64,000 nt of DNA from Patescibacteria group bacterium (lineage in GTDB: Bacteria; Patescibacteriota; Patescibacteriia; Patescibacteriales; UBA12465): assembly GCA_041661685.1 (NCBI GenBank), contig JBAZTY010000001.1, positions 320,691-384,690 of the forward strand, given 5' to 3'. Position numbers and translations under genes: made by a program. Under the pieces are notes generated by a model that was given only the letters and a program-made list of their open reading frames with translations, did no database searches and was not told where the DNA came from. Shown here piece by piece: positions 1-64,000 of the stretch. How positions within the stretch are numbered: position 1 is the first letter of the stretch; the number at the start of each line of letters is the position of its first letter.

Positions 1-8159: not shown

Positions 8160-9449
8160 TTATTTTCCAGCGAATGGGAAACGCGCGTAAACGGCCTTCT
8201 TCCCTAATTCCGCTTCGATCTCCAGCAGACGGTTATATTTAGCCGTCCGCTCGCTGCGCGCCGGCGCGCCAGTCTTGATCTGGCCGGCGCCGAGAGCAAC
8301 AACAAGATCGGCGATAAAAGCGTCTTCAGTCTCGCCGCTGCGATGCGAAATGACTGACGTCATTTTATTCTGACGAGCTAATAAGATGGCGCTGACGGTC
8401 TCCGTTAAGGTGCCGATCTGATTAAGCTTAATCAAGATAGAATTAGAAGACTTATCCGCGATGCCCTTTTCCAATCTTTTCACGTTCGTTACGTAAAGAT
8501 CATCGCCGACGACCTGAACTAAATTCTTATTCGCGGCGGTAAATTCCTGAAATGACGCCCAATCGTCTTCCGCAAAGACGTCTTCGAAAGAATAAATCGG
8601 ATATTTAGTCTGCAAGTCGCTATAAAAATCAATCAATTCCGAGCCGCTCATGATCTTATTCTCTTTTTTCAAATTATAAGCTCCGTCCTTATAAAATTCG
8701 GTAGCGGCCGCATCAATACCGAAAACTACATCTTCGCCTACGGTATATCCAGCCGCGCGGACTGCGTCCGCCAAAATAATAAAAGTCTCCTCGTTGCTCG
8801 CGACCGCCGGAGCGAAACCGCCTTCGTCGCCGACTGTGATATTATAGCCGCGGTCCTTCAAGACTTTCTTAAGCGCTTGATATATTTCCGCGCAGATTCT
8901 GACCGCACCAGCGATAGTCTTCGCGCCAATCGGCAGAATCATATATTCTTGGATATCAGTCGCCCAATTCGCATGCTTGCCGCCGTTTAAGACATTCATC
9001 ATCGGCACCGGCATTTCATATTGGCCATTGAAGTCAGGATTCATCTTAGTCAAATATTCATATAAAGGAATATGCAAACCATTAGCGGCCGCGCGCGCTG
9101 TGGCCATTGAAACCGCCAGAATCGCGTTCGCGCCTAACTTCGCTTTATTCTCCGTGCCATCCAGCTTGATCATGATATTATCTATTTCCGCTTGATCTTC
9201 CGGGTTCAGGCCGATGAGCGCCGGCTTAATCTTAGTTTCGATATTCTTGACGGCTGTCAGGACGCCGAGGCCGTTATAGCGATTCTTGTCGCCATCGCGC
9301 AGTTCGACCGCTTCATAGCTGCCGGTCGACGCGCCGCTCGGCACCATCGCCGTTCCGGTCGCGCCATTATCCAAAATCACGGTCGCCGAAACAGTCGGAT
9401 TGCCGCGAGAGTCTAATATTTCTAAAGCCTTAATGTCTTTGATTTTCAT
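8160..9449 (-). CDS. eno: Enolase
   Basis: 429 aa. Full-length colinearity with bacterial enolases (ILDSRGNPTV, SGETEDAFIADL, IKTGAPARSERTAKYNRLLEIE). Confidence 0.97.
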   Translation of the reverse strand: MKIKDIKALEILDSRGNPTVSATVILDNGATGTAMVPSGASTGSYEAVELRDGDKNRYNGLGVLTAVKNIETKIKPALIGLNPEDQAEIDNIMIKLDGTENKAKLGANAILAVSMATARAAANGLHIPLYEYLTKMNPDFNGQYEMPVPMMNVLNGGKHANWATDIQEYMILPIGAKTIAGAVRICAEIYQALKKVLKDRGYNITVGDEGGFAPAVASNEETFIILADAVRAAGYTVGEDVVFGIDAAATEFYKDGAYNLKKENKIMSGSELIDFYSDLQTKYPIYSFEDVFAEDDWASFQEFTAANKNLVQVVGDDLYVTNVKRLEKGIADKSSNSILIKLNQIGTLTETVSAILLARQNKMTSVISHRSGETEDAFIADLVVALGAGQIKTGAPARSERTAKYNRLLEIEAELGKKAVYARFPFAGK

Positions 9450-9461
9450 ATTTTTATATGG

Positions 9462-10493
9462 TTAGCAGACGATACAATCACGATTAATATAGCGTTCGGT
9501 CCTGATAATCACTTTTTTCAGCATCTTGACAGCTTCTAAGCCATAATCGCCGACAGCAGTTTCGTCGGACAGCATGATGATGTCGCCGCCATCAAGCACG
9601 GCGTTAGCGATATCGGAAATTTCGGCGCGAGTCGGCGACTGATTCTTGATCATGGAAGTCATGACTTGAGTCGCGATGATGGCCGGCGTCTGATGCCAAT
9701 GAGCATGGCGGATAAGGTTCTTCTGGACTATCGGCAATTCCTCTATCGGCGTCTCAATACCGAGATCGCCGCGCGCAATCATGATGACATCGGAAGCGAT
9801 AATAATCTTATCGATATTTTTCAGCGCGATAGCGCGCTCAATCTTAGAGACAATCTTCACTTCCTTATGCTGGCCGATCAAACGGCGTAATTTCAAAACA
9901 TCGCTCGCGGTCTGGACGAAAGACAAGCCGACAAAATCAGTTCCGACTTTCAAGCCGAATTTCAAGTCTTGAATATCCTTCGGGGTCAAGCCGCCCTTCT
10001 TCATATTAGTATGCGGCACGTTGATGCCTTTGCGAGAACTGAGCAAGCCGCCATGCAAGACTTCAGCCTTAATGACTTTGCCCTTAACCTCTTTGACGAT
10101 TAATTCTATCTCGCCGTTGCAAAGATACAGCGGCTGAGTCTTCTTGATGTCGCGGCAGAGATCGGCATTATCAATCGGAATCACGCCACCCCTCTTATAA
10201 GGCAGCTTCGAATAAGTAAAATCATATTTCTCGCCGTCCCCCAGAACGATGCCGCCGTCTGGCATCTGGCCGACGCGGATGCGCGGACCCTGAAGGTCGA
10301 GCAATATCCTAATCTTGCGCTCGGATGTCTTATTGAAATCATCAATCAATTTCTTGATCCGCTTATACTGCTCATAGGTGGCATGAGAGAAATTTATGCG
10401 GATAATATCCACGCCAGCTTCAATCAGCGCTAAAAGCTTGTCCGGAGCTTCAGATTTCGGTCCGATAGTGGCGATAATTTTAGTCATCATCAT
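9462..10493 (-). CDS. pyk: Pyruvate kinase, short form lacking the C-terminal domain
   Basis: 343 aa. TKIIATIGP, IIRINFSHA, MIARGDLGIE and MLSDETAVGDY are present. The ORF ends shortly after the A-domain, and eno follows 12 nt downstream. Confidence 0.9.
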   Translation of the reverse strand: MMMTKIIATIGPKSEAPDKLLALIEAGVDIIRINFSHATYEQYKRIKKLIDDFNKTSERKIRILLDLQGPRIRVGQMPDGGIVLGDGEKYDFTYSKLPYKRGGVIPIDNADLCRDIKKTQPLYLCNGEIELIVKEVKGKVIKAEVLHGGLLSSRKGINVPHTNMKKGGLTPKDIQDLKFGLKVGTDFVGLSFVQTASDVLKLRRLIGQHKEVKIVSKIERAIALKNIDKIIIASDVIMIARGDLGIETPIEELPIVQKNLIRHAHWHQTPAIIATQVMTSMIKNQSPTRAEISDIANAVLDGGDIIMLSDETAVGDYGLEAVKMLKKVIIRTERYINRDCIVC

Positions 10494-10556
10494 AGCTTTA
10501 GAATTAATAATTACTAAAGTAGTATAAGGGAAAATTAAGGTTTTGCCAATGCCTCG

Positions 10557-11666
10557 CTACTTCTTATCCTTAATATTAAATAAATTAACGATAAACTCTT
10601 GATAAAATTCTAGGTTGTTTAGGCTAGCCAGCTTATGCCCGAGCGGCTCGTTTAATCGGAAGAGATGATGGAGATAGGCGCGAGAATTATGCTTCAACTC
10701 TGATAAGCGGCTGCTCTTATTAATCGGCTTAAAATCAACAGCAAATTTAGCGTTATTAATATTAGCATTCTCATATTTCGGAAACTTTTTCATAAAAAAT
10801 AATTTTCCATGCCGACCTTCGCGCGTCGGAATAACGCAATCAAACATATCCCAGCCCATCAAAGCGCAGCGATAAATATCTTCCGGCGTACCGATACCGA
10901 GCGCGAAACGCAAGGCCTCTTTCGGAATAAAATCAGCGGTCGCAGCCAAAACTTCGCCTAAGAACTTCCCTTCCTTATCGACCGGACGCGCGCCGAAGCC
11001 ATAGCCGTCAAAACCAATCTTCACTAATTCCTCGGCGCAATGCGCGCGCAGATCTATTTCCGCACCGCCTTGGATGACCGCGAACAAGAGCGGACGCTTA
11101 GCGCCGCTTAATTTTCTTTTCTTAACCTGTTTTTCAAATTCAATCTTACAGCGCTTCGCCCAAGCGATAGTGCGCTCGACCGCTTTTTCTAAATCCGGCC
11201 GAGAGAAATCATTCGGCGGACAATCATCCAGACAGACCATCATATCCGTACCGAGAGTAAATTGGATCTGAATAGATTTTTCCGGAGTAAGCTCATGTTT
11301 TGAGCCGTCGAGCGGCGAACGGAAAATAACCTTATCATCCGTGATCTGGCCCATTTGTTTATTCTTATGGATAAGCGAAAAGACCTGAAAGCCGCCGGAG
11401 TCCGACAAAAGCGGTCCGGACCAATTCATGAATTCATGAAGGCCGCCGGCACGCTCGATAATCTTTAAGCCAGGCTGGAGATAGAGATGAAAAGTATTGA
11501 CGACGAGCGCTTTCGTCCGCGTGCGCGCGACCGCCGCATTATCAGTCAGCTTGACGAAACCGCGCGTCGCATCCGGCATATAAAAAGGCGTGCTGAGAGA
11601 ACCATGAGCGGTCTTTAATATTCCCCGTCGCAAACCCGATTTTGCTGTCTTAGTTATTCTGAACAT
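10557..11666 (-). CDS. tgt: tRNA-guanine transglycosylase family protein (divergent)
   Basis: 369 aa, colinear with E. coli Tgt (TPFYMP, LLSDSGGFQVF, VIQGG, LGIGTPEDI, DMFDCVIPTR, SRAYLHHL). The Zn-ligand Cys/His residues are missing (see findings). Confidence 0.85.
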   Translation of the reverse strand: MFRITKTAKSGLRRGILKTAHGSLSTPFYMPDATRGFVKLTDNAAVARTRTKALVVNTFHLYLQPGLKIIERAGGLHEFMNWSGPLLSDSGGFQVFSLIHKNKQMGQITDDKVIFRSPLDGSKHELTPEKSIQIQFTLGTDMMVCLDDCPPNDFSRPDLEKAVERTIAWAKRCKIEFEKQVKKRKLSGAKRPLLFAVIQGGAEIDLRAHCAEELVKIGFDGYGFGARPVDKEGKFLGEVLAATADFIPKEALRFALGIGTPEDIYRCALMGWDMFDCVIPTREGRHGKLFFMKKFPKYENANINNAKFAVDFKPINKSSRLSELKHNSRAYLHHLFRLNEPLGHKLASLNNLEFYQEFIVNLFNIKDKK

Positions 11667-11684
11667 AATTTATTATTCTGTCGA

Positions 11685-13694
11685 TTATTCTACTCGCCCG
11701 GAATTATTCAAGCCGGCGATATCATCATCTTCTAACTTAGTGGTCTTGGGGCTAGTCTTCTTAACAATGGTCTCCTTGGTTTCCGTATCAGTCGCGCTGA
11801 CGGTCGCGCCCGGAGATAGTACTAATATCTTGTTACGGTCACTCTCTGACGGCGTCAGGCTGATGCCGAATTCCGCATCTACGCGATACACCGAAACCGG
11901 CAAGCGGCCGATTTCCCAAATCACTTGGCGCGTCGCATTGTCATAATAAATATTGCCGACATTAGTCGTATTATTATTATCCCAAACCACATAGCTCGGC
12001 AGAGCCAGAACCACGCGCGCATCAGTCAGCTCGTGAAGATTATTCTTCACTGTCCAGAAGACTTTAACGCTAGTTTTCTCTCCAACCTTGGGCGGCAAAG
12101 GGCCGGAACCAACCGGCATATTATCGCTGTTAAAATAAAGGATTGACTCGCTTAATGACAAGTCGCTATTGATCTTACTCGTAATAGTATTACTCTTATT
12201 CTCGTCATTCTTAACCGCCTTATTATTCATGCTGTATTGCCCATAAGAAATTACGGTCATATTCTTGCCCTGATCACTATCCTTAAAAGCGGACAGATTA
12301 AGGTTGAAATCGACTGTGCCTTCTTCGCCCGGCTTAATTTCCGCCAGTCCCGGAATCTCATTCTTAGTCCAGATAATCATATTATTCCTGATCTCGCCTT
12401 TCTTTTCATCGACGAGCGAATTCCAATTCAAGAAATCGCTATTCAGCGCGGCCATAATCACGACGTCCTTATAAGCAGCGCTGCCATGATTAGAATAAGT
12501 GAGAGAATAATTCAGCGGCTGGCCGAAAGTCAGAGCGCCGTCATTCTTCGAGCCGTTCAGAATCATGGTCAGATTTAAATCGCTCGAAACTAATTCCGGC
12601 TTAAAAGATTTTTCCCAAAAAACATAAGGCTCCCCGTTTTCTAATTTCTTTTCCAATCTCACCTTTATCTCTAAATTATCGGATTTCTGTTTAACCTTAT
12701 AGGCCAAAGGCACTTCTTGGCGGCCGGACGCTTGCAGGAGATTGCTGACCTGCCAGCTGGCGCCGCCAGCCTTAGAGACGATTATCTTAGTCGAAGTGCC
12801 GAGGGCGGCAGTAGACGATGCCGTAGTTGTCGCTTGACCATTCTCGGAAGTGACGACTGACGCGTTCGCTTCGACCGGGAGCATAAAAGAAATATTGAAA
12901 TCACCGAGATAATTATTTTGGACATCAGACAAAACGAGCGTAATCTCGTTGTCCTGATTAAGGAAAGCGGTATTGGAATAGCTCAGATCTACATTAAAAC
13001 CTAGACCATTAACGATAGTCGAGGCCGAAGCTTCTTTCTTGAATTGGCTAGATAAGGTCCCTGGATTATAACTCAGATAGCCGACGATAACGTTGGCGGA
13101 ATCCGGCTGATTAATGAGACGACCGGTGATAGTTAGCGAGTTAGTCGCTCCCGAATCCATATCAGGAATATCCCAACCGCCATTGCCGCTATTAGGAGCG
13201 ACAGAAGCGGAAGCAAAGACAAAATTCTCCGGGTATTTAATCTCTAAGCGCGCCTGCGACAAAATATATTTAGTCGGATTATGGTAAGTCACCTTATAAG
13301 AGAACTCTTCTCCGGCTAAAATATTTTCCGGTGCAGCGATTTTGAAATCCAAACCGTTCACGTCATTGCCGTTAGACAGCCAATAAGAGTAAGCGAAATA
13401 ACCAGCCGCGCCGATCAGGGCGAGGACCAGTAGCTTTCTTAATAACCTGACGAAGAAATTCGGGCGCTTCTTAATATTCATTTTCTTGACGTCGACATGC
13501 CCGCCTTTCTTGTCGCGATATATCTCTGAAAGATTGGAGTCTATCTCGGCTTCGCGCACTTCGCGGCCGACGACGCGTTCGAAAGTGGCCACTTCTTTTT
13601 CGGTCGGCACGGGCCGTTCCACGAATGAAGACAGGCTGGATGCCTCATCTCGGCCGACTTTCAGGATTCTTTTTATTTTTTTCTCTTCAGGCAT
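11685..13694 (-). CDS. Hypothetical single-pass membrane protein with a large extracytoplasmic beta-rich domain
   Basis: 669 aa. Charged N-terminus, one TM (LLVLALIGAAGYFAYSYWL), then long repeat-like Ig/DUF11-style segments (LTITGRL..., ITLVLSD..., LNYSLTYSNHG). No catalytic motif recognised. Confidence 0.75.
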   Translation of the reverse strand: MPEEKKIKRILKVGRDEASSLSSFVERPVPTEKEVATFERVVGREVREAEIDSNLSEIYRDKKGGHVDVKKMNIKKRPNFFVRLLRKLLVLALIGAAGYFAYSYWLSNGNDVNGLDFKIAAPENILAGEEFSYKVTYHNPTKYILSQARLEIKYPENFVFASASVAPNSGNGGWDIPDMDSGATNSLTITGRLINQPDSANVIVGYLSYNPGTLSSQFKKEASASTIVNGLGFNVDLSYSNTAFLNQDNEITLVLSDVQNNYLGDFNISFMLPVEANASVVTSENGQATTTASSTAALGTSTKIIVSKAGGASWQVSNLLQASGRQEVPLAYKVKQKSDNLEIKVRLEKKLENGEPYVFWEKSFKPELVSSDLNLTMILNGSKNDGALTFGQPLNYSLTYSNHGSAAYKDVVIMAALNSDFLNWNSLVDEKKGEIRNNMIIWTKNEIPGLAEIKPGEEGTVDFNLNLSAFKDSDQGKNMTVISYGQYSMNNKAVKNDENKSNTITSKINSDLSLSESILYFNSDNMPVGSGPLPPKVGEKTSVKVFWTVKNNLHELTDARVVLALPSYVVWDNNNTTNVGNIYYDNATRQVIWEIGRLPVSVYRVDAEFGISLTPSESDRNKILVLSPGATVSATDTETKETIVKKTSPKTTKLEDDDIAGLNNSGRVE

Positions 13695-13711
13695 ACTATA
13701 TAAATTAAGAT

Positions 13712-16249
13712 TTATTTATTTATTTCTAAAAGGAGAGAGTAATACTTATCAGCATCAAGGGACGCATTTATTTCCCAGCCGCTGCTGCCGGCCAAGTTTT
13801 CCGGAAAACGCCAGAAAACCGTCAGATTTTCCGGCAAGCGCAAATGGCTCGTAAATTCGCTCGGACGCGATCCCGGCTGCTTCTGAACCAAAAGCGAATA
13901 AGGCAGCAAATCGGGCGTATCTGTGTTTAACCAATCATTCAAGCGTTTCAACCAGCTATTATCGACTTCTTTGCTAAAAATATTAAAAGGCAGGCGATAC
14001 CTTATCACTACAGTCGCCGTCTGCCCCGGATCGACCATCAGCCAATTCGCGAAGACGGTCTTGCCGCTCTCTTCATATATCTTTACGCCGGTCGCGCTAT
14101 CAGTCTTCGCCGCCGCTTCCGCGGCTAATAAAGGATTCTTTTCCCAATCCGCTTCCGGCTTCTCCTGCAGATATTTCGCTTCTGGAGAGACGAAGCCGCT
14201 CGCCGTCATCAGTTCGCTGCCTTGCGGCACATAGACGCGCAGCCAATCGACGTTGCGCACGCCGGTGAGCGCCTCATTCTTCAAGCCGGTATGCGTCCGT
14301 GTAATCGTTACGGTATTAATAAGGCCGCCGTCGCTACCGACTTCGCTAGCGAGATCTATCTTTTCGCTCATTAATCGATCGGATTTCTGACCGGCGATAT
14401 TCGTATTGACGACCATTAAATAGTCCTTATCAGTCGGACGCACCGCTCCAGCCCAATTGCGATTCGCGAACTCGGCTTGCAGCGCCGAATCGTTGAAATA
14501 GAATAAAATCTGCTTTTCAGCCATGTCCTCTTCGAAGACAGTAATTATCTTAACCAGATTCTCCCGATTCAATTTCTGTGGCAAAATTTCCAATATCTTT
14601 GCCATAAGATCGCCGATGATTTTCTTCGGCTTATTATCAATGTTATTTTCCAAATCCTGTTCTAAGGGCAGGCCGGATTTTATAACTGTCGAAGTTGCGG
14701 GAATATCAATTATAGCCTCCGGATGAGTCTTAGCCAGATTCTTCTGCTCCGTAATCTTCTGGACGGTTTCCCAAAAATTATTCGCGTCTATCGTCAGGCC
14801 GTATTCTTTTTGCAAATCAATCGGACCAGTGATTTCCAACAAGCGCTCAACAACTGTCGGCGTCACGCCAATAACGCCGTCAACGCTTGGTCCGCCGCTC
14901 TTTTCATAAAACCAAGTAAGATTCTTCGCCGTTGTCGGCCAATCTGGCCACCAATTCGCGTCCCAAAAATGCCAGAGGGGATTAACTAGCCAAAGCGGCT
15001 CCGGCGCGACCACCCTGACTTTCATGCCGCCTTCGGTATCATAAGAACCGCCGCCCGGAACTTCGAGATTGCTGATCCGGCCGCCCTTGATATCGACGAG
15101 CGCGTAGCTGCCCAAGAAGCCGCCGCTCGCGCGCATCTCCGCGTTATTCTGAAAGACTAATAAATATCGCTTATCGCGGCTAAGTCCCAAGACTTCCTTG
15201 AGCTTGGCTCCGGCGGAGACGAAATTATCAAGATTGTTAGACAATAATCCGGCCTGCTGGCTCAAAGATTCGAACTTAGCCCGATAAGCTTCCGGCAGAT
15301 TATCCGGATTTATCTTAGCTATCGTTTTTTTCAAAGACTTAGCGTCGGTTACGGCCAGATTGCCGTAGGCTAAAAAATTATCCAGAGAAACGCTGAAATT
15401 TTTCTGGTTGCCGCTGAATAAGCTGTCCGTCGCAAGCACGAGATTCCTTCCTAAAGAAGCGGCTGATGCGCCGGCTGCTAAAAATTTCTTGCTCTCGGCG
15501 GCTAATTTTATCTTGGGGTCGCTAGAAAAAGAAGCGAGAACCAAAATAGAATCATTGATCTTATTTAAATCATTCTGCGCTTCCAGGAAATTAGCGCCGG
15601 CCGCTTGGAAATCAGTGTCTGCTCCCTTCAGATCCATCCTGGAAACGGAATCAGCGGCCGCCATCAAGCTATTCACGGCCGACTCAGAACGGCTGATTAT
15701 TTTCTTCTCTAAATTTTTAAAATTAAGAATATCAAACGCGGATAATATTTTAAAAGGTAAAATAATAATAAAGAGGATTAAGGAAAAATATAAGACAGAA
15801 CGATGCCAGGCCGCCGGGACTTCCGTTTCATTAATCTTCTTCCCTTCTTTATGGGCGCGACCGCTCTTCAAACGAGAAGAACTTTGAAGGCGCGATATTT
15901 TAAGGCGCAAAGCTTTCTGCCAAGCCGCCTCGCGCGCTTGAAGCTCCGTAACCCAGACCGGACCCTTTTTCTTAAAAAAACGTAAATGAGAAATAATATC
16001 CTTCAGATCAAGAACCGGACGATGCTTATGGCTAGGGGTTAATAAATCGGGAAGCGTCTTAAATTTTTTCTTGACTATTTTCATTTCTTTCTTGAGTATC
16101 TCAATCCCTCGGCCGACCTCGATTTTAACCTCCCGTTTCAATTCAGCTTCCGCTTTTTTCTCTACCTGGCGCAAGTCTACGACAAAATTAGAGAAACGTT
16201 CTCTATCTAAATTCTGATTATTCGCTTGTATCTTCTGACTATTAGCCAT
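13712..16249 (-). CDS. DUF4012 domain-containing membrane protein
   Basis: 845 aa. Basic N-terminus, a TM (VLYFSLILFIIILPF), and the characteristic DUF4012 core RYLLVFQNNAEMRASGGFLGSYALVDIKGGRISNLEVPGGGSYD. Confidence 0.8.
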   Translation of the reverse strand: MANSQKIQANNQNLDRERFSNFVVDLRQVEKKAEAELKREVKIEVGRGIEILKKEMKIVKKKFKTLPDLLTPSHKHRPVLDLKDIISHLRFFKKKGPVWVTELQAREAAWQKALRLKISRLQSSSRLKSGRAHKEGKKINETEVPAAWHRSVLYFSLILFIIILPFKILSAFDILNFKNLEKKIISRSESAVNSLMAAADSVSRMDLKGADTDFQAAGANFLEAQNDLNKINDSILVLASFSSDPKIKLAAESKKFLAAGASAASLGRNLVLATDSLFSGNQKNFSVSLDNFLAYGNLAVTDAKSLKKTIAKINPDNLPEAYRAKFESLSQQAGLLSNNLDNFVSAGAKLKEVLGLSRDKRYLLVFQNNAEMRASGGFLGSYALVDIKGGRISNLEVPGGGSYDTEGGMKVRVVAPEPLWLVNPLWHFWDANWWPDWPTTAKNLTWFYEKSGGPSVDGVIGVTPTVVERLLEITGPIDLQKEYGLTIDANNFWETVQKITEQKNLAKTHPEAIIDIPATSTVIKSGLPLEQDLENNIDNKPKKIIGDLMAKILEILPQKLNRENLVKIITVFEEDMAEKQILFYFNDSALQAEFANRNWAGAVRPTDKDYLMVVNTNIAGQKSDRLMSEKIDLASEVGSDGGLINTVTITRTHTGLKNEALTGVRNVDWLRVYVPQGSELMTASGFVSPEAKYLQEKPEADWEKNPLLAAEAAAKTDSATGVKIYEESGKTVFANWLMVDPGQTATVVIRYRLPFNIFSKEVDNSWLKRLNDWLNTDTPDLLPYSLLVQKQPGSRPSEFTSHLRLPENLTVFWRFPENLAGSSGWEINASLDADKYYSLLLEINK

Positions 16250-16258
16250 TGGGAACTT

Positions 16259-17440
16259 TTATTTTTTCAAAGCTTCTCGATAAACTTCCAAGGTCTCGCG
16301 AGCGCACTCCCACCAATTATATTTCTTAGCCTGTTTCAGCCCTTGCTCGATTAGGTTGACGCGCAATCCTTCGTCAGTCAGTACTTCTCTAATTTTCTGA
16401 ATCATATCGACTTCATCTTCCGGGTTAAAATAGGCGGCAGCAACTCCGAGAATCTCCGGAAGCGAAGCTCGATCGGAACTGATAACCGGACAGCCTTTAG
16501 CCATTGCCTCCAGAGGCGGCAGTCCGAAGCCCTCATAAAGCGAGGGGAAGACGTAAGCACGCGCTTCCGCATATAATATTTCTAATTGCGCGTCCGGAAC
16601 ATAACCGGGAAATATCACCGGACTATTAATATTCCCTTTCTGCCACAAATTCAGGATTCGTGCCGTTTCCCTGACCCGTTCATAAAAATAATCCAGCTTC
16701 CCGACCAAGACCAAGCGCAAGTCCGGATGTTCGGCATATAGACGGCTGAAGACTTTAAGTAATATTTCTAGATTCTTATGCGGATAAGCGTTGCCGACAT
16801 AAAGCAAAAAATTCTGCGGAATATGATATTGCGCTAAAATCTCTCGGCTATCAAGCTTAGAGACGAATAAAGAATCGCGTCCTTTAGCTAAATTGGCTAC
16901 TCCTTCATAAGTGACGGCTACCTTGCCCGGCCTGACTCCGAACTTATCGACGATATCTTTCTTAGTAAATTCGGAAACCGTAATGATTTTACGGGCGCGG
17001 CTGAGCGCCGCGAAAATAACGAGGCGATAAGCGAAATTCTTGAGATAATATAAAAAGTGGCTGCGCGTCGTCGCCCGAACGGTCGGAAAATGAGTCAAGA
17101 TCAAATCATGGATAGTGACGACGAATTTCCCCGGCGTAAATATCGGCACATTAAAATGAGGGAAATGGATGAGATCCAGCTTCTCCCGCCAAAGATAGAA
17201 CGGCATCAAGAGCTGCTCTTTCCAGCCATACCAAGGACAGTCCAGCTTAACCTTTCTCACGCCCGAACGCTCGGCGTCGAATTCATCAAAGTTTCCCGGG
17301 CTCAAAAAAATCACATATTCAAAAGCTTCGCCTTCCGCGGCGTTCGTTATCTTGATAATATTATCAACCACTTCCTGCGTATAGCGGCCCAAACCTTTTC
17401 CTATCGGGCCATAGAAGCGGGCGTCAATGCCTATTTTCAT
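16259..17440 (-). CDS. Glycosyltransferase family 4 (GT-B)
   Basis: 393 aa. C-terminal GT4 signature FPSLYEGFGLPPLEAMAKGCPVISSDRASLPEI. Confidence 0.88.
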   Translation of the reverse strand: MKIGIDARFYGPIGKGLGRYTQEVVDNIIKITNAAEGEAFEYVIFLSPGNFDEFDAERSGVRKVKLDCPWYGWKEQLLMPFYLWREKLDLIHFPHFNVPIFTPGKFVVTIHDLILTHFPTVRATTRSHFLYYLKNFAYRLVIFAALSRARKIITVSEFTKKDIVDKFGVRPGKVAVTYEGVANLAKGRDSLFVSKLDSREILAQYHIPQNFLLYVGNAYPHKNLEILLKVFSRLYAEHPDLRLVLVGKLDYFYERVRETARILNLWQKGNINSPVIFPGYVPDAQLEILYAEARAYVFPSLYEGFGLPPLEAMAKGCPVISSDRASLPEILGVAAAYFNPEDEVDMIQKIREVLTDEGLRVNLIEQGLKQAKKYNWWECARETLEVYREALKK

Positions 17441-17451
17441 GGAGGTTAGAA

Positions 17452-18882
17452 TTAAACGAAAGGCAAGTTAGCCGGCGGGGTCGCCTTCTTCTCAATCATA
17501 TCCGGCACTCCTGGTTTAGAATCAAACTTGGGAGCTAATCGGAAAGATTCGTTAAAGATATCCGGAATCTCAACCGTCCTCTCTTCGGCGATCGGCAGTG
17601 ACGCCGGAGCGTCCGCTTTTCTGCCCGGAGCTTTCTGGATCATCGCTGCTTTGACGTTAGCTTCAACCGGAAAATGCCAAAGAGTCGCTAACTCTTCGAT
17701 ATTATACAAACCCGGCCTGCGGCCCCGATTATCAGAACGTTTTATATAAGCATTCAATATCTTCCGCTTCTTCTCGATTAAGCGCGGTTCACGGAAAAAA
17801 TAAACCGTCTTTGTAAAAGTCATATCCACATCCGGCTTGAGATTATTCAGATCCAAAGATGAAAATTGCTTCATGTATCCGACCAGGCCGTTAGCGACCT
17901 TGCTCTTATTCATGACTTCTTTCTTAGCAATATAAACGGCGCGGATCTTGGCTTCAAAACCGAGCTTGCCAGCCTTGAGCTGGATGCCTTCAACCTTGCG
18001 CTTTTCTCCCGGAGATAATTCCATCATGGATTTCGCCTTCTCTTCCTTAGCTGGACCGATATCTCCCCAGATCGGATAAAATATCTCGCTAGCTTCACCA
18101 AGAGCGACGACGCCCTTAGCGGCGAGACCGGGCTTGGCTTTTTCTTTCCTGCCTAAAATCCGATTGATTTCTTTCTCAGAATCCTTAACCCAACTGAAGC
18201 CTGTCGGAATAACGATAATCTGAAACCAAAAATATTCTCCTTGGCGCAAAGAGCCGCAAAGATCCATCAAGCTCGCCATCGGATCCTTAAATTGAGTCTC
18301 GCTCGGGCCCATCTGGTGTTCAAATTCCTGGTAGCACCTGATGGGATAAGGCCAGGCATTAGCTTGGATAAATTCCGTCCCCCATAAATCATATTCCTCA
18401 TCCGGAACTTTATGCGGCACGTCATTTACATAATCATCAACTTCAGATATTTCCGCATCCGGATATTGCGAATAAACCGCCGATTCGACAAGATTGCGGA
18501 ATTCTAAGGGCGTATAGATGAGAAATTGCGTGTAACCCTCTTGGCTCACTATCTCGAAGCTGAAAGCCTTCTGAAATTTTCCCTCAAACCATTTCTCGAA
18601 AAAATTGATCGAACCATGAGCGCCGCCGAGATAAGTGAACATATTCTCGACCGCTTTCGGCGATTGCTCATTGCCCTTCGGGATATCGACGGCCAAAAGA
18701 ACGCTCTTATGATCCCTTTCCCATTGCTGCCGTATCCAGAAAAGATAGACTTCTCTGATCCCGTACAAGAAGATGAAAGCCAGTATCAGCCAGCCGAAAT
18801 TACCCATAAAAACCCAAAACATCTCGTCCGGGGGCAAGCTTAAAAATTGTTCTAATCTGCTGGTATTTATGACTATATCCAT
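17452..18882 (-). CDS. Hypothetical membrane protein
   Basis: 476 aa. One N-terminal TM (FWVFMGNFGWLILAFIFLYGI), then a soluble domain with no motif I recognise. Tightly packed between the GT4 gene and a terminator. Confidence 0.7.
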   Translation of the reverse strand: MDIVINTSRLEQFLSLPPDEMFWVFMGNFGWLILAFIFLYGIREVYLFWIRQQWERDHKSVLLAVDIPKGNEQSPKAVENMFTYLGGAHGSINFFEKWFEGKFQKAFSFEIVSQEGYTQFLIYTPLEFRNLVESAVYSQYPDAEISEVDDYVNDVPHKVPDEEYDLWGTEFIQANAWPYPIRCYQEFEHQMGPSETQFKDPMASLMDLCGSLRQGEYFWFQIIVIPTGFSWVKDSEKEINRILGRKEKAKPGLAAKGVVALGEASEIFYPIWGDIGPAKEEKAKSMMELSPGEKRKVEGIQLKAGKLGFEAKIRAVYIAKKEVMNKSKVANGLVGYMKQFSSLDLNNLKPDVDMTFTKTVYFFREPRLIEKKRKILNAYIKRSDNRGRRPGLYNIEELATLWHFPVEANVKAAMIQKAPGRKADAPASLPIAEERTVEIPDIFNESFRLAPKFDSKPGVPDMIEKKATPPANLPFV

Positions 18883-18919
18883 ATCACAAGATTATACAGG
18901 CATTTTACCATATCTAGAA

Positions 18920-18963
18920 TAAAAAATGAAACCCGTTTTCAGCAAAAACGGGTTTCATTTTAT
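18920..18963. terminator. Strong bidirectional rho-independent terminator
   Basis: ATGAAACCCGTTTT-cagca-AAAACGGGTTTCAT (18926..18958), flanked by an A-run and a T-run. Lies 44 nt downstream of the stop of the 19002..20066 gene. Confidence 0.75.
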
Positions 18964-19001
18964 AAGTGGTTATTGATTGTTCGGGACGCCTTCAGAATAC
19001 C

Positions 19002-20066
19002 TTATTTCTGCCATTCCTTGAGGCCGTAAGTTCCGCGGTTGACAAGCACATAACGGTCATCCAGAATCAGTTCATTGTGGACGGTCGCGGCGTTCGCGGT
19101 CTTCTTATCGAATTTCATCTCGTTTATCTTCTTAGCAATCTCAGTGAAATGTAATGGGCTGCCAGTATGCTTTAAAATCAGGTAAATCTTATCATTAACG
19201 GTCTTAGGTTTGACCTCGCCCCAATCGGCGATGCCCCATTCTCCGTATTTATTCTGCTCCAAATTCTTTAAAGCCTGCATGAGAGAATATAAGATCTTAT
19301 TGCTATTGATAGTTTCAGCCTTATCTGGGAAGACCTGACTCTTGAAAATACTGGTGATATCGGCGGAACCGCTGGTCAATTTAGCGGAATGCTTATTATA
19401 GGCATCCAGTTTTTTTAGGACATCCAAGAGTTCTTCAGTAGTGAAAGTTTTTTTCAGGCCGTCTACTTTCTTCAAGAGATCGGTGGCCAGCTCTTCCAGG
19501 TGGCCGACTTCCGCGTCCTTCTTCTTGAAAGACGGGTTGAACTGCTCGGAATCTCCAACGAGTTCCAAGTCGTCGCTCATCAATTTAGAAATCAAGAAAT
19601 TAAAATGATTGCGGTAAGATTGGCGGTTAGCTTCGGTATCGACGCTAGCTTCGGTCGAACCATTGAGTTCGAACGAAATAACGGTCAAAATATCTAAAAG
19701 ATAATCGCGTCTGATAAGCCCGCCGTGTTCAGTCAATAGGCTTTCAACAACTTCTTTTAAAGAAGAGATGGATTCTTCCAGTTTTTCCAATTTCTTGATC
19801 TTCTTGATGCTAGCCGCTTCGATCTGACGGACGCGCTCTCTAGTTAATTTATGCAAGCTGCCAATCTTTTCCAGAGTTTCACCCTTATCTCCCTTTAATC
19901 CAAAGCGGCGGGATAAAATGTCTTTTTCCCGATCAAGCAGTTCTGAGAACAAAGAATCGACGATACTGATGGCGTCTAAGCGCGTCAGTTCTTCAGTCTT
20001 CTTGTCCTTGATCATTTTTTCTAATAAGTTTTCCATATTTTCCATATAAAAAAAATAAACCGACAA
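19002..20066 (-). CDS. Sigma-70 region-4-like HTH + C-terminal HARE-HTH protein
   Basis: 354 aa. ILSRRFGL..GETLEKIGSLHKLTRERVRQIEAASIKKIKKL matches sigma-70 region 4. The C-terminus LILKHTGSPLHFTEIAKKINE...VHNELILDDRYVLVNRGTYGLKEW matches the HARE-HTH (RpoE-delta N-terminal type) pattern. The start may instead be MENMENLL (20045). Confidence 0.8.
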   Translation of the reverse strand: MSVYFFYMENMENLLEKMIKDKKTEELTRLDAISIVDSLFSELLDREKDILSRRFGLKGDKGETLEKIGSLHKLTRERVRQIEAASIKKIKKLEKLEESISSLKEVVESLLTEHGGLIRRDYLLDILTVISFELNGSTEASVDTEANRQSYRNHFNFLISKLMSDDLELVGDSEQFNPSFKKKDAEVGHLEELATDLLKKVDGLKKTFTTEELLDVLKKLDAYNKHSAKLTSGSADITSIFKSQVFPDKAETINSNKILYSLMQALKNLEQNKYGEWGIADWGEVKPKTVNDKIYLILKHTGSPLHFTEIAKKINEMKFDKKTANAATVHNELILDDRYVLVNRGTYGLKEWQK

Positions 20067-20073
20067 TTGATAT

Positions 20074-21069
20074 TTATTTCTCCCCTAATTTATCACAATA
20101 TTTTATATTAGTCAACCCCCGATAAAGCTTTAATGCGCAAAAGTACTCTTTTAAAAGAAATTGCTCTAATATAAGAGAAAATATTAATAGAGTTGATATT
20201 TCTAGGCAGATGATAATTTTATTGACAAAGTTCTGTTTTTTCCAGTGTTTCAAAAAAATCAGATGCTGATTCCGGAAAGACCAAGCTCTTATCTTCCGGC
20301 TTTTTGACTGCCGATCACGCCAAAAACCTTTCATGCCCTGGCCGGAAACGGTGGCTGTCCGATCATGATAGATGATAGCTTCAGGAATCAGCTTCGAAGA
20401 ATAACCTGCCAGGAAAAGACGATAAGCTAAGTCGCAATCTTCTTTATACATAAAGAAGCGTTCATCATAATACTGGCTGCCGCCTTCCCGGCGGCTCTCG
20501 GCTATCTTTTCCATAGCGCTCAAACGGAATAAGCCGGCAGCTCCCGAGGGGCCTAATATAGGATAAGAGATATTTTTTCCATCGTCCTTGATTCCCTGTT
20601 TCAAATCGCTAAACCTCAGACCAGACTTTAAGACTAGGCCGAGAGAATCGACTAGACTGGTTTTTATCTGGTTGCTGAAATCCCAGCGCAATAATTTCGG
20701 AGCGGCCGAACCGAGCGAGCCGTCACTATCTAGAGCGGCCACCAGCTTCTTAATCGCTTCCGGCTCAATGAGCGTATCCGGATTGATGACCAAAAAATAT
20801 TCGGCCTTATTTTTTATCGCTTCTCTAACCAGATAATTATAGGCTCGAGAAAATCCTAAATTATAGCCATGGCAGAAATAAACAATATTCTCAGACTGCT
20901 TCAATCTCCGGATATTAGCTAAGTTACCCTTATCGCTATTGTCAAAGGCATAAACCCGGTAATCATCGGGCGACAAAAAATCCAAAGCTCTCTCTAGGCT
21001 CGGTAAAAAATCGCCCAGATATTTAGCGGTCGCCTCATTATAAGTTAAAAAACCGACGGCTAATTTCAT
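20074..21069 (-). CDS. Glycosyltransferase family 2 (rhamnosyltransferase-like)
   Basis: 331 aa. GT-A N-terminus (VGFLTYNE...YAFDNSD), DxD-like region, and EDCDLAYRL typical of GT2. Has a C-terminal hydrophobic helix. Confidence 0.85.
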   Translation of the reverse strand: MKLAVGFLTYNEATAKYLGDFLPSLERALDFLSPDDYRVYAFDNSDKGNLANIRRLKQSENIVYFCHGYNLGFSRAYNYLVREAIKNKAEYFLVINPDTLIEPEAIKKLVAALDSDGSLGSAAPKLLRWDFSNQIKTSLVDSLGLVLKSGLRFSDLKQGIKDDGKNISYPILGPSGAAGLFRLSAMEKIAESRREGGSQYYDERFFMYKEDCDLAYRLFLAGYSSKLIPEAIIYHDRTATVSGQGMKGFWRDRQSKSRKIRAWSFRNQHLIFLKHWKKQNFVNKIIICLEISTLLIFSLILEQFLLKEYFCALKLYRGLTNIKYCDKLGEK

Positions 21070-21077
21070 AAGTTATT

Positions 21078-21803
21078 TTAGATGACCATCTTATCGACTA
21101 GTTTTTCTTTAGCAAAATTCTGGGCCTTGAGCAGACTGTCAAAAGTTCCGGCATCCAGCCATTCTCCGTCAATGATAGCGACTTCAAGCTCGTCTTTTTT
21201 CAAGAACCAATTATTAACATCGGCGATTTCTAATTCTCCGCGCGCGCTCGGCTTGATCTCTTTGGCGACCTGGACGATACGATGGTCATAGATATATAAG
21301 CCAGTTACGGCGTAATCGCTCAAGTATTCTTGCGGCTTTTCTACGATCTTTTCCGCTTTCATGTGCTCATCGAACTTAACCACGCCGAAGCGCTCCGGAT
21401 CAGAAACCTTCTTAGCGAAAACTTTCGCTCCGCCCTTGAAGCTCTTCACGGCTTCGGTGATGTCATCTTCAAAAATATTATCGCCCAAAATCATCACGAC
21501 ATCTTCCTGGTCAATAAAATTCTCACCAATAATGAAAGCCTGGGCTAAGCCCTCGGGATGATCCTGGATCTCGTAAGTGAATTTAACGCCGAATTCCTTG
21601 CCGGAACCGAGCAGATTAAGATAATCGCCAGCGCGTTCCGGAGCGACGATGATCAGGATCTCCTTGATACCCGCTTTGATGAGCGTATTTAACGGATAAT
21701 AGATCATCGGCCGATTATAGATCGGCAGCAATTGCTTAGAAGTGATCTTGGTGAGCGGTCTGAGCCTGGTGCCGGAACCGCCGGAGAGGATGATGCCTCG
21801 CAT
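21078..21803 (-). CDS. rfbA: Sugar-1-phosphate nucleotidylyltransferase (glucose-1-phosphate thymidylyltransferase-like, short)
   Basis: 241 aa. MRGIILSGGSGTRLRPLTKITSKQLLPIYNRPMIYYPL closely parallels the RmlA N-terminus. Sugar specificity is not provable from sequence alone. Confidence 0.8.
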   Translation of the reverse strand: MRGIILSGGSGTRLRPLTKITSKQLLPIYNRPMIYYPLNTLIKAGIKEILIIVAPERAGDYLNLLGSGKEFGVKFTYEIQDHPEGLAQAFIIGENFIDQEDVVMILGDNIFEDDITEAVKSFKGGAKVFAKKVSDPERFGVVKFDEHMKAEKIVEKPQEYLSDYAVTGLYIYDHRIVQVAKEIKPSARGELEIADVNNWFLKKDELEVAIIDGEWLDAGTFDSLLKAQNFAKEKLVDKMVI

Positions 21804-21860
21804 AAATTTTTATGTTACATTATATATTAAATTAACGTGAAGCGAAAAAATATGATTTAT

Positions 21861-22721
21861 CTATTTTTCTTCCAGATATTCTTTTAAAGCTTCTTTCCAA
21901 TTGCGTAATTTATGGACCCTGGTATTCAGAAGCACGGAGAATTTCGGACGACGGGCGGCGCGGAGCAGGTTCTCGCTACGCACGGCGCGTAAAAATACTT
22001 TCATCTTCTTCTGGCGGAATAACTCTGTCGCCGCTTCATACCAAGTCGCCGGGCCTTCATTTATCAAATGATATATCCCGAACGGGACTTCCAATTCCCA
22101 TAAGCGCCTAGTCGCGGCCGCTAGATCGGACGTGTAAGTGAAGCAGCTTAATTCTTCATTTACGACCGTGAGTTCCTTCTTATCTTGAGCCAGATTCAAC
22201 ATGATGTCAAAAAAACTCGGCTTGGCATTCGGACTGCTTCCGGCCGGTCCGAATAGCTTCGAAGTTCTAATTAGGTAATAATTCAGGCCTAGCCCGGCGC
22301 GGCGCAATAATTCCCTTTCACCTTGAAACTTACTCTCGCCGTATTTATTGACCGGATTCGGCGTCTCGTCTTCATTAAAAGACTGCTTCTGCTCTGTGCC
22401 GCTAAAGACATAATCGGAAGAATAATGGATTAAGGTTGCGCCGATTTCCATAGCCAATTCGGCCAAAGCCTCTGGCAGGGCGACATTAAGCTTCATAGCG
22501 GCGGCCAAACCATCCTTATCCTCGCATTTATCTACCGCGTTATAGGCAACGGTATTAATGATGAGCTCCGGCTTAAGCTCCCTGACTTTGGCGCCTAAAG
22601 CGACGGAATCAAGCACGTCCAAATCCTCCCGATCCCAGGAGACGGTTTCATAGTCGGCAGAAAATAATTTAGTCAGCTGAGAGCCGAGATTGCCGCAGCC
22701 CCCCAAGATAAGTATAGACAT
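21861..22721 (-). CDS. rfbD: dTDP-4-dehydrorhamnose reductase
   Basis: Track ORF 21861..22748. The Rossmann motif starts at MSILILGGCGNLGSQL (ATG at 22721). YSSDYVFSG and the PNPVNKYGESK catalytic YxxxK region are typical of RmlD. Confidence 0.88.
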   Translation of the reverse strand: MSILILGGCGNLGSQLTKLFSADYETVSWDREDLDVLDSVALGAKVRELKPELIINTVAYNAVDKCEDKDGLAAAMKLNVALPEALAELAMEIGATLIHYSSDYVFSGTEQKQSFNEDETPNPVNKYGESKFQGERELLRRAGLGLNYYLIRTSKLFGPAGSSPNAKPSFFDIMLNLAQDKKELTVVNEELSCFTYTSDLAAATRRLWELEVPFGIYHLINEGPATWYEAATELFRQKKMKVFLRAVRSENLLRAARRPKFSVLLNTRVHKLRNWKEALKEYLEEK

Positions 22722-22741
22722 GATTCCAGTATACCAAGCCG

Positions 22742-22768
22742 TTGACAAAAATCAAGAAAAACTATAAA
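22742..22768 (+). promoter_or_regulatory. Candidate sigma-70 promoter for the plus-strand accessory pair
   Basis: TTGACA (22742..22747) and TATAAA (22763..22768), but the spacer is only 15 nt. About 60 nt upstream of the 22829 start. Confidence 0.3.
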
Positions 22769-22828
22769 CTTAGAAGAATTTATGTAACTTAAAAAATAAA
22801 TATTAACCAAATAAAACCCAGCTACCCC

Positions 22829-23776
22829 ATGAGAAAAATCATGCTTTTTTCAGGATTAGTCCTGTTAATCTCTTACAGCCAGGCTGCAGGCATTCATGAC
22901 CAGCCAGGATTGGTCGTTAAATACGGTAATCAATTCCTGGTGCTAGAGAAAGGAAGACCGACGAGCGCTAAAGATAAATCTTTCATTTTTCACCAAGAAA
23001 GCTTTAGTGCTATTCATTTTTATGAGATTAATAATCGCGATTTTGACGAAGTTTATATCGTTAAGGACACGATCAAGATTATCGACCCTCTAGTAGAAGG
23101 AACGATCACTTCTTTCGGCTCAACTCTATCCATAGATGCCTACGAAATCTGGAAAAGCGGCCAGAAAAAAATCTACCGGAGAAGCTATAACCAAGGTTAT
23201 AATGCTTGGCTGACTCAGAATATAATTCGATCAGTAGAAACTTCCCTCTACTATAGCGGCCACGAAATATGGGCCTATCAAACTGAAAAATCACAATCGC
23301 GCTTCCCCTGGGAAAATATCGCCTTGTTTCTAGCTTTATTTATTGTTGGAATAAAGACGAGAAATGTTTTCAGGAATTGCGGCCGAGTCAGCCTAGCCCT
23401 AGTGGCCACCCTCTACTTGATTGTAGCGATAGCTTTTCTCGGACCATGGACGATACTCGCCAAATCCCGAGACAGCTTTATCATGGTGCTAGTCGCGACG
23501 TTCAGCTTGATCGTTATGCTCGCCAATGACTATAATTCAATCTTCTTATTCTTAAGCAAAAGAAAGAACAAGAAAAGAACTCGATTGGGATTCATCGTAG
23601 TTATAGGCATGAACCTGCTGATCGGTACGATCTTCTTCTTAAGCCTAGGCTATTATCAATTCATCTGGCTCAGCCTCGGTGCCGGATTAGCCGCCTATTT
23701 CTTCCCCTTCTGCAGGGGTAAGAGAGACTCTAAAAGAGAATTCATAATTCCGACATCAGAAAAATTGGAAGCTTAA
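22829..23776 (+). CDS. Hypothetical membrane protein (signal peptide + extracytoplasmic domain + about 4-5 TM)
   Basis: 315 aa. MRKIMLFSGLVLLISYSQAAG signal, a ~150-aa soluble part, then hydrophobic helices (IALFLALFIVGI, LALVATLYLIVAIAFLG, IMVLVATFSLIVML, FIVVIGMNLLIGTIFFLSL, LSLGAGLAAYFF). No recognisable family. Confidence 0.65.
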   Translation: MRKIMLFSGLVLLISYSQAAGIHDQPGLVVKYGNQFLVLEKGRPTSAKDKSFIFHQESFSAIHFYEINNRDFDEVYIVKDTIKIIDPLVEGTITSFGSTLSIDAYEIWKSGQKKIYRRSYNQGYNAWLTQNIIRSVETSLYYSGHEIWAYQTEKSQSRFPWENIALFLALFIVGIKTRNVFRNCGRVSLALVATLYLIVAIAFLGPWTILAKSRDSFIMVLVATFSLIVMLANDYNSIFLFLSKRKNKKRTRLGFIVVIGMNLLIGTIFFLSLGYYQFIWLSLGAGLAAYFFPFCRGKRDSKREFIIPTSEKLEA

Positions 23777-23795
23777 AACCTTTAAATCTGAAAAA

Positions 23796-24308
23796 ATGGA
23801 AACATTAAGCAGTGTAAAAAATAGGATTCTCAAGACTCGAGATATCGAAGAAGCGGGAAAAATGATCCTTCGCTATAGCCATAGCAAGAATAATTTCAAG
23901 CTCTCTGATATCATCGAAAGTCCGGAAGTGTGCAATCATCTCGGCTGGCTGCTATTTAAATTAGAGCCGCCCATTCCGACAGGCAGCCGCCAGGAAGATA
24001 TGCGAAGAGAAGCTGAATGGCAAGCAAAATATTATGAGATAGGCAAGGATCTCTACATCATGATGGTTGACGTCCATGGCAGAGGCAGCTTAATCATAAC
24101 TCCTTTCCTGGCTGCTTGGTATTCTAAATTCCTGGGAAGCAGAATATCCTGCCGCAATCAAGAAGACCCCAGCTATCTTTCCGACGGAGAAATGAGAGAA
24201 CTAGCTCGCATAACCGATAGCAGCACTAGAGCGGCTATTGATCAATGCTATTGCGATCGGATCAGGAAAGTCTGGGTGAATAAGCCCAAAGAAAACCCGA
24301 TTAAATAA
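23796..24308 (+). CDS. Hypothetical cytoplasmic protein
   Basis: 170-aa ORF, 19 nt after the preceding gene and followed directly by a strong terminator. No recognisable motif. Confidence 0.6.
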   Translation: METLSSVKNRILKTRDIEEAGKMILRYSHSKNNFKLSDIIESPEVCNHLGWLLFKLEPPIPTGSRQEDMRREAEWQAKYYEIGKDLYIMMVDVHGRGSLIITPFLAAWYSKFLGSRISCRNQEDPSYLSDGEMRELARITDSSTRAAIDQCYCDRIRKVWVNKPKENPIK

Positions 24309-24315
24309 CGTAATC

Positions 24316-24350
24316 AAAAAAGCCTCGAAAAAATCGAGGCTTTTCTATTT
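24316..24350. terminator. Bidirectional rho-independent terminator
   Basis: AGCCTCGA-aaaaa-TCGAGGCT (24321..24341) with a 5' A-run and a 3' TTTTCTATTTT. Sits between the convergent genes 23796..24308 (+) and murF (-). Confidence 0.8.
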
Positions 24351-24359
24351 TCTAGAATA

Positions 24360-25646
24360 TTATTCTTCCCATTCCTCTCCTTGGCGCACTAATAATTCGC
24401 GCGCACGTTCCGGTTCAGCCATAATCTCTTTGACCGCTCTTTCCATGCGCATGCCCTGCGAGCCTTTGACGAGAATAACATCGCCAGCCTTGAGCCTGTC
24501 CTGCAAGAAAGCGCCAGCTTCTAGAGAATGATCGAAATGAAAAATATTATCTTTGCTCAGGCCGGCTGCTATCGCCGCCCTGATGGAATCGCGAGACTTC
24601 TCACCGACCGCGATCAGATAATCGATGCCGCCACTCACGACTTTTTGACCAACTAGCTGATGACCCTCTTCAGTATAATGCCCAATTTCCAGCATATCGC
24701 CTAAGACCGCGTATTTAGAAGCGGACGAATCTATCTTGATACGGCTGAGAATATCCAAGGCGCTAATCGTCGCTTCCGGCGAAGAATTATAAGTATCGTC
24801 GATAATGAAAGTATGCTTGATGCCCGGCAAGATATTCATGCGTCCGTGCGGCAAAGAAAAATCCTTCAAGGCCGCCGCAATCTCGACGAGATTCATGCCG
24901 AAATACAAGCCGACGGCCGCCGCCGCTAAAGCCGCATACAGGACAGTTTCCGACATGACATTATCCATGAAGACCGGCACAATCGAGCCCTGATGATTCA
25001 TCTTGAAATTCAAGCCGGACAATTCATAATTGCCCTTGGTAAAATTATAAACAATATCTTGCGCCTGAAGATCAGCGCCTGCTTTCAAGCCGTAAGTCAA
25101 AACTTTTGTCTTGCTAGCTTCGGCCATCTCTCGCGCCGCGTCATTATCATAATTTAAAATCGCCAAACCCTTATTATCGAGATTCTCGATCAAGACTTGT
25201 TTCTCTTTCTTAATGTTCATAAGGCTGCCGAAATATTCCAGATGCGAATAGCTGATAGCGGTGATGATGCCAATATTAGGCGGAGCGATAGCGGTGAGAT
25301 AAGCCATATCGCCCGGACGATCGACGCCCATCTCTAGGACCAACACGCGCGGATATTTCTCATCTTTAAATAAAATGAGCTCCATAGCCTTGAAGAATAT
25401 TCCTATCCAACCGAACAGATTCCGGCCAGCCGATTCGACGCCGATGATAGTAAGCGGCAAACCAATCTCATTATTATAATTCTTCTGGCTCATAGCGACC
25501 GCTTCCCGATCCTTTAAGACCGCGAAAATCGCCTCCTTGGCGCTCGTCTTGCCCACGGAACCGGTGATGCCAATTATAAGAGGCTGATACTTCTTCAGGA
25601 TCAGCCGGGCTAATATTTTTAATTTCACTTGCAATATCTTTCTCAT
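24360..25646 (-). CDS. murF: UDP-N-acetylmuramoyl-tripeptide--D-alanyl-D-alanine ligase
   Basis: 428 aa. Mur ligase P-loop IGITGSVGKTS and MurF-like middle and C-terminal domains. Last gene of the dcw block. Confidence 0.92.
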   Translation of the reverse strand: MRKILQVKLKILARLILKKYQPLIIGITGSVGKTSAKEAIFAVLKDREAVAMSQKNYNNEIGLPLTIIGVESAGRNLFGWIGIFFKAMELILFKDEKYPRVLVLEMGVDRPGDMAYLTAIAPPNIGIITAISYSHLEYFGSLMNIKKEKQVLIENLDNKGLAILNYDNDAAREMAEASKTKVLTYGLKAGADLQAQDIVYNFTKGNYELSGLNFKMNHQGSIVPVFMDNVMSETVLYAALAAAAVGLYFGMNLVEIAAALKDFSLPHGRMNILPGIKHTFIIDDTYNSSPEATISALDILSRIKIDSSASKYAVLGDMLEIGHYTEEGHQLVGQKVVSGGIDYLIAVGEKSRDSIRAAIAAGLSKDNIFHFDHSLEAGAFLQDRLKAGDVILVKGSQGMRMERAVKEIMAEPERARELLVRQGEEWEE

Positions 25647-25647
25647 A

Positions 25648-27603
25648 TTATTTTCTAGTCTTCGGAACTTGATAATACTTTAGCATGAAGTCAGCTATCT
25701 CTGTCCAGAGTGGCAGAGCCGAGCCTTCGGCAAATTCCACGTCTTTAGGAGAATCTATCTTAGTCAGCATAACGAAAGTCGGGTTATTAATCGGCGCGAT
25801 GCCGACGAAGGTATGGATATATTTATCGGTGCTGTAGCCGCCATTAACGGCTACTTGAGCCGTGCCGGTCTTGCCGCCGATATAATAGCCATCAATATAA
25901 GCGCGCTTAGAGTGGCCATTCTCGACGACATTGACGAGCATAGCCGAGATGGTCGCCGCCGTTTCGGCGCTAATGACCTGGCGCAATTGCTTAGGGATCA
26001 TCTCTTCTCTCTTGCCGTCCCTAATGATCGCCTGAACGACATACGGCTTCATCAGTACCCCCTTATTGGCTATAGCCTGATAAGACATGACCATCTGGAG
26101 CGGCGTGACAGACAAGCCTTGACCGAAGGAAGTCACAGCCGCATCTATCTCTCTGACCTTACTAGACAAGAGATTGCCGATGCTGCCCGCCGCTTCTCCT
26201 TCCAGCTCAATACCAGTTTTTTCTCCGAAACCATAATTTTTCACATAATCGGCAAAGACTTTAGGGCCGGCCTGACGCATCGCGAAAATCGCGCCCGTAT
26301 TCAAAGAGTTCTCTAAAACAAAATTCATATCGACGACGCCGTGCCCGCCCTTAGTAGCGAAATCGGAATTTCTGATCGGCTTCGGCCAGCCATTAATCAT
26401 AATCTGTCCCTCATCCTTATACGTCGTCGCGGGAGAAACCTTCCCCTGATCAATAGCAATAGACATGGTCACAGTCTTGAAGACCGAACCCGGTTCATAT
26501 TGATTAAACAAGGCTGGATTATTATAAACGCTGATATCGGCCACATCTTTATAATCATTCGGATTGAAATCAGGGATCGAACACATCGCGATGATTGCTC
26601 CGGTCTTCGGATTGATAGCGATGACTGAGCCCCCTTCGGCGCCATGCTTTTTGACTGCTTCCTTGAGTTTCTCGCAGGCGATGAATTCGACATTGCGATC
26701 CAGCGTCAAAACTAAGTCGGATCCGTCTACCGGCGGGACATATTCGCGGTCGTTAACGATAATGACATTGCCTTGACCGCCCTTTTCTGACTTGAGTGAT
26801 CCGTATTTTCCGAATAATTCATCATTAAAAAATTCCTCTAAGCCATATTTGCCATTGCCTTCGTCATTCGAGTAGCTGACAAACCCCAAGACATGAGAGG
26901 CAATCTCATTTTCCGGGTAATAACGGAAACTTTGCAGATCAAAGCTTAGGCCGGGTATCTGCAAGCGCGCAGCCGTCGTCGAGGCGACGCCGGGCGCTGC
27001 CTTAATCAAGACTTCGCCGTTCTTCAACTCCAAGTTAGCGGATAAGAGAGGCGTCGAAGTCGTACTGCCTAAATAGGCAAAAAGGGATAATAATTTTTCC
27101 GTATCGATCTTCTTGCCTTCAAGCGGTTCATAGACGTCTCCCGGCTTATCCAATCTTTTCAGATAGGCGGCTAGGATAGCGTCCTTAGTCGAAGTCGCGA
27201 TCGGTTCCGTGCCGCTAGCTGAATCTTTGAGCTCCGCTTCTAAACGGGGCTTATCGAAAAATTCATACATCTTTTCCGCTAGGTCTTTCGGATTAACGAC
27301 ATCTTTGGGAACGGCAAACAGGACTGCCAAATCCTTATTAGTCGCGACCGGATATAATTTTTCCTGGCCATTAACCTTCTCGGTAAAGTATATTTTTCCC
27401 CGTTCCGGCTTGAGCTGGCTGGAAACCTGCTGCTGATTGGCGGCCATCGCCGTATAGAGATCGCATTGCTTAATCTGCACGTTGAACAGCTTATAGATTA
27501 GGGCGCCTGAAAATAAAAAAATAATCGCTACGACTGAACGCCAGCGATTACTATTGATCCTGATCTTGTCCGGCCGGGAGTTGTTCAGAGAATTACGCCA
27601 CAT
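25648..27603 (-). CDS. ftsI: Penicillin-binding protein 2/FtsI-type transpeptidase
   Basis: 651 aa. N-terminal TM, dimerisation domain, and the transpeptidase motifs S-x-x-K (GSVFK), S-x-N (ENSLN) and K-T-G (GGKTGTA). Confidence 0.9.
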   Translation of the reverse strand: MWRNSLNNSRPDKIRINSNRWRSVVAIIFLFSGALIYKLFNVQIKQCDLYTAMAANQQQVSSQLKPERGKIYFTEKVNGQEKLYPVATNKDLAVLFAVPKDVVNPKDLAEKMYEFFDKPRLEAELKDSASGTEPIATSTKDAILAAYLKRLDKPGDVYEPLEGKKIDTEKLLSLFAYLGSTTSTPLLSANLELKNGEVLIKAAPGVASTTAARLQIPGLSFDLQSFRYYPENEIASHVLGFVSYSNDEGNGKYGLEEFFNDELFGKYGSLKSEKGGQGNVIIVNDREYVPPVDGSDLVLTLDRNVEFIACEKLKEAVKKHGAEGGSVIAINPKTGAIIAMCSIPDFNPNDYKDVADISVYNNPALFNQYEPGSVFKTVTMSIAIDQGKVSPATTYKDEGQIMINGWPKPIRNSDFATKGGHGVVDMNFVLENSLNTGAIFAMRQAGPKVFADYVKNYGFGEKTGIELEGEAAGSIGNLLSSKVREIDAAVTSFGQGLSVTPLQMVMSYQAIANKGVLMKPYVVQAIIRDGKREEMIPKQLRQVISAETAATISAMLVNVVENGHSKRAYIDGYYIGGKTGTAQVAVNGGYSTDKYIHTFVGIAPINNPTFVMLTKIDSPKDVEFAEGSALPLWTEIADFMLKYYQVPKTRK

Positions 27604-27620
27604 AGGATGCAGGTTAAGAT

Positions 27621-27977
27621 TTATTTTTTAGCGACAGCCAAGCTGTTGGAAGAAAGATATTCGACGTCGCCGATAGCCACCATATGGAGGCTGCCGGTGC
27701 GTTCGTTCAAAGAATAATAAGATTGAGCTGCGTTGACCGCCTCCTCATTAGCCATCTTTTCGCTGGCTAAAGAAGCGACTTGCGATTTCAAATCGCGAAG
27801 CGCAAACCCCTGAACAGTCAGATCGCTGATATTTATCAGATACATGACGCCTAGAGCTGCTAAACCAGAAAACAGACAAATATTGAAATACTTCAAATTA
27901 AACCTGCTGTCGGTGCAAGTAGCTCTCTGACTAGCATAATTAGTGGCTATCTTGGTCATAAGAATTTTTTTCAACAT
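27621..27977 (-). CDS. ftsL: FtsL-like cell-division protein (by position and topology)
   Basis: 118 aa with a single TM (ICLFSGLAALGVMYLI) followed by a short helical ectodomain. Located between rsmH and ftsI as in other dcw clusters. Sequence similarity itself is not diagnostic. Confidence 0.6.
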   Translation of the reverse strand: MLKKILMTKIATNYASQRATCTDSRFNLKYFNICLFSGLAALGVMYLINISDLTVQGFALRDLKSQVASLASEKMANEEAVNAAQSYYSLNERTGSLHMVAIGDVEYLSSNSLAVAKK

Positions 27978-28021
27978 CCCAGCTCAAAGCTGGAAGAATC
28001 TTATATTAATTTAAAAATTAT

Positions 28022-28909
28022 CTAGATTTTAACCGCGGCGCGGAGCTTAGCGCTGCGGGCGCGGGGGTTTTCTTCGATTTCATCCTCTGGCGGCACTTCC
28101 GGGCGCTTAGTCAATATCTTCCAGCCGGGCGTATCTTTTAAATATCTTTTAACTATCCTATCTTCGCCGCTATGGAAAGAGACGATGACCAATCTTCCTC
28201 CGGTTTTTAAGATCTTAGCGGCGGCCGGCAGCGCTTCGGAAAGAGCCGCTAGCTCTTCATTAGTTTCCATTCTCAAAGCTTGAAAGACCTTGGTCGCGGG
28301 ATGGATGCGGGAACGGAAGCGAGGCGGAACCGCCCTCTCGATCAGGGCGACTAATTCAGCCGTCGTTTCTAATTTCTTGACGCGCCGGCCCTCAACTATT
28401 GCCTTAGCAATATGATAGGCTTCACGCTCTTCGCCATATTCTCTAAATATCCTAGTCAATTCCAGAAGCGAATAATGGTTGACTATATCAACGGTAGAAT
28501 TCTCGTTAATCGGACCGAAGGCCATATCCAGGGGACGGTTTCCTTTGAAAGAGAAGCCGCGGTCTTCGTCATCGAGCTGAGCCGAGGAGAGCCCTAGGTC
28601 CATCACGATACCATCGAACTTTTCTGACTGAGAATAATTTTCTCTAACCAGCGTTTCCAAATTTTTAAAATTACCTTGGACTAACGTAATATTCTGCAAT
28701 TTCTTGTTTTTAATCTCAGTGGCGGCGTTAGCGAGAGCTAAATTATCCAGATCGATTCCGACCACTCTTCCCTTTTCCCCGACTTTTTCCGCGAGAGCCA
28801 AAGTATAGCCGGCTCCGCCTAAAGTGCAATCGACGAATTTCTGTCCAGGCAGCGGGTTCAGGAATTTCAGGACATCTCTCAGCATGACCGGCTTATGACT
28901 GTAAACCAT
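28022..28909 (-). CDS. rsmH: 16S rRNA (cytosine1402-N4)-methyltransferase
   Basis: 295 aa. HKPVMLRDVL, FVDCTLGGAGYT, DLGLSSAQLD and SFHSGEDRIVK are RsmH/MraW signatures. Confidence 0.95.
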   Translation of the reverse strand: MVYSHKPVMLRDVLKFLNPLPGQKFVDCTLGGAGYTLALAEKVGEKGRVVGIDLDNLALANAATEIKNKKLQNITLVQGNFKNLETLVRENYSQSEKFDGIVMDLGLSSAQLDDEDRGFSFKGNRPLDMAFGPINENSTVDIVNHYSLLELTRIFREYGEEREAYHIAKAIVEGRRVKKLETTAELVALIERAVPPRFRSRIHPATKVFQALRMETNEELAALSEALPAAAKILKTGGRLVIVSFHSGEDRIVKRYLKDTPGWKILTKRPEVPPEDEIEENPRARSAKLRAAVKI

Positions 28910-28932
28910 ATTAATATTAATTAAGCCGTCCG

Positions 28933-29364
28933 TTATATCCCCAAGTCCCCCAATTCTTCCGCAATCGCGTTGCTATTCTTTTCTGATTCGCTCTTATATT
29001 TATTCCAAGCGCTTTCATCCCAAATTTCTAAATGATTATACAAACCGGCGACGATGATGCTCTTCTTCAGTCCCGAGAACTTGCGCAGATATTCCGGCAA
29101 AGTTATTCTGCCCTGGTTATCGAATTCGACATCCATAGCGCCGGCTAACATGTGGCGGGAAAAAGAACGCGCTGAAGCTTGGCTAATCGGCAAAGCCGCG
29201 AACTTAGCGGCGATCTTTTCGAATTGCTCAAGCGAATACAGAAACAAGCAATTATCCAAACCCTTAGTAACAACAGCCCCCTTTTTCAAGATAGCGCGAA
29301 ACTTAGCCGGAATGGCCAAGCGTCCTTTATCATCCAGGTTATGATTGTATTCGCCGATAAACAT
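28933..29364 (-). CDS. mraZ: Transcriptional regulator MraZ
   Basis: 143 aa. MFIGEYNHNLDDKGRLAIPAKFR plus a second DxxxR half (FDNQGRITLPEYLR). First gene of the dcw block. Confidence 0.95.
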   Translation of the reverse strand: MFIGEYNHNLDDKGRLAIPAKFRAILKKGAVVTKGLDNCLFLYSLEQFEKIAAKFAALPISQASARSFSRHMLAGAMDVEFDNQGRITLPEYLRKFSGLKKSIIVAGLYNHLEIWDESAWNKYKSESEKNSNAIAEELGDLGI

Positions 29365-29430
29365 ACGAGTTTGATAAATGAAGAGCGAGCTCTTTCACCT
29401 CGTCTCCCCACAATTCACCTTACAAGTATT

Positions 29431-29459
29431 ATTATACACCACGTAGCCCCTAGGGTCAA
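29431..29459 (-). promoter_or_regulatory. Near-consensus sigma-70 promoter of the mraZ operon
   Basis: Minus strand reads TTGACC (29459..29454), a 17-nt spacer, then TATAAT (29436..29431). The -10 lies about 66 nt upstream of the mraZ ATG. Confidence 0.65.
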
Positions 29460-29489
29460 CACTAATCTTTTCATTAAAATAAGCTAAAA

Positions 29490-29527
29490 AATCAAATAAA
29501 AAGCCACTTATCAACAAGCGGCTTTTT
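29490..29527 (-). terminator. Rho-independent terminator of the 1024-aa surface protein gene
   Basis: Minus strand AAAAAGCCGCTT-gttgat-AAGTGGCTTTTTATTTGATTTTTT. The stem contains a G-U pair only in the minus-strand RNA, which fits the orientation. Confidence 0.7.
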
Positions 29528-29656
29528 AAATAAAAATAATTTGTCAAAAATGTCTAAAAGTTTTCAACAGTTAGAACACAGGCTAAAAAATGATAAATGA
29601 CGGCACTCCGATATCATAAGATAATTTTTGTAACTACGATTCCGAACTTCAGACTA

Positions 29657-32600
29657 TTAATCGATTGTGCCTTCTCCAATTTTCAGCAAATCGCTGTCGG
29701 TGATCCCTAGCCCGTTAGAGCGCATCAAAGCAAAAGCGTCCGCCGGGCGGCCGAGATAATATAATTTCAAATCGAGCGGATTAACATAATAAGCTTGACC
29801 CTTATCCTGGACTTGCAGAAGTATTCTCCCAGACAAGCGACGAGGAACCGCGACTGATTTGAACGACTCGATATCTTTATCAGAGACTCCCAAACCTAAT
29901 TCCCGCATTAGGTTATAAGCATCAGCCGGGCGCCCCAGATAATATCTAAAATTATTGACCGGATTTATATACCAAGCTTCACCGTGAGACTGAACCTGCA
30001 AAAGGATGCGGCCGGAGAGACGAGAAGAAAGGGGCGAAGACGGAACAACGGAGACGCTAGTGGCCACCGGAGAAATATCAGAAGAAGCAAGATTCGAAGA
30101 AGAAGAAGAAGAAGAATCAACAGAAAAATTTCTCTTAAGGGTAACAACTAAAGAAACCGGCTCCGACCCCTGCCCCCAGGTACTAAAGTATTTAGCATAG
30201 ACAGTATAATCCCCGTCGAGACAGGAGCTGGAGCTTTGGCAGAGGTCGTAGCTATATGTCGGGACATAGTCCAGCAATGATGATTTGGTGAAATCGGAAC
30301 TCGGGCTGATGGCTAGGCGGTTGATTAATGAATTGCCAAAATTATTAAATCGGAGAGTGACGACAGAATCATTAGTGGTTATTGGAATATCATTATTAAT
30401 AGAAAATTTAAGAGCGCCAAAAGAACTATCACCCGCGCTTGAATAACTAGCTCCTCCGTTAATAATGGCCTCGGGACTATAAGCGGCCTCAGCAGGCAGA
30501 CTATCATTAGCATGCACAACAACTAGCCTGGTGGCAGTACTAATATTACCGGCGGCATCAGTTACGGTATATCTGACAATATAGTCCCCGGCCGCACCGG
30601 TATTTACAGGATTATCGACAACGATAGACGAACTTATATCTCCAGAAATGGCGTCTGCCGCGGTCGCACCGGCATCACTATATCTCTGGCCACGATTAAT
30701 ATCGACGACGCTAGAGCCGATAAGAGAAATAATCGGGGAAGTTTCATATTCACGACCAAGATATATATGCCCGCCTAAAACACCGACAACGAGCCGAGAA
30801 AAATCAAAATTAGCGCTACCGATCTCCCATGTCTTGTCAGTATCTCCGACTGGGCTAATCTCCGTCCAAGCAATGCCATAATCAGAGGAAATAAATAAGC
30901 GCTTTTGATTACTAACAATTATATGAGATCCTTCCGGATTATAAACAGCGCGAATCCAGCTTCCATCAGTATCGCCATCCGGGCGCGTTTCTGTCCAGGT
31001 TGCTCCATAATCAGAAGAAACATAAAGACGACCGCCTAATATTCCGGCAACGAGCCTGGATCCGTCTGCGTTAGAATCACAGGAATACCACCCCGATTCA
31101 GTTACTCCTAACGGAGTGCTTGTCGCCCAAGTAACGCCATAATCAGAAGAGGTATAAAGATACCCGCCATAAACGCCAGCAATAATATGCGAACCGTCAG
31201 CGCTAGAAGCGGCACATTTCCAAAGCTGGCTTCCTGCTGCGGGAGGCGAACTAGTCGCCCAAGCAACGCCATAATTAGAAGAGGTATAAAGATACCCGCC
31301 ATAAACGCCAGCGATAAGATTAGAGCCGTCAGAATCAGAGGCTAAAGCTGTTCTCCAATTCGCATCAACATTTCCAACGGGCTGCCGTTCCGTCCATATC
31401 ACACCGTAATCGGATGAAGTATATAACCGGCCGCCATTAATACCAGCGATGAGCCGAGAACCATCGGAATTAGATACTAGCCCGTACCAATTCTTATCAA
31501 TATCTCCGGCGGGTTGCCGCTCAATCCATGTCGCGCCGTAATTAGACGAAGTATATAGCCGACCTAGGGCGCCCGCGATGACAAGGTTGGCGCCATTATA
31601 ATCAGACGATCCTGTTTTCCAATTTCGGTTATAATTCATTACCTGCCGTTCCACCCATGTCACCCCATAATCAGAGGAAAAATAAAAACGCCCCCCATAA
31701 ACTCCGGCGACAAGATGGGAACCGTCGGCATCAGAAGAAAACGGACGCCATTTTTGATCAGTATCTCCGACTGGACGAGTTTCTGACCAAGTAGCCCCAT
31801 AATTAGAAGAAATATATAACCGGCCACTAAATGCTCCGGCGGTAAGATTTTGGCCATCCTGGCTAGAAGACACTGAAGTCCAAGTTTTATTTATATCTCC
31901 GGCCGGACGAGTTTCTGACCAAGTAGCCCCATAATTAGAAGAAATATAAACACGACCCGTGCTGGCAGCGGCAATAAGATGAGAGCCATCAGCGTCAGAA
32001 GACACTGCCGACCATGTTTTAATTATATTACCGGCCGGTTGAACTTCTGACCAAACAGCCCCAGAACTGGTAGAGATATAGAGGCGGCCGCCGCCAATAC
32101 CGACAAATAAATGAGAACCGTCAGCGTCAGAAGACACCGGACGCCAATTCTGATTAGTGTCCCCAACCGGACGAGTTTCTGACCAGGTAGCCCCATAATC
32201 GGAAGAAACATAGAGGCGGCCTCCATAGACGCTAGCTATAAGATTGGAACCATCTGAATCAGAAGCAACTCTCTGCCAGCTCTGGGTAGTATCCCCGGCC
32301 GGACGCGCCTCTGACCAGGTAGCTCCATAATCAGAAGAGACATAAAGGCGGCCATTACTGGCGGCAGCGATAAGGTTGGAACCGTCAGAATCAGAAGCTA
32401 CTCCAACCCACGCAGCGTCAACATCTCCGGCCGGTTGCACCTCGTTAAAAGTTTCGCCATAATCCGCAGAAGTATAAAGGCGACCGCCATTAATGCCAGC
32501 AATAAGTCGGGAACCATCGGAATTAAGCGCCATAATCTGCCAATTGATATTCAAATTAAGAGGAAAAGACTCCGAGATATCAGTCCAAGAATAAGCAGCC

Positions 32601-32731
32601 GAGACAGAGTTTGGAAGATAAAAAACACATAGAGCGAGCAACGACGCTAATAGCAAACGGAAAAATTTTGTTCTAGGCACGACTATTCTAGTCGTAATTG
32701 TTTTTATTCTTATATATTTAATCGTATTCAT
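29657..32731 (-). CDS. Large secreted protein: 14-blade Asp-box beta-propeller repeats + Ig-like domain + 2x GRILLQV module
   Basis: 1024 aa with these parts:
- a signal/anchor (LLLASLLALCVFYLPNSVSAAY)
- 14 units of ~44 aa, each with G-G-R-L-Y-x-S-S-D-Y-G-x-T-W (BNR/Asp-box-like)
- an Ig-like segment (GDYIVRYTVTDAAGNISTATRLVVV)
- a poly-Ser linker
- two C-terminal repeats (GRILLQVQSHGEAWYINPVNNFRYYLGRPADAYNLMRELGLGVSDKD and GRILLQVQDKGQAYYVNPLDLKLYYLGRPADAFALMRSNGLGITDSD). Confidence 0.85.
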   Translation of the reverse strand: MNTIKYIRIKTITTRIVVPRTKFFRLLLASLLALCVFYLPNSVSAAYSWTDISESFPLNLNINWQIMALNSDGSRLIAGINGGRLYTSADYGETFNEVQPAGDVDAAWVGVASDSDGSNLIAAASNGRLYVSSDYGATWSEARPAGDTTQSWQRVASDSDGSNLIASVYGGRLYVSSDYGATWSETRPVGDTNQNWRPVSSDADGSHLFVGIGGGRLYISTSSGAVWSEVQPAGNIIKTWSAVSSDADGSHLIAAASTGRVYISSNYGATWSETRPAGDINKTWTSVSSSQDGQNLTAGAFSGRLYISSNYGATWSETRPVGDTDQKWRPFSSDADGSHLVAGVYGGRFYFSSDYGVTWVERQVMNYNRNWKTGSSDYNGANLVIAGALGRLYTSSNYGATWIERQPAGDIDKNWYGLVSNSDGSRLIAGINGGRLYTSSDYGVIWTERQPVGNVDANWRTALASDSDGSNLIAGVYGGYLYTSSNYGVAWATSSPPAAGSQLWKCAASSADGSHIIAGVYGGYLYTSSDYGVTWATSTPLGVTESGWYSCDSNADGSRLVAGILGGRLYVSSDYGATWTETRPDGDTDGSWIRAVYNPEGSHIIVSNQKRLFISSDYGIAWTEISPVGDTDKTWEIGSANFDFSRLVVGVLGGHIYLGREYETSPIISLIGSSVVDINRGQRYSDAGATAADAISGDISSSIVVDNPVNTGAAGDYIVRYTVTDAAGNISTATRLVVVHANDSLPAEAAYSPEAIINGGASYSSAGDSSFGALKFSINNDIPITTNDSVVTLRFNNFGNSLINRLAISPSSDFTKSSLLDYVPTYSYDLCQSSSSCLDGDYTVYAKYFSTWGQGSEPVSLVVTLKRNFSVDSSSSSSSNLASSDISPVATSVSVVPSSPLSSRLSGRILLQVQSHGEAWYINPVNNFRYYLGRPADAYNLMRELGLGVSDKDIESFKSVAVPRRLSGRILLQVQDKGQAYYVNPLDLKLYYLGRPADAFALMRSNGLGITDSDLLKIGEGTID
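30745..32560 (-). repeat. Intragenic tandem repeat array, 132-bp period (14 propeller blades)
   Basis: The 44-nt string GGACGAGTTTCTGACCAAGTAGCCCCATAATTAGAAGAAATATA occurs exactly at 31773..31816 and 31905..31948, an offset of 132 nt. A second near-identical pair lies around 31140..31185 and 31272..31317. Confidence 0.85.
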
Positions 32732-32766
32732 ATAGTAACCGAGGAATTAACCAAATAAAAATACGT

Positions 32767-33774
32767 TCAACCGGCTTTCGACCAAGCATCTTTTATGTCC
32801 TTTAAATTAACAACTTTCACGAGCCGCTCCCTAATCTTCGCCGCTCCGGGTAAGCCAACGACATACCAGACCAGATGCTTGCGCAATTCAATCAGACCAA
32901 TCTTCCCTTTCAATTTAGAGACCAGCGTCGCGTGATCCAAAGCAATCTTAAAGATTGCTTTCGGTTTCAAATCGATAATTCGATCTTTTTTTATCTCCTT
33001 AAATAGCCACGGCCGACCCAAGATGCCGCGCGCTAAACCAAGACCATCGGCGCCGCTCGCTTTCAAGACTCTCTTAGCGCCATTAAGATCATTAATGCCG
33101 CCATTAGCCAGGACCACACCTTTAAAATATTTACGCGCGTCTTTTATAATCTTCCAATCCGGCTCGCCGGCAAATCCCTGAGCGTGAGTTCGGCCATGAA
33201 TCATTATTGCGGACACCGGCAAATCGGAAATATTTTTTAAAAATTCTAACGCGTTGATTTCGCCTGACTTCGCTCTGATCTTGATCGAAATCGGCAAATC
33301 AGTATTCGCGAGCACCGCCTCGATCGCGGCACGCGCCCGCTTCAGGTCTTTCATTAAACCGCAGCCCGCTCCCTGCTTCACGACCTTAGGCACCGGACAG
33401 CCGAAATTAATATCAATTCCGTCCGGCTTTATCTTCTCGGTAATAATTTTAGCGGCCGCGGCAAAATGCTGCGGCTCCGCTCCGAAAAGCTGAACGACAT
33501 AATATTTCTCTTTCGCTCGATCGAACTTTAATAATTTTATAGTCGAATTCTTAAAAATCTTATTGGCAGCGCCTTGGCCTTTAGCGCCATTATTATCAAT
33601 CCGGCCCAGCGTATAAAAAAGCGCGGCTGCGGAAGCCATCTCGCTATACAAAACATCCGCCCCATATTTTTTGCATACTTGGCGGAAAGCCGAATCCGTA
33701 AAACCGGCTAAAGGCGCGAGCGCCAAAATCGGCTGGCGACGCTGCTGTAATTTTTCCCAAAAATTAATAGGCAT
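32767..33774 (-). CDS. dus: tRNA-dihydrouridine synthase
   Basis: 335 aa. LAPLAGFTDSAFRQV, INFGCPVPKV (catalytic Cys) and TIHGRT-like IMIHGRTHAQ are typical of the Dus family. Its start abuts the cysS stop. Confidence 0.9.
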   Translation of the reverse strand: MPINFWEKLQQRRQPILALAPLAGFTDSAFRQVCKKYGADVLYSEMASAAALFYTLGRIDNNGAKGQGAANKIFKNSTIKLLKFDRAKEKYYVVQLFGAEPQHFAAAAKIITEKIKPDGIDINFGCPVPKVVKQGAGCGLMKDLKRARAAIEAVLANTDLPISIKIRAKSGEINALEFLKNISDLPVSAIMIHGRTHAQGFAGEPDWKIIKDARKYFKGVVLANGGINDLNGAKRVLKASGADGLGLARGILGRPWLFKEIKKDRIIDLKPKAIFKIALDHATLVSKLKGKIGLIELRKHLVWYVVGLPGAAKIRERLVKVVNLKDIKDAWSKAG

Positions 33775-35184
33775 TTATTTTTTTCGGCTCAGTTTATATC
33801 CGTCTTTACCGTCTTCCATGATATAGCCATTCTCCTCGATGCGCTTCCTGAGGTTATCGGCCAGCTCCCACTCCTTAGTTTCGCGGGCGGACTGGCGTCT
33901 TAAAACTAGATCCTGCATTGATTTAGGCAAATCGCTTAATTTTAATTCCTCCTCCGTTTTTTCTCCGGCTTTTTCTAAACCTAGCCCGAGAACCTTATCA
34001 AAATCCATGATGGTCGCTTTCTTATCGGCCGCGCTGATCTTAGCTTTTAAGACGGCCGAAACGATCGCCAGCGCTTTCGGCAGATTAAGATCGTCATTGA
34101 TAGCGGCCAAGAAATCATCTTTAAAATCCTGATTAACCGCGCCGGTAGCCGCTCCCAGATTCTTCACTTGATTATACAGGCTCTTCAAGCCGAGAGCGGC
34201 TTGAGACAGGCTATCATCGCTATATTCCATCGGCTTGCGATAATGGACCTGCAGGGCGGCGAAACGATAAGCCAGCGGATCCAAACCTTTATTAACCAAA
34301 GCATTTTGAATAGTCAAAAAATTATCGGCGCTCTTGGCCATCTTCTTGCCGCCAGTGATGTTTAAAAAAGCGCCATGTATCCAATAATTAAAAAACTTCT
34401 TGCCGGTCGCAGCCTCGCTTTGAGCGATTTCATTCGTATGATGGATATTGATATGGTCCATGCCGCCGCAATGAATATCAAGCTGAGCTCCGAGATATTT
34501 TAAGCTCATGGCCGAACATTCGATATGCCAACCCGGAAAGCCGACGCCCCAAGGGGATTTCCATTCCATCTGGCGCTTGGTTCCCTTCGGAGAGAGTTTC
34601 CACAAAGCAAAATCTGTCGGATTCTTTTTTTCAGCATTCACTTCTACGCGCGCACCCTCCTTAAGTTCTGACAAAGGCAGATGGCTCAGCTTATTATAAT
34701 TCTTGACCTTAGAAGTATCAAAATAGATTCCGTCTGAAGTCTTATAGGTATAACCTTTAGTTTCCAAAGTCTTAATCATCTTAATCTGCTCCGGAATATT
34801 GTCCGTCGCTTTGCACCAAATATCCGGTTCCAAGATATTCAAAGCGGCCATATCCTTCCTGAAAGCGGCCAAATAAAAATCAGCGATATCCCAGGCGCTC
34901 TTTCCTTCCCGGGCGGCGCCACGCTCCATCTTGTCCTCTCCCATGTCCATATCTCCGGTCAGATGGCCGACGTCAGTCACGTTCATGACGCGCTTGAGCC
35001 GATAGCCGTCATACTTCAAAGCGCGCACTAAGAGATCCTCAAAAATATAGGTGCGCAGATTGCCGATATGAGCATAATTATAAACCGTCGGTCCGCAAGT
35101 ATAGACGCCGGCTTCATTGCGCCTGATCGACTGGAACTCTTCTTTCTTCTTGGACAGAGTATTGTAGAGGGTAATAGGGGTCAT
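33775..35184 (-). CDS. cysS: Cysteine--tRNA ligase
   Basis: 469 aa. HIGH motif (YAHIGNLRTY), KMSKS motif (KKMAKSADN) and Zn/Cys-binding CGPTVY ... HIECS. Confidence 0.96.
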   Translation of the reverse strand: MTPITLYNTLSKKKEEFQSIRRNEAGVYTCGPTVYNYAHIGNLRTYIFEDLLVRALKYDGYRLKRVMNVTDVGHLTGDMDMGEDKMERGAAREGKSAWDIADFYLAAFRKDMAALNILEPDIWCKATDNIPEQIKMIKTLETKGYTYKTSDGIYFDTSKVKNYNKLSHLPLSELKEGARVEVNAEKKNPTDFALWKLSPKGTKRQMEWKSPWGVGFPGWHIECSAMSLKYLGAQLDIHCGGMDHINIHHTNEIAQSEAATGKKFFNYWIHGAFLNITGGKKMAKSADNFLTIQNALVNKGLDPLAYRFAALQVHYRKPMEYSDDSLSQAALGLKSLYNQVKNLGAATGAVNQDFKDDFLAAINDDLNLPKALAIVSAVLKAKISAADKKATIMDFDKVLGLGLEKAGEKTEEELKLSDLPKSMQDLVLRRQSARETKEWELADNLRKRIEENGYIMEDGKDGYKLSRKK

Positions 35185-35190
35185 AATATT

Positions 35191-36042
35191 TTAATTAGGC
35201 CGGATATGGGCCTGCATCTTTTCTAAAGAGGGCGCTAGATTACGCAAGTTATCTTGCAATTCAGGATTAAGGCTATTGTCGTCTTCATATTCTCCGGCCT
35301 GACTGAGCAAAGAATTGACGAGCTTATCATATATAGCCATTTCCGCCGCCGATAAGCCAGGACGGCCAGCGGCTAATGATTCTAAGAGGCTATTCAATTC
35401 CGGCTTGCTCAGGCTGAAACAGAAGATCGGAATATGGCGCAAGCTTTTTCTCTCCAGGCGGCCGCCATTCATAGCGACGCCATATTTTATCTTAGCGCCG
35501 CCGCCCCTCATCTTATCGTCCATTTTTTTCTTTTTCTTCTCCGCGCCGTCGTCGCCGTTATGGCCGATAACGTCATCAAGGCCGCAAATAACCGCTCCGG
35601 TCCGTTTATCGATTATCAATTGATCAGCGCCGTTCTCATAATCATCATGGACGGAAGCGCGCATGATTATAAAATCATCTCCCAGAACTTTATCGAACAA
35701 TAGGGTCGTAGCGGCCTCGGCAATATTAGCCGGGTTCTTTTCTCTGGCGGCCGCCATCGCTTCGACGCTCTTTCCAGATTCTATCGCCCAAGCGTTTTCC
35801 TTGGCGGCAATCAGATCATAATCAGACGCCCCTTCGGCTCCCGCCATCTTTACTTGGCCGTTCAATTCAAAAAAATCTCCATGTTCAGCATTCAGGCGTC
35901 CAGCCAGATTTTCTAAACAGATTTTCAAAGCCGGAACATAAGTTTCCGGCGCAGGGACCTTATCAAACTTATTCGTATCTTTTCCAAAACGGCTCAGATC
36001 TATTTTTCCTACTATTTTTATATTCGGCGTTTCCATGCTCAT
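35191..36042 (-). CDS. Hypothetical protein
   Basis: 283-aa ORF, 6 nt from cysS. Acidic, with an internal Lys/Gly-rich patch (GAEKKKKKMDDKMRGGGAKIKYG). No family recognised. Confidence 0.65.
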   Translation of the reverse strand: MSMETPNIKIVGKIDLSRFGKDTNKFDKVPAPETYVPALKICLENLAGRLNAEHGDFFELNGQVKMAGAEGASDYDLIAAKENAWAIESGKSVEAMAAAREKNPANIAEAATTLLFDKVLGDDFIIMRASVHDDYENGADQLIIDKRTGAVICGLDDVIGHNGDDGAEKKKKKMDDKMRGGGAKIKYGVAMNGGRLERKSLRHIPIFCFSLSKPELNSLLESLAAGRPGLSAAEMAIYDKLVNSLLSQAGEYEDDNSLNPELQDNLRNLAPSLEKMQAHIRPN

Positions 36043-36049
36043 AATTTTA

Positions 36050-36226
36050 TTATTGTTCTAATTCGTGAAAACGATTCTTATACTTAGGCTCTTTCTTCTT
36101 CTTGCTTGATTGCACTTGTCCTCGGAGAGGAATCTCCTTGCTCGCTTCCCAGGCAGAACGCCCAAAACCGCGAATGACGGTTTTTTCTAAATCAGCCGGT
36201 TTTATTTTTATAATCTGCTTGGCCAT
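36050..36226 (-). CDS. Possible small basic protein (58 aa), below the ORF-track cutoff
   Basis: Hand translation gives MAKQIIKIKPADLEKTVIRGFGRSAWEASKEIPLRGQVQSSKKKKEPKYKNRFHELEQ*. The stop is 7 nt before the start of 35191..36042, and the start is 10 nt after the nitroreductase stop, so it exactly fills an otherwise empty gap. Confidence 0.35.
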   Translation of the reverse strand: MAKQIIKIKPADLEKTVIRGFGRSAWEASKEIPLRGQVQSSKKKKEPKYKNRFHELEQ

Positions 36227-36236
36227 ATAACAGTCT

Positions 36237-36824
36237 CTACCATTTGAATTCTCCTTCGCTGATTATTTCTTGAACTTTTTTCCTATCTGACGGAAACTCT
36301 ATTTTCTGAAAATCTTCAGGCAGATCATCCTTCTTGCCCAGGTGGCCTAGGGCGACGACGACTTCCGGCTGATAGTCTTCAGGAATCTTAAAATTAGCGC
36401 GCGCCGCATCAAAATCAAAACCGCTCATAGCGTGCGCGACTAGCCCCCTGGCGGAAGCTTCGAGAGCTAAGCTCTGCCAGGCTGCTCCACAATCGAAACT
36501 AGCGGTCGGATTCGGGCGGTCATTATATTCAAAATTATTGCGGCTAATAACTAAGACTAGGGCGGCTGCTTTAGCGGTCCAAATCTTATTGCCGTTAGCT
36601 AGGGTAGAAAAAATCTTATCCCAAGACGGCGTTCCGTTTTTAACATAAATAAAGCGCCAGGGCTGGCTATTAAAGGCTGATGGCGCCCACTTAGCAGCTT
36701 CGAACAAGGACAGCAGCTCTTCATCGCCCATCTTCTCACCGCTTAAAGCGCGCGGCGACCAGCGATTAAGGATAAGAGGGGTAATAGGCAGTTCGCTCTT
36801 CCGAATGCTCTTTTCGCTAGACAT
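36237..36824 (-). CDS. Nitroreductase family protein
   Basis: 195 aa. LNRWSPRAL, APSAFNSQPWRFIYV and the C-terminal AVVVALGH pattern of FMN nitroreductases. Confidence 0.88.
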   Translation of the reverse strand: MSSEKSIRKSELPITPLILNRWSPRALSGEKMGDEELLSLFEAAKWAPSAFNSQPWRFIYVKNGTPSWDKIFSTLANGNKIWTAKAAALVLVISRNNFEYNDRPNPTASFDCGAAWQSLALEASARGLVAHAMSGFDFDAARANFKIPEDYQPEVVVALGHLGKKDDLPEDFQKIEFPSDRKKVQEIISEGEFKW

Positions 36825-36910
36825 ATGATTATAGCTTATTTACATAACTATATTAGCATATTTTAAAGAAAAAAGCACTTATAAAAGCGCTTCTTAAAGG
36901 GGTCTACCGG

Positions 36911-36984
36911 TGGTCGCTAGTGGATTCGAACCACTGACCCCTGCAATGTGAATGCAGTGCTCTAACCAGCTGAGCTAAGCGACC
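36911..36984 (-). tRNA. tRNA-Val (anticodon CAC)
   Basis: Minus strand GGTCGCTTAGCTCAGCTGGTTAGAGCACTGCATTCACATTGCAGGGGTCAGTGGTTCGAATCCACTAGCGACCA. It folds with a 7-bp acceptor, a GCTC/GAGC D-stem, a CTGCA/TGCAG anticodon stem with loop TTCACAT, and an AGTGG/CCACT T-stem with TTCGAAT. CCA is not encoded. Confidence 0.93.
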
Positions 36985-37000
36985 TCGATATCTTATTATG

Positions 37001-37084
37001 TGCCCGGAGGGGGATTTGAACCCCCATGGGATTGCTCCCACAGCGTTCTGAACACTGCGTGTCTACCAATTTCACCATCCGGGC
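37001..37084 (-). tRNA. tRNA-Leu (anticodon CAG), class II with long variable arm
   Basis: Minus strand GCCCGGATGGTGAAATTGGTAGACACGCAGTGTTCAGAACGCTGTGGGAGCAATCCCATGGGGGTTCAAATCCCCCTCCGGGCA. It folds with a GCCCGGA/TCCGGGC acceptor, anticodon loop TTCAGAA, variable stem TGGGA/TCCCA, and T-stem GGGGG/CCCCC. Confidence 0.93.
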
Positions 37085-37136
37085 AGAATATTTACTTATA
37101 CAGCTTGCCATAGAGTTTTAAGTTTGTAAACTAGTC

Positions 37137-37165
37137 TTGACATTTTCTAATAAAAGTTTTAATAT
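37137..37165 (+). promoter_or_regulatory. Sigma-70-type promoter for 37214..38188
   Basis: TTGACA (37137..37142), a 17-nt spacer, then TAATAT (37160..37165). About 48 nt upstream of the ATG. Confidence 0.6.
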
Positions 37166-37213
37166 TAGAAGAATTCATTGTAACTTAACATTAAAAAACC
37201 AAAAACGAACCTA

Positions 37214-38188
37214 ATGGGAAAAATAGATTTTAGCGATCCTGAAAATAGGATCTTGGTTATCGCGCCGAATATCAACGACGGCGTTATTGCCGCCGCTCTC
37301 ATGACCAATATTATTGATCGGACAGATATTTCCGTCGCCTTCATTAATAAAAACGGTCTCGACGAGCTGAAAGTTAGGCGCAACATCAGGAAAATATATC
37401 TGCTAGGCATCGGCCTGCAGAATTGCTCTAATTCCAGCCTGATAAAATTTCTTAAAGGCCATCATGACAAGATTTATTTCTGGATCAATAATTGCGCCAA
37501 TTACAACAACCAGCTGGCTGAAGCTATCAGCGAATGCCCGAATCTCATGGGTATAACTTTCGGAAATAATCCTTGCTTATCCCGATTCTTGTTGGACACC
37601 CAAAGAATATCCAAGGTCCGGAAAGATTGGCTGATAACTATGGATGCTTTAGCTAATTACAAAAAGACCTATCCTAATGCTAGAGCTCTCCGTTTCCAAA
37701 AAGCCACTTACGCGGCCGAAGTCATAGCTCAATATAACAACAATCATGATCTGACCGCCGAGACTAGAACGCATCTGCTTGATGAACTATTATCGGATTC
37801 CACCAGCGAAAAGCTGGATGGAATGATAAAGCTGCATCAAAAAATAAAAGAGGAGAACAAAAACATTATTGATAATCTAGCCGAACGCGTGCTTAGATTA
37901 ACTCCAACCTGTGGTTTAATCATCCAGGACAAGCGCATCTTTGACCGCAATAAAATCTTCGGAGAATTATTAGCCGACTTCAATCCGGCTATAATCCAAT
38001 ATCAAGATAACAAAGAAAATCAAATCACAGAAATAATGGCCATAAAACATCTAAAGAAAAAACATGACCACATTGCCGAAGCCCTGAAAGATGCGAACTA
38101 TAAAGTCTGCATCGATAAGTCCAAGATTGTCGTTAAAGGAGACTGGAAACATATTCGCAACATCATCGTTTCCGAGCTCAGCTTATAG
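37214..38188 (+). CDS. Hypothetical protein
   Basis: 324-aa ORF with its own promoter and a terminator-like hairpin. No secure family. It bears faint DHH-like remnants (ILVIAPNINDGVIAAAL, LKGHHDKIYF) that are not convincing. Confidence 0.65.
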   Translation: MGKIDFSDPENRILVIAPNINDGVIAAALMTNIIDRTDISVAFINKNGLDELKVRRNIRKIYLLGIGLQNCSNSSLIKFLKGHHDKIYFWINNCANYNNQLAEAISECPNLMGITFGNNPCLSRFLLDTQRISKVRKDWLITMDALANYKKTYPNARALRFQKATYAAEVIAQYNNNHDLTAETRTHLLDELLSDSTSEKLDGMIKLHQKIKEENKNIIDNLAERVLRLTPTCGLIIQDKRIFDRNKIFGELLADFNPAIIQYQDNKENQITEIMAIKHLKKKHDHIAEALKDANYKVCIDKSKIVVKGDWKHIRNIIVSELSL

Positions 38189-38198
38189 CCCGCCACTC

Positions 38199-38246
38199 AA
38201 CCGGGAAAATATTCGCCTCCCAGCGTCTATTTCCCGGTTTTTTATT
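38199..38246 (+). terminator. Candidate terminator after 37214..38188
   Basis: AACCGGGAAA ... TTTCCCGGTT 10-bp stem followed by TTTTTATTTG. The 20-nt loop lowers confidence. Confidence 0.45.
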
Positions 38247-38269
38247 TGTGCTTGATTTTCTAAGCGATA

Positions 38270-38278
38270 TGCTATAAT
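38270..38278 (+). promoter_or_regulatory. Extended -10 promoter element for rnhB
   Basis: TGcTATAAT (TG at 38270..38271, TATAAT at 38273..38278), 15 nt upstream of the rnhB ATG. The -35 is weak (TTGATT with a 15-nt spacer). Confidence 0.5.
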
Positions 38279-38293
38279 AAAACTAATAAAAAT

Positions 38294-38938
38294 ATGCTTG
38301 ATTTAAGCACGGAAAAATCTTATTTTAATAAAGGCTACCGGCTCATCGGCGGAGTGGATGAGGCTGGGCGCGGCCCTTTGGCTGGTCCAGTCGTGGCCGC
38401 CTGCGTTGTTGTCGGTCCGGATTTTAAAATCGACAGCCCTGATTTAGAATTGATAGCCGATTCTAAGAAGCTGACGGCAAAGAAACGTGAATATCTTTTT
38501 CACATCATTAAAGAGAGGGCTCTAGCCGTCGAGATTGGCGTCGTCAATAACGAAACTATCGACAAGATAAATATCTTACAAGCTTCCTTTCTAGCCATGC
38601 GGCGAGCAATTAAAAAATTGCCGCTTGAACCAGATTATATAATCACCGACGGCAGCTTTAAGATTCCGAAATTAAAAACAGCGCAAAGCGCTATTGTCCG
38701 AGGAGACGCGACGGTTTGGACAATCGCCGCCGCCTCCATCATCGCTAAAGTAAGCCGCGACTGGATGATGACGGAAATCGATAAGCAGTATCCCGAATAT
38801 CTATTCGCTAAACATAAGGGCTACGGCACCAAGGACCATATGGACTTATTAAAAAAACATGGCCCCTGTCCCCTGCACCGCTTCAGCTTCGCGCCGGTCA
38901 AGGAAGCAGCTAAATCTGGAGAGGCAGCTAAAAAATAA
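38294..38938 (+). CDS. rnhB: Ribonuclease HII
   Basis: 214 aa. GVDEAGRGPLAGPVVAA (catalytic DE), DSKKLT, and ITDGS..., AASIIAKVSRD typical of RNase HII. Confidence 0.93.
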   Translation: MLDLSTEKSYFNKGYRLIGGVDEAGRGPLAGPVVAACVVVGPDFKIDSPDLELIADSKKLTAKKREYLFHIIKERALAVEIGVVNNETIDKINILQASFLAMRRAIKKLPLEPDYIITDGSFKIPKLKTAQSAIVRGDATVWTIAAASIIAKVSRDWMMTEIDKQYPEYLFAKHKGYGTKDHMDLLKKHGPCPLHRFSFAPVKEAAKSGEAAKK

Positions 38939-38954
38939 TATTTAACGCTAACCT

Positions 38955-38985
38955 AAAAACAGCTATCCTTCGGACAGCTGTTTTT
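38955..38985. terminator. Bidirectional terminator between rnhB and hisS
   Basis: AAAAACAGCT-atccttcggac-AGCTGTTTTT. A 10-bp stem with extra inner pairs and A/T runs on both sides, between convergent genes. Confidence 0.8.
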
Positions 38986-39008
38986 AAATCTAAAAATACA
39001 AAAATTTC

Positions 39009-40307
39009 CTAAAACACAAATTCTTCCTCCGAACTATCGCCCATATTTTTGATCTTATATATTCCCTTGGCGACTTCATCCTCTCCCATAATGATGACCT
39101 GAGAAATATTCTTCTTATTGGCGAACTCTAAGGCCTTGCCGACTTTCTGCTCCTCCAGGCCGACGAGCACATTCTTGCCTTGCCCGCGCAGCTCTTTAGC
39201 CAAGCGATTAGTCGCAGCCACCAAAGATGAGCTGAGCAAAGGCAGATAATATTTTTCTGGAGCGGATGACGCAATCTCATCCGTCAGTTTCCAGCTTTCT
39301 AAGAATAATCTGATCGCCTCATCGCCCGGAGCAAAGCCGACGGCTGGAAAATTCTTCTCGCCGAAGATTTCCGCCAAGCCGTTATAGCGGCCGCCGCCGA
39401 ACATGGCACGATTATTTTCCGGACTCTTATCAAAGACTTCAAAGACCAAACCGTCATAATAATCAAAGCCGCGAATAACAGCCGGATTAAAAGCGATCAA
39501 TTCGCCATAACCGAGTTCATCAAGCGCGCTCATAGTGGCAGCTAATTCTTTGAAGCCGATATTATCATTTATCCCCGGCAAGCTATTATTTAATTCTTCG
39601 AGCGTGCGGCTAGTCATGAACTTCTCGATAACTAACTGGGCTTTCTTATCTAATCCGGATTTTTCCAAACGTTCTTTAATCGCCGCCTGATCTAGCTTGT
39701 CCCATTTATCCAGGGTCCTAACGACCGCAATCTTATTTCCAGCTGATAATTTATTAGCGCCGCTCAAATCTAAAACAGCATCTATTAATTTCCGATTATT
39801 CAAGGACAGAACGAAAGAATCTTGCGGCGGATCGAATTCTAGCATGATATCCAGAGCTAATTGCAAAATCTCAATATCAGCGGCGAGCGAATCGCTGCCG
39901 AAAATATCGCAATTCAATTGCCAGAACTCGCGATTGCGCCCGCGTTGCGGCTTCTCGTTGCGCATGAAGTTCGCGATTGAAAAATATTTCAGCGGCTTAG
40001 GGCTGGAGGCATAGACTTTCGTAACTAGACGCGTCACTGACGGCGTCATTTCCGGACGAATGGATAATTCCCGGCCTCCGAGATCTTGAAAAGTCACTAG
40101 TTCTTTCCCGCCGATATCTTCACCGGATTTCGCGCGATAAATTTCCGCGCTCTCGACTAGCGGCGTCAGGTATTCTTCAAAACCATAGCGCAAACAGACG
40201 CGGCGCCAAGTATCGAAGATATATTTCCGTATCAGAAACTCCTCCGGCAGCCAATCCCGGGTGCCTTTAGGTTCTTGGTTTGATAATTTTTGGCTCATAT
40301 AAATCAT
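39009..40307 (-). CDS. hisS: Histidine--tRNA ligase
   Basis: 432 aa. KGTRDWLP, class-II motifs (ELSIRPEMT, FWQLNCDIFG, GGGRYNGL) and a C-terminal anticodon-binding domain. The start could instead be the second ATG (40298). Confidence 0.95.
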   Translation of the reverse strand: MIYMSQKLSNQEPKGTRDWLPEEFLIRKYIFDTWRRVCLRYGFEEYLTPLVESAEIYRAKSGEDIGGKELVTFQDLGGRELSIRPEMTPSVTRLVTKVYASSPKPLKYFSIANFMRNEKPQRGRNREFWQLNCDIFGSDSLAADIEILQLALDIMLEFDPPQDSFVLSLNNRKLIDAVLDLSGANKLSAGNKIAVVRTLDKWDKLDQAAIKERLEKSGLDKKAQLVIEKFMTSRTLEELNNSLPGINDNIGFKELAATMSALDELGYGELIAFNPAVIRGFDYYDGLVFEVFDKSPENNRAMFGGGRYNGLAEIFGEKNFPAVGFAPGDEAIRLFLESWKLTDEIASSAPEKYYLPLLSSSLVAATNRLAKELRGQGKNVLVGLEEQKVGKALEFANKKNISQVIIMGEDEVAKGIYKIKNMGDSSEEEFVF

Positions 40308-40458
40308 ATTAACGCCTAGGAGGAAACTCCTTGACTCATAAATATCTTACTATTTTCAGCTATTTTTAGCAACTTCATTTCTCCTTTACTAAACCTTTAA
40401 ATATCCTTAAGGCCGGCTTATCTATAATGAGGGAATAATTAACTAATAAGTAAAATCT

Positions 40459-41145
40459 ATGAAAATTCTAATCATTGATGATGAGCCGGCTATCGTCCAG
40501 TTCTTGAAAGACGGGCTGGAAGCGAATATGTATGTCATAGAAAGCGCGACCGACGGCGAACGCGGCGCTTTTCTGGGCCGGACCGGAACTTACGACCTAA
40601 TCATCCTCGACTATATGCTTCCGAAACTCAGCGGAGCCGAAGTCTTGAAAGAAATCCGCCAAGAGAACAAGCATATTCCCGTCCTGATGCTGACAGTTAA
40701 ATCGGAGCTAAGAGACAAGGACGAATTATTTCGATTAGGCGCTGACGATTATCTCACTAAGCCGTTCTTATTCGACGAGCTCCTACTTCACGTTCGAGCT
40801 CTCTTGAAAAGACCGGCTAAGGTTGAAGGAGAATTTTATAAAGTTGATAATCTGACTTTGAACACGCGGACAAAAATAATCCGCCGCGGCAGCCAGGAAA
40901 TATACCTGACGCGCCGTGAATTCGCCTTGCTCGAATACTTGATGATCAACCGCAATAAAATAGTTTCCCGCAATCAGATCCTCGAGCACGTTTGGGATTA
41001 TAATGCCGACCCTTTTTCTAATACTGTCGAAACGCATCTCGCCAGCCTGCGCCGCAAATTGAATAGCGGCCGGAACCGCAATCTCATCCATACTTTCACC
41101 GGCCGCGGCTATAAGCTCGCTTTAAATAAATTAAGCGAACGATAA
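40459..41145 (+). CDS. OmpR/PhoB-family response regulator
   Basis: 228 aa. Receiver (MKILIIDDEP, LIILDYMLP, LTVKS, KP) plus a winged-helix output (LTRREFALLEYLM...TVETHLASLRRKL...IHTFTGRGYKL). No histidine kinase gene anywhere in the window. Confidence 0.9.
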   Translation: MKILIIDDEPAIVQFLKDGLEANMYVIESATDGERGAFLGRTGTYDLIILDYMLPKLSGAEVLKEIRQENKHIPVLMLTVKSELRDKDELFRLGADDYLTKPFLFDELLLHVRALLKRPAKVEGEFYKVDNLTLNTRTKIIRRGSQEIYLTRREFALLEYLMINRNKIVSRNQILEHVWDYNADPFSNTVETHLASLRRKLNSGRNRNLIHTFTGRGYKLALNKLSER

Positions 41146-42321
41146 CTAGAATATGAACTTCTGGCCTTTTAATTTTTCGGGCAGATATTCCTGGTTAGAA
41201 TCGTCTTCGAGCGGCGTATATTTATAGTCCTGACCATAACCGATCTCTTTCATGAATTTAGTCGGCGCGTTGCGCAGATGCAGCGGCACGGGCAGATTGC
41301 CTGATTCGCGCACTTCCTGGAAAGCGCGGTTAAAGCCCATGTAGGCGGCGATGCTTTTCGGAGATTTGGCGAGATAGATGACGCAATGCGCCAGATTTAC
41401 GCCGCATTCGGGCAAGCCGGTCTTATGGCAGGCTTCATAGGTCGCGGTCGCGAGCATGAGCGCGCTGTTATTTGCCAGGCCGACGTCTTCGGAAGCGAAA
41501 CGGATCAGGCGGCGCGCGATATAGAGCGGATCTTCGCCCGCCTCAATCATGCGGACCATATAATATAAAGCCGCATCAGCATTTCCACCGCGCAGGGATT
41601 TGTGCAGCGCAGAAATAAGATTATAATGCTCTTCCCCAGTCTTATCATAAAGCAGGTTCGGCTTATTAATGATGTCTTTGATAAGCGCTGGCGTGATTTT
41701 CGCGTCTGCTTCAATAGCGCTTTCTAAAATATTCAAAGCCTTGCGAGCATCGCCGTTAGCGAACCGAGCGATGAGCGCCGCGCTCTCAGCATTTATCTTA
41801 GCTTTCAATTCTTTGGCCGCGCGAGTGATGATGAGAGCCAAATCATCGGCATTGAGCGCTTCCAGGATAATGACTTTAGAACGCGATAATAAAGCGCCGT
41901 TGACCGCGAAGCTGGGATTCTCCGTCGTCGCGCCGATGAGCACGATCGTACCGTTCTCGACTTGCGGCAAGAGCGCGTCTTGCTGCGCCTTATTCCAGCG
42001 ATGAATCTCATCAATAAATAATATCGTCTTGATATTCAGGCGCTTGCTTTCTTTCGCTCGCTCAACAATCGCCTTTAAATCTTTGACGCCGCTCGAGGTC
42101 GCGGACAATTCTATGAATTCAGCTTTGGTCTCTTTCGCAATTATAAAAGCCAGAGTCGTCTTGCCGCTCCCGGGAGGACCCCAAAAAATCAGAGACGGGA
42201 CTTTATCATGCTTGATCGCCGAATAGAGCCAGCTCTTTTCATCGATAACTTTTTCTTGACCGACGAATTCCGCTAAAGTTTTAGGCCGGAAATAAGTCGC
42301 CAAAGGAATATCTTTTATCAT
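41146..42321 (-). CDS. rarA: Replication-associated recombination protein A (MgsA/RarA AAA+ ATPase)
   Basis: 391 aa. Walker A GPPGSGKTT, Walker B LFIDEIHRWNKAQQD, GATTENPSF, and the MgsA C-terminal domain (HYNLISALHKSLRG, DPLYIARRL). Confidence 0.93.
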   Translation of the reverse strand: MIKDIPLATYFRPKTLAEFVGQEKVIDEKSWLYSAIKHDKVPSLIFWGPPGSGKTTLAFIIAKETKAEFIELSATSSGVKDLKAIVERAKESKRLNIKTILFIDEIHRWNKAQQDALLPQVENGTIVLIGATTENPSFAVNGALLSRSKVIILEALNADDLALIITRAAKELKAKINAESAALIARFANGDARKALNILESAIEADAKITPALIKDIINKPNLLYDKTGEEHYNLISALHKSLRGGNADAALYYMVRMIEAGEDPLYIARRLIRFASEDVGLANNSALMLATATYEACHKTGLPECGVNLAHCVIYLAKSPKSIAAYMGFNRAFQEVRESGNLPVPLHLRNAPTKFMKEIGYGQDYKYTPLEDDSNQEYLPEKLKGQKFIF

Positions 42322-42364
42322 AATAGTATCTCTATTCTAGCTCTTCCGAGACAAAAATTGAAGA

Positions 42365-42393
42365 TTGACAAAAAGAGCGCATAATGCCATAAT
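42365..42393 (+). promoter_or_regulatory. Sigma-70 promoter for the tandem small membrane protein genes
   Basis: TTGACA (42365..42370), a 17-nt spacer, then CATAAT (42388..42393) preceded by TGc (extended -10). Confidence 0.6.
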
Positions 42394-42450
42394 CTCTTGA
42401 TAATTGAACGTTAACAAAATCAAGTATAAACCTCTAAAAAATCTAAGGCA

Positions 42451-42924
42451 ATGAAAAAAAATCAAATCTTGTCTGACGAGACTAGAAGAATAATGAAAAA
42501 ATTATTCTGGATACTCTTGGCCATCGCGGCCATCATTTGGTCCGCTGATCTCTTGACCGGTATCGAGCATTCGCTAACCTGGAATACCAAGATCTGGTAT
42601 TTCGCCGGCGCTATAATCTATATCATCGGCGGCGGCGGAATCACTTTCGAAGCAAATGACGAAAATATCAAAGGTCCGGTACGATATTGGCTGAATGGAT
42701 TATGGTTCATCAATATTGCATTCATCTTCATATCCATCGCCGGGCTGATCATCAATTTTTTCTTTACGCTGTTCCATTGGTTCGGCTTCTTCGCCCTCCT
42801 GCCTCTCTCAATCCAGACTATTCTCGGCTGGCCGTCGATAATCACGGTGATAATCTTGATTATTTTGACAATCGGATTCTCCTGCATTAAAGAGGATATC
42901 CTGCCGATAGAAGATCGCCAATAA
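42451..42924 (+). CDS. Hypothetical small polytopic membrane protein (paralog A)
   Basis: 157 aa with about 4 TM helices. Ends with ...FHWFGFFALLPLSIQTILGWPSIITVIILIILTIGF. Confidence 0.6.
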   Translation: MKKNQILSDETRRIMKKLFWILLAIAAIIWSADLLTGIEHSLTWNTKIWYFAGAIIYIIGGGGITFEANDENIKGPVRYWLNGLWFINIAFIFISIAGLIINFFFTLFHWFGFFALLPLSIQTILGWPSIITVIILIILTIGFSCIKEDILPIEDRQ

Positions 42925-42980
42925 GCTGGGGTACGAAATGTAAATCAAATGCAAATCATCAGACCTAAAAACTACCGCAC

Positions 42981-43424
42981 ATGAGACCAGTCATCAATCT
43001 AAAGCACAAGCTTGATCCGATATCGATGCGACAGCCGATTTCGCTATCAAAATTAATCTTCGAGACTACCCTAGGATTATTTGCTCTCTTCTTCCTGGCC
43101 TATTGGCTGGACGATACTATGAACATTAATAGCCGCGAAAAGATTATAATCTGGTTCTTCTACGGAGTGTCCGCCTATTTAATAATCGGCGCTATCCTGA
43201 TATTCAGCAAGAGGGACTTCGAAATCTTCGAATATGTCTTGACCACGAATGTCATCATCGTCATAGTCTTGCTAGCCGGATATATCACTAACCTATTCAC
43301 GATCTTCTCTTGGCAGTTCTCAGCCATTTTCGGCTGGCCCGCCATCGCCTCTTTCGGCATCTTGATGATCATGACTTTGGTCGAAACGATCTTTTATTTC
43401 TTTGCCTTCAGATTCGTGCCCTAA
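42981..43424 (+). CDS. Hypothetical small polytopic membrane protein (paralog B)
   Basis: 147 aa with about 4 TM helices. Colinear weak similarity to the preceding ORF (IIWFFYGVSAYLIIG vs KIWYFAGAIIYIIGG; LAGYITNLFTIFSW...IFGWPAI vs IAGLIINFFFTLFHW...ILGWPSI). Confidence 0.6.
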   Translation: MRPVINLKHKLDPISMRQPISLSKLIFETTLGLFALFFLAYWLDDTMNINSREKIIIWFFYGVSAYLIIGAILIFSKRDFEIFEYVLTTNVIIVIVLLAGYITNLFTIFSWQFSAIFGWPAIASFGILMIMTLVETIFYFFAFRFVP

Positions 43425-43454
43425 GAGGACAAAACAAGAACTTTAAACAAACGT

Positions 43455-43487
43455 AAAAAAAGCCCTGGAATATCATCAGGGTTTTTT
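43455..43487. terminator. Bidirectional terminator between 42981..43424 (+) and the ZIP transporter gene (-)
   Basis: AAAAAAGCCCTG-gaatatcat-CAGGGTTTTTT. Confidence 0.75.
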
Positions 43488-43538
43488 AATATACAAAAAT
43501 AAAATTAATTGGATGGTTGATAAGCTAGAGTTGATTTT

Positions 43539-44288
43539 TTATTCAAAAATAAGCTTCAGAGCCAACATGATTAGAACGCCGGCGATAATGGAGATAAGCT
43601 GATATAAAGACTTATGAATGGCGGTTTCTTTCTTCAGCTCCGGAATCAGATCGGCGGTCGCAATATAGATAAAGCCGCCAGCCGTAAACGGAATGATGAG
43701 ATCAGAAAAATTATTAATGCGCGCGCCTAATACCACGGCGACGACTGCTCCGAAAACGGCGGTCAGCGCCGTAACGAAATTGAGAAATAGAGCGCGGCGG
43801 CGAGAATAGCCCGCATACAATAAGACTCCGAAATCGCCAATCTCCTGAGGAATCTCATGGGCGACGACGGCAATCAAAGTCGTCAGCCCCAAGGGTATGC
43901 TAACTAAAAATGAGCCGGCGATGATGACGCCATCGAAAAAATTATGCAGGCAATCGCCGACAAGATTCATTATTCCCAAATGATGCGGATGGGTCGGGCA
44001 GGTCTGGATATGGCAATGCCGCCAATGGACTACCTTCTCGAGCACGAAGAAAGAAACTAATCCGATTATCAGCCAGAGCCACATCCGCAGGCTAGCGCCG
44101 TTATCGGCCGCCGCTTCAGGCAAAAGATGCAAAAAGCTGTCGCCGAGCAAAGTTCCGGCGGAAAGGCTGACGAGGAATAAAGTCAGCTTTTCCATAAAGC
44201 GGGGCGAAAACGACAAAAAAAAGACTCCGAAGAGAGACAGGAAGGAAATCAGCAGAACGCTACCGAAAATATATAAGTATAAAGTCAT
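43539..44288 (-). CDS. ZIP family divalent metal (zinc) transporter
   Basis: Track ORF extends to 44348, but the predicted promoter places the transcription start near 44347, so MTLYLYIFGSV (ATG at 44288) is the likely start. Contains LLGDSFLHLLPEA, a His-rich loop (HWRHCHIQTCPTHPHHLG) and VAHEIPQEIGDFGVLL. Confidence 0.88.
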   Translation of the reverse strand: MTLYLYIFGSVLLISFLSLFGVFFLSFSPRFMEKLTLFLVSLSAGTLLGDSFLHLLPEAAADNGASLRMWLWLIIGLVSFFVLEKVVHWRHCHIQTCPTHPHHLGIMNLVGDCLHNFFDGVIIAGSFLVSIPLGLTTLIAVVAHEIPQEIGDFGVLLYAGYSRRRALFLNFVTALTAVFGAVVAVVLGARINNFSDLIIPFTAGGFIYIATADLIPELKKETAIHKSLYQLISIIAGVLIMLALKLIFE

Positions 44289-44353
44289 AATGGCGGAATT
44301 ACGAGCTGAAATTAGATAGATCAAACAATGTTTGGATAAACCAAGCAACCTTT

Positions 44354-44382
44354 ATTATACCAGGAAAAGAGCCGAAAAGCAA
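44354..44382 (-). promoter_or_regulatory. Sigma-70 promoter of the ZIP transporter gene
   Basis: Minus strand TTGCTT (44382..44377), a 17-nt spacer, then TGgTATAAT (-10 at 44359..44354). Confidence 0.6.
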
Positions 44383-44412
44383 ATCATTTTTCCGCCGCGG
44401 CGCCGTCCCGGC

Positions 44413-44441
44413 TTGACCCTGAAAAAATAAAAAGCTATCAT
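44413..44441 (+). promoter_or_regulatory. Sigma-70 promoter of the csoR-copper operon
   Basis: TTGACC (44413..44418), a 17-nt spacer, then TATCAT (44436..44441). The palindromic operator begins 4 nt downstream. Confidence 0.55.
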
Positions 44442-44445
44442 TAAG

Positions 44446-44470
44446 ATACCTATACCATAGGTATAGGTAT
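44446..44470. promoter_or_regulatory. Candidate CsoR operator (perfect 11-3-11 inverted repeat)
   Basis: ATACCTATACC-ATA-GGTATAGGTAT. It overlaps the predicted transcription start, 34 nt upstream of csoR. The TACC...GGTA arms resemble known CsoR-type operators. Confidence 0.65.
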
Positions 44471-44503
44471 TAATAAAACATAAATCATCTAAACCCTAAA
44501 ATT

Positions 44504-44776
44504 ATGCCCCAAGACCGCAAGAAAATCCTGATAAACTTCAAGAAGGCGAAGAGTCTGACCGAAAAACTGACCGCCATGACTGAAAACGGCGATTATTGCA
44601 TTGACATCATGCAGCAGAATCTGGCGGTCATCGGCCTGCTCAAGTCCGCGCATCAGATGCTTTTAGACAGCCACCTCAACAGCTGCTTCAAGAATGCCAT
44701 GGCTTCCAAGAACGAGAAGCTGAAGGCGCGCATGGTCGACGAGATCTTAAAAGTCAACAAACTGGCTAATAAATAA
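44504..44776 (+). CDS. csoR: CsoR/RcnR-family metal-sensing repressor (copper-type C-H-C ligand set)
   Basis: 90 aa. The pattern DYCIDIMQQNLAVIGLLKSAHQMLLDSHLNSCF places Cys, His and Cys at the CsoR ligand positions. First gene of the copper operon. Confidence 0.85.
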   Translation: MPQDRKKILINFKKAKSLTEKLTAMTENGDYCIDIMQQNLAVIGLLKSAHQMLLDSHLNSCFKNAMASKNEKLKARMVDEILKVNKLANK

Positions 44777-44789
44777 CGACCCGGCGACA

Positions 44790-46184
44790 ATGGGTCTACA
44801 GACAAACAATATGCTCAAGAAGATAAGCGTGCCGGTCTCCGGCCTGCACTGCAAAGCCTGCGTCATCCTGACCGAAGATGCGCTCAAGGACATCGAAGGC
44901 GTAAAGAAAGCCGAAGTCAGCCTGAGATCGGAAAGAGCGGACATCTTTTACGAAGGCGAAGAACCTAGCCGCGCCGCGATCAAGGAGCGTCTTGAAGAAG
45001 CCGGCTATAGGCTAGGAAGCGGAGACGGTTCAGAGACGCCGCTTGAAAGCAGAAGCCTCAAGCGCGGCGCGAGCTTCGGCGATATCGTCACTTTCGTCAG
45101 CTCAATACTCATACTCCTTTGGATCTTGAACCGTATCAATATCGATCCCAGTAGCTGGTTGAATCGGGATTTTTCCTGGCCGCTCGCCGTCATCATCGGA
45201 TTGGTCGCCGGCGTCTCCACTTGCCTAGCCTTGACCGGCGGCTTAGTCATGGGCCTAGCCGCTAATTACGCCAAGGATCATCCCGAAGCCGGTCCGTTCC
45301 AGAAATTCAAGCCGCATCTCTTATTCAACGCCGGACGCTTCGGAGGATTCTTCTTGTTGGGCGGGATTCTCGGCCTAGTCGGCGAAGCCTTCAAGCTTTC
45401 AGTTATCACCAACAGCCTGATCACCATCGTCGTCGGCCTAGTCATCCTAATCCTCGGCTTGAAGATATTAGACATCTTCCCCTCTCTCAATCACTGGGAT
45501 ATCTCTCTACCCAAGCGCTGGTCAAGAATACTTAAGATAAATAATCCAATCATTCTCGGCGCGCTTACCTTCTTCGTGCCCTGCGGCTTCACCCAGGCCA
45601 TGCAATTATACGCTCTTAACTCCGGAGGATTTTTCCAAGGCGGTCTAGTCATGGCCCTGTTCGCTCTCGGCACCGCTCCCGGTCTCTTAGGCATCGGCGG
45701 CCTATCTTCTTTACTGGGCAAAAAAAATTCTCTCTTCTTCAAGATCGCTGGCATTGTCATCATCGCTTTCGCTTTATTCAATCTTAATAACGGCTATAAG
45801 CTCTTAAAGATTTCCGGAGCAGCGAACCTCGGCAGCGGGCAAACTTCCGATGTCCGGAAAGCGGCCGAAGATTCTGCTGATAGAGGTTCTATCGGCAATG
45901 ACGCAGATACTAATAACATCCAGATCGTCCGCATGACCGAAACCGGCCGTGGCTACTCGCCGAACAGATTCATAATTATAAAAGACAAGCCGGTCCGCTG
46001 GATAATCACCGCGGAAGCGCCCTATTCTTGCGCGAGCGCTTTGATCGTTCCGTCGTTCAAGATCCAGAAACAATTGGAACGCGGCGAAAATATCATCGAA
46101 TTCACGCCTACTAAGATAGGCCCCATCCCCTTCTCCTGCTCTATGGGCATGTATACCGGCAGCTTCCAAGTCGTTGAAAAATAA
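44790..46184 (+). CDS. HMA domain + DsbD_2/TauE-like polytopic membrane domain + C-terminal cupredoxin-like domain fusion
   Basis: 464 aa. N-terminal ISVPVSGLHCKACV (MxCxxC-type HMA). About 6 TM helices with a conserved FFVPCGFTQAMQLYAL. The C-terminal ~100 aa (IQIVRMTETGRGYSPNRFIIIKDKPVRWIITAEAPYSCASAL...PFSCSMGMYTGSFQVV) resemble the Cupredoxin_1-type fold. Confidence 0.8.
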   Translation: MGLQTNNMLKKISVPVSGLHCKACVILTEDALKDIEGVKKAEVSLRSERADIFYEGEEPSRAAIKERLEEAGYRLGSGDGSETPLESRSLKRGASFGDIVTFVSSILILLWILNRINIDPSSWLNRDFSWPLAVIIGLVAGVSTCLALTGGLVMGLAANYAKDHPEAGPFQKFKPHLLFNAGRFGGFFLLGGILGLVGEAFKLSVITNSLITIVVGLVILILGLKILDIFPSLNHWDISLPKRWSRILKINNPIILGALTFFVPCGFTQAMQLYALNSGGFFQGGLVMALFALGTAPGLLGIGGLSSLLGKKNSLFFKIAGIVIIAFALFNLNNGYKLLKISGAANLGSGQTSDVRKAAEDSADRGSIGNDADTNNIQIVRMTETGRGYSPNRFIIIKDKPVRWIITAEAPYSCASALIVPSFKIQKQLERGENIIEFTPTKIGPIPFSCSMGMYTGSFQVVEK

Positions 46185-46210
46185 ATAAGACGCAAATAAT
46201 AAGCAAAGAT

Positions 46211-48550
46211 ATGGAAAATAAGATTCGCGTCGGCGTCAGCGGACTGCATTGCGCCTCTTGCGCCAAGATAGTCGAGAAAGAGATGGGAAAAGAGCCCGGG
46301 GTCAAGAGCATCCAGGTCAACCCGCTGACCGAAGAGGCTAACTTGGAATTCGAGACCGGATCATTCTCTCCGGCTGCGGCCAACAAGAATCTAAAAAAAT
46401 TAGGCTATGGCTTGAAATTCCCGGACAGCCCCCCTGCTTCCGAATCTGCAGACCAAGCGGGCATGGATCATATGGACATGGATCATGACCACATGGATCA
46501 CAGCCTGACTGCCGGAGGCAATCTGCGAGCCAGGCGATCCGCCAAACTCGCGGAACTTGATAGCCAAAAAAATAAATTGCGTATCGCCCTGCCGCTCATG
46601 AGCTTCATCCTGATAGCGGTTTTCTGGTCGCTAGCCGCTAGCTATTTCGAGTTTACGCCAGCCGAACTCATCCCCGGGACGCTACTCATGCCGATCATTT
46701 TCATCGCCGCGACCGCCATCATCTTCTGGCTCGGCCGCGACTTCTTGAAAGGCGCCGGCCGCTTCTTCCGTTATGGCCGAGCTAATATGGATACTCTCAT
46801 CGGCATCGGCACAGGCACCGCTTATTTCTATTCGACTCTGATATATCTCTTCCCGGCTTTGCGCCAAGCGCTCGGACTCGGAGAAAATTATTTTTTTGAT
46901 GTCACCATCGTCGTCATCACGCTTGTCTACTTAGGAAAATACCTGGAAAATAAAGCCAAACTCAGAACGAATGACACGATCGAAAAGCTGATGAACCTGC
47001 AGAGCAAGACTGCGCTTGTAGAAATCAACGGACAAGAGATAGAGACGCCAATCAACGAATTAAGAGTCGGCGACATCGTCATTGTTAAGCCGGGCATGAA
47101 GATCCCGGCCGATGGCGTCGTCATGAGCGGGCTATCGGCAGTAGACGAAGCGCTCATCACCGGAGAATCTCTGCCGATAGATAAGACTAGCGGCGATACT
47201 GTCATCGGTTCGACCTTGAATAAGCAAGGCGTCTTGAAAGTAAAAATAAATAAAGTCGGAGCGGATACGGTCATCGCCAATATCATCAAGGCGATTTCCG
47301 ATGCTCAAAATTCTAAAGCGCCAATCCAGAAACTAGCCGATGAAGTCTCGGGCGTCTTCGTGCCGATAGTCCTCGCTCTCTCTGTCTTAACCTTGGGCGC
47401 TTGGCTGATAATCGGGCCGCATTATTTAAGTTGGTCCGAATCGGTCAGCTTGGGCCTGACCGCTTTCATCAGCGTTCTCGCTATCGCCTGCCCTTGCGCG
47501 CTCGGCCTCGCGACTCCGACCGGAATAATCGTCGGCCTCGGACTGGCCAGCAAGAACGGACTACTCATCAAGAATGCTGATGCCCTAGAAAGATTGGGCC
47601 GCGTCAAGATTATCGCGCTTGATAAGACCGGCACTATCACTAGCGGACAGCCAGCTGTCACGGAAATCATCACTTTGACCTATGATAGCAAAAAAATAAT
47701 CACGCTCGCCGCTTCTTTAGAAAATAATTCTGAACATCCGCTCGCGCAAGCGGTCATAGCTTATGCTAAACAAGAAAATACTTCTTTATTAGAAGTAATT
47801 GAATTCTCCGCCGTGAGCGGCCAAGGCGTCAGCGGACTGATCGAGGGAAAGAAATATCATCTCGGCAATGTCAGAATGATGCAAGCCTTAGGAGCGATCC
47901 TGCCTATGGATAAGATAATGACTTTGGAAAAAGAGGGACAGACTTCTATGATTCTAAGCGAGGAAAAAAATATCTTAGGCATCATCGCCGTCGCCGACAC
48001 TATTAAGCCGGGCGCGGCCGAAGCAATTTCCGAATTAAAGCGCCTCGGTCTCAAGACGGTAATGTTAAGCGGCGACCGCTATGAAGCCGCTCGCCATATC
48101 GCCGACCTGGCTGGCATTGACGAGGTTATCGCCGAGATTTCTCCGCTAGAGAAAGCGGACAAGATCAAAGAATTAAAAAAAGGCGGCCTAGCGGTCGCCA
48201 TGGTCGGAGACGGAGTAAATGACGCGGTCGCGCTGACGGCCTCCGATATCGGCATCGCGATGGCGACCGGATCGGATGTGGCGATCGAGTCAGCTGATAT
48301 CACTGTCTTGCACGGCGATCTCTCCAAGATAATCAAGGCTATTACGATCTCCCGCCTCACTATCAAGAAAATCAAGCAGAATCTCTTCTGGGCTTTCTTC
48401 TATAATATCGTGGCTTTGCCGCTCGCCGGCGGCGCCTTCTATCCGGCTTACGGCTTGCTCCTCAGCCCGATCATCGCGGCCGGAGCTATGTCCCTATCTT
48501 CGGTAAGCGTCGTGCTCAACACGCTCTTGATGCGCCGGAAAAAGATCTGA
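46211..48550 (+). CDS. copA: Copper-translocating P1B-type ATPase
   Basis: 779 aa. HMA GVSGLHCASCA, His/Asp/Met-rich linker GMDHMDMDHDHMDH, CPC motif (IACPCALGLATP), DKTGTIT, and the hinge VGDGVNDA. Confidence 0.95.
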   Translation: MENKIRVGVSGLHCASCAKIVEKEMGKEPGVKSIQVNPLTEEANLEFETGSFSPAAANKNLKKLGYGLKFPDSPPASESADQAGMDHMDMDHDHMDHSLTAGGNLRARRSAKLAELDSQKNKLRIALPLMSFILIAVFWSLAASYFEFTPAELIPGTLLMPIIFIAATAIIFWLGRDFLKGAGRFFRYGRANMDTLIGIGTGTAYFYSTLIYLFPALRQALGLGENYFFDVTIVVITLVYLGKYLENKAKLRTNDTIEKLMNLQSKTALVEINGQEIETPINELRVGDIVIVKPGMKIPADGVVMSGLSAVDEALITGESLPIDKTSGDTVIGSTLNKQGVLKVKINKVGADTVIANIIKAISDAQNSKAPIQKLADEVSGVFVPIVLALSVLTLGAWLIIGPHYLSWSESVSLGLTAFISVLAIACPCALGLATPTGIIVGLGLASKNGLLIKNADALERLGRVKIIALDKTGTITSGQPAVTEIITLTYDSKKIITLAASLENNSEHPLAQAVIAYAKQENTSLLEVIEFSAVSGQGVSGLIEGKKYHLGNVRMMQALGAILPMDKIMTLEKEGQTSMILSEEKNILGIIAVADTIKPGAAEAISELKRLGLKTVMLSGDRYEAARHIADLAGIDEVIAEISPLEKADKIKELKKGGLAVAMVGDGVNDAVALTASDIGIAMATGSDVAIESADITVLHGDLSKIIKAITISRLTIKKIKQNLFWAFFYNIVALPLAGGAFYPAYGLLLSPIIAAGAMSLSSVSVVLNTLLMRRKKI

Positions 48551-49384
48551 GAATAACCGATTGATAAAATCAAAAGAGGCGTCGCCGATGATGACGACAT
48601 CATAGACCTGCTTGAAGCTGGAAAGATTATTATCTACTCCTTCATTCAGGAAACCTATTTTCAAAAGATTAGCATGCTCAAAGCCTTCGGCCATGCCGAC
48701 GTCGCCTAAAGAATCGCCGCACAAGATGACATTGCGGCGATTTTTTATTTCCGCAAAGAAAGGAAAATCGCGAATCAAGGTCTCGTCCTTATTATAGGAA
48801 TGGATGATCGGCTCGCGCACTCCGGTCGCTTTCCCGGCTTCGTCCCAGATGAAAGAATTAGCCATGATATGGATATCGGGCAGATGGCGCTTAAGATTAT
48901 CTAAGAAGACATCGATCGCTTCTTTGCCCAAGGCGGACGCGGAAAAGATGACTAAAGGTATACCGAGCGCCTTGATAGTATCCAGCCAAGCCTCTACTCC
49001 GTCCCGAAGCTTGATCTGGCTATCAGCTACGACGCGCCTGACCATGTCCTCAGTCAGGCCGAAAGCTATCAATAACCCGAAAACTTCATTCCACCATTCG
49101 ACCATGGCCGCTTTTTTCTCCAACAGCGGAATGCTGGGATCGTATTCGATCGGATAATATTTCTGATACAAGGCGGCTACCTGATCCCGATATTCCTGAG
49201 GCAGATAGTCCCCGTCCTGCAAAACGGCAATCAGGGCGGAATTCTTGCGGCCGGCCTGAGAATGATAAGTCAGGGTGCGGTCGAAATCAGACAAGATATG
49301 CAAGGCGCCGGGCCCGTCATGCCTCAGATTATCTTTTATCTTCTCCAGCTTCTCCGGATTGACTACGATGATATTGCCCGTCAT
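48494..49384 (-). CDS. HAD-superfamily pyrimidine 5'-nucleotidase, eukaryotic UMPH-1/NT5C3-like
   Basis: 296 aa. Colinear motif matches to human NT5C3 as I recall it:
- ILSDFDRTLT vs ITDFDMTLS
- KYYPIEYDP vs KYYAIEVDP
- MVEWW vs MVEWY
- IPLVIFSAS vs IPVFIFSAG
- IIHSYNKDE vs LIHVFNKHD
- NVILCGDSLGDVGMAEG vs NIILLGDSQGDLRMADG
- LLKIGFLNE vs ILKIGYLND
The last 57 nt overlap the copA 3' end on the opposite strand. Confidence 0.85.
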   Translation of the reverse strand: MTGNIIVVNPEKLEKIKDNLRHDGPGALHILSDFDRTLTYHSQAGRKNSALIAVLQDGDYLPQEYRDQVAALYQKYYPIEYDPSIPLLEKKAAMVEWWNEVFGLLIAFGLTEDMVRRVVADSQIKLRDGVEAWLDTIKALGIPLVIFSASALGKEAIDVFLDNLKRHLPDIHIMANSFIWDEAGKATGVREPIIHSYNKDETLIRDFPFFAEIKNRRNVILCGDSLGDVGMAEGFEHANLLKIGFLNEGVDNNLSSFKQVYDVVIIGDASFDFINRLFSDLFPAHQERVEHDAYRR

Positions 49385-49430
49385 ATGGATCTCCTAAGAT
49401 TGATTATGGATATAATGATATCATCCCCGC

Positions 49431-49462
49431 AAAAATAAAAAAACTTCCCAGCCAGGAAGTTT
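49431..49462 (-). terminator. Rho-independent terminator of the ABC exporter operon
   Basis: Minus strand AACTTCC-tggctg-GGAAGTT followed by TTTTTTTATTTTTG. About 40 nt downstream of the permease stop. Confidence 0.7.
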
Positions 49463-49499
49463 CAGGCTATGCAAAAATAAGCTCAAAACATGAACAGAA

Positions 49500-50696
49500 T
49501 CATTCGCTCCTTAAAGCGTCGACCGGATCAAGGCGGCTAGCCTGAAGAGCCGGATAAAAGCCGAAGAAAACGCCGACGATGACGGAAAAACTGAAGCCAA
49601 TGATCGGACCGTTGATAGACGAAGCCATGCTGATAATATTAAAATAAGAAATGATTGGAATCGCCCCTTGTCCGATGATCATCCCAATAATACCGCCGAC
49701 CATAGAAAGGATAACCGACTCCAATAAAAATTGGCTCAAAATATCAGATTGCTTTCCGCCGATGGCTTTGGAAATACCAATTTCTTTAGTCCTCTCCGCT
49801 ACGGTCACGAACATGACATTCATGATGCCGATACCGGAGACTAATAAGGTGATAGCAGCAATAGCAGTCAAAAGAGTAGACATGGTCTTAGCCGATGCTT
49901 GCGCCGCCGCTACCATGCTGCCGGCATCCATAATCTGAAAATCATTTTCCTGGCTAGCTTTTAGCTTGTGCTCTTCTCTTAATAAAGCTGTGATACTTGA
50001 GGTCGCCAGACCGGAATTGTCGACGTTATCGACCGCCGTCGTGATCATGACCTGTCCTTTCGAACCCAAGATACTCTTCTCGGCCGTCGTGCTCGGGATA
50101 ATGACGGCGGAATCAACCGAAATCATGCCGATGCGCGAACCTAATTTTTTCAGAACACCGACGATTTCAATCTTCTTGCCGCCGACCGTGATCTCGCTTC
50201 CGATAGGGCTCGTGCCGTCGGAAAAAAGATCGGAAACGACCGTAGCGCCGATGACGCCGACCGTCGTCTTGTTATCAACATCATCCTGCTCGATTCCACG
50301 GCCTTGTTCGACAGTCAAATTGGAAATAGAGATAAAGTTCTGATCGACGCCGACGACGCTATAACTCTTATCGACTGAACCGTAAGAAACCGTCGCATTC
50401 CCCTGGATAGCCCCGGTAGCGGAAGCAATGTGATCGGCGCTTAATAATAATTGAGCATCGGCCGTCTTCAGTTTTGAGCTGCTAGTAAAGCCGCGGCCGC
50501 GATTAGGCATAATCAAAATAGAATTAGCGCTCATATTCTGGAATTGCGAATTAACTGATTCCTGCGCTCCTTGGCCGACGGCGAAAACAGCAATGACCGT
50601 AGCCACGCCGATAATAATGCCGAGCATGGACAAGAATGTCCGCGTCTTCTTGGCTAGCAATGATTCGAAAGCCATCTTAATGATTTCCAGATTCAT
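49500..50696 (-). CDS. MacB-type ABC transporter permease (FtsX-like)
   Basis: 398 aa. N-terminal TM, a large extracytoplasmic MacB_PCD-like domain, and a C-terminal FtsX 3-TM bundle (ERTKEIGISKAIGG, FGFYPALQASRLDPVDALR). Confidence 0.9.
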   Translation of the reverse strand: MNLEIIKMAFESLLAKKTRTFLSMLGIIIGVATVIAVFAVGQGAQESVNSQFQNMSANSILIMPNRGRGFTSSSKLKTADAQLLLSADHIASATGAIQGNATVSYGSVDKSYSVVGVDQNFISISNLTVEQGRGIEQDDVDNKTTVGVIGATVVSDLFSDGTSPIGSEITVGGKKIEIVGVLKKLGSRIGMISVDSAVIIPSTTAEKSILGSKGQVMITTAVDNVDNSGLATSSITALLREEHKLKASQENDFQIMDAGSMVAAAQASAKTMSTLLTAIAAITLLVSGIGIMNVMFVTVAERTKEIGISKAIGGKQSDILSQFLLESVILSMVGGIIGMIIGQGAIPIISYFNIISMASSINGPIIGFSFSVIVGVFFGFYPALQASRLDPVDALRSE

Positions 50697-50697
50697 A

Positions 50698-51408
50698 TTA
50701 ATAGTCGCTATGCAGCTTATAATTATCGCTCAAAACCTGTCCGTCGCGCAAATATATGACCCGGTCGGCATATTTCGCGACTTCGGCCGTATGCGTCACC
50801 ATCACGACCGTCCGCCCCTGTTTCTTAAAATTAGTGAAGATATCCATAACCTCGAGGCCTGATTTCGAATCAAGCGCGCCGGTCGGTTCATCCGCCAAAA
50901 TTATTTCCGGATCATTAATCAAAGCGCGGCAGATTGCCACGCGCTGCTGCTGGCCGCCGGATAGTTCCGTCGGCTTATGATTGACGCGCTCAGCCATACC
51001 GACGGATTTAAGAAGCCCTCGCGCCTTATCTTCGCGTTCATCGGCTGGCATGCCGGCATATAAAGCCGGCAAAGCCACATTCTTCAGCGCAGAAAAACGC
51101 GAAAAGAGGTTAAATTGCTGGAAGACGAAGCCCATTTTCTTGTTACGAATGAAGGCGAGAGTAAAATCATCTTTCACTTCTCCAATATTCTCTCCGTCCA
51201 AAAGATACTTGCCTTTAGTGAGGGGGTGGAGGCAGCCGATGATATTAAGCAGGGTCGTCTTACCGCCGCCGGATTCTCCCATGATCGCGACAAACTCCCC
51301 CTTCTTTATCTCCAGGTTTATTCCTTTCAAGACTGGGATTTCTTCGCCATTAGCCAGATAATACGACTTTTGAGCATCCTCTAATTTTATCGCGATATTG
51401 TCGGACAT
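50698..51408 (-). CDS. ABC transporter ATP-binding protein (MacB/LolD type)
   Basis: 236 aa. Walker A GESGGGKTT, signature LSGGQQQRVAICRAL, Walker B ILADEPTGALD. Confidence 0.93.
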   Translation of the reverse strand: MSDNIAIKLEDAQKSYYLANGEEIPVLKGINLEIKKGEFVAIMGESGGGKTTLLNIIGCLHPLTKGKYLLDGENIGEVKDDFTLAFIRNKKMGFVFQQFNLFSRFSALKNVALPALYAGMPADEREDKARGLLKSVGMAERVNHKPTELSGGQQQRVAICRALINDPEIILADEPTGALDSKSGLEVMDIFTNFKKQGRTVVMVTHTAEVAKYADRVIYLRDGQVLSDNYKLHSDY

Positions 51409-51424
51409 AATTAATAATTATTCC

Positions 51425-53287
51425 TTAATAAACAATCACATCCCCCTCATTCAAACCGCTTATTGCTTCGACTTTCTTGCCATCAGTAAATCCGGTTGTG
51501 ACATTAACAATAGTTCCATCTTGCTTCTCGACCGACGGCTTACCGCCGATATTATGAACAGCGGCGACTGGGATTGATAAGACGCCCGGAGCTTCAGAAG
51601 TGATGAACTCAAGCGAAGCGGTCATACCTTCTCTGATCTGAGAGGTTTCGGTATTAGTCATCAGGACGCGGACGAGATAAGTAACAATACCGTTAGCGCT
51701 GGTTTCGGAAGTCAGGGAGATGAAACTTATTTCACCGCTCAGATTAACGCCGTCGACAGCATCAAAAGTGACCGTCGCTTTCTCGCCGACCTTCATCTTA
51801 CTGATATCAGCCTCCTCAATATTCGCTTCAATAAATAAAGTATCGTTATTAATTATAGAGGCCATGGTCTTGTCAGTGGCATCACTCATAATGATATCAC
51901 CGGTCTTATAATTGAGAGCCGCGATGACGCCGTCTATCGGCGAAGTCAGAGTCGCTTGCTCGACATTGTATTTCGCCCTATCGACGGAAACGGCCGCCGA
52001 GGTTAATTGAGACTGAGCCGAGGCCGTGTCAGCAGAAGAAGGCTTAATCAGGATATTATAATCGTTCTTCGCTTGTTCCAAGGCGATTTCGCGAGATTTG
52101 ACTGAAATGGTCGCGTTATTTATATTTTGCTCGGATTGGCTTTTCGTGGTCGCTAAATCATTGACCGCCTTAGTATAAGACAGCTGGTATTGATTGAGAC
52201 TGCTCTTAGCATTACTAATCGACTGGACGGAACTATCCAAACTCGAAAGAGAGGAATTAACGCTGCTGCGATCGGAACTGACCGTAGACTTAAAGCCGTC
52301 AAGCTTAGTCTGCGACATACCGGTAGAAATGACCGTCGCTTCCATCAGGTTCTGCAGATCGAAAAGATGATTCTGAAAAATTATCAAAACGGCGTCGGCT
52401 TTTACGGCCGCACTATCGATTGCCGCCGTGTTAGAAACTGATAATAAATTAACGAGCGCATCTAATTCATTCCTAGCCTGCTTAGCCGCGGTATAGCTGC
52501 TCTTAGCAACGCCGTAAGAAGTAGAATCTTTCGCTCCTAAGACATCCTTGAAATCGGAATTGATCATAGTATCGTCGACGCCAAGAATGCTATCAGAATC
52601 GCGCAGAGTCTTCTGCAGCGAAATATTAATAGATTTGATCGTGCTAATAAGCGCAGTATAAGCATCGCGCACAATTTCGCTGTCGTTCACATCGCTATTT
52701 ATCTTTAAGTTATTCTGCGCCGTTTGGACATTCATTTCGGCGTTAGTAATACTTTGAGCGGTGGTGGATTTGGTCTGTTCCAAGCTTATCTTCGCCTGAT
52801 CGAGCGAAACCTGCGCCTGATCTACGGACGCTTTAGATTTACTGACCGTGCTGGCCGTCGGAGATACCTTAGCATTATAATTAGCTAACGCGGATTGATA
52901 GCTGGCGTAAGCGTTGCGCAATTCGAATTCCAGAGTTTCTGTCTTAACGGAAGCGATCTTATCGCCCTTCTTGATCTTATCGCCTTCCTTGACATAGACA
53001 TTACTCACCTCAAGATTACCGCTAACCGGAAAAGATAATTTAACTCCGTCTTTCGCGGTTACCTTGCCGGTCGAACTGACAGATATCTTCAAATCTTCCT
53101 TCTTAACCGTCGCCTGCTTCTGCTGGACAGCCACAGCCGCTTGCTTATTATTATAGAAGAAAAAATAATAGGATGCGCCGGCAATGATCAGAATAGCGCC
53201 GCCGATGATTAGAAATTTTTTCTTAAAAAGGAAGCCGAAGAAACCGTGCTTCGCTTTTTTGCTTTCTTCGAGAATTGATTGAGCCAT
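51425..53287 (-). CDS. HlyD/MacA-family periplasmic adaptor-like protein with a very long coiled coil
   Basis: 620 aa. N-terminal TM (FLIIGGAILIIAGASYYFFF), lipoyl-like VYVKEGDKIKKGDKIASV, about 300 aa of Ser/Thr/Gln/Asn-rich heptad-like sequence, a second lipoyl half (PIDGVIAALNYKTGDII), and beta-barrel/MP-like C-terminal parts. Confidence 0.8.
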   Translation of the reverse strand: MAQSILEESKKAKHGFFGFLFKKKFLIIGGAILIIAGASYYFFFYNNKQAAVAVQQKQATVKKEDLKISVSSTGKVTAKDGVKLSFPVSGNLEVSNVYVKEGDKIKKGDKIASVKTETLEFELRNAYASYQSALANYNAKVSPTASTVSKSKASVDQAQVSLDQAKISLEQTKSTTAQSITNAEMNVQTAQNNLKINSDVNDSEIVRDAYTALISTIKSINISLQKTLRDSDSILGVDDTMINSDFKDVLGAKDSTSYGVAKSSYTAAKQARNELDALVNLLSVSNTAAIDSAAVKADAVLIIFQNHLFDLQNLMEATVISTGMSQTKLDGFKSTVSSDRSSVNSSLSSLDSSVQSISNAKSSLNQYQLSYTKAVNDLATTKSQSEQNINNATISVKSREIALEQAKNDYNILIKPSSADTASAQSQLTSAAVSVDRAKYNVEQATLTSPIDGVIAALNYKTGDIIMSDATDKTMASIINNDTLFIEANIEEADISKMKVGEKATVTFDAVDGVNLSGEISFISLTSETSANGIVTYLVRVLMTNTETSQIREGMTASLEFITSEAPGVLSIPVAAVHNIGGKPSVEKQDGTIVNVTTGFTDGKKVEAISGLNEGDVIVY

Positions 53288-53294
53288 AGATTTA

Positions 53295-53966
53295 TTAATT
53301 AATAAGGACGAATTCCGCTATCTTTCTTCCAGTAGTAACAGCCGTGGTACTAGCGGTAGTGCTAGCGCTAGCAACCCCATCTGCGCCAACGGCGCTTACC
53401 CAAACAGTAATATTCTTATCGGCCGTAATATCGGCCAGAGTCGCTTCAACCATGGTCCTATTGTTGCCGCTGACATCCATCTTCAGCATTCTGATACCGA
53501 CCGGAATGATTATTTTTTCTTCACCAGTACTCATTTCTTTTAGTTTCGCGAGCATCTGCGCTCTAGTTTCAGTAGTCTGCTCCCCAGGACCACCTGCGCC
53601 GCCCATCATCCCTCCTCCGCCCGGAACGCCGCTCGGAATGCCGCTCGCGCCGACTAAGCTGACTGCATTTTTAGATGCCACCCCGGCTGCGCCGGCTTGG
53701 TCTTGCCCCGGAGTAGAACTAGCATTGCGTCCGCCGGCCGGCATATCAATCTTCAAAACAGTCACTTCGTTACCGACGATGCTTTTAACAATGCCTCTGA
53801 TATCTGGCATACGATCGGGCTGCCCAAAATCCGGCTGACGCATCTGACCTGGCCGGCCAGTATCCAACCCGGCTTGATTATCCGCGGTTTGGGAAGACTT
53901 GGCGCAACCGGTCAAGACTAATGATAAAGCCAAAAAAGAGATGGAAGCGAAAAAAAGTTTTTTCAT
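53295..53966 (-). CDS. Hypothetical lipoprotein, Gly/Met-rich centre
   Basis: 223 aa. Lipobox LVLTGC. Has a low-complexity Pro/Gly/Met stretch (GVPGGGGMMGGAGGPG). First gene of the exporter operon. Confidence 0.7.
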   Translation of the reverse strand: MKKLFFASISFLALSLVLTGCAKSSQTADNQAGLDTGRPGQMRQPDFGQPDRMPDIRGIVKSIVGNEVTVLKIDMPAGGRNASSTPGQDQAGAAGVASKNAVSLVGASGIPSGVPGGGGMMGGAGGPGEQTTETRAQMLAKLKEMSTGEEKIIIPVGIRMLKMDVSGNNRTMVEATLADITADKNITVWVSAVGADGVASASTTASTTAVTTGRKIAEFVLIN

Positions 53967-54063
53967 AGCTTTTTTATTATATATTAAGATATTATAATCT
54001 TATCACGAACCCTACTTTTTAAAAATATGCCGACAAAATAATGTTAAGAGCGTCTATAGACAA

Positions 54064-54091
54064 TAATACGCCCGACAACCGATATTTCTTC
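54064..54091 (-). promoter_or_regulatory. ECF-type promoter candidate (copy 3) for the lipoprotein-HlyD-ABC operon
   Basis: Minus strand GAAGAAAT (54091..54084), 11 nt, then GGCGTATTA (54072..54064). Same words and spacing as at 56523..56496. Lies directly after a terminator. Confidence 0.55.
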
Positions 54092-54099
54092 TCTGTTTA

Positions 54100-54129
54100 C
54101 ACAAAAACAACCCGCATCAGGCAGGTTGT
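54100..54129 (-). terminator. Rho-independent terminator after the small lipoprotein gene
   Basis: Minus strand ACAACCTGC-ctgat-GCGGGTTGT (9 bp including one G-U) followed by TTTTGTG. Lies 14 nt after the stop at 54143. Confidence 0.7.
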
Positions 54130-54142
54130 CTTCTGTTAATCT

Positions 54143-54358
54143 TCAATTAGCCGGAGCGCCTGCGGGCGGAGTTCCGCCGCCATCCGGAGGAGTCATTCCC
54201 TCGGGCGGAGTTCCGCCGTCCGGAGGCGTACCCATCTCGCCACCAGCTGGCGTACCAGCGGTCGATCCCGTCAGCGAAACTTTGCTGCAGCCGGTCAAGA
54301 AGACTAGCGGAAGCAGAAGAAAAGCTGAAACTAACACGATCTTCTTCATTTTCTTCAT
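54143..54358 (-). CDS. Small Pro/Gly-rich lipoprotein
   Basis: 71 aa. MKKMKKIVLVSAFLLLPLVFLTGC lipobox, then GTPAGGEMGTPPDGGTPPEGMTPPDGGGTPPAGAPAN. The mirror ORF on the + strand (54126..54371) lacks any signal peptide or start context. Confidence 0.6.
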   Translation of the reverse strand: MKKMKKIVLVSAFLLLPLVFLTGCSKVSLTGSTAGTPAGGEMGTPPDGGTPPEGMTPPDGGGTPPAGAPAN

Positions 54359-54390
54359 ACTGATATTTTAATTAAATTGGCTACTCGTCA

Positions 54391-54891
54391 TTATTTCTGG
54401 CCGCGACCTTCGCCATGACCCAAACCTTGGCCCATTCCTAATCCCATACCCAGGCCTTGGCCCATGCCCGGACCGTCAACGCCCAAATCCTTCATAATCG
54501 CATCAGCCTGCAAACGAAGCTTCATCGCTTCCGCATACTTACTGAAATTATCGGCGGTAATTTTGGCTAGCATCGGACAATCTTCATTTATCGCCTTTTC
54601 GGCCGCTACCCAAGCGTTATAATCAGAGGCGGTCAAAGCCGCTCTAACCGCAGTCATTTTTGTTTCCATTTCTGTCCGCCTGGCCTCAACCGCCGCCTTC
54701 TGGGCTTCGGTCATATTCTCCGGCCTGATTCGAGCTTCTTTCGCTAATCCGCGACCATAGCCGCTTCCAACCGCATTAGCAGTACTGGCAGCAGCCGTAT
54801 CGGTCGCGGCGCTAGCCATCAAAATTCCGCTCGTCAGCACCGATATAGCAGAGAAAGCGATGGCTCCTTTGGTAAGGTTATTTAGTTTCAT
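54391..54891 (-). CDS. Secreted helical protein with a Gly/Met-rich C-terminal tail
   Basis: 166 aa. Signal peptide (AISVLTSGILMASAA), helical core (NMTEAQKAAVEARRTEMETKM...) and tail GPGMGQGLGMGLGMGQGLGHGEGRGQK. Only loosely reminiscent of CpxP/Spy/ZraP-type proteins. Confidence 0.7.
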   Translation of the reverse strand: MKLNNLTKGAIAFSAISVLTSGILMASAATDTAAASTANAVGSGYGRGLAKEARIRPENMTEAQKAAVEARRTEMETKMTAVRAALTASDYNAWVAAEKAINEDCPMLAKITADNFSKYAEAMKLRLQADAIMKDLGVDGPGMGQGLGMGLGMGQGLGHGEGRGQK

Positions 54892-54938
54892 ATTTTTGTC
54901 AGTTAGTTAATAAGTTAAGCAATGACTAATCTTTTGGC

Positions 54939-54961
54939 GGAAAGGAGGGCCCTCGTTTTCC
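54939..54961. promoter_or_regulatory. Imperfect inverted repeat in the 5' leader of 54391..54891
   Basis: GGAAAG-GAGGGCCCTC-GTTTTCC. A perfect 10-bp palindromic core flanked by AAA/TTT and GG/CC pairs. No U-tract follows on the coding (minus) strand. Confidence 0.3.
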
Positions 54962-54972
54962 TTCGTACTTGA

Positions 54973-55000
54973 TAATACGCAATTAAAAAAATATTTCTTC
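54973..55000 (-). promoter_or_regulatory. ECF-type promoter candidate (copy 2) for the Gly/Met-tail protein gene
   Basis: Minus strand GAAGAAAT (55000..54993), 11 nt, then TGCGTATTA (54981..54973). Lies immediately after the terminator at 55003..55025. Confidence 0.5.
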
Positions 55001-55002
55001 AG

Positions 55003-55025
55003 AAAAAAATCCGCCATCCGGCGGA
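55003..55025. terminator. Rho-independent terminator of the sigma/membrane-protein operon
   Basis: Minus strand TCCGCC-ggat-GGCGGA followed by TTTTTTTCT. Starts 6 nt after the stop at 55031. Confidence 0.75.
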
Positions 55026-55030
55026 AATTT

Positions 55031-55876
55031 TTAGCGAGTTGGCCTGTCTTGAATCATATCCAGCCGTATCACTTCGGCCGGGATGGGACGCGGCGGCAGC
55101 GGCCTCGGACAATTATCCTGCAAACAAGGGCCGCGATGTTCCTTAATGCCGGGACGGTCAAAGAAGCGTCGCCCGGGAACGAGCGGTTTAATAAAGTCGG
55201 CGCGGAATATATTTTCTTCGATAACCTCGCCGACAAGATTGACCGGTTCACCGACTTTAAAAAAATCAGACAGGTAAAAATCAGCGTGCAGATTCTGACC
55301 GGTAATCTGCCAAGATTCTCCGGCCGGATCAACCAGGTAAAAATTTCCATCCGCGACTTCGCTGACAATCACACCGGCCAAGCGGCCTTCATCAGGATTA
55401 AACCAGAATGACAATTGGCGGTTGATAACAGTCTCATACAGAGGCGCGCGTTCTCCCAGGACATTATCAATCGCTTGCCCTACTCCGAACAAGAATAAGA
55501 TGCTGCCCAAAATAAAGCTGGCCAGGATGCCGGAAACGGCGATCAGCCAGACCGGATAGCGATAGCCCTTAGTGGTATGCTTAACGTTATAATAAAGGAC
55601 GAAGACGAAGATTCCCAAAAAGACTATCCAAAAATAGGGCATGGTCAGCAGGAAGAATTCCAGGACGCTCTTATTAGTCTGCGCCTGCAATTCCCAACCG
55701 TTATTCTTCAGAAGATAAATCATAACCGAGACGGCGACCGCCCCGATCAAGAGCGCCAAAGCGCCAGCCAGCCAGACGACCTGGTTCTTCAATAAAAAAT
55801 GCCAACGCGGCTTAGGCGCCATCTTCTCTTCTCTTATCTTCTCGACCAATTTCTGATCAAATTCTTTATGTTCCAT
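55031..55876 (-). CDS. Membrane protein co-transcribed with the ECF sigma factor (putative anti-sigma partner)
   Basis: 281 aa, 4 nt downstream of the sigma gene. Short cytoplasmic N-terminus, about 4 TM helices, and a C-terminal soluble domain. No HxxxCxxC zinc anti-sigma motif, so the role is inferred from position only. Confidence 0.65.
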   Translation of the reverse strand: MEHKEFDQKLVEKIREEKMAPKPRWHFLLKNQVVWLAGALALLIGAVAVSVMIYLLKNNGWELQAQTNKSVLEFFLLTMPYFWIVFLGIFVFVLYYNVKHTTKGYRYPVWLIAVSGILASFILGSILFLFGVGQAIDNVLGERAPLYETVINRQLSFWFNPDEGRLAGVIVSEVADGNFYLVDPAGESWQITGQNLHADFYLSDFFKVGEPVNLVGEVIEENIFRADFIKPLVPGRRFFDRPGIKEHRGPCLQDNCPRPLPPRPIPAEVIRLDMIQDRPTR

Positions 55877-55880
55877 ATGT

Positions 55881-56465
55881 TTATAAGATGATTTTCTGCT
55901 TGATGAGTTCTTTCTTGAACTCGCTCTTGGCCTTGTTAATCATGGAGGCGACCGTCCCGGCCGGCTTCCGGATGATATCGGAAATTTCCTGATAATTCTT
56001 CTCTTCCAGGAACTTCAATATCAAAATATCGCGATACTTCTGGTCCAGCCCGCTTAGTACCCTGGCGATATTATGTTTCATGATATTTAGGTCGGCGCCG
56101 GCTTCTATGTCAATATCCGCAGCCAGGCTTAAAGCGGCTTTATCTTCGATATTAATAGCATAACCTTCCGGCCGCGCCTTGAGCTTCCGGTGCTGGCTGA
56201 TGACCTGATTGTGGGTAATCCGATATATCCAGGAAGAAAATTTCAAATCTGTATCAAAACCGTTGAGATTAAGATAAACCTTGATAAAGACTTCCTGGAG
56301 GATATCTTCAGCATCGTCATCATTGATATTAGTCAGGCGGCGGATATAATTCATCAGCTTGCCCTTATACCGGTCGACTAGATATAAAAAGTTGTCCTGG
56401 TTTTCCAGGGTCAGACTGACAAGCTCCGCATCGCTTAAGTTTTGCGCGCCAACGGCATCGATCAT
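55881..56465 (-). CDS. ECF (group 4) RNA polymerase sigma factor
   Basis: 194 aa. Region 2 (DAEDILQEVFIKVYLNLNGF ... FSSWIYRITHNQVISQHRK) and region 4 (YRDILILKFLEEKNYQEISDIIRKPAGTVASMINKAKSEFKK). Confidence 0.9.
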   Translation of the reverse strand: MIDAVGAQNLSDAELVSLTLENQDNFLYLVDRYKGKLMNYIRRLTNINDDDAEDILQEVFIKVYLNLNGFDTDLKFSSWIYRITHNQVISQHRKLKARPEGYAINIEDKAALSLAADIDIEAGADLNIMKHNIARVLSGLDQKYRDILILKFLEEKNYQEISDIIRKPAGTVASMINKAKSEFKKELIKQKIIL

Positions 56466-56495
56466 GCTATAGTTAGATTATATTATCGGTCAAGT

Positions 56496-56523
56496 TAATA
56501 CGCCGAAAAGGCATAATTTCTTC
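56496..56523 (-). promoter_or_regulatory. ECF-type promoter candidate (copy 1), putative autoregulated promoter of the sigma gene
   Basis: Minus strand GAAGAAAT (56523..56516), 11 nt, then GGCGTATTA (56504..56496). Ends 30 nt upstream of the sigma ATG and overlaps the stop codon of the upstream FAD gene. Confidence 0.55.
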
Positions 56524-57766
56524 AATCCATCTTAGCCTGGACCGCCGCTTCGCCAGCGATGCGGCCCGTGCTCCAGCAAGCTTGAAGGTTAAAGCCGCCG
56601 GTCGGTCCGGCAATATCTAAGGCCTCTCCGGCCACGAAAAGATTAGAAATGATCTTGGAGCGCATCGTCTTCGGATCGACTTCTTTCAGGTCTAAGCCGC
56701 CCGCGGTCAGCATCGCTCGGTCATATCCGTCTAGGCCCTTAATCCCGAGACGAAAATCTTTCAATAACGCTCCCAGCCGGCGGCGTTCATCCTTAGTGAC
56801 CGAATTAGCTGGCTTTTCCATATCGAGATGAGCAAGAGAGCCGACAACAGGCATGAGCCGAGACGGCAATATTCCGGCCAAGCTATTCCTGGCCGATTTA
56901 TTATTGCCCAAGAATATTCCCTGCAGCTCATCATCCAGATCTTCTATAAAAGTATCGGCAAAAAAATCTAGCGATATTTCTAAGTTCTGATTAATTGGCA
57001 AGCTGATAAAGCGACTCAAGTTCAAAGCGGCCGGACCGCTCAGGCCATTAGCGGTAAAAAGGATATCCCCTTCGGTGGCGGCTATCTTCCTCCCGTCCTG
57101 CCATAAACTAAGGGCGATTTCTTCCCGACTAAGGCCTTCCAGCTCAGGAATAAAAGCATCTTTCAATAATATTGGAACTAAGGCCGGAGACGGCGTGATA
57201 ATATTATGGCCCATCCGGCGCAGCCATTCATAAGCGTCGCCGCTCGAGCCGGTGGTCGGATACGAACGTCCGCCGGTCGCGATGATATAATTAATGGCTT
57301 TGATCTTCTTACCGTCAGCTAAGACTACTTCTGCTATCTTGCCTTTATCAATTAAAATATTCTTGACGGCCGCGCTCGTCATGATTTCGACGCCAGCCGC
57401 CTGCGCATAATCGACTAAAATTTTCAAGACTTCGCGGGCATTATCGCTCGCCGGAAAAACTCGATTATTATCTTCAATCTTCGTAGCTAGGCCGCGGTTA
57501 TTAAAAAATTCAATTGTTTCTTTCGGTCCGAAACGCGAAAAGGCGGAAATTAAAAAACGGCCTGCTGAGCCGAAATTAGTCGCCAATATCTTAGAATCGG
57601 GAATATTATTAGTCAGATTGCAGCGTGTGCCGCCAGTCATAAGCAGCTTAAGGCCGACAGATCCATTCTTCTCGAGGATGATGACCTTAGCTCCCTCTTC
57701 GCCGGCTCGGCCAGCCGCCATCAATCCAGAAGCGCCGCCGCCGATAACTGCCACGTCATATACCAT
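56522..57766 (-). CDS. HI0933/BaiN-like NAD(P)/FAD-dependent oxidoreductase
   Basis: 414 aa. YDVAVIGGGASGLMAA dinucleotide fold, GGTRCNLTN, and C-terminal FVAGEALDIAGPTGGFNLQACWSTG, typical of this flavoprotein family. Confidence 0.88.
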   Translation of the reverse strand: MVYDVAVIGGGASGLMAAGRAGEEGAKVIILEKNGSVGLKLLMTGGTRCNLTNNIPDSKILATNFGSAGRFLISAFSRFGPKETIEFFNNRGLATKIEDNNRVFPASDNAREVLKILVDYAQAAGVEIMTSAAVKNILIDKGKIAEVVLADGKKIKAINYIIATGGRSYPTTGSSGDAYEWLRRMGHNIITPSPALVPILLKDAFIPELEGLSREEIALSLWQDGRKIAATEGDILFTANGLSGPAALNLSRFISLPINQNLEISLDFFADTFIEDLDDELQGIFLGNNKSARNSLAGILPSRLMPVVGSLAHLDMEKPANSVTKDERRRLGALLKDFRLGIKGLDGYDRAMLTAGGLDLKEVDPKTMRSKIISNLFVAGEALDIAGPTGGFNLQACWSTGRIAGEAAVQAKMD

Positions 57767-57771
57767 ATATA

Positions 57772-58167
57772 TTATAGAGGACGGCGAGCGGTCTTATTTA
57801 TCTCCGCTAATAAATCCCCGATGACAAAAGGCTTTTCGATTACTCCTTTGACGACGGTCAGGGCGCTAAATCTTTCTAGTGATTGATGAAATTCTCCCGG
57901 AGGAATCGGCAAGGCCGAGGACATAAGGAGGACCGGAATTTCTCGCAGCTGGTAATTCTTCATCATAGCCTGGCAGACGTCCATGCCGCTCACAGTCGGC
58001 ATCATAATATCTAAAAGCACTAGATCATAATCGGGATGAGCCGCCATCTTATCAAGCCCTTCTTGGCCGCCGTAAGCCATATCAATCTCGAATGAAGCCT
58101 GGCTCAGGAGCAAGGCTTTAAGAGTAGTGACTGTACTGACGTCGTTATCGACGATAAGGATTTTCAT
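57772..58167 (-). CDS. Single-domain CheY-like response regulator (paralog 2)
   Basis: 131 aa. MKILIVDND, phospho-acceptor context LVLLDIMMP, LMSSA and EKP. No output domain. Confidence 0.88.
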   Translation of the reverse strand: MKILIVDNDVSTVTTLKALLLSQASFEIDMAYGGQEGLDKMAAHPDYDLVLLDIMMPTVSGMDVCQAMMKNYQLREIPVLLMSSALPIPPGEFHQSLERFSALTVVKGVIEKPFVIGDLLAEINKTARRPL

Positions 58168-58177
58168 ATTGACCGTC

Positions 58178-58567
58178 TTATTTCTTATCTACGATGCGAT
58201 GGATCTCGGCTAATAAATCGTCGACGACGAAAGGCTTTTCCAAAACTCCCTTAACAACGTTCAAAGCCTTGAACTCAGCCATCAGATCGCCGAGCTCTTT
58301 CGAGGTTATCGGCAAAGCCGAAGCGAGCATGACCGGAATCTGCTTCAATTTTTCATTGGTCGCCATCGCGCGGCAGACTTCGATGCCGCTAAAATCAGGC
58401 ATCATGATATCAAGAATGAGCAAATCATAAGGCGGTTCGGCAATCATCTTATTCAAGCCTTCGCGGCCAGCGTAGACTACGTCGATATCAAAACTTTCCT
58501 GACTCATGAGCAGAGCCTTGAGAGTAGTGGCGGCGCTGATATCGTCATCAATAATTAAGATTTTCAT
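58178..58567 (-). CDS. Single-domain CheY-like response regulator (paralog 1)
   Basis: 129 aa. MKILIIDDD, LLILDIMMP, MLASA and EKP. Roughly half of the positions are identical to the adjacent receiver, by eye. Confidence 0.88.
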   Translation of the reverse strand: MKILIIDDDISAATTLKALLMSQESFDIDVVYAGREGLNKMIAEPPYDLLILDIMMPDFSGIEVCRAMATNEKLKQIPVMLASALPITSKELGDLMAEFKALNVVKGVLEKPFVVDDLLAEIHRIVDKK

Positions 58568-58652
58568 AATGTTTTATCTAAAAAATGATTAAATCTAACC
58601 TAAGATAATTATAACCTATTTCGAGAAAAATTAGAATATTTCCAAACTTAGG

Positions 58653-59066
58653 CTATTGAACGATAATCTTGCCGGTCATCGTCGGATGAATCGAGCAACT
58701 ATACTCGAAGATTCCGGTATTACTAAAAGTATAAGAAAAGCTTTGGCCTTCATTTAAATTATCTGAATTAAAAGCCGTGGACTTTATCTGATGAGAGACA
58801 ACATCGCTATTAGTCCAAGTGACAGTCGTCCCCGGCTTGATATTCAAAAGGCTGGGCGAAAAGGAAAAATTGCTGATATCAACAGCGACCGGAACAGGAA
58901 CGGGCGCAGAGGCAGCTGCTGGGTCAGAACCGGTTGACGGCAAACCAACAACCCCAGGCTGAGTAGGCTGAGTAGGTTGATTAGTCTGAGCAGTCTTAGC
59001 TGCGCCGCAACCACCGATAACCAGAACGATGACGGTCAAGGCCGCTAAACTGATAATCTTTTTCAT
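58653..59066 (-). CDS. Cupredoxin-like lipoprotein (type-1 copper site pattern)
   Basis: 137 aa. Lipobox VIGGCGA and a Pro/Thr/Gln linker. The beta-sandwich carries VSHQI ... YSCSIHPTMTGKIIV, the His...Cys-x2-His-x2-Met ligand pattern. Confidence 0.8.
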   Translation of the reverse strand: MKKIISLAALTVIVLVIGGCGAAKTAQTNQPTQPTQPGVVGLPSTGSDPAAASAPVPVPVAVDISNFSFSPSLLNIKPGTTVTWTNSDVVSHQIKSTAFNSDNLNEGQSFSYTFSNTGIFEYSCSIHPTMTGKIIVQ

Positions 59067-59124
59067 ATTTTTAAATTAATTGATATGGCAATTTTACCAT
59101 TTTTCGGAGTTTCTGTAAATTTAG

Positions 59125-59427
59125 CTAACGAGCCAGAAATAAGTAGATTAGGTAAGCCAAAGCCGCGTTCTGAATCATGAGCAAAGGGATGCCGATGAGA
59201 AAATACCATTTCTGCGTCTTATGGCGGAAAGCGAACATGCCTAAGTAAACGCCCAGGCTACCGAAGGCGGTAGCCAAGAAGAACATCTTACCTTCGGAGA
59301 TTCTCTTCGCATCCTGCCCCGTCGAGCTGACTTTGTCAGCTAACATGATCAAGAAGGCGAGGAGATTGATCGCTAAGAGCGGAACTAGGATATAAAGCGA
59401 TTGATCAGATATTTCCAGATTATTCAT
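59125..59427 (-). CDS. DUF1294 membrane protein
   Basis: Track ORF extends to 59502. The likely start is MNNLEISDQS (ATG at 59427), overlapping the upstream stop by 8 nt. Has the DUF1294 pattern RISEGKMFFLATAFGSLGVYLGMFAFRHKTQKWYF. Confidence 0.75.
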   Translation of the reverse strand: MNNLEISDQSLYILVPLLAINLLAFLIMLADKVSSTGQDAKRISEGKMFFLATAFGSLGVYLGMFAFRHKTQKWYFLIGIPLLMIQNAALAYLIYLFLAR

Positions 59428-60223
59428 ATTGCTCTTGATAGATTTTTGTGAGCTCGGCCGCGATCTCGTCCTTCTTGCTATAAAGAAGGTGGTCGGGTTC
59501 AAGCGTCTTCAGTCTAGCCAGGACCGCTTCAATCACCGACTTATATTTACGCTTCAGCTTCACGTGCTTCTCGCTCTGGGAATCCATAGAATGCAGATCT
59601 ATATTAACGGACAAGTCGGCGAGCTTAAGCGTGAACAGTTCCGGATCGCCCATGATCTCTTCAACATGCTCGGCATAATGGTCATTGATGAAATCCTGCT
59701 TCTCTTCTCCGGTCAGATTAGCGTCTTCAGCTAAAGAATTATAATCATGATTGGTCATGTTCTGGATATAATACTCGACCTTATCTCCGAACCTGTCTTT
59801 TATCTCTTTAAAGCTCCGATTCCGGAGAGTGTTCTTATATTTTTCTTTCAGATTTTCATTGATATCCAGCGGCACGGATTTTCTATGAGGATACTTCCGG
59901 TTATTCCGTTCGACGAAGATGCGGTCGGCCTGATCTTCAACGCCGTCATGAATCAGGGCGGCAATAGTCAATTCGGGATTATCGCTTAATTCCATGACTT
60001 TCTCGGCTACGGCGAGCGGATGGCTCGCGAACGGCCGGCCGTCAGCTCGATCAGCTTGAGGCAGATGGATCTTGAGCATGAAATCGAGCGCCTCAGCGAT
60101 CTTGGCTAAACTTTCGCCGGAAAACTTCTCAGCGATCTTCGCGCGAAAAACTTCAATATCCTGCTCGATCTTTTCCCGCCGGGCAGAGACCTCTTGGTTA
60201 TTGGTTCTCAGTTCGAAAGACAT
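59420..60223 (-). CDS. HD-domain protein of the RelA/SpoT hydrolase type (small alarmone hydrolase-like)
   Basis: 267 aa. HLPQADRADGRPFASHPLAVAEKVMEL..D.ELTIAALIHDGVEDQ matches the (p)ppGpp-hydrolase HD signature. No synthetase domain is present. Confidence 0.8.
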   Translation of the reverse strand: MSFELRTNNQEVSARREKIEQDIEVFRAKIAEKFSGESLAKIAEALDFMLKIHLPQADRADGRPFASHPLAVAEKVMELSDNPELTIAALIHDGVEDQADRIFVERNNRKYPHRKSVPLDINENLKEKYKNTLRNRSFKEIKDRFGDKVEYYIQNMTNHDYNSLAEDANLTGEEKQDFINDHYAEHVEEIMGDPELFTLKLADLSVNIDLHSMDSQSEKHVKLKRKYKSVIEAVLARLKTLEPDHLLYSKKDEIAAELTKIYQEQYE

Positions 60224-60340
60224 ATGGTTTTAGCTTGATTAATTACCTTATCTTTACTCTTATTATAGCTCATTTCCCTGTTTTTATCGACCAATCCGGA
60301 AAATATTGATATTCCCAGCCTTATCCTTTAAACTAAAAAC

Positions 60341-62116
60341 ATGTCCATACTGCTCCAAGTCAGCGAACTCAGCAAAGAATACGGCGGCCAGAAGATCTTT
60401 TCCGGCCTGTCTTTTGCCGTCTCGGAAAAGCAGAAGATCGGCGTTATCGGTCGTAACGGCGCCGGCAAATCAACTATGTTTCGGATAGTCACAGGCGAAG
60501 AAAAGGCCGATAGCGGCGATATCATCATTCATTCCGAAGCCAATATCGGCTACTTAAAACAAACCGATAGCTGGCAGCCGGGGGAAAGCGGTCTGGACTA
60601 TCTCGTGCGCGAGAGCCATAAGCCAGAATGGCGCGCCCAACAAGTAGCCAGCAAGTTCGAGCTCGATGCTGAGAAATTAGGGCAAGCCGCTTCGAGCCTA
60701 TCCGGCGGCTGGCGCATGCGCTTGCGTCTCACCGGCATGCTCTTAAAAGATCCGAATCTTTTTCTCCTCGACGAACCGAGCAATTATTTAGACCTTAATA
60801 CCCTGATCTTACTAGAAGATTATCTGCGCGCCTATCGCGGCAGTTTCCTTATAATCTCTCATGACCGCGAATTCCTAAAACGCACCTGCAACGAGACGAT
60901 CGAAATCTCGAAGACGAGCTGCTATCATTACCCGGGAAATATCGAAGCCTATCTCGCTTTCAAGGAACAGAAGCTCGGCTCCCTCCTGAAAGCCAACGCG
61001 AGCTTAGAGCGGCAGCAGGAACATTGGCAGGAATTCATCGACCGCTTCCGCTATAAGGCCTCGAAAGCGAAACAGGCCCAAGCCATGGCTAGAAAAATTA
61101 CCAAGTTAGAAGAAAAAAGAATCACGGACGAGCACCAAGCCGGTATCACCCGCATCACGATTCCGCCGGTTCCCAAACGCAGCAATTTCGCTCTTAAGAT
61201 AAACGATCTCGATATCGGCTATGCGGATAAGGACGAAATTTCTAAAAAAGTCATTGCTTCAGAAATTGATTTTGATTGCCGCGCTGGCGAGAAGCTCGCT
61301 ATCTTAGGGCTGAACGGCCAAGGTAAGACGACGCTCATCAAGACCCTGACCGGGCGCATCGCGCCTTTACGAGGAGCCTATAAATTCGCGGCTAATAGCC
61401 GCCTTGCTTATCATGGCCAGGAAGAGATTGACCGGATGAACGGCAAGGAACAGGCTGGTGATTTCTTAAGGCGCTCGGCCGCGAGCGAAGTCAAGACCGA
61501 AGCAGTCCTAAAAATGGCCGGCGATTTCTTATTCAAAGATGAAGAACTGAAGAAGCCGATTTCCGTCTTATCCGGCGGCGAACGGGCGCGATTATTACTA
61601 GCGGGATTATTGCTATCGAAACCAGATACCCTGATTCTTGATGAACCGACCTGTCATTTAGATTTCGAGACGACCGAAGCTCTAGCCAATGCCCTGCAGA
61701 AGTTCGCCGGGACAGTCCTATTCGCGAGCCATGACCGGACCTTCTCGAGCCTGGTCGCGACCGGGATAGTCGAGATAAAGGACGGGCAGGCTAAGCGCCG
61801 CCACGAAGATTACGGCGATTATGTCGCGAAACTTGAAAAGGACTTATGGCAGAAATCCCAGGAAGAGCCGGAACCGGCTAAAGACAAAGCCGAGAGCCGG
61901 GAAAAATATCTCGAAAATAAGGCTAGAATAAAAAAAATCCAGTCCCTCGAATGGGAACTGGAAAAGATGCAGGCGTACAAGGAAGAGCTGATGGCTTATT
62001 TCTTAGAGCATTATCATGACTATAAACCGGAGAAAGTCGAAGAGCTAGAAGAACTGAAAAGAATGATCAAGGATAAGGAGGAGTTGTGGTTGGAGTTAAA
62101 TAATGAGGGGGAATAA
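60341..62116 (+). CDS. ABC-F family ATPase (translation-associated, EttA/Uup-like)
   Basis: 591 aa with two cassettes and no TM domain (GRNGAGKST / LSGGWRMRL / FLLDEPSNYLD, and GLNGQGKTT / LSGGERARL / LILDEPTCHLD). Has a charged coiled-coil C-terminus. Confidence 0.92.
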   Translation: MSILLQVSELSKEYGGQKIFSGLSFAVSEKQKIGVIGRNGAGKSTMFRIVTGEEKADSGDIIIHSEANIGYLKQTDSWQPGESGLDYLVRESHKPEWRAQQVASKFELDAEKLGQAASSLSGGWRMRLRLTGMLLKDPNLFLLDEPSNYLDLNTLILLEDYLRAYRGSFLIISHDREFLKRTCNETIEISKTSCYHYPGNIEAYLAFKEQKLGSLLKANASLERQQEHWQEFIDRFRYKASKAKQAQAMARKITKLEEKRITDEHQAGITRITIPPVPKRSNFALKINDLDIGYADKDEISKKVIASEIDFDCRAGEKLAILGLNGQGKTTLIKTLTGRIAPLRGAYKFAANSRLAYHGQEEIDRMNGKEQAGDFLRRSAASEVKTEAVLKMAGDFLFKDEELKKPISVLSGGERARLLLAGLLLSKPDTLILDEPTCHLDFETTEALANALQKFAGTVLFASHDRTFSSLVATGIVEIKDGQAKRRHEDYGDYVAKLEKDLWQKSQEEPEPAKDKAESREKYLENKARIKKIQSLEWELEKMQAYKEELMAYFLEHYHDYKPEKVEELEELKRMIKDKEELWLELNNEGE

Positions 62117-62119
62117 AAA

Positions 62120-62157
62120 AATAGGGTTGAGAGCCTTATTTTTTTTATTACCCTATT
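62120..62157. other. Inverted repeat at the GC-content break after the ABC-F gene
   Basis: AATAGGGT (62120..62127) and ACCCTATT (62150..62157) separated by a 22-nt T-rich loop. Possible terminator or island boundary. Confidence 0.3.
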
Positions 62158-62263
62158 AATCTATTTTAGTTCGAAATATCACGATTTTACCACTTTTTCA
62201 GTCACAATAGCGTCACAACTTTTTGTTTCGCTAGCAATACAAGGGGAGGTGGTAGAATTGATG

Positions 62264-63124
62264 CTACTTATTAATCTTATTTTTTAAATCCTCCAAATAA
62301 TAATAAGGGGCTATTTTTGATTTGAGCGACTTATTCACTTCCCTTAAAACTAGCTTCTTATCCTTTTTGATAACTTTTAATAAAAAGGCAAAAAAAGTAC
62401 AGGGTTCATGCTTGCCGGTTTCCTGGAAATTTAACATTTGGATCAATATGGGAACTAATATTTTTGGATTAAACGCTAAGAGCTTTTTAACTAAAGAGGA
62501 ATCTTTAAAAACTTTATCGCCATTTTTCTCAATTTGTTTTAAAATATTTTCTAATTCCTCGGCCTTAGCCGTTGATACTTGTTTTAAAAATTTATTAATA
62601 TTTATCTTTTTTCTATCTGTTAGCTTCTTTTCAAGTAACAATACAATCCAATCGTTAGAAAGATTAATTAAATTATGAAAGTTTCCCCAACCATTCTCTT
62701 TAACTACATAAAACCAACTTCGCCAAGATTTTAATTGGCTGTTATAGTATTCTTTAGAAAATTTAGAATAATCGGAATAGGATGAGTCTTTCTCCGTCGG
62801 GACTTCTCTGATTAAAGAAAAAACAAACTCTATTTCTTTATGTAATGGAACAAACCCTTTATTTTGGGGTTTAATTTTTCCTAAGATTCTAATTTTAGCG
62901 TTAAGTGCTTCCGGATGAGGGCCTAATAAATTAATTTTATCAGTCGTAAAGCCATGCGGTGGCAATAAAATAATTCTTTTAACCATTTTTGGATTCTCTT
63001 CTTTTAAGCGAATAGAAAAACTAGCCGGCCGTTCAACAATCTCATAGTCATTTGATTGAAAAAGTTGTTTTATAGTCTTCTTGAATAGCGATGATTCTAT
63101 GATTTGTTTAGATGTGAATGGCAT
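62264..63124 (-). CDS. Hypothetical protein in the AT-rich island
   Basis: 286-aa Lys/Asn/Ile-rich ORF, 43 nt downstream of the AAA_13-like ATPase gene with no intervening hairpin. No recognisable motif. Confidence 0.6.
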   Translation of the reverse strand: MPFTSKQIIESSLFKKTIKQLFQSNDYEIVERPASFSIRLKEENPKMVKRIILLPPHGFTTDKINLLGPHPEALNAKIRILGKIKPQNKGFVPLHKEIEFVFSLIREVPTEKDSSYSDYSKFSKEYYNSQLKSWRSWFYVVKENGWGNFHNLINLSNDWIVLLLEKKLTDRKKININKFLKQVSTAKAEELENILKQIEKNGDKVFKDSSLVKKLLAFNPKILVPILIQMLNFQETGKHEPCTFFAFLLKVIKKDKKLVLREVNKSLKSKIAPYYYLEDLKNKINK

Positions 63125-63167
63125 TGAGATAAAAAAAATATCTTTAGCGTAAAATTAGAAATAAGCC

Positions 63168-64000
63168 CTAGCAACTCCCCTCTAAAATTTTATAGTGTAT
63201 CGGGTCAGATTCTTTTACTATATTAAGTAAAATTTTAATGGCATCTTTACTTTCGCTCTTGTCTTTGTGTTCAATCGTGCTTGTTGGATCAGAATTATGT
63301 GAAAATTCATTAACTAATTTATATGCTTTATTCCAGTCCGCATCACTTATTCTATCTTGCTCTTCTTTATCCGTATTTAATTCTTTTACTATTGCTTCCA
63401 TTTTTTGCTTTTGATCTCGTGAATCTGGAATTTTGAAATCTGCGAAAATATCAAAGAATCTTCTTGCGACATTTCCTATAGTATAAAAATCGGCATAATC
63501 CAGATCAACATCTTTAAACTTGTTTAATAAACTAAATAAAAAATGATATTCCGATTTATAGTCTCGTAGTGTTTTATCTAGTTCAACAATTTTGGCCTTT
63601 CGTATGTTTGATTCGGTAAAATTTTCAATCATAAAAAATTCGCAAGGAGTTGGCTTTTTGGCTTCATTACCCGATTTTTCATTGTCTTTTTTATTGTGAT
63701 TATTTTTATTAATAAACCATTCTTTCACTAGATTGAAAAGTTGAAAATTGTGTGTAGAAATAAAAATTTGTCCTACTTCTTTAAAACTTGTATTTATTAA
63801 TGAAAAACAATGATAAATAAAGTTTGAATCAAAACTAGAAATAGGATCATCAATAAAAATAATCCCATCTTTAATTTGAAATTCCTTTTCTCCAACTTTA
63901 ACGATAAAATAAGAAAAAGCTATGGCAGTTTTTTCTCCTTCACTTAAATTTTTTGCGGATTGCCCATCTCTTTTAATAATATAACCTTTTTTATTATCGT
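63168..64000 (-). CDS. AAA_13-like (PrrC/RloC-type ABC-fold) ATPase, C-terminal part; N-terminus lies beyond the window
   Basis: The track starts this ORF at a GTG (63728), but the frame stays open to nt 64000: ...KKGYIIKRDGQSAKNLSEGEKTAIAFSYFIVKVGEKEFQIKDGIIFIDDPISSFDSNFIYHCFSLI...ISTHNFQLFNLVKEW... It has an ABC signature-like LSEGEK, a Walker-B/D-loop IFIDDPISSFD, then SEYHFLFSLL, GNVARRFFDIF and LVNEFSHN, as in AAA_13 family C-termini. Confidence 0.7.
   Translation of the reverse strand, partial: DNKKGYIIKRDGQSAKNLSEGEKTAIAFSYFIVKVGEKEFQIKDGIIFIDDPISSFDSNFIYHCFSLINTSFKEVGQIFISTHNFQLFNLVKEWFINKNNHNKKDNEKSGNEAKKPTPCEFFMIENFTESNIRKAKIVELDKTLRDYKSEYHFLFSLLNKFKDVDLDYADFYTIGNVARRFFDIFADFKIPDSRDQKQKMEAIVKELNTDKEEQDRISDADWNKAYKLVNEFSHNSDPTSTIEHKDKSESKDAIKILLNIVKESDPIHYKILEGSC

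Follow-up and report, generated by a model that had tools for sequence, protein, structure and literature searches.

The closest described relatives of the locus reported here are two kinds of anticodon nuclease in which an ABC-type ATPase is joined to a HEPN-type RNase. RloC, whose prototype is GkaRloC from Geobacillus kaustophilus (COG4694; Pfam AAA_13), excises the wobble nucleotide, and its catalytic triad has been defined as Arg-X3-Glu-X36-52-His, often with a Ser before the His (PMC2610378). PrrC is encoded within the type Ic restriction-modification (R-M) locus EcoprrI, where it forms a second line of defence. That R-M and an anticodon nuclease can be layered in this way was recognised with PrrC/EcoprrI, and comparative genomics catalogued such arrangements in 2013. 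ABC-HEPN proteins of the RloC/PrrC type have been reported to be linked to R-M operons and also to RhuM (PMC3710099). A further label, PDC-S06, stands for a single-gene computational candidate, for which the papers found give neither a mechanism nor validation, and the name says no more about function than 'AAA_13 in defence islands'.

We analysed a stretch of 64,000 nucleotides from a Patescibacteria (CPR) metagenome-assembled genome, hereafter the window, whose AT-rich end is probably the 3' end of a ~6.8-kb defence island gained by horizontal transfer. The island would consist of an AIPR gene and a four-gene R-M operon with a RloC-like anticodon nuclease, while the 286-aa protein encoded last in the operon (U286) would not be a general component. 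A sequence-only reading had interpreted the two genes visible at the window end as a two-gene unit; judged from the extended sequence, they appear instead to be the truncated tail of an R-M operon with an RloC-type anticodon nuclease.

Over positions 62117-64000 the GC content is 0.291, whereas 302 equally long sliding windows taken over the rest of the window average 0.464 (sd 0.021, minimum 0.407; z = -8.1). This supports the foreign composition proposed from the raw sequence, where a fall from the mid-40s to about 30% GC had been estimated by eye after the ABC-F gene (ORF at 60341-62116, plus strand) and the computed change is from 0.464 ± 0.021 to 0.291. The GC profile locates the break between ~62100 and ~62200, immediately 3' of the ABC-F stop. 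The low-GC stretch spans ~2800 to 9600 of L037 (the contig of the window itself, with 99.99% identity over 11.7 kb, used to view the sequence past 64000; window coordinate = 71730 minus L037 coordinate), and the island lies 17-18 points below the GC of its host. The bias towards Lys, Asn and Ile that had been noticed by eye is likewise borne out, with island and rest of the window differing at 14.1 vs 7.6%, 7.3 vs 5.3% and 9.4 vs 7.5%, respectively; Phe is also raised (7.5 vs 4.2%), and Ala (3.6 vs 8.8%) and Gly (3.0 vs 7.3%) are depleted.

At this border, the inverted repeat AATAGGGT...ACCCTATT exists as described and is part of an A-tract/stem/U-tract hairpin (62107-62154, by RNA folding) between the convergent ABC-F and U286 genes. 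As plus-strand RNA, positions 62105-62170 fold with a ΔG of -19.1 kcal/mol (z -3.0), a value equalled by 0 of 200 shuffles, and the hairpin looks like an ordinary bidirectional, intrinsic terminator-like structure. It belongs to the host side of the junction: the alignable homology to a second copy of the operon module, described below, ends just inside it. Searches for direct repeats or att sites flanking the island returned AT-rich chance matches only, and the mechanism by which the window copy integrated was not found. In relatives whose ABC-F is 94% and 85% identical, the slot downstream of ABC-F is occupied by other R-M systems, comprising NgoFVII, a C5-methyltransferase and Vsr in one locus (L089) and TaqI with a methyltransferase in two (L090 and L091). 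The island itself is missing from these related genomes, the comparison that the sequence-only reading had proposed as a check, and the survey reveals a hotspot for defence genes 3' of ABC-F in Patescibacteria with small genomes.

The window contains just the final 1.3 genes of the operon. That no more than a 3' part was visible had been recognised, and extension of the contig past 64000 gave the full ATPase gene together with upstream R-M genes. On the source contig the order is N6/N4 methyltransferase, DpnII-type endonuclease, AAA_13 gene and U286 gene, separated by 4, 7 and 43 nt, with the AIPR gene alongside. Promoter and four genes form a portable module of 5.26 kb, of which the 3' part lies at 62155-64000 (minus strand, delimited by alignment to L038) and the remainder extends ~3.4 kb past the window end (L037 4334-9575). 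Its second copy, at L038 5732-10969, aligns over 5262 bp with 87.5% identity and has other surroundings, an integrase-bearing element in which the module adjoins an integrase, an excisionase-type HTH and a Rep gene. The methyltransferase gene has a GC of ~0.40; the rest of the module stays at 0.25-0.33.

The predicted endonuclease matches PF04556 (E=1.3e-92, Pfam) and PADLOC REase_II (1e-89), and the PF01555 methyltransferase gene (PADLOC MTase_II, 4e-90) ends 4 nt upstream of it. These predicted genes thus show the adjacent endonuclease and DNA N-methyltransferase that define a type II R-M system of the DpnII family, and the endonuclease is presumably GATC-specific. Further downstream, the AAA_13-U286 spacer (63125-63167, minus strand) had been described as 43 nt without a hairpin, which agrees with its folding energy of -4.2 kcal/mol (z +0.7); neither a terminator-like site on the minus strand nor a stable hairpin was found in it. 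Promoter-like sites that might serve U286 separately number 8, against 9.0 ± 2.8 expected from shuffles, and are not in excess. The AAA_13 and U286 genes are probably co-transcribed.

The minus-strand ORF that is open to the window edge ends at 63168, so that 63168-64000 holds two bases of codon 507, the C-terminal 276 codons (residues 508-783) and the stop; the complete gene, recovered from L001 and L037, encodes 783 aa. The motifs LSEGEKTAIAFSYF, IFIDDPISSFD, SEYHFLF, NVARRFFDIF and NEFSHN, on which the original assignment to AAA_13 and the PrrC/RloC kind was based, all occur exactly in its translation, and profile searches confirm the assignment. Against PF13166 (713 positions, gathering threshold 36 bits) the fragment scores E=5e-55 (187.9 bits, model positions 482-710) and the full-length protein E=1.8e-120 (404.3 bits, positions 1-710). 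PADLOC places both in PDC-S06 (E=1.9e-74 and E=2.6e-158, respectively), with residues 1-780 matching positions 1-735 of the 740 in PDLC04894 and five further PDC-S06 models matching at E of 6e-43 or better.

Each of the ABC ATPase motifs expected of RloC is present. Walker A is G34-x4-GKT41 (G34WNRSGKT), with G39, K40 and T41 invariant in 23 homologues. The remaining motifs lie on the minus strand within the window: the signature L525-S-E-G-E529 at 63933-63947 (L525, S526, E527 and E529 invariant, G528 in at least 90%), Walker B with the D-loop, I553-IFIDDPISSFD564, at 63828-63863 (D557, D558 and D564 invariant) and the invariant switch histidine H590, in STHN, at 63750-63752. An invariant C287-L-F-C290 constitutes the central CxxC (putative zinc-hook) motif of a coiled-coil insert, and in the AlphaFold2 (AF2) model a non-helical CxxC loop is flanked by long helices at 120-172, 297-326, 341-377 and 394-478, where pLDDT is mostly 81-93. 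The motifs of the protein are kept across 23-28 homologues and are collinear with K44, C291, D572 and R692/E696/H737 of GkaRloC. Were the ATPase instead a housekeeping protein of the SMC, RecF, RecN or ABC-transporter type, the island would be a mere compositional oddity. Such a protein would share the generic ABC motifs and the Rad50/SMC-like head fold, and NCBIfam returns ABC transporter ATPases, though weakly (E ~3e-3, far below the cut-offs). The AAA_13 match over the full length (E=1.8e-120), the lack of the gene in close relatives of the host, its consistent placement within R-M operons and mobile elements, and a GC 17-18 points below that of the host leave this explanation next to no credibility.

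The ATPase also appears to bring its own effector, in the form of the C-terminal RloC-type nuclease motif set R686-x3-D690-x50-S740-H741. R686-R687-F-F-D690 (63450-63464, minus strand; codons AGA AGA TTC TTT GAT), with both Arg invariant and D690 present in at least 90% of sequences, would correspond to the Arg-X3-Glu of the RloC/PrrC triad, and the invariant S740-H741 (63297-63302, minus strand) to the catalytic His and the Ser that often precedes it. Measured against the RloC definition, the motif agrees in the Arg, Ser and His, all invariant, and in the interval of 50 residues between D690 and H741, which lies inside the X36-52 range, but the acid is Asp, not Glu. The RloC/PrrC branch of the HEPN superfamily is characterised by an all-α domain that has a conserved catalytic His (the R-x4-6-H region) and a conserved acid. 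Residues 647-782 are all-helical in the AF2 model, with moderate local pLDDT and with the invariant H741 and N737 at a helix end. Foldseek gave no structural match of this domain to a HEPN domain, and because the model is mediocre (pLDDT 71, pTM 0.41, residues 1-120 below 50) a HEPN fold is suggested by the motifs and the helical content. The best matches of the whole model are Rad50, SMC and LmuB heads; we take these as support for a Rad50/SMC-like head only, because the model is moderately confident and its N-terminal head poor. No PrrC or RloC structure was found in the PDB for comparison.

The genomic setting of this protein recurs well beyond its host. We surveyed 47 other loci with AAA_13 homologues at 49-81% identity; of the 35 informative ones, at least 28 have the homologue at the 3' end of an R-M operon, these operons being of several types. 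Among the 35 loci with an upstream gene, 18 have an N6_Mtase/S fusion before the homologue, 5 an N6_N4 MTase and 2 an AlwI REase; single loci show Type ISP, Vsr and HinP1I, HsdR lies downstream in 4, and RhuM genes were seen here as well. Hosts include CPR bacteria, DPANN archaea and various other uncultivated lineages. This highly conserved clade, whose members from bacterial and archaeal phyla are 58-95% identical, is almost always found at the 3' end of R-M operons, joined to at least five types of R-M enzyme (type I, ISP, AlwI, HinP1I and DpnII). Linkage to so many types suggests that the nuclease reads something common to them, such as DNA ends or failed restriction, and not a specific protein partner. 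On these gene neighbourhoods, the conserved genetic partner of the AAA_13 protein would be the upstream R-M system.

U286, encoded at 62264-63124 on the minus strand, had been found to resemble nothing recognisable, and this holds for sequence profiles (no match in Pfam, PADLOC, NCBIfam, PHROG or PDB sequences) but not for structure. The AF2 model (pLDDT 94.5, pTM 0.87) comprises an N-terminal double-stranded β-helix (~27-168), the fold by which the cupin superfamily is recognised, and a C-terminal helical bundle (177-285). Foldseek returned 152 PDB matches with E ≤ 1e-3; nearly all of the best 50 are cupins, including tm1459 (E=5e-6), cysteine dioxygenase, ADO and the CENP-C cupin, with TM-scores of 0.6-0.7 when normalised to the target and ~0.3 when normalised to the query. 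The matches cover ~40% of the protein at most. Viral cupins and 2-oxoglutarate (2OG) oxygenases are also similar. The family comprises 111 homologue clusters of ~285 aa, and no Pfam model matches the cupin-helical body in 37 members; an Mrr_cat match was rejected as a family trait, being confined to the foreign N-terminus of one chimeric protein (P0031).

Cupin motif 1 is G(X)5HXH(X)3-4E(X)6G and motif 2 is G(X)5PXG(X)2H(X)3N. Motif 2 of U286, G145-x-G147-x2-H150-x3-N154, is canonical from G147 to N154 (62663-62686, minus strand; G147 invariant, H150 and N154 in at least 90%), and motif 1 is reduced to H70-x-E72...G82, with Ala at the place of the fourth ligand. The proposed metal ligands are H70 and E72 of H70-P-E72 (62909-62917, minus strand; codons CAT CCG GAA), both invariant in 37 sequences, and H150 as the third. 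Fe(II)/2OG oxygenases have an HxD/E...H facial triad and a basic residue to which the C5 carboxylate of 2OG binds. Together with the invariant K166 on the last β-strand, H70-x-E72...H150 would be compatible with such a site; no 2OG-oxygenase Pfam model matches U286, and its structural matches are generic cupins. The most conserved stretch of the helical domain, E235-T-G-K-H239-E-P-C242-T (62396-62422, minus strand; G237, H239 and C242 invariant), recovered 34 loci when used as a search pattern and is a possible second metal or substrate site. The likeliest reading of U286 is a cupin enzyme that depends on a metal bound at a 2-His-1-carboxylate site, and possibly an oxygenase of the Fe(II)/2OG type. 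Literature searches gave no functional data on cupins in anti-phage defence; a confidently folded cupin family that lacks annotation and is common to CPR and DPANN may deserve biochemical attention.

The two genes at the window end are not found together elsewhere. A 286-aa homologue was found within 6 kb of AAA_13 in 0 of 47 loci, including those at 81% identity, and AAA_13 was near U286 homologues in 0 of 36 other loci (34 in species-representative genomes, two on metagenome contigs). The genes beside U286 homologues are a mutually unrelated mixture of housekeeping, toxin-antitoxin and mobile-element functions, and the U286 gene is lower in GC than its flanks in 30 of 34 loci. Most likely the U286 gene moves independently and was added at the 3' end of a single operon lineage, without being a general component. 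Two other roles were considered and rejected. A hidden restriction endonuclease is at odds with the cupin fold and with the families listed for 60 immediate neighbours (28 upstream, 32 downstream), which include no methyltransferase family; a general role as antitoxin or silencer of the nuclease is contradicted by the 47 close AAA_13 homologues without U286.

The same counts bear on the cassette proposed from the raw sequence, in which AAA_13 and U286 would be a self-sufficient defence or abortive-infection system. On such a model an SMC-like ATPase would act as sensor for a separate effector, like LmuB with LmuA in Lamassu. The genes are adjacent and of common foreign composition, the ATPase matches LmuB weakly (E=5e-12) and Lamassu LmuB is among its Foldseek matches. 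However, the PDC-S06 match (E=2.6e-158) far exceeds that to LmuB, the ATPase possesses a conserved nuclease-type C-domain of its own, and U286 is a cupin and not a recognisable nuclease, protease or NADase effector. Lamassu is recognised as a conserved pair of LmuB beside an LmuA-type effector; here the LmuB score (E=4.9e-12) is accompanied by a cupin downstream and the pair is not conserved. With co-occurrence in 0/47 and 0/36 loci, we consider a partnership of this kind very improbable, and what had been put forward as a candidate for an undescribed system makes up the 3' half of an R-M operon with four genes.

A subtler alternative is that U286, although not general, is no passenger but a lineage-specific accessory, for example a cupin oxygenase that modifies tRNA or DNA to tune, license or protect against the nuclease or restriction enzyme. 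The U286 gene lies on the same strand as AAA_13 and 43 nt behind it, no terminator intervenes, and it has been inherited with the other three operon genes in two genomic contexts. Compared with the L038 copy, its dN/dS is 0.077 at a dS of ~0.6, similar to that of the methyltransferase gene, and the gene is kept under purifying selection. The conserved 2-His-1-carboxylate-like site is also of the kind used by the nucleic-acid oxygenases AlkB, TET and JmjC. Because U286 has been kept over a dS of ~0.6 and is probably co-transcribed, a lineage-specific functional tie is possible. Nevertheless, purifying selection indicates a useful gene and is not proof that it works with its neighbours; U286 is missing from all 47 other loci of the AAA_13 clade, even at 81% identity, its family stands alone among mutually unrelated neighbours in 34 genomes and two contigs, and it matches no known defence family. 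An accessory role is in our view unlikely. It is more doubtful still that U286 founds an undescribed cupin oxygenase family (H-x-E...H), horizontally spread in CPR and DPANN and recruited here as a third layer to R-M and anticodon nuclease. If true, U286 might oxidise the tRNA wobble base or a DNA base, allowing discrimination of host from phage by the nuclease or DpnII, or reversal of self-damage.

Returning to the R-M operon with its RloC-like nuclease, we tentatively propose how such a locus might act. The four-gene operon would be self-contained, with its own promoter, and the AIPR gene, of abortive-infection type, would form the other part of the island. By analogy with known systems, the R-M enzymes would serve as the first line of defence. 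The AAA_13 protein is predicted to have a Rad50-like ABC head split by a long coiled coil with an apical CxxC zinc hook, and to end in an all-helical HEPN-type RNase domain, which the ATPase/zinc-hook module may hold silent as in PrrC and RloC. Subversion of restriction, or a build-up of DNA ends in the course of infection, could then release the RNase to cut tRNA anticodon loops and stop translation, so that the infection aborts. Sensor and effector would thereby be combined in one polypeptide. The tRNA target, the activation trigger, the GATC specificity and the chemistry of U286 are parts of this model that we infer.

Among the described families, the cupin superfamily (tm1459-type Mn cupins, cysteine/cysteamine dioxygenases and JmjC/2OG oxygenases) shares with U286 the fold, motif 2 and a remnant of motif 1, and U286 differs by an extra conserved helical domain of ~110 aa with an invariant G-x-H-x2-C. 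DpnII-type R-M systems resemble the operon, whose PF01555 N6/N4 methyltransferase gene is followed directly by the gene of a PF04556 endonuclease. In the pneumococcal DpnII cassette there are two methyltransferase genes, whereas this operon has a single one and is extended by the AAA_13 and cupin genes.

With PrrC in EcoprrI, the likeness lies in the predicted ABC-ATPase-HEPN RNase within an R-M operon, and some loci of the AAA_13 clade even have the order hsdM/S, nuclease, hsdR (L040, L043 and L079). PrrC has no coiled-coil/zinc-hook insert, its PADLOC model having 372 positions against the 783 aa of the protein here and matching the ATPase part only (residues 446-624, E=1.4e-7). It is also always linked to type Ic systems, whereas the linkage is to type II (DpnII) here and to type I, ISP, IIS or IIP in relatives; on both counts the AAA_13 protein falls outside PrrC.

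The closest correspondence is with RloC. The length is similar (~780-800 aa), the CxxC of the coiled-coil insert (C287/C290) lies close to where GkaRloC has C291, and the C-terminal Arg, acid and His (686/690/741) likewise lie close to 692/696/737 of GkaRloC. JGI gives close homologues, one of them 95% identical, the product name of RloC, 'wobble nucleotide-excising tRNase', an activity that for the protein here is only predicted. The two differ in the acid of the triad, Asp here and Glu in RloC, and in genomic linkage: classical rloC is reported to be rarely linked to R-M (8 of 72), compared with at least 28 of 35 loci in this clade. Because the clade, unlike classical RloC, is R-M-linked in at least 80% of loci, it may be regulated more like PrrC.

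The terminal stretch that the sequence-only reading had singled out as a candidate two-gene cassette of foreign origin has the composition and layout described there. GC content drops sharply, from a mean of 0.464 in the rest of the window (s.d. 0.021, minimum 0.407 over 302 sliding windows of equal length) to 0.291 in the last 1884 bases (62117-64000), corresponding to z = -8.1, and a 400-nt profile places the break at ~62100-62200, directly past the ABC-F stop at 62116. Two co-directional minus-strand ORFs are present, one of 286 aa (U286, 62264-63124) and an upstream one (AAA_13) that terminates at 63168 and runs on, still open, to the edge of the window; their products are enriched in Lys, Asn and Ile, as had been proposed, and also in Phe, and are poor in Ala and Gly relative to the rest of the window. 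All of the ATPase peptides that had been quoted are found in the translation of the open ORF, and RNA folding revealed no stable hairpin in the 43-nt spacer between the two genes. The inverted repeat at the GC break is likewise real and belongs to an A-tract/stem/U-tract hairpin (dG -19.1, z -3.0) between the convergent ABC-F and U286 genes, which resembles a common bidirectional terminator. Across the host portion of the window (1-62116), GATC is scarce (277 observed vs 378 expected from trinucleotides, ratio 0.73); it and ACGT (ratio 0.70) rank near the bottom of the 16 palindromic tetramers, and the GATC scarcity would fit, though weakly, with restriction pressure at GATC sites, past or ongoing.

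Only the 3′ part of the locus is visible in the window, as had been noted. An exact-sequence look-up of the U286 protein returned two short Logan contigs, L001 and L002, that are 100% identical to the window across the overlap, of which L001 adds 2.5 kb beyond the edge. A U286 version with a different start led to L037, the window's own contig (202 kb; window coordinate = 71730 minus L037 coordinate), which is 99.99% identical to the window across 11.7 kb. The gene order in L037 is Vut_1, AIPR (PF10592), N6_N4 methyltransferase (PF01555), DpnII endonuclease (PF04556, E=1e-92), AAA_13, U286 and the convergent ABC-F, with the five genes from AIPR to U286 on the same strand. The full-length ATPase has 783 aa and matches PF13166 with E=2e-120, which bears out its proposed family. 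The last four island genes are separated by gaps of just 4, 7 and 43 nt, and low GC spans ~L037 2800-9600, roughly 6.8 kb. With the methyltransferase and DpnII genes lying upstream, beyond the edge, the window holds just the 3′ end of an R-M operon of four genes.

The AAA_13 clade is strikingly conserved (58-95% identity across the best 120 hits), and sources among the few labelled hits include Patescibacteria, WOR-1, Nanoarchaeota, Parachlamydiales and Bacteroidota. Its neighbourhoods were surveyed at 47 loci from a metagenome scan (49-81% identity), with neighbours sorted by clustering and Pfam annotation. An immediately upstream gene was available at 35 loci, and in at least 28 of them it is an R-M gene: an N6_Mtase + Methylase_S fusion in 18, usually behind a ResIII/HsdR_N gene; an N6_N4 methyltransferase in 5, behind an HTH C-protein, RadC-Dam methylase and AlwI endonuclease; AlwI endonuclease itself in 2; and a Type ISP enzyme, Vsr and HinP1I endonuclease in one each. 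A full HsdR lies downstream at 4 loci, and RhuM and serine recombinase genes recur. The conserved partner of the ATPase is thus R-M, nearly regardless of the type of system.

The same survey does not support U286 as the unknown effector partner of the ATPase. Neither a U286 nor a DpnII homologue was found within 6 kb at any of the 47 AAA_13 loci and, reciprocally, no AAA_13 or DpnII gene was found near U286 at any of 34 loci from a scan of species-representative genomes. Of the proposed two-gene cassette, the foreign island and its AAA_13 ATPase stand, and the partnership is unsupported. The U286 neighbours at the 34 loci are mutually unrelated (histidinol dehydrogenase, glutamine synthetase, RNase HII, HD phosphohydrolases, some toxin-antitoxin or mobile genes), and no DNA methyltransferase was found among the families listed for them. 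U286 GC lies below that of its flanks in 30 of the 34, by 0.08 on average, as would suit a gene that moves on its own. Two homologues nearer to U286 in sequence (73% and 71% identity) adjoin HD, DUF3795 and 2-thiouracil desulfurase genes (L087 7001-8713; L088 291-2556), and HD/YfbR-type genes also lie beside U286 in 2 of the 34 genome loci; these HD/desulfurase neighbours faintly suggest a connection with the metabolism of nucleosides or modified bases. The most divergent homologues (30-34% identical; loci L027, L028, L031, L033 and L034, from Bacteroidia and Proteobacteria) are all preceded by one homologous family of ~215-290-aa genes, the sole recurrent neighbour of the U286 family, which overlaps U286 by 4 nt in three of these five loci and has a confirmed HTH_3 domain in one member.

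Homologues of U286 form 111 clusters of ~285 aa, the few labelled ones coming from Patescibacteria and DPANN archaea. The protein had been described as matching nothing recognisable, and at the sequence level this holds: PADLOC, NCBIfam, PHROGs and PDB sequences gave zero matches, as did Pfam for the whole family save a single chimera carrying Mrr_cat as a foreign N terminus. Its fold, however, is recognisable. The AF2 model is confident (pLDDT 94.5, pTM 0.87) and comprises a β domain (27-168) and a helical bundle (177-285), the former being a cupin by Foldseek (tm1459, E=5e-6; cysteine and cysteamine dioxygenases; CENP-C cupin); matches in the viral structure library are cupins and 2OG oxygenases. 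H70-x-E72 is invariant in the alignment, as are K166, in the final strand, and, within the helical bundle, G237-x-H239-x2-C242; G147-x2-H150-x3-N154 is a canonical cupin motif 2. From these residues we infer a putative 2-His-1-carboxylate metal site, as in Fe(II)-dependent oxygenases. The homologue P0031 (277 aa) has the C-terminal portion of an Mrr-type restriction endonuclease domain (PF04471) in place of its first ~60 residues and is probably a recombination chimera.

The four-gene operon is itself a mobile module. The same methyltransferase - DpnII - AAA_13 - U286 block, with U286 89% identical, occurs on contigs L038 and L039, and L037 4334-9575 aligns to L038 5732-10969 with 87.5% identity over 5262 bp. 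Homology begins at a promoter-like stretch, TTGACT...TAAAAT, just past the AIPR terminator, and stops at window 62155, ~40 nt from the ABC-F stop; the L038 block has another chromosomal setting, alongside genes for a tyrosine integrase, an HTH_17 protein and Rep. The promoter-like stretch, 68 bp long, heads the R-M operon in both copies (L037 4334-4401; L038 5732-5799) and is duplicated at L038 4494-4561, before a second small operon (81-, 187- and 64-aa proteins); it is possibly a common regulatory region. The AIPR-family (abortive infection) gene (L037 3105-4292, equivalent to window 67438-68625, beyond the edge; GC ~0.35) adjoins the operon but lies outside the shared module and has its own terminator hairpin, so the island was pieced together from two or more acquisitions. 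Window 62214, where L001 and L002 end, is the exact break point in two independent Logan assemblies (SRR6484324 and SRR18595301); it lies 50 nt beyond the U286 stop and 59 nt in from the end of the module. The shared break suggests an assembly-graph branch, i.e., alternative downstream contexts in those samples.

Pairwise comparison of the two copies, gene by gene, gave a dN/dS of 0.015 for the methyltransferase (dS 0.59, amino acid identity 98.5%), 0.19 for DpnII (dS 1.74, 58%), 0.067 for AAA_13 (dS 0.35, 94.9%) and 0.077 for U286 (dS 0.64, 89.2%). The DpnII gene (L037 5283-6203 vs L038 6681-7598, outside the window) is the outlier, both flanking genes being far more alike, and from this pattern it looks as if it alone was replaced by a divergent allele. 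The values indicate that U286 is a functional gene that has stayed with the module, as a lineage-specific functional link between them would have it; set against the separation of the two families in both locus surveys, we regard such a link as unlikely. U286 is more probably a passenger cupin gene of an uncharacterised family.

The site downstream of ABC-F holds other genes in relatives. A 'Patescibacteria group bacterium' MAG encodes an ABC-F protein 100% identical to that of the window, and homologues of it led to three further contigs. In L089 (ABC-F 94% identical) the flanks are syntenic, with HD_4 - ABC-F on one side and Vut_1, a 220-aa gene, desulfoferrodoxin and rubrerythrin on the other, and the slot (11845-15090) carries Vsr, a LexA/S24-fused C5 methylase, an NgoFVII-type endonuclease and two unannotated ORFs. 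In L090 and L091 (ABC-F 85% identical; L090 14945-16570) it carries purA, IMPDH, an N6_N4 methylase, a TaqI-type endonuclease and a HIT gene. This differing content marks the slot as an R-M hotspot and the island, absent from all three, as no core feature, in keeping with the foreign defence island first proposed. The L089 C5 DNA methylase (524 aa) is fused to LexA_DNA_bind and Peptidase_S24, an unusual architecture that hints at SOS-type control of the R-M system. The 220-aa gene has zero Pfam matches and low GC (0.34-0.41 in L037), yet is syntenic in all three relatives (L037 1284-1946; L089 17861-18523; L090 17337-17999), and low GC alone is thus no mark of foreign DNA in this genome.

In PADLOC the ATPase matches the single-gene candidate PDC-S06 (E=3e-158), which the papers found list solely as a prediction; other matches are weak (LmuB, 5e-12; PrrC, 1e-7, ATPase part only). 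Close homologues, including one 95% identical, are named 'wobble nucleotide-excising tRNase' by JGI. The AF2 model (pLDDT 71), in which the N-terminal head is poorly predicted, shows a CxxC loop flanked by long helices and an all-helical region at 647-782; its top PDB matches by Foldseek are the heads of Rad50, SMC and Lamassu LmuB, and PDB searches found no PrrC or RloC structure. By analogy with PrrC and RloC, the R-M pair would restrict incoming DNA, and the Rad50-like ATPase and zinc hook would hold a C-terminal RNase silent until DNA ends accumulate or restriction fails; the released RNase would then cleave tRNA anticodon loops and abort the infection. Attachment of the clade to at least five R-M types would make a common DNA-level cue likelier than a specific protein contact.

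RloC is defined by ABC motifs, a Rad50-like coiled-coil/CxxC zinc-hook insert and a C-terminal triad, Arg-X3-Glu-X36-52-His, often with Ser preceding the His; the G. kaustophilus residues are K44, C291, D572, R692, E696 and H737 (PMC2610378, PMC3458546). AAA_13 is collinear with this protein nearly residue by residue, with Walker A (G34WNRSGKT), CxxC (C287-L-F-C290), ABC signature (LSEGE, 525-529), Walker B/D-loop (IIFIDDPISSFD, 553-564), switch His (H590) and a C-terminal R686-R-F-F-D690 followed 50 residues on by S740-H741, and each key residue is either invariant across 23-28 homologues or conserved in at least 90% of them. The one difference noted in the triad motif is an Asp in AAA_13 vs the Glu of RloC. 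AAA_13 is therefore an R-M-linked, predicted ABC-HEPN nuclease of the RloC/PrrC type, an already known kind of system.
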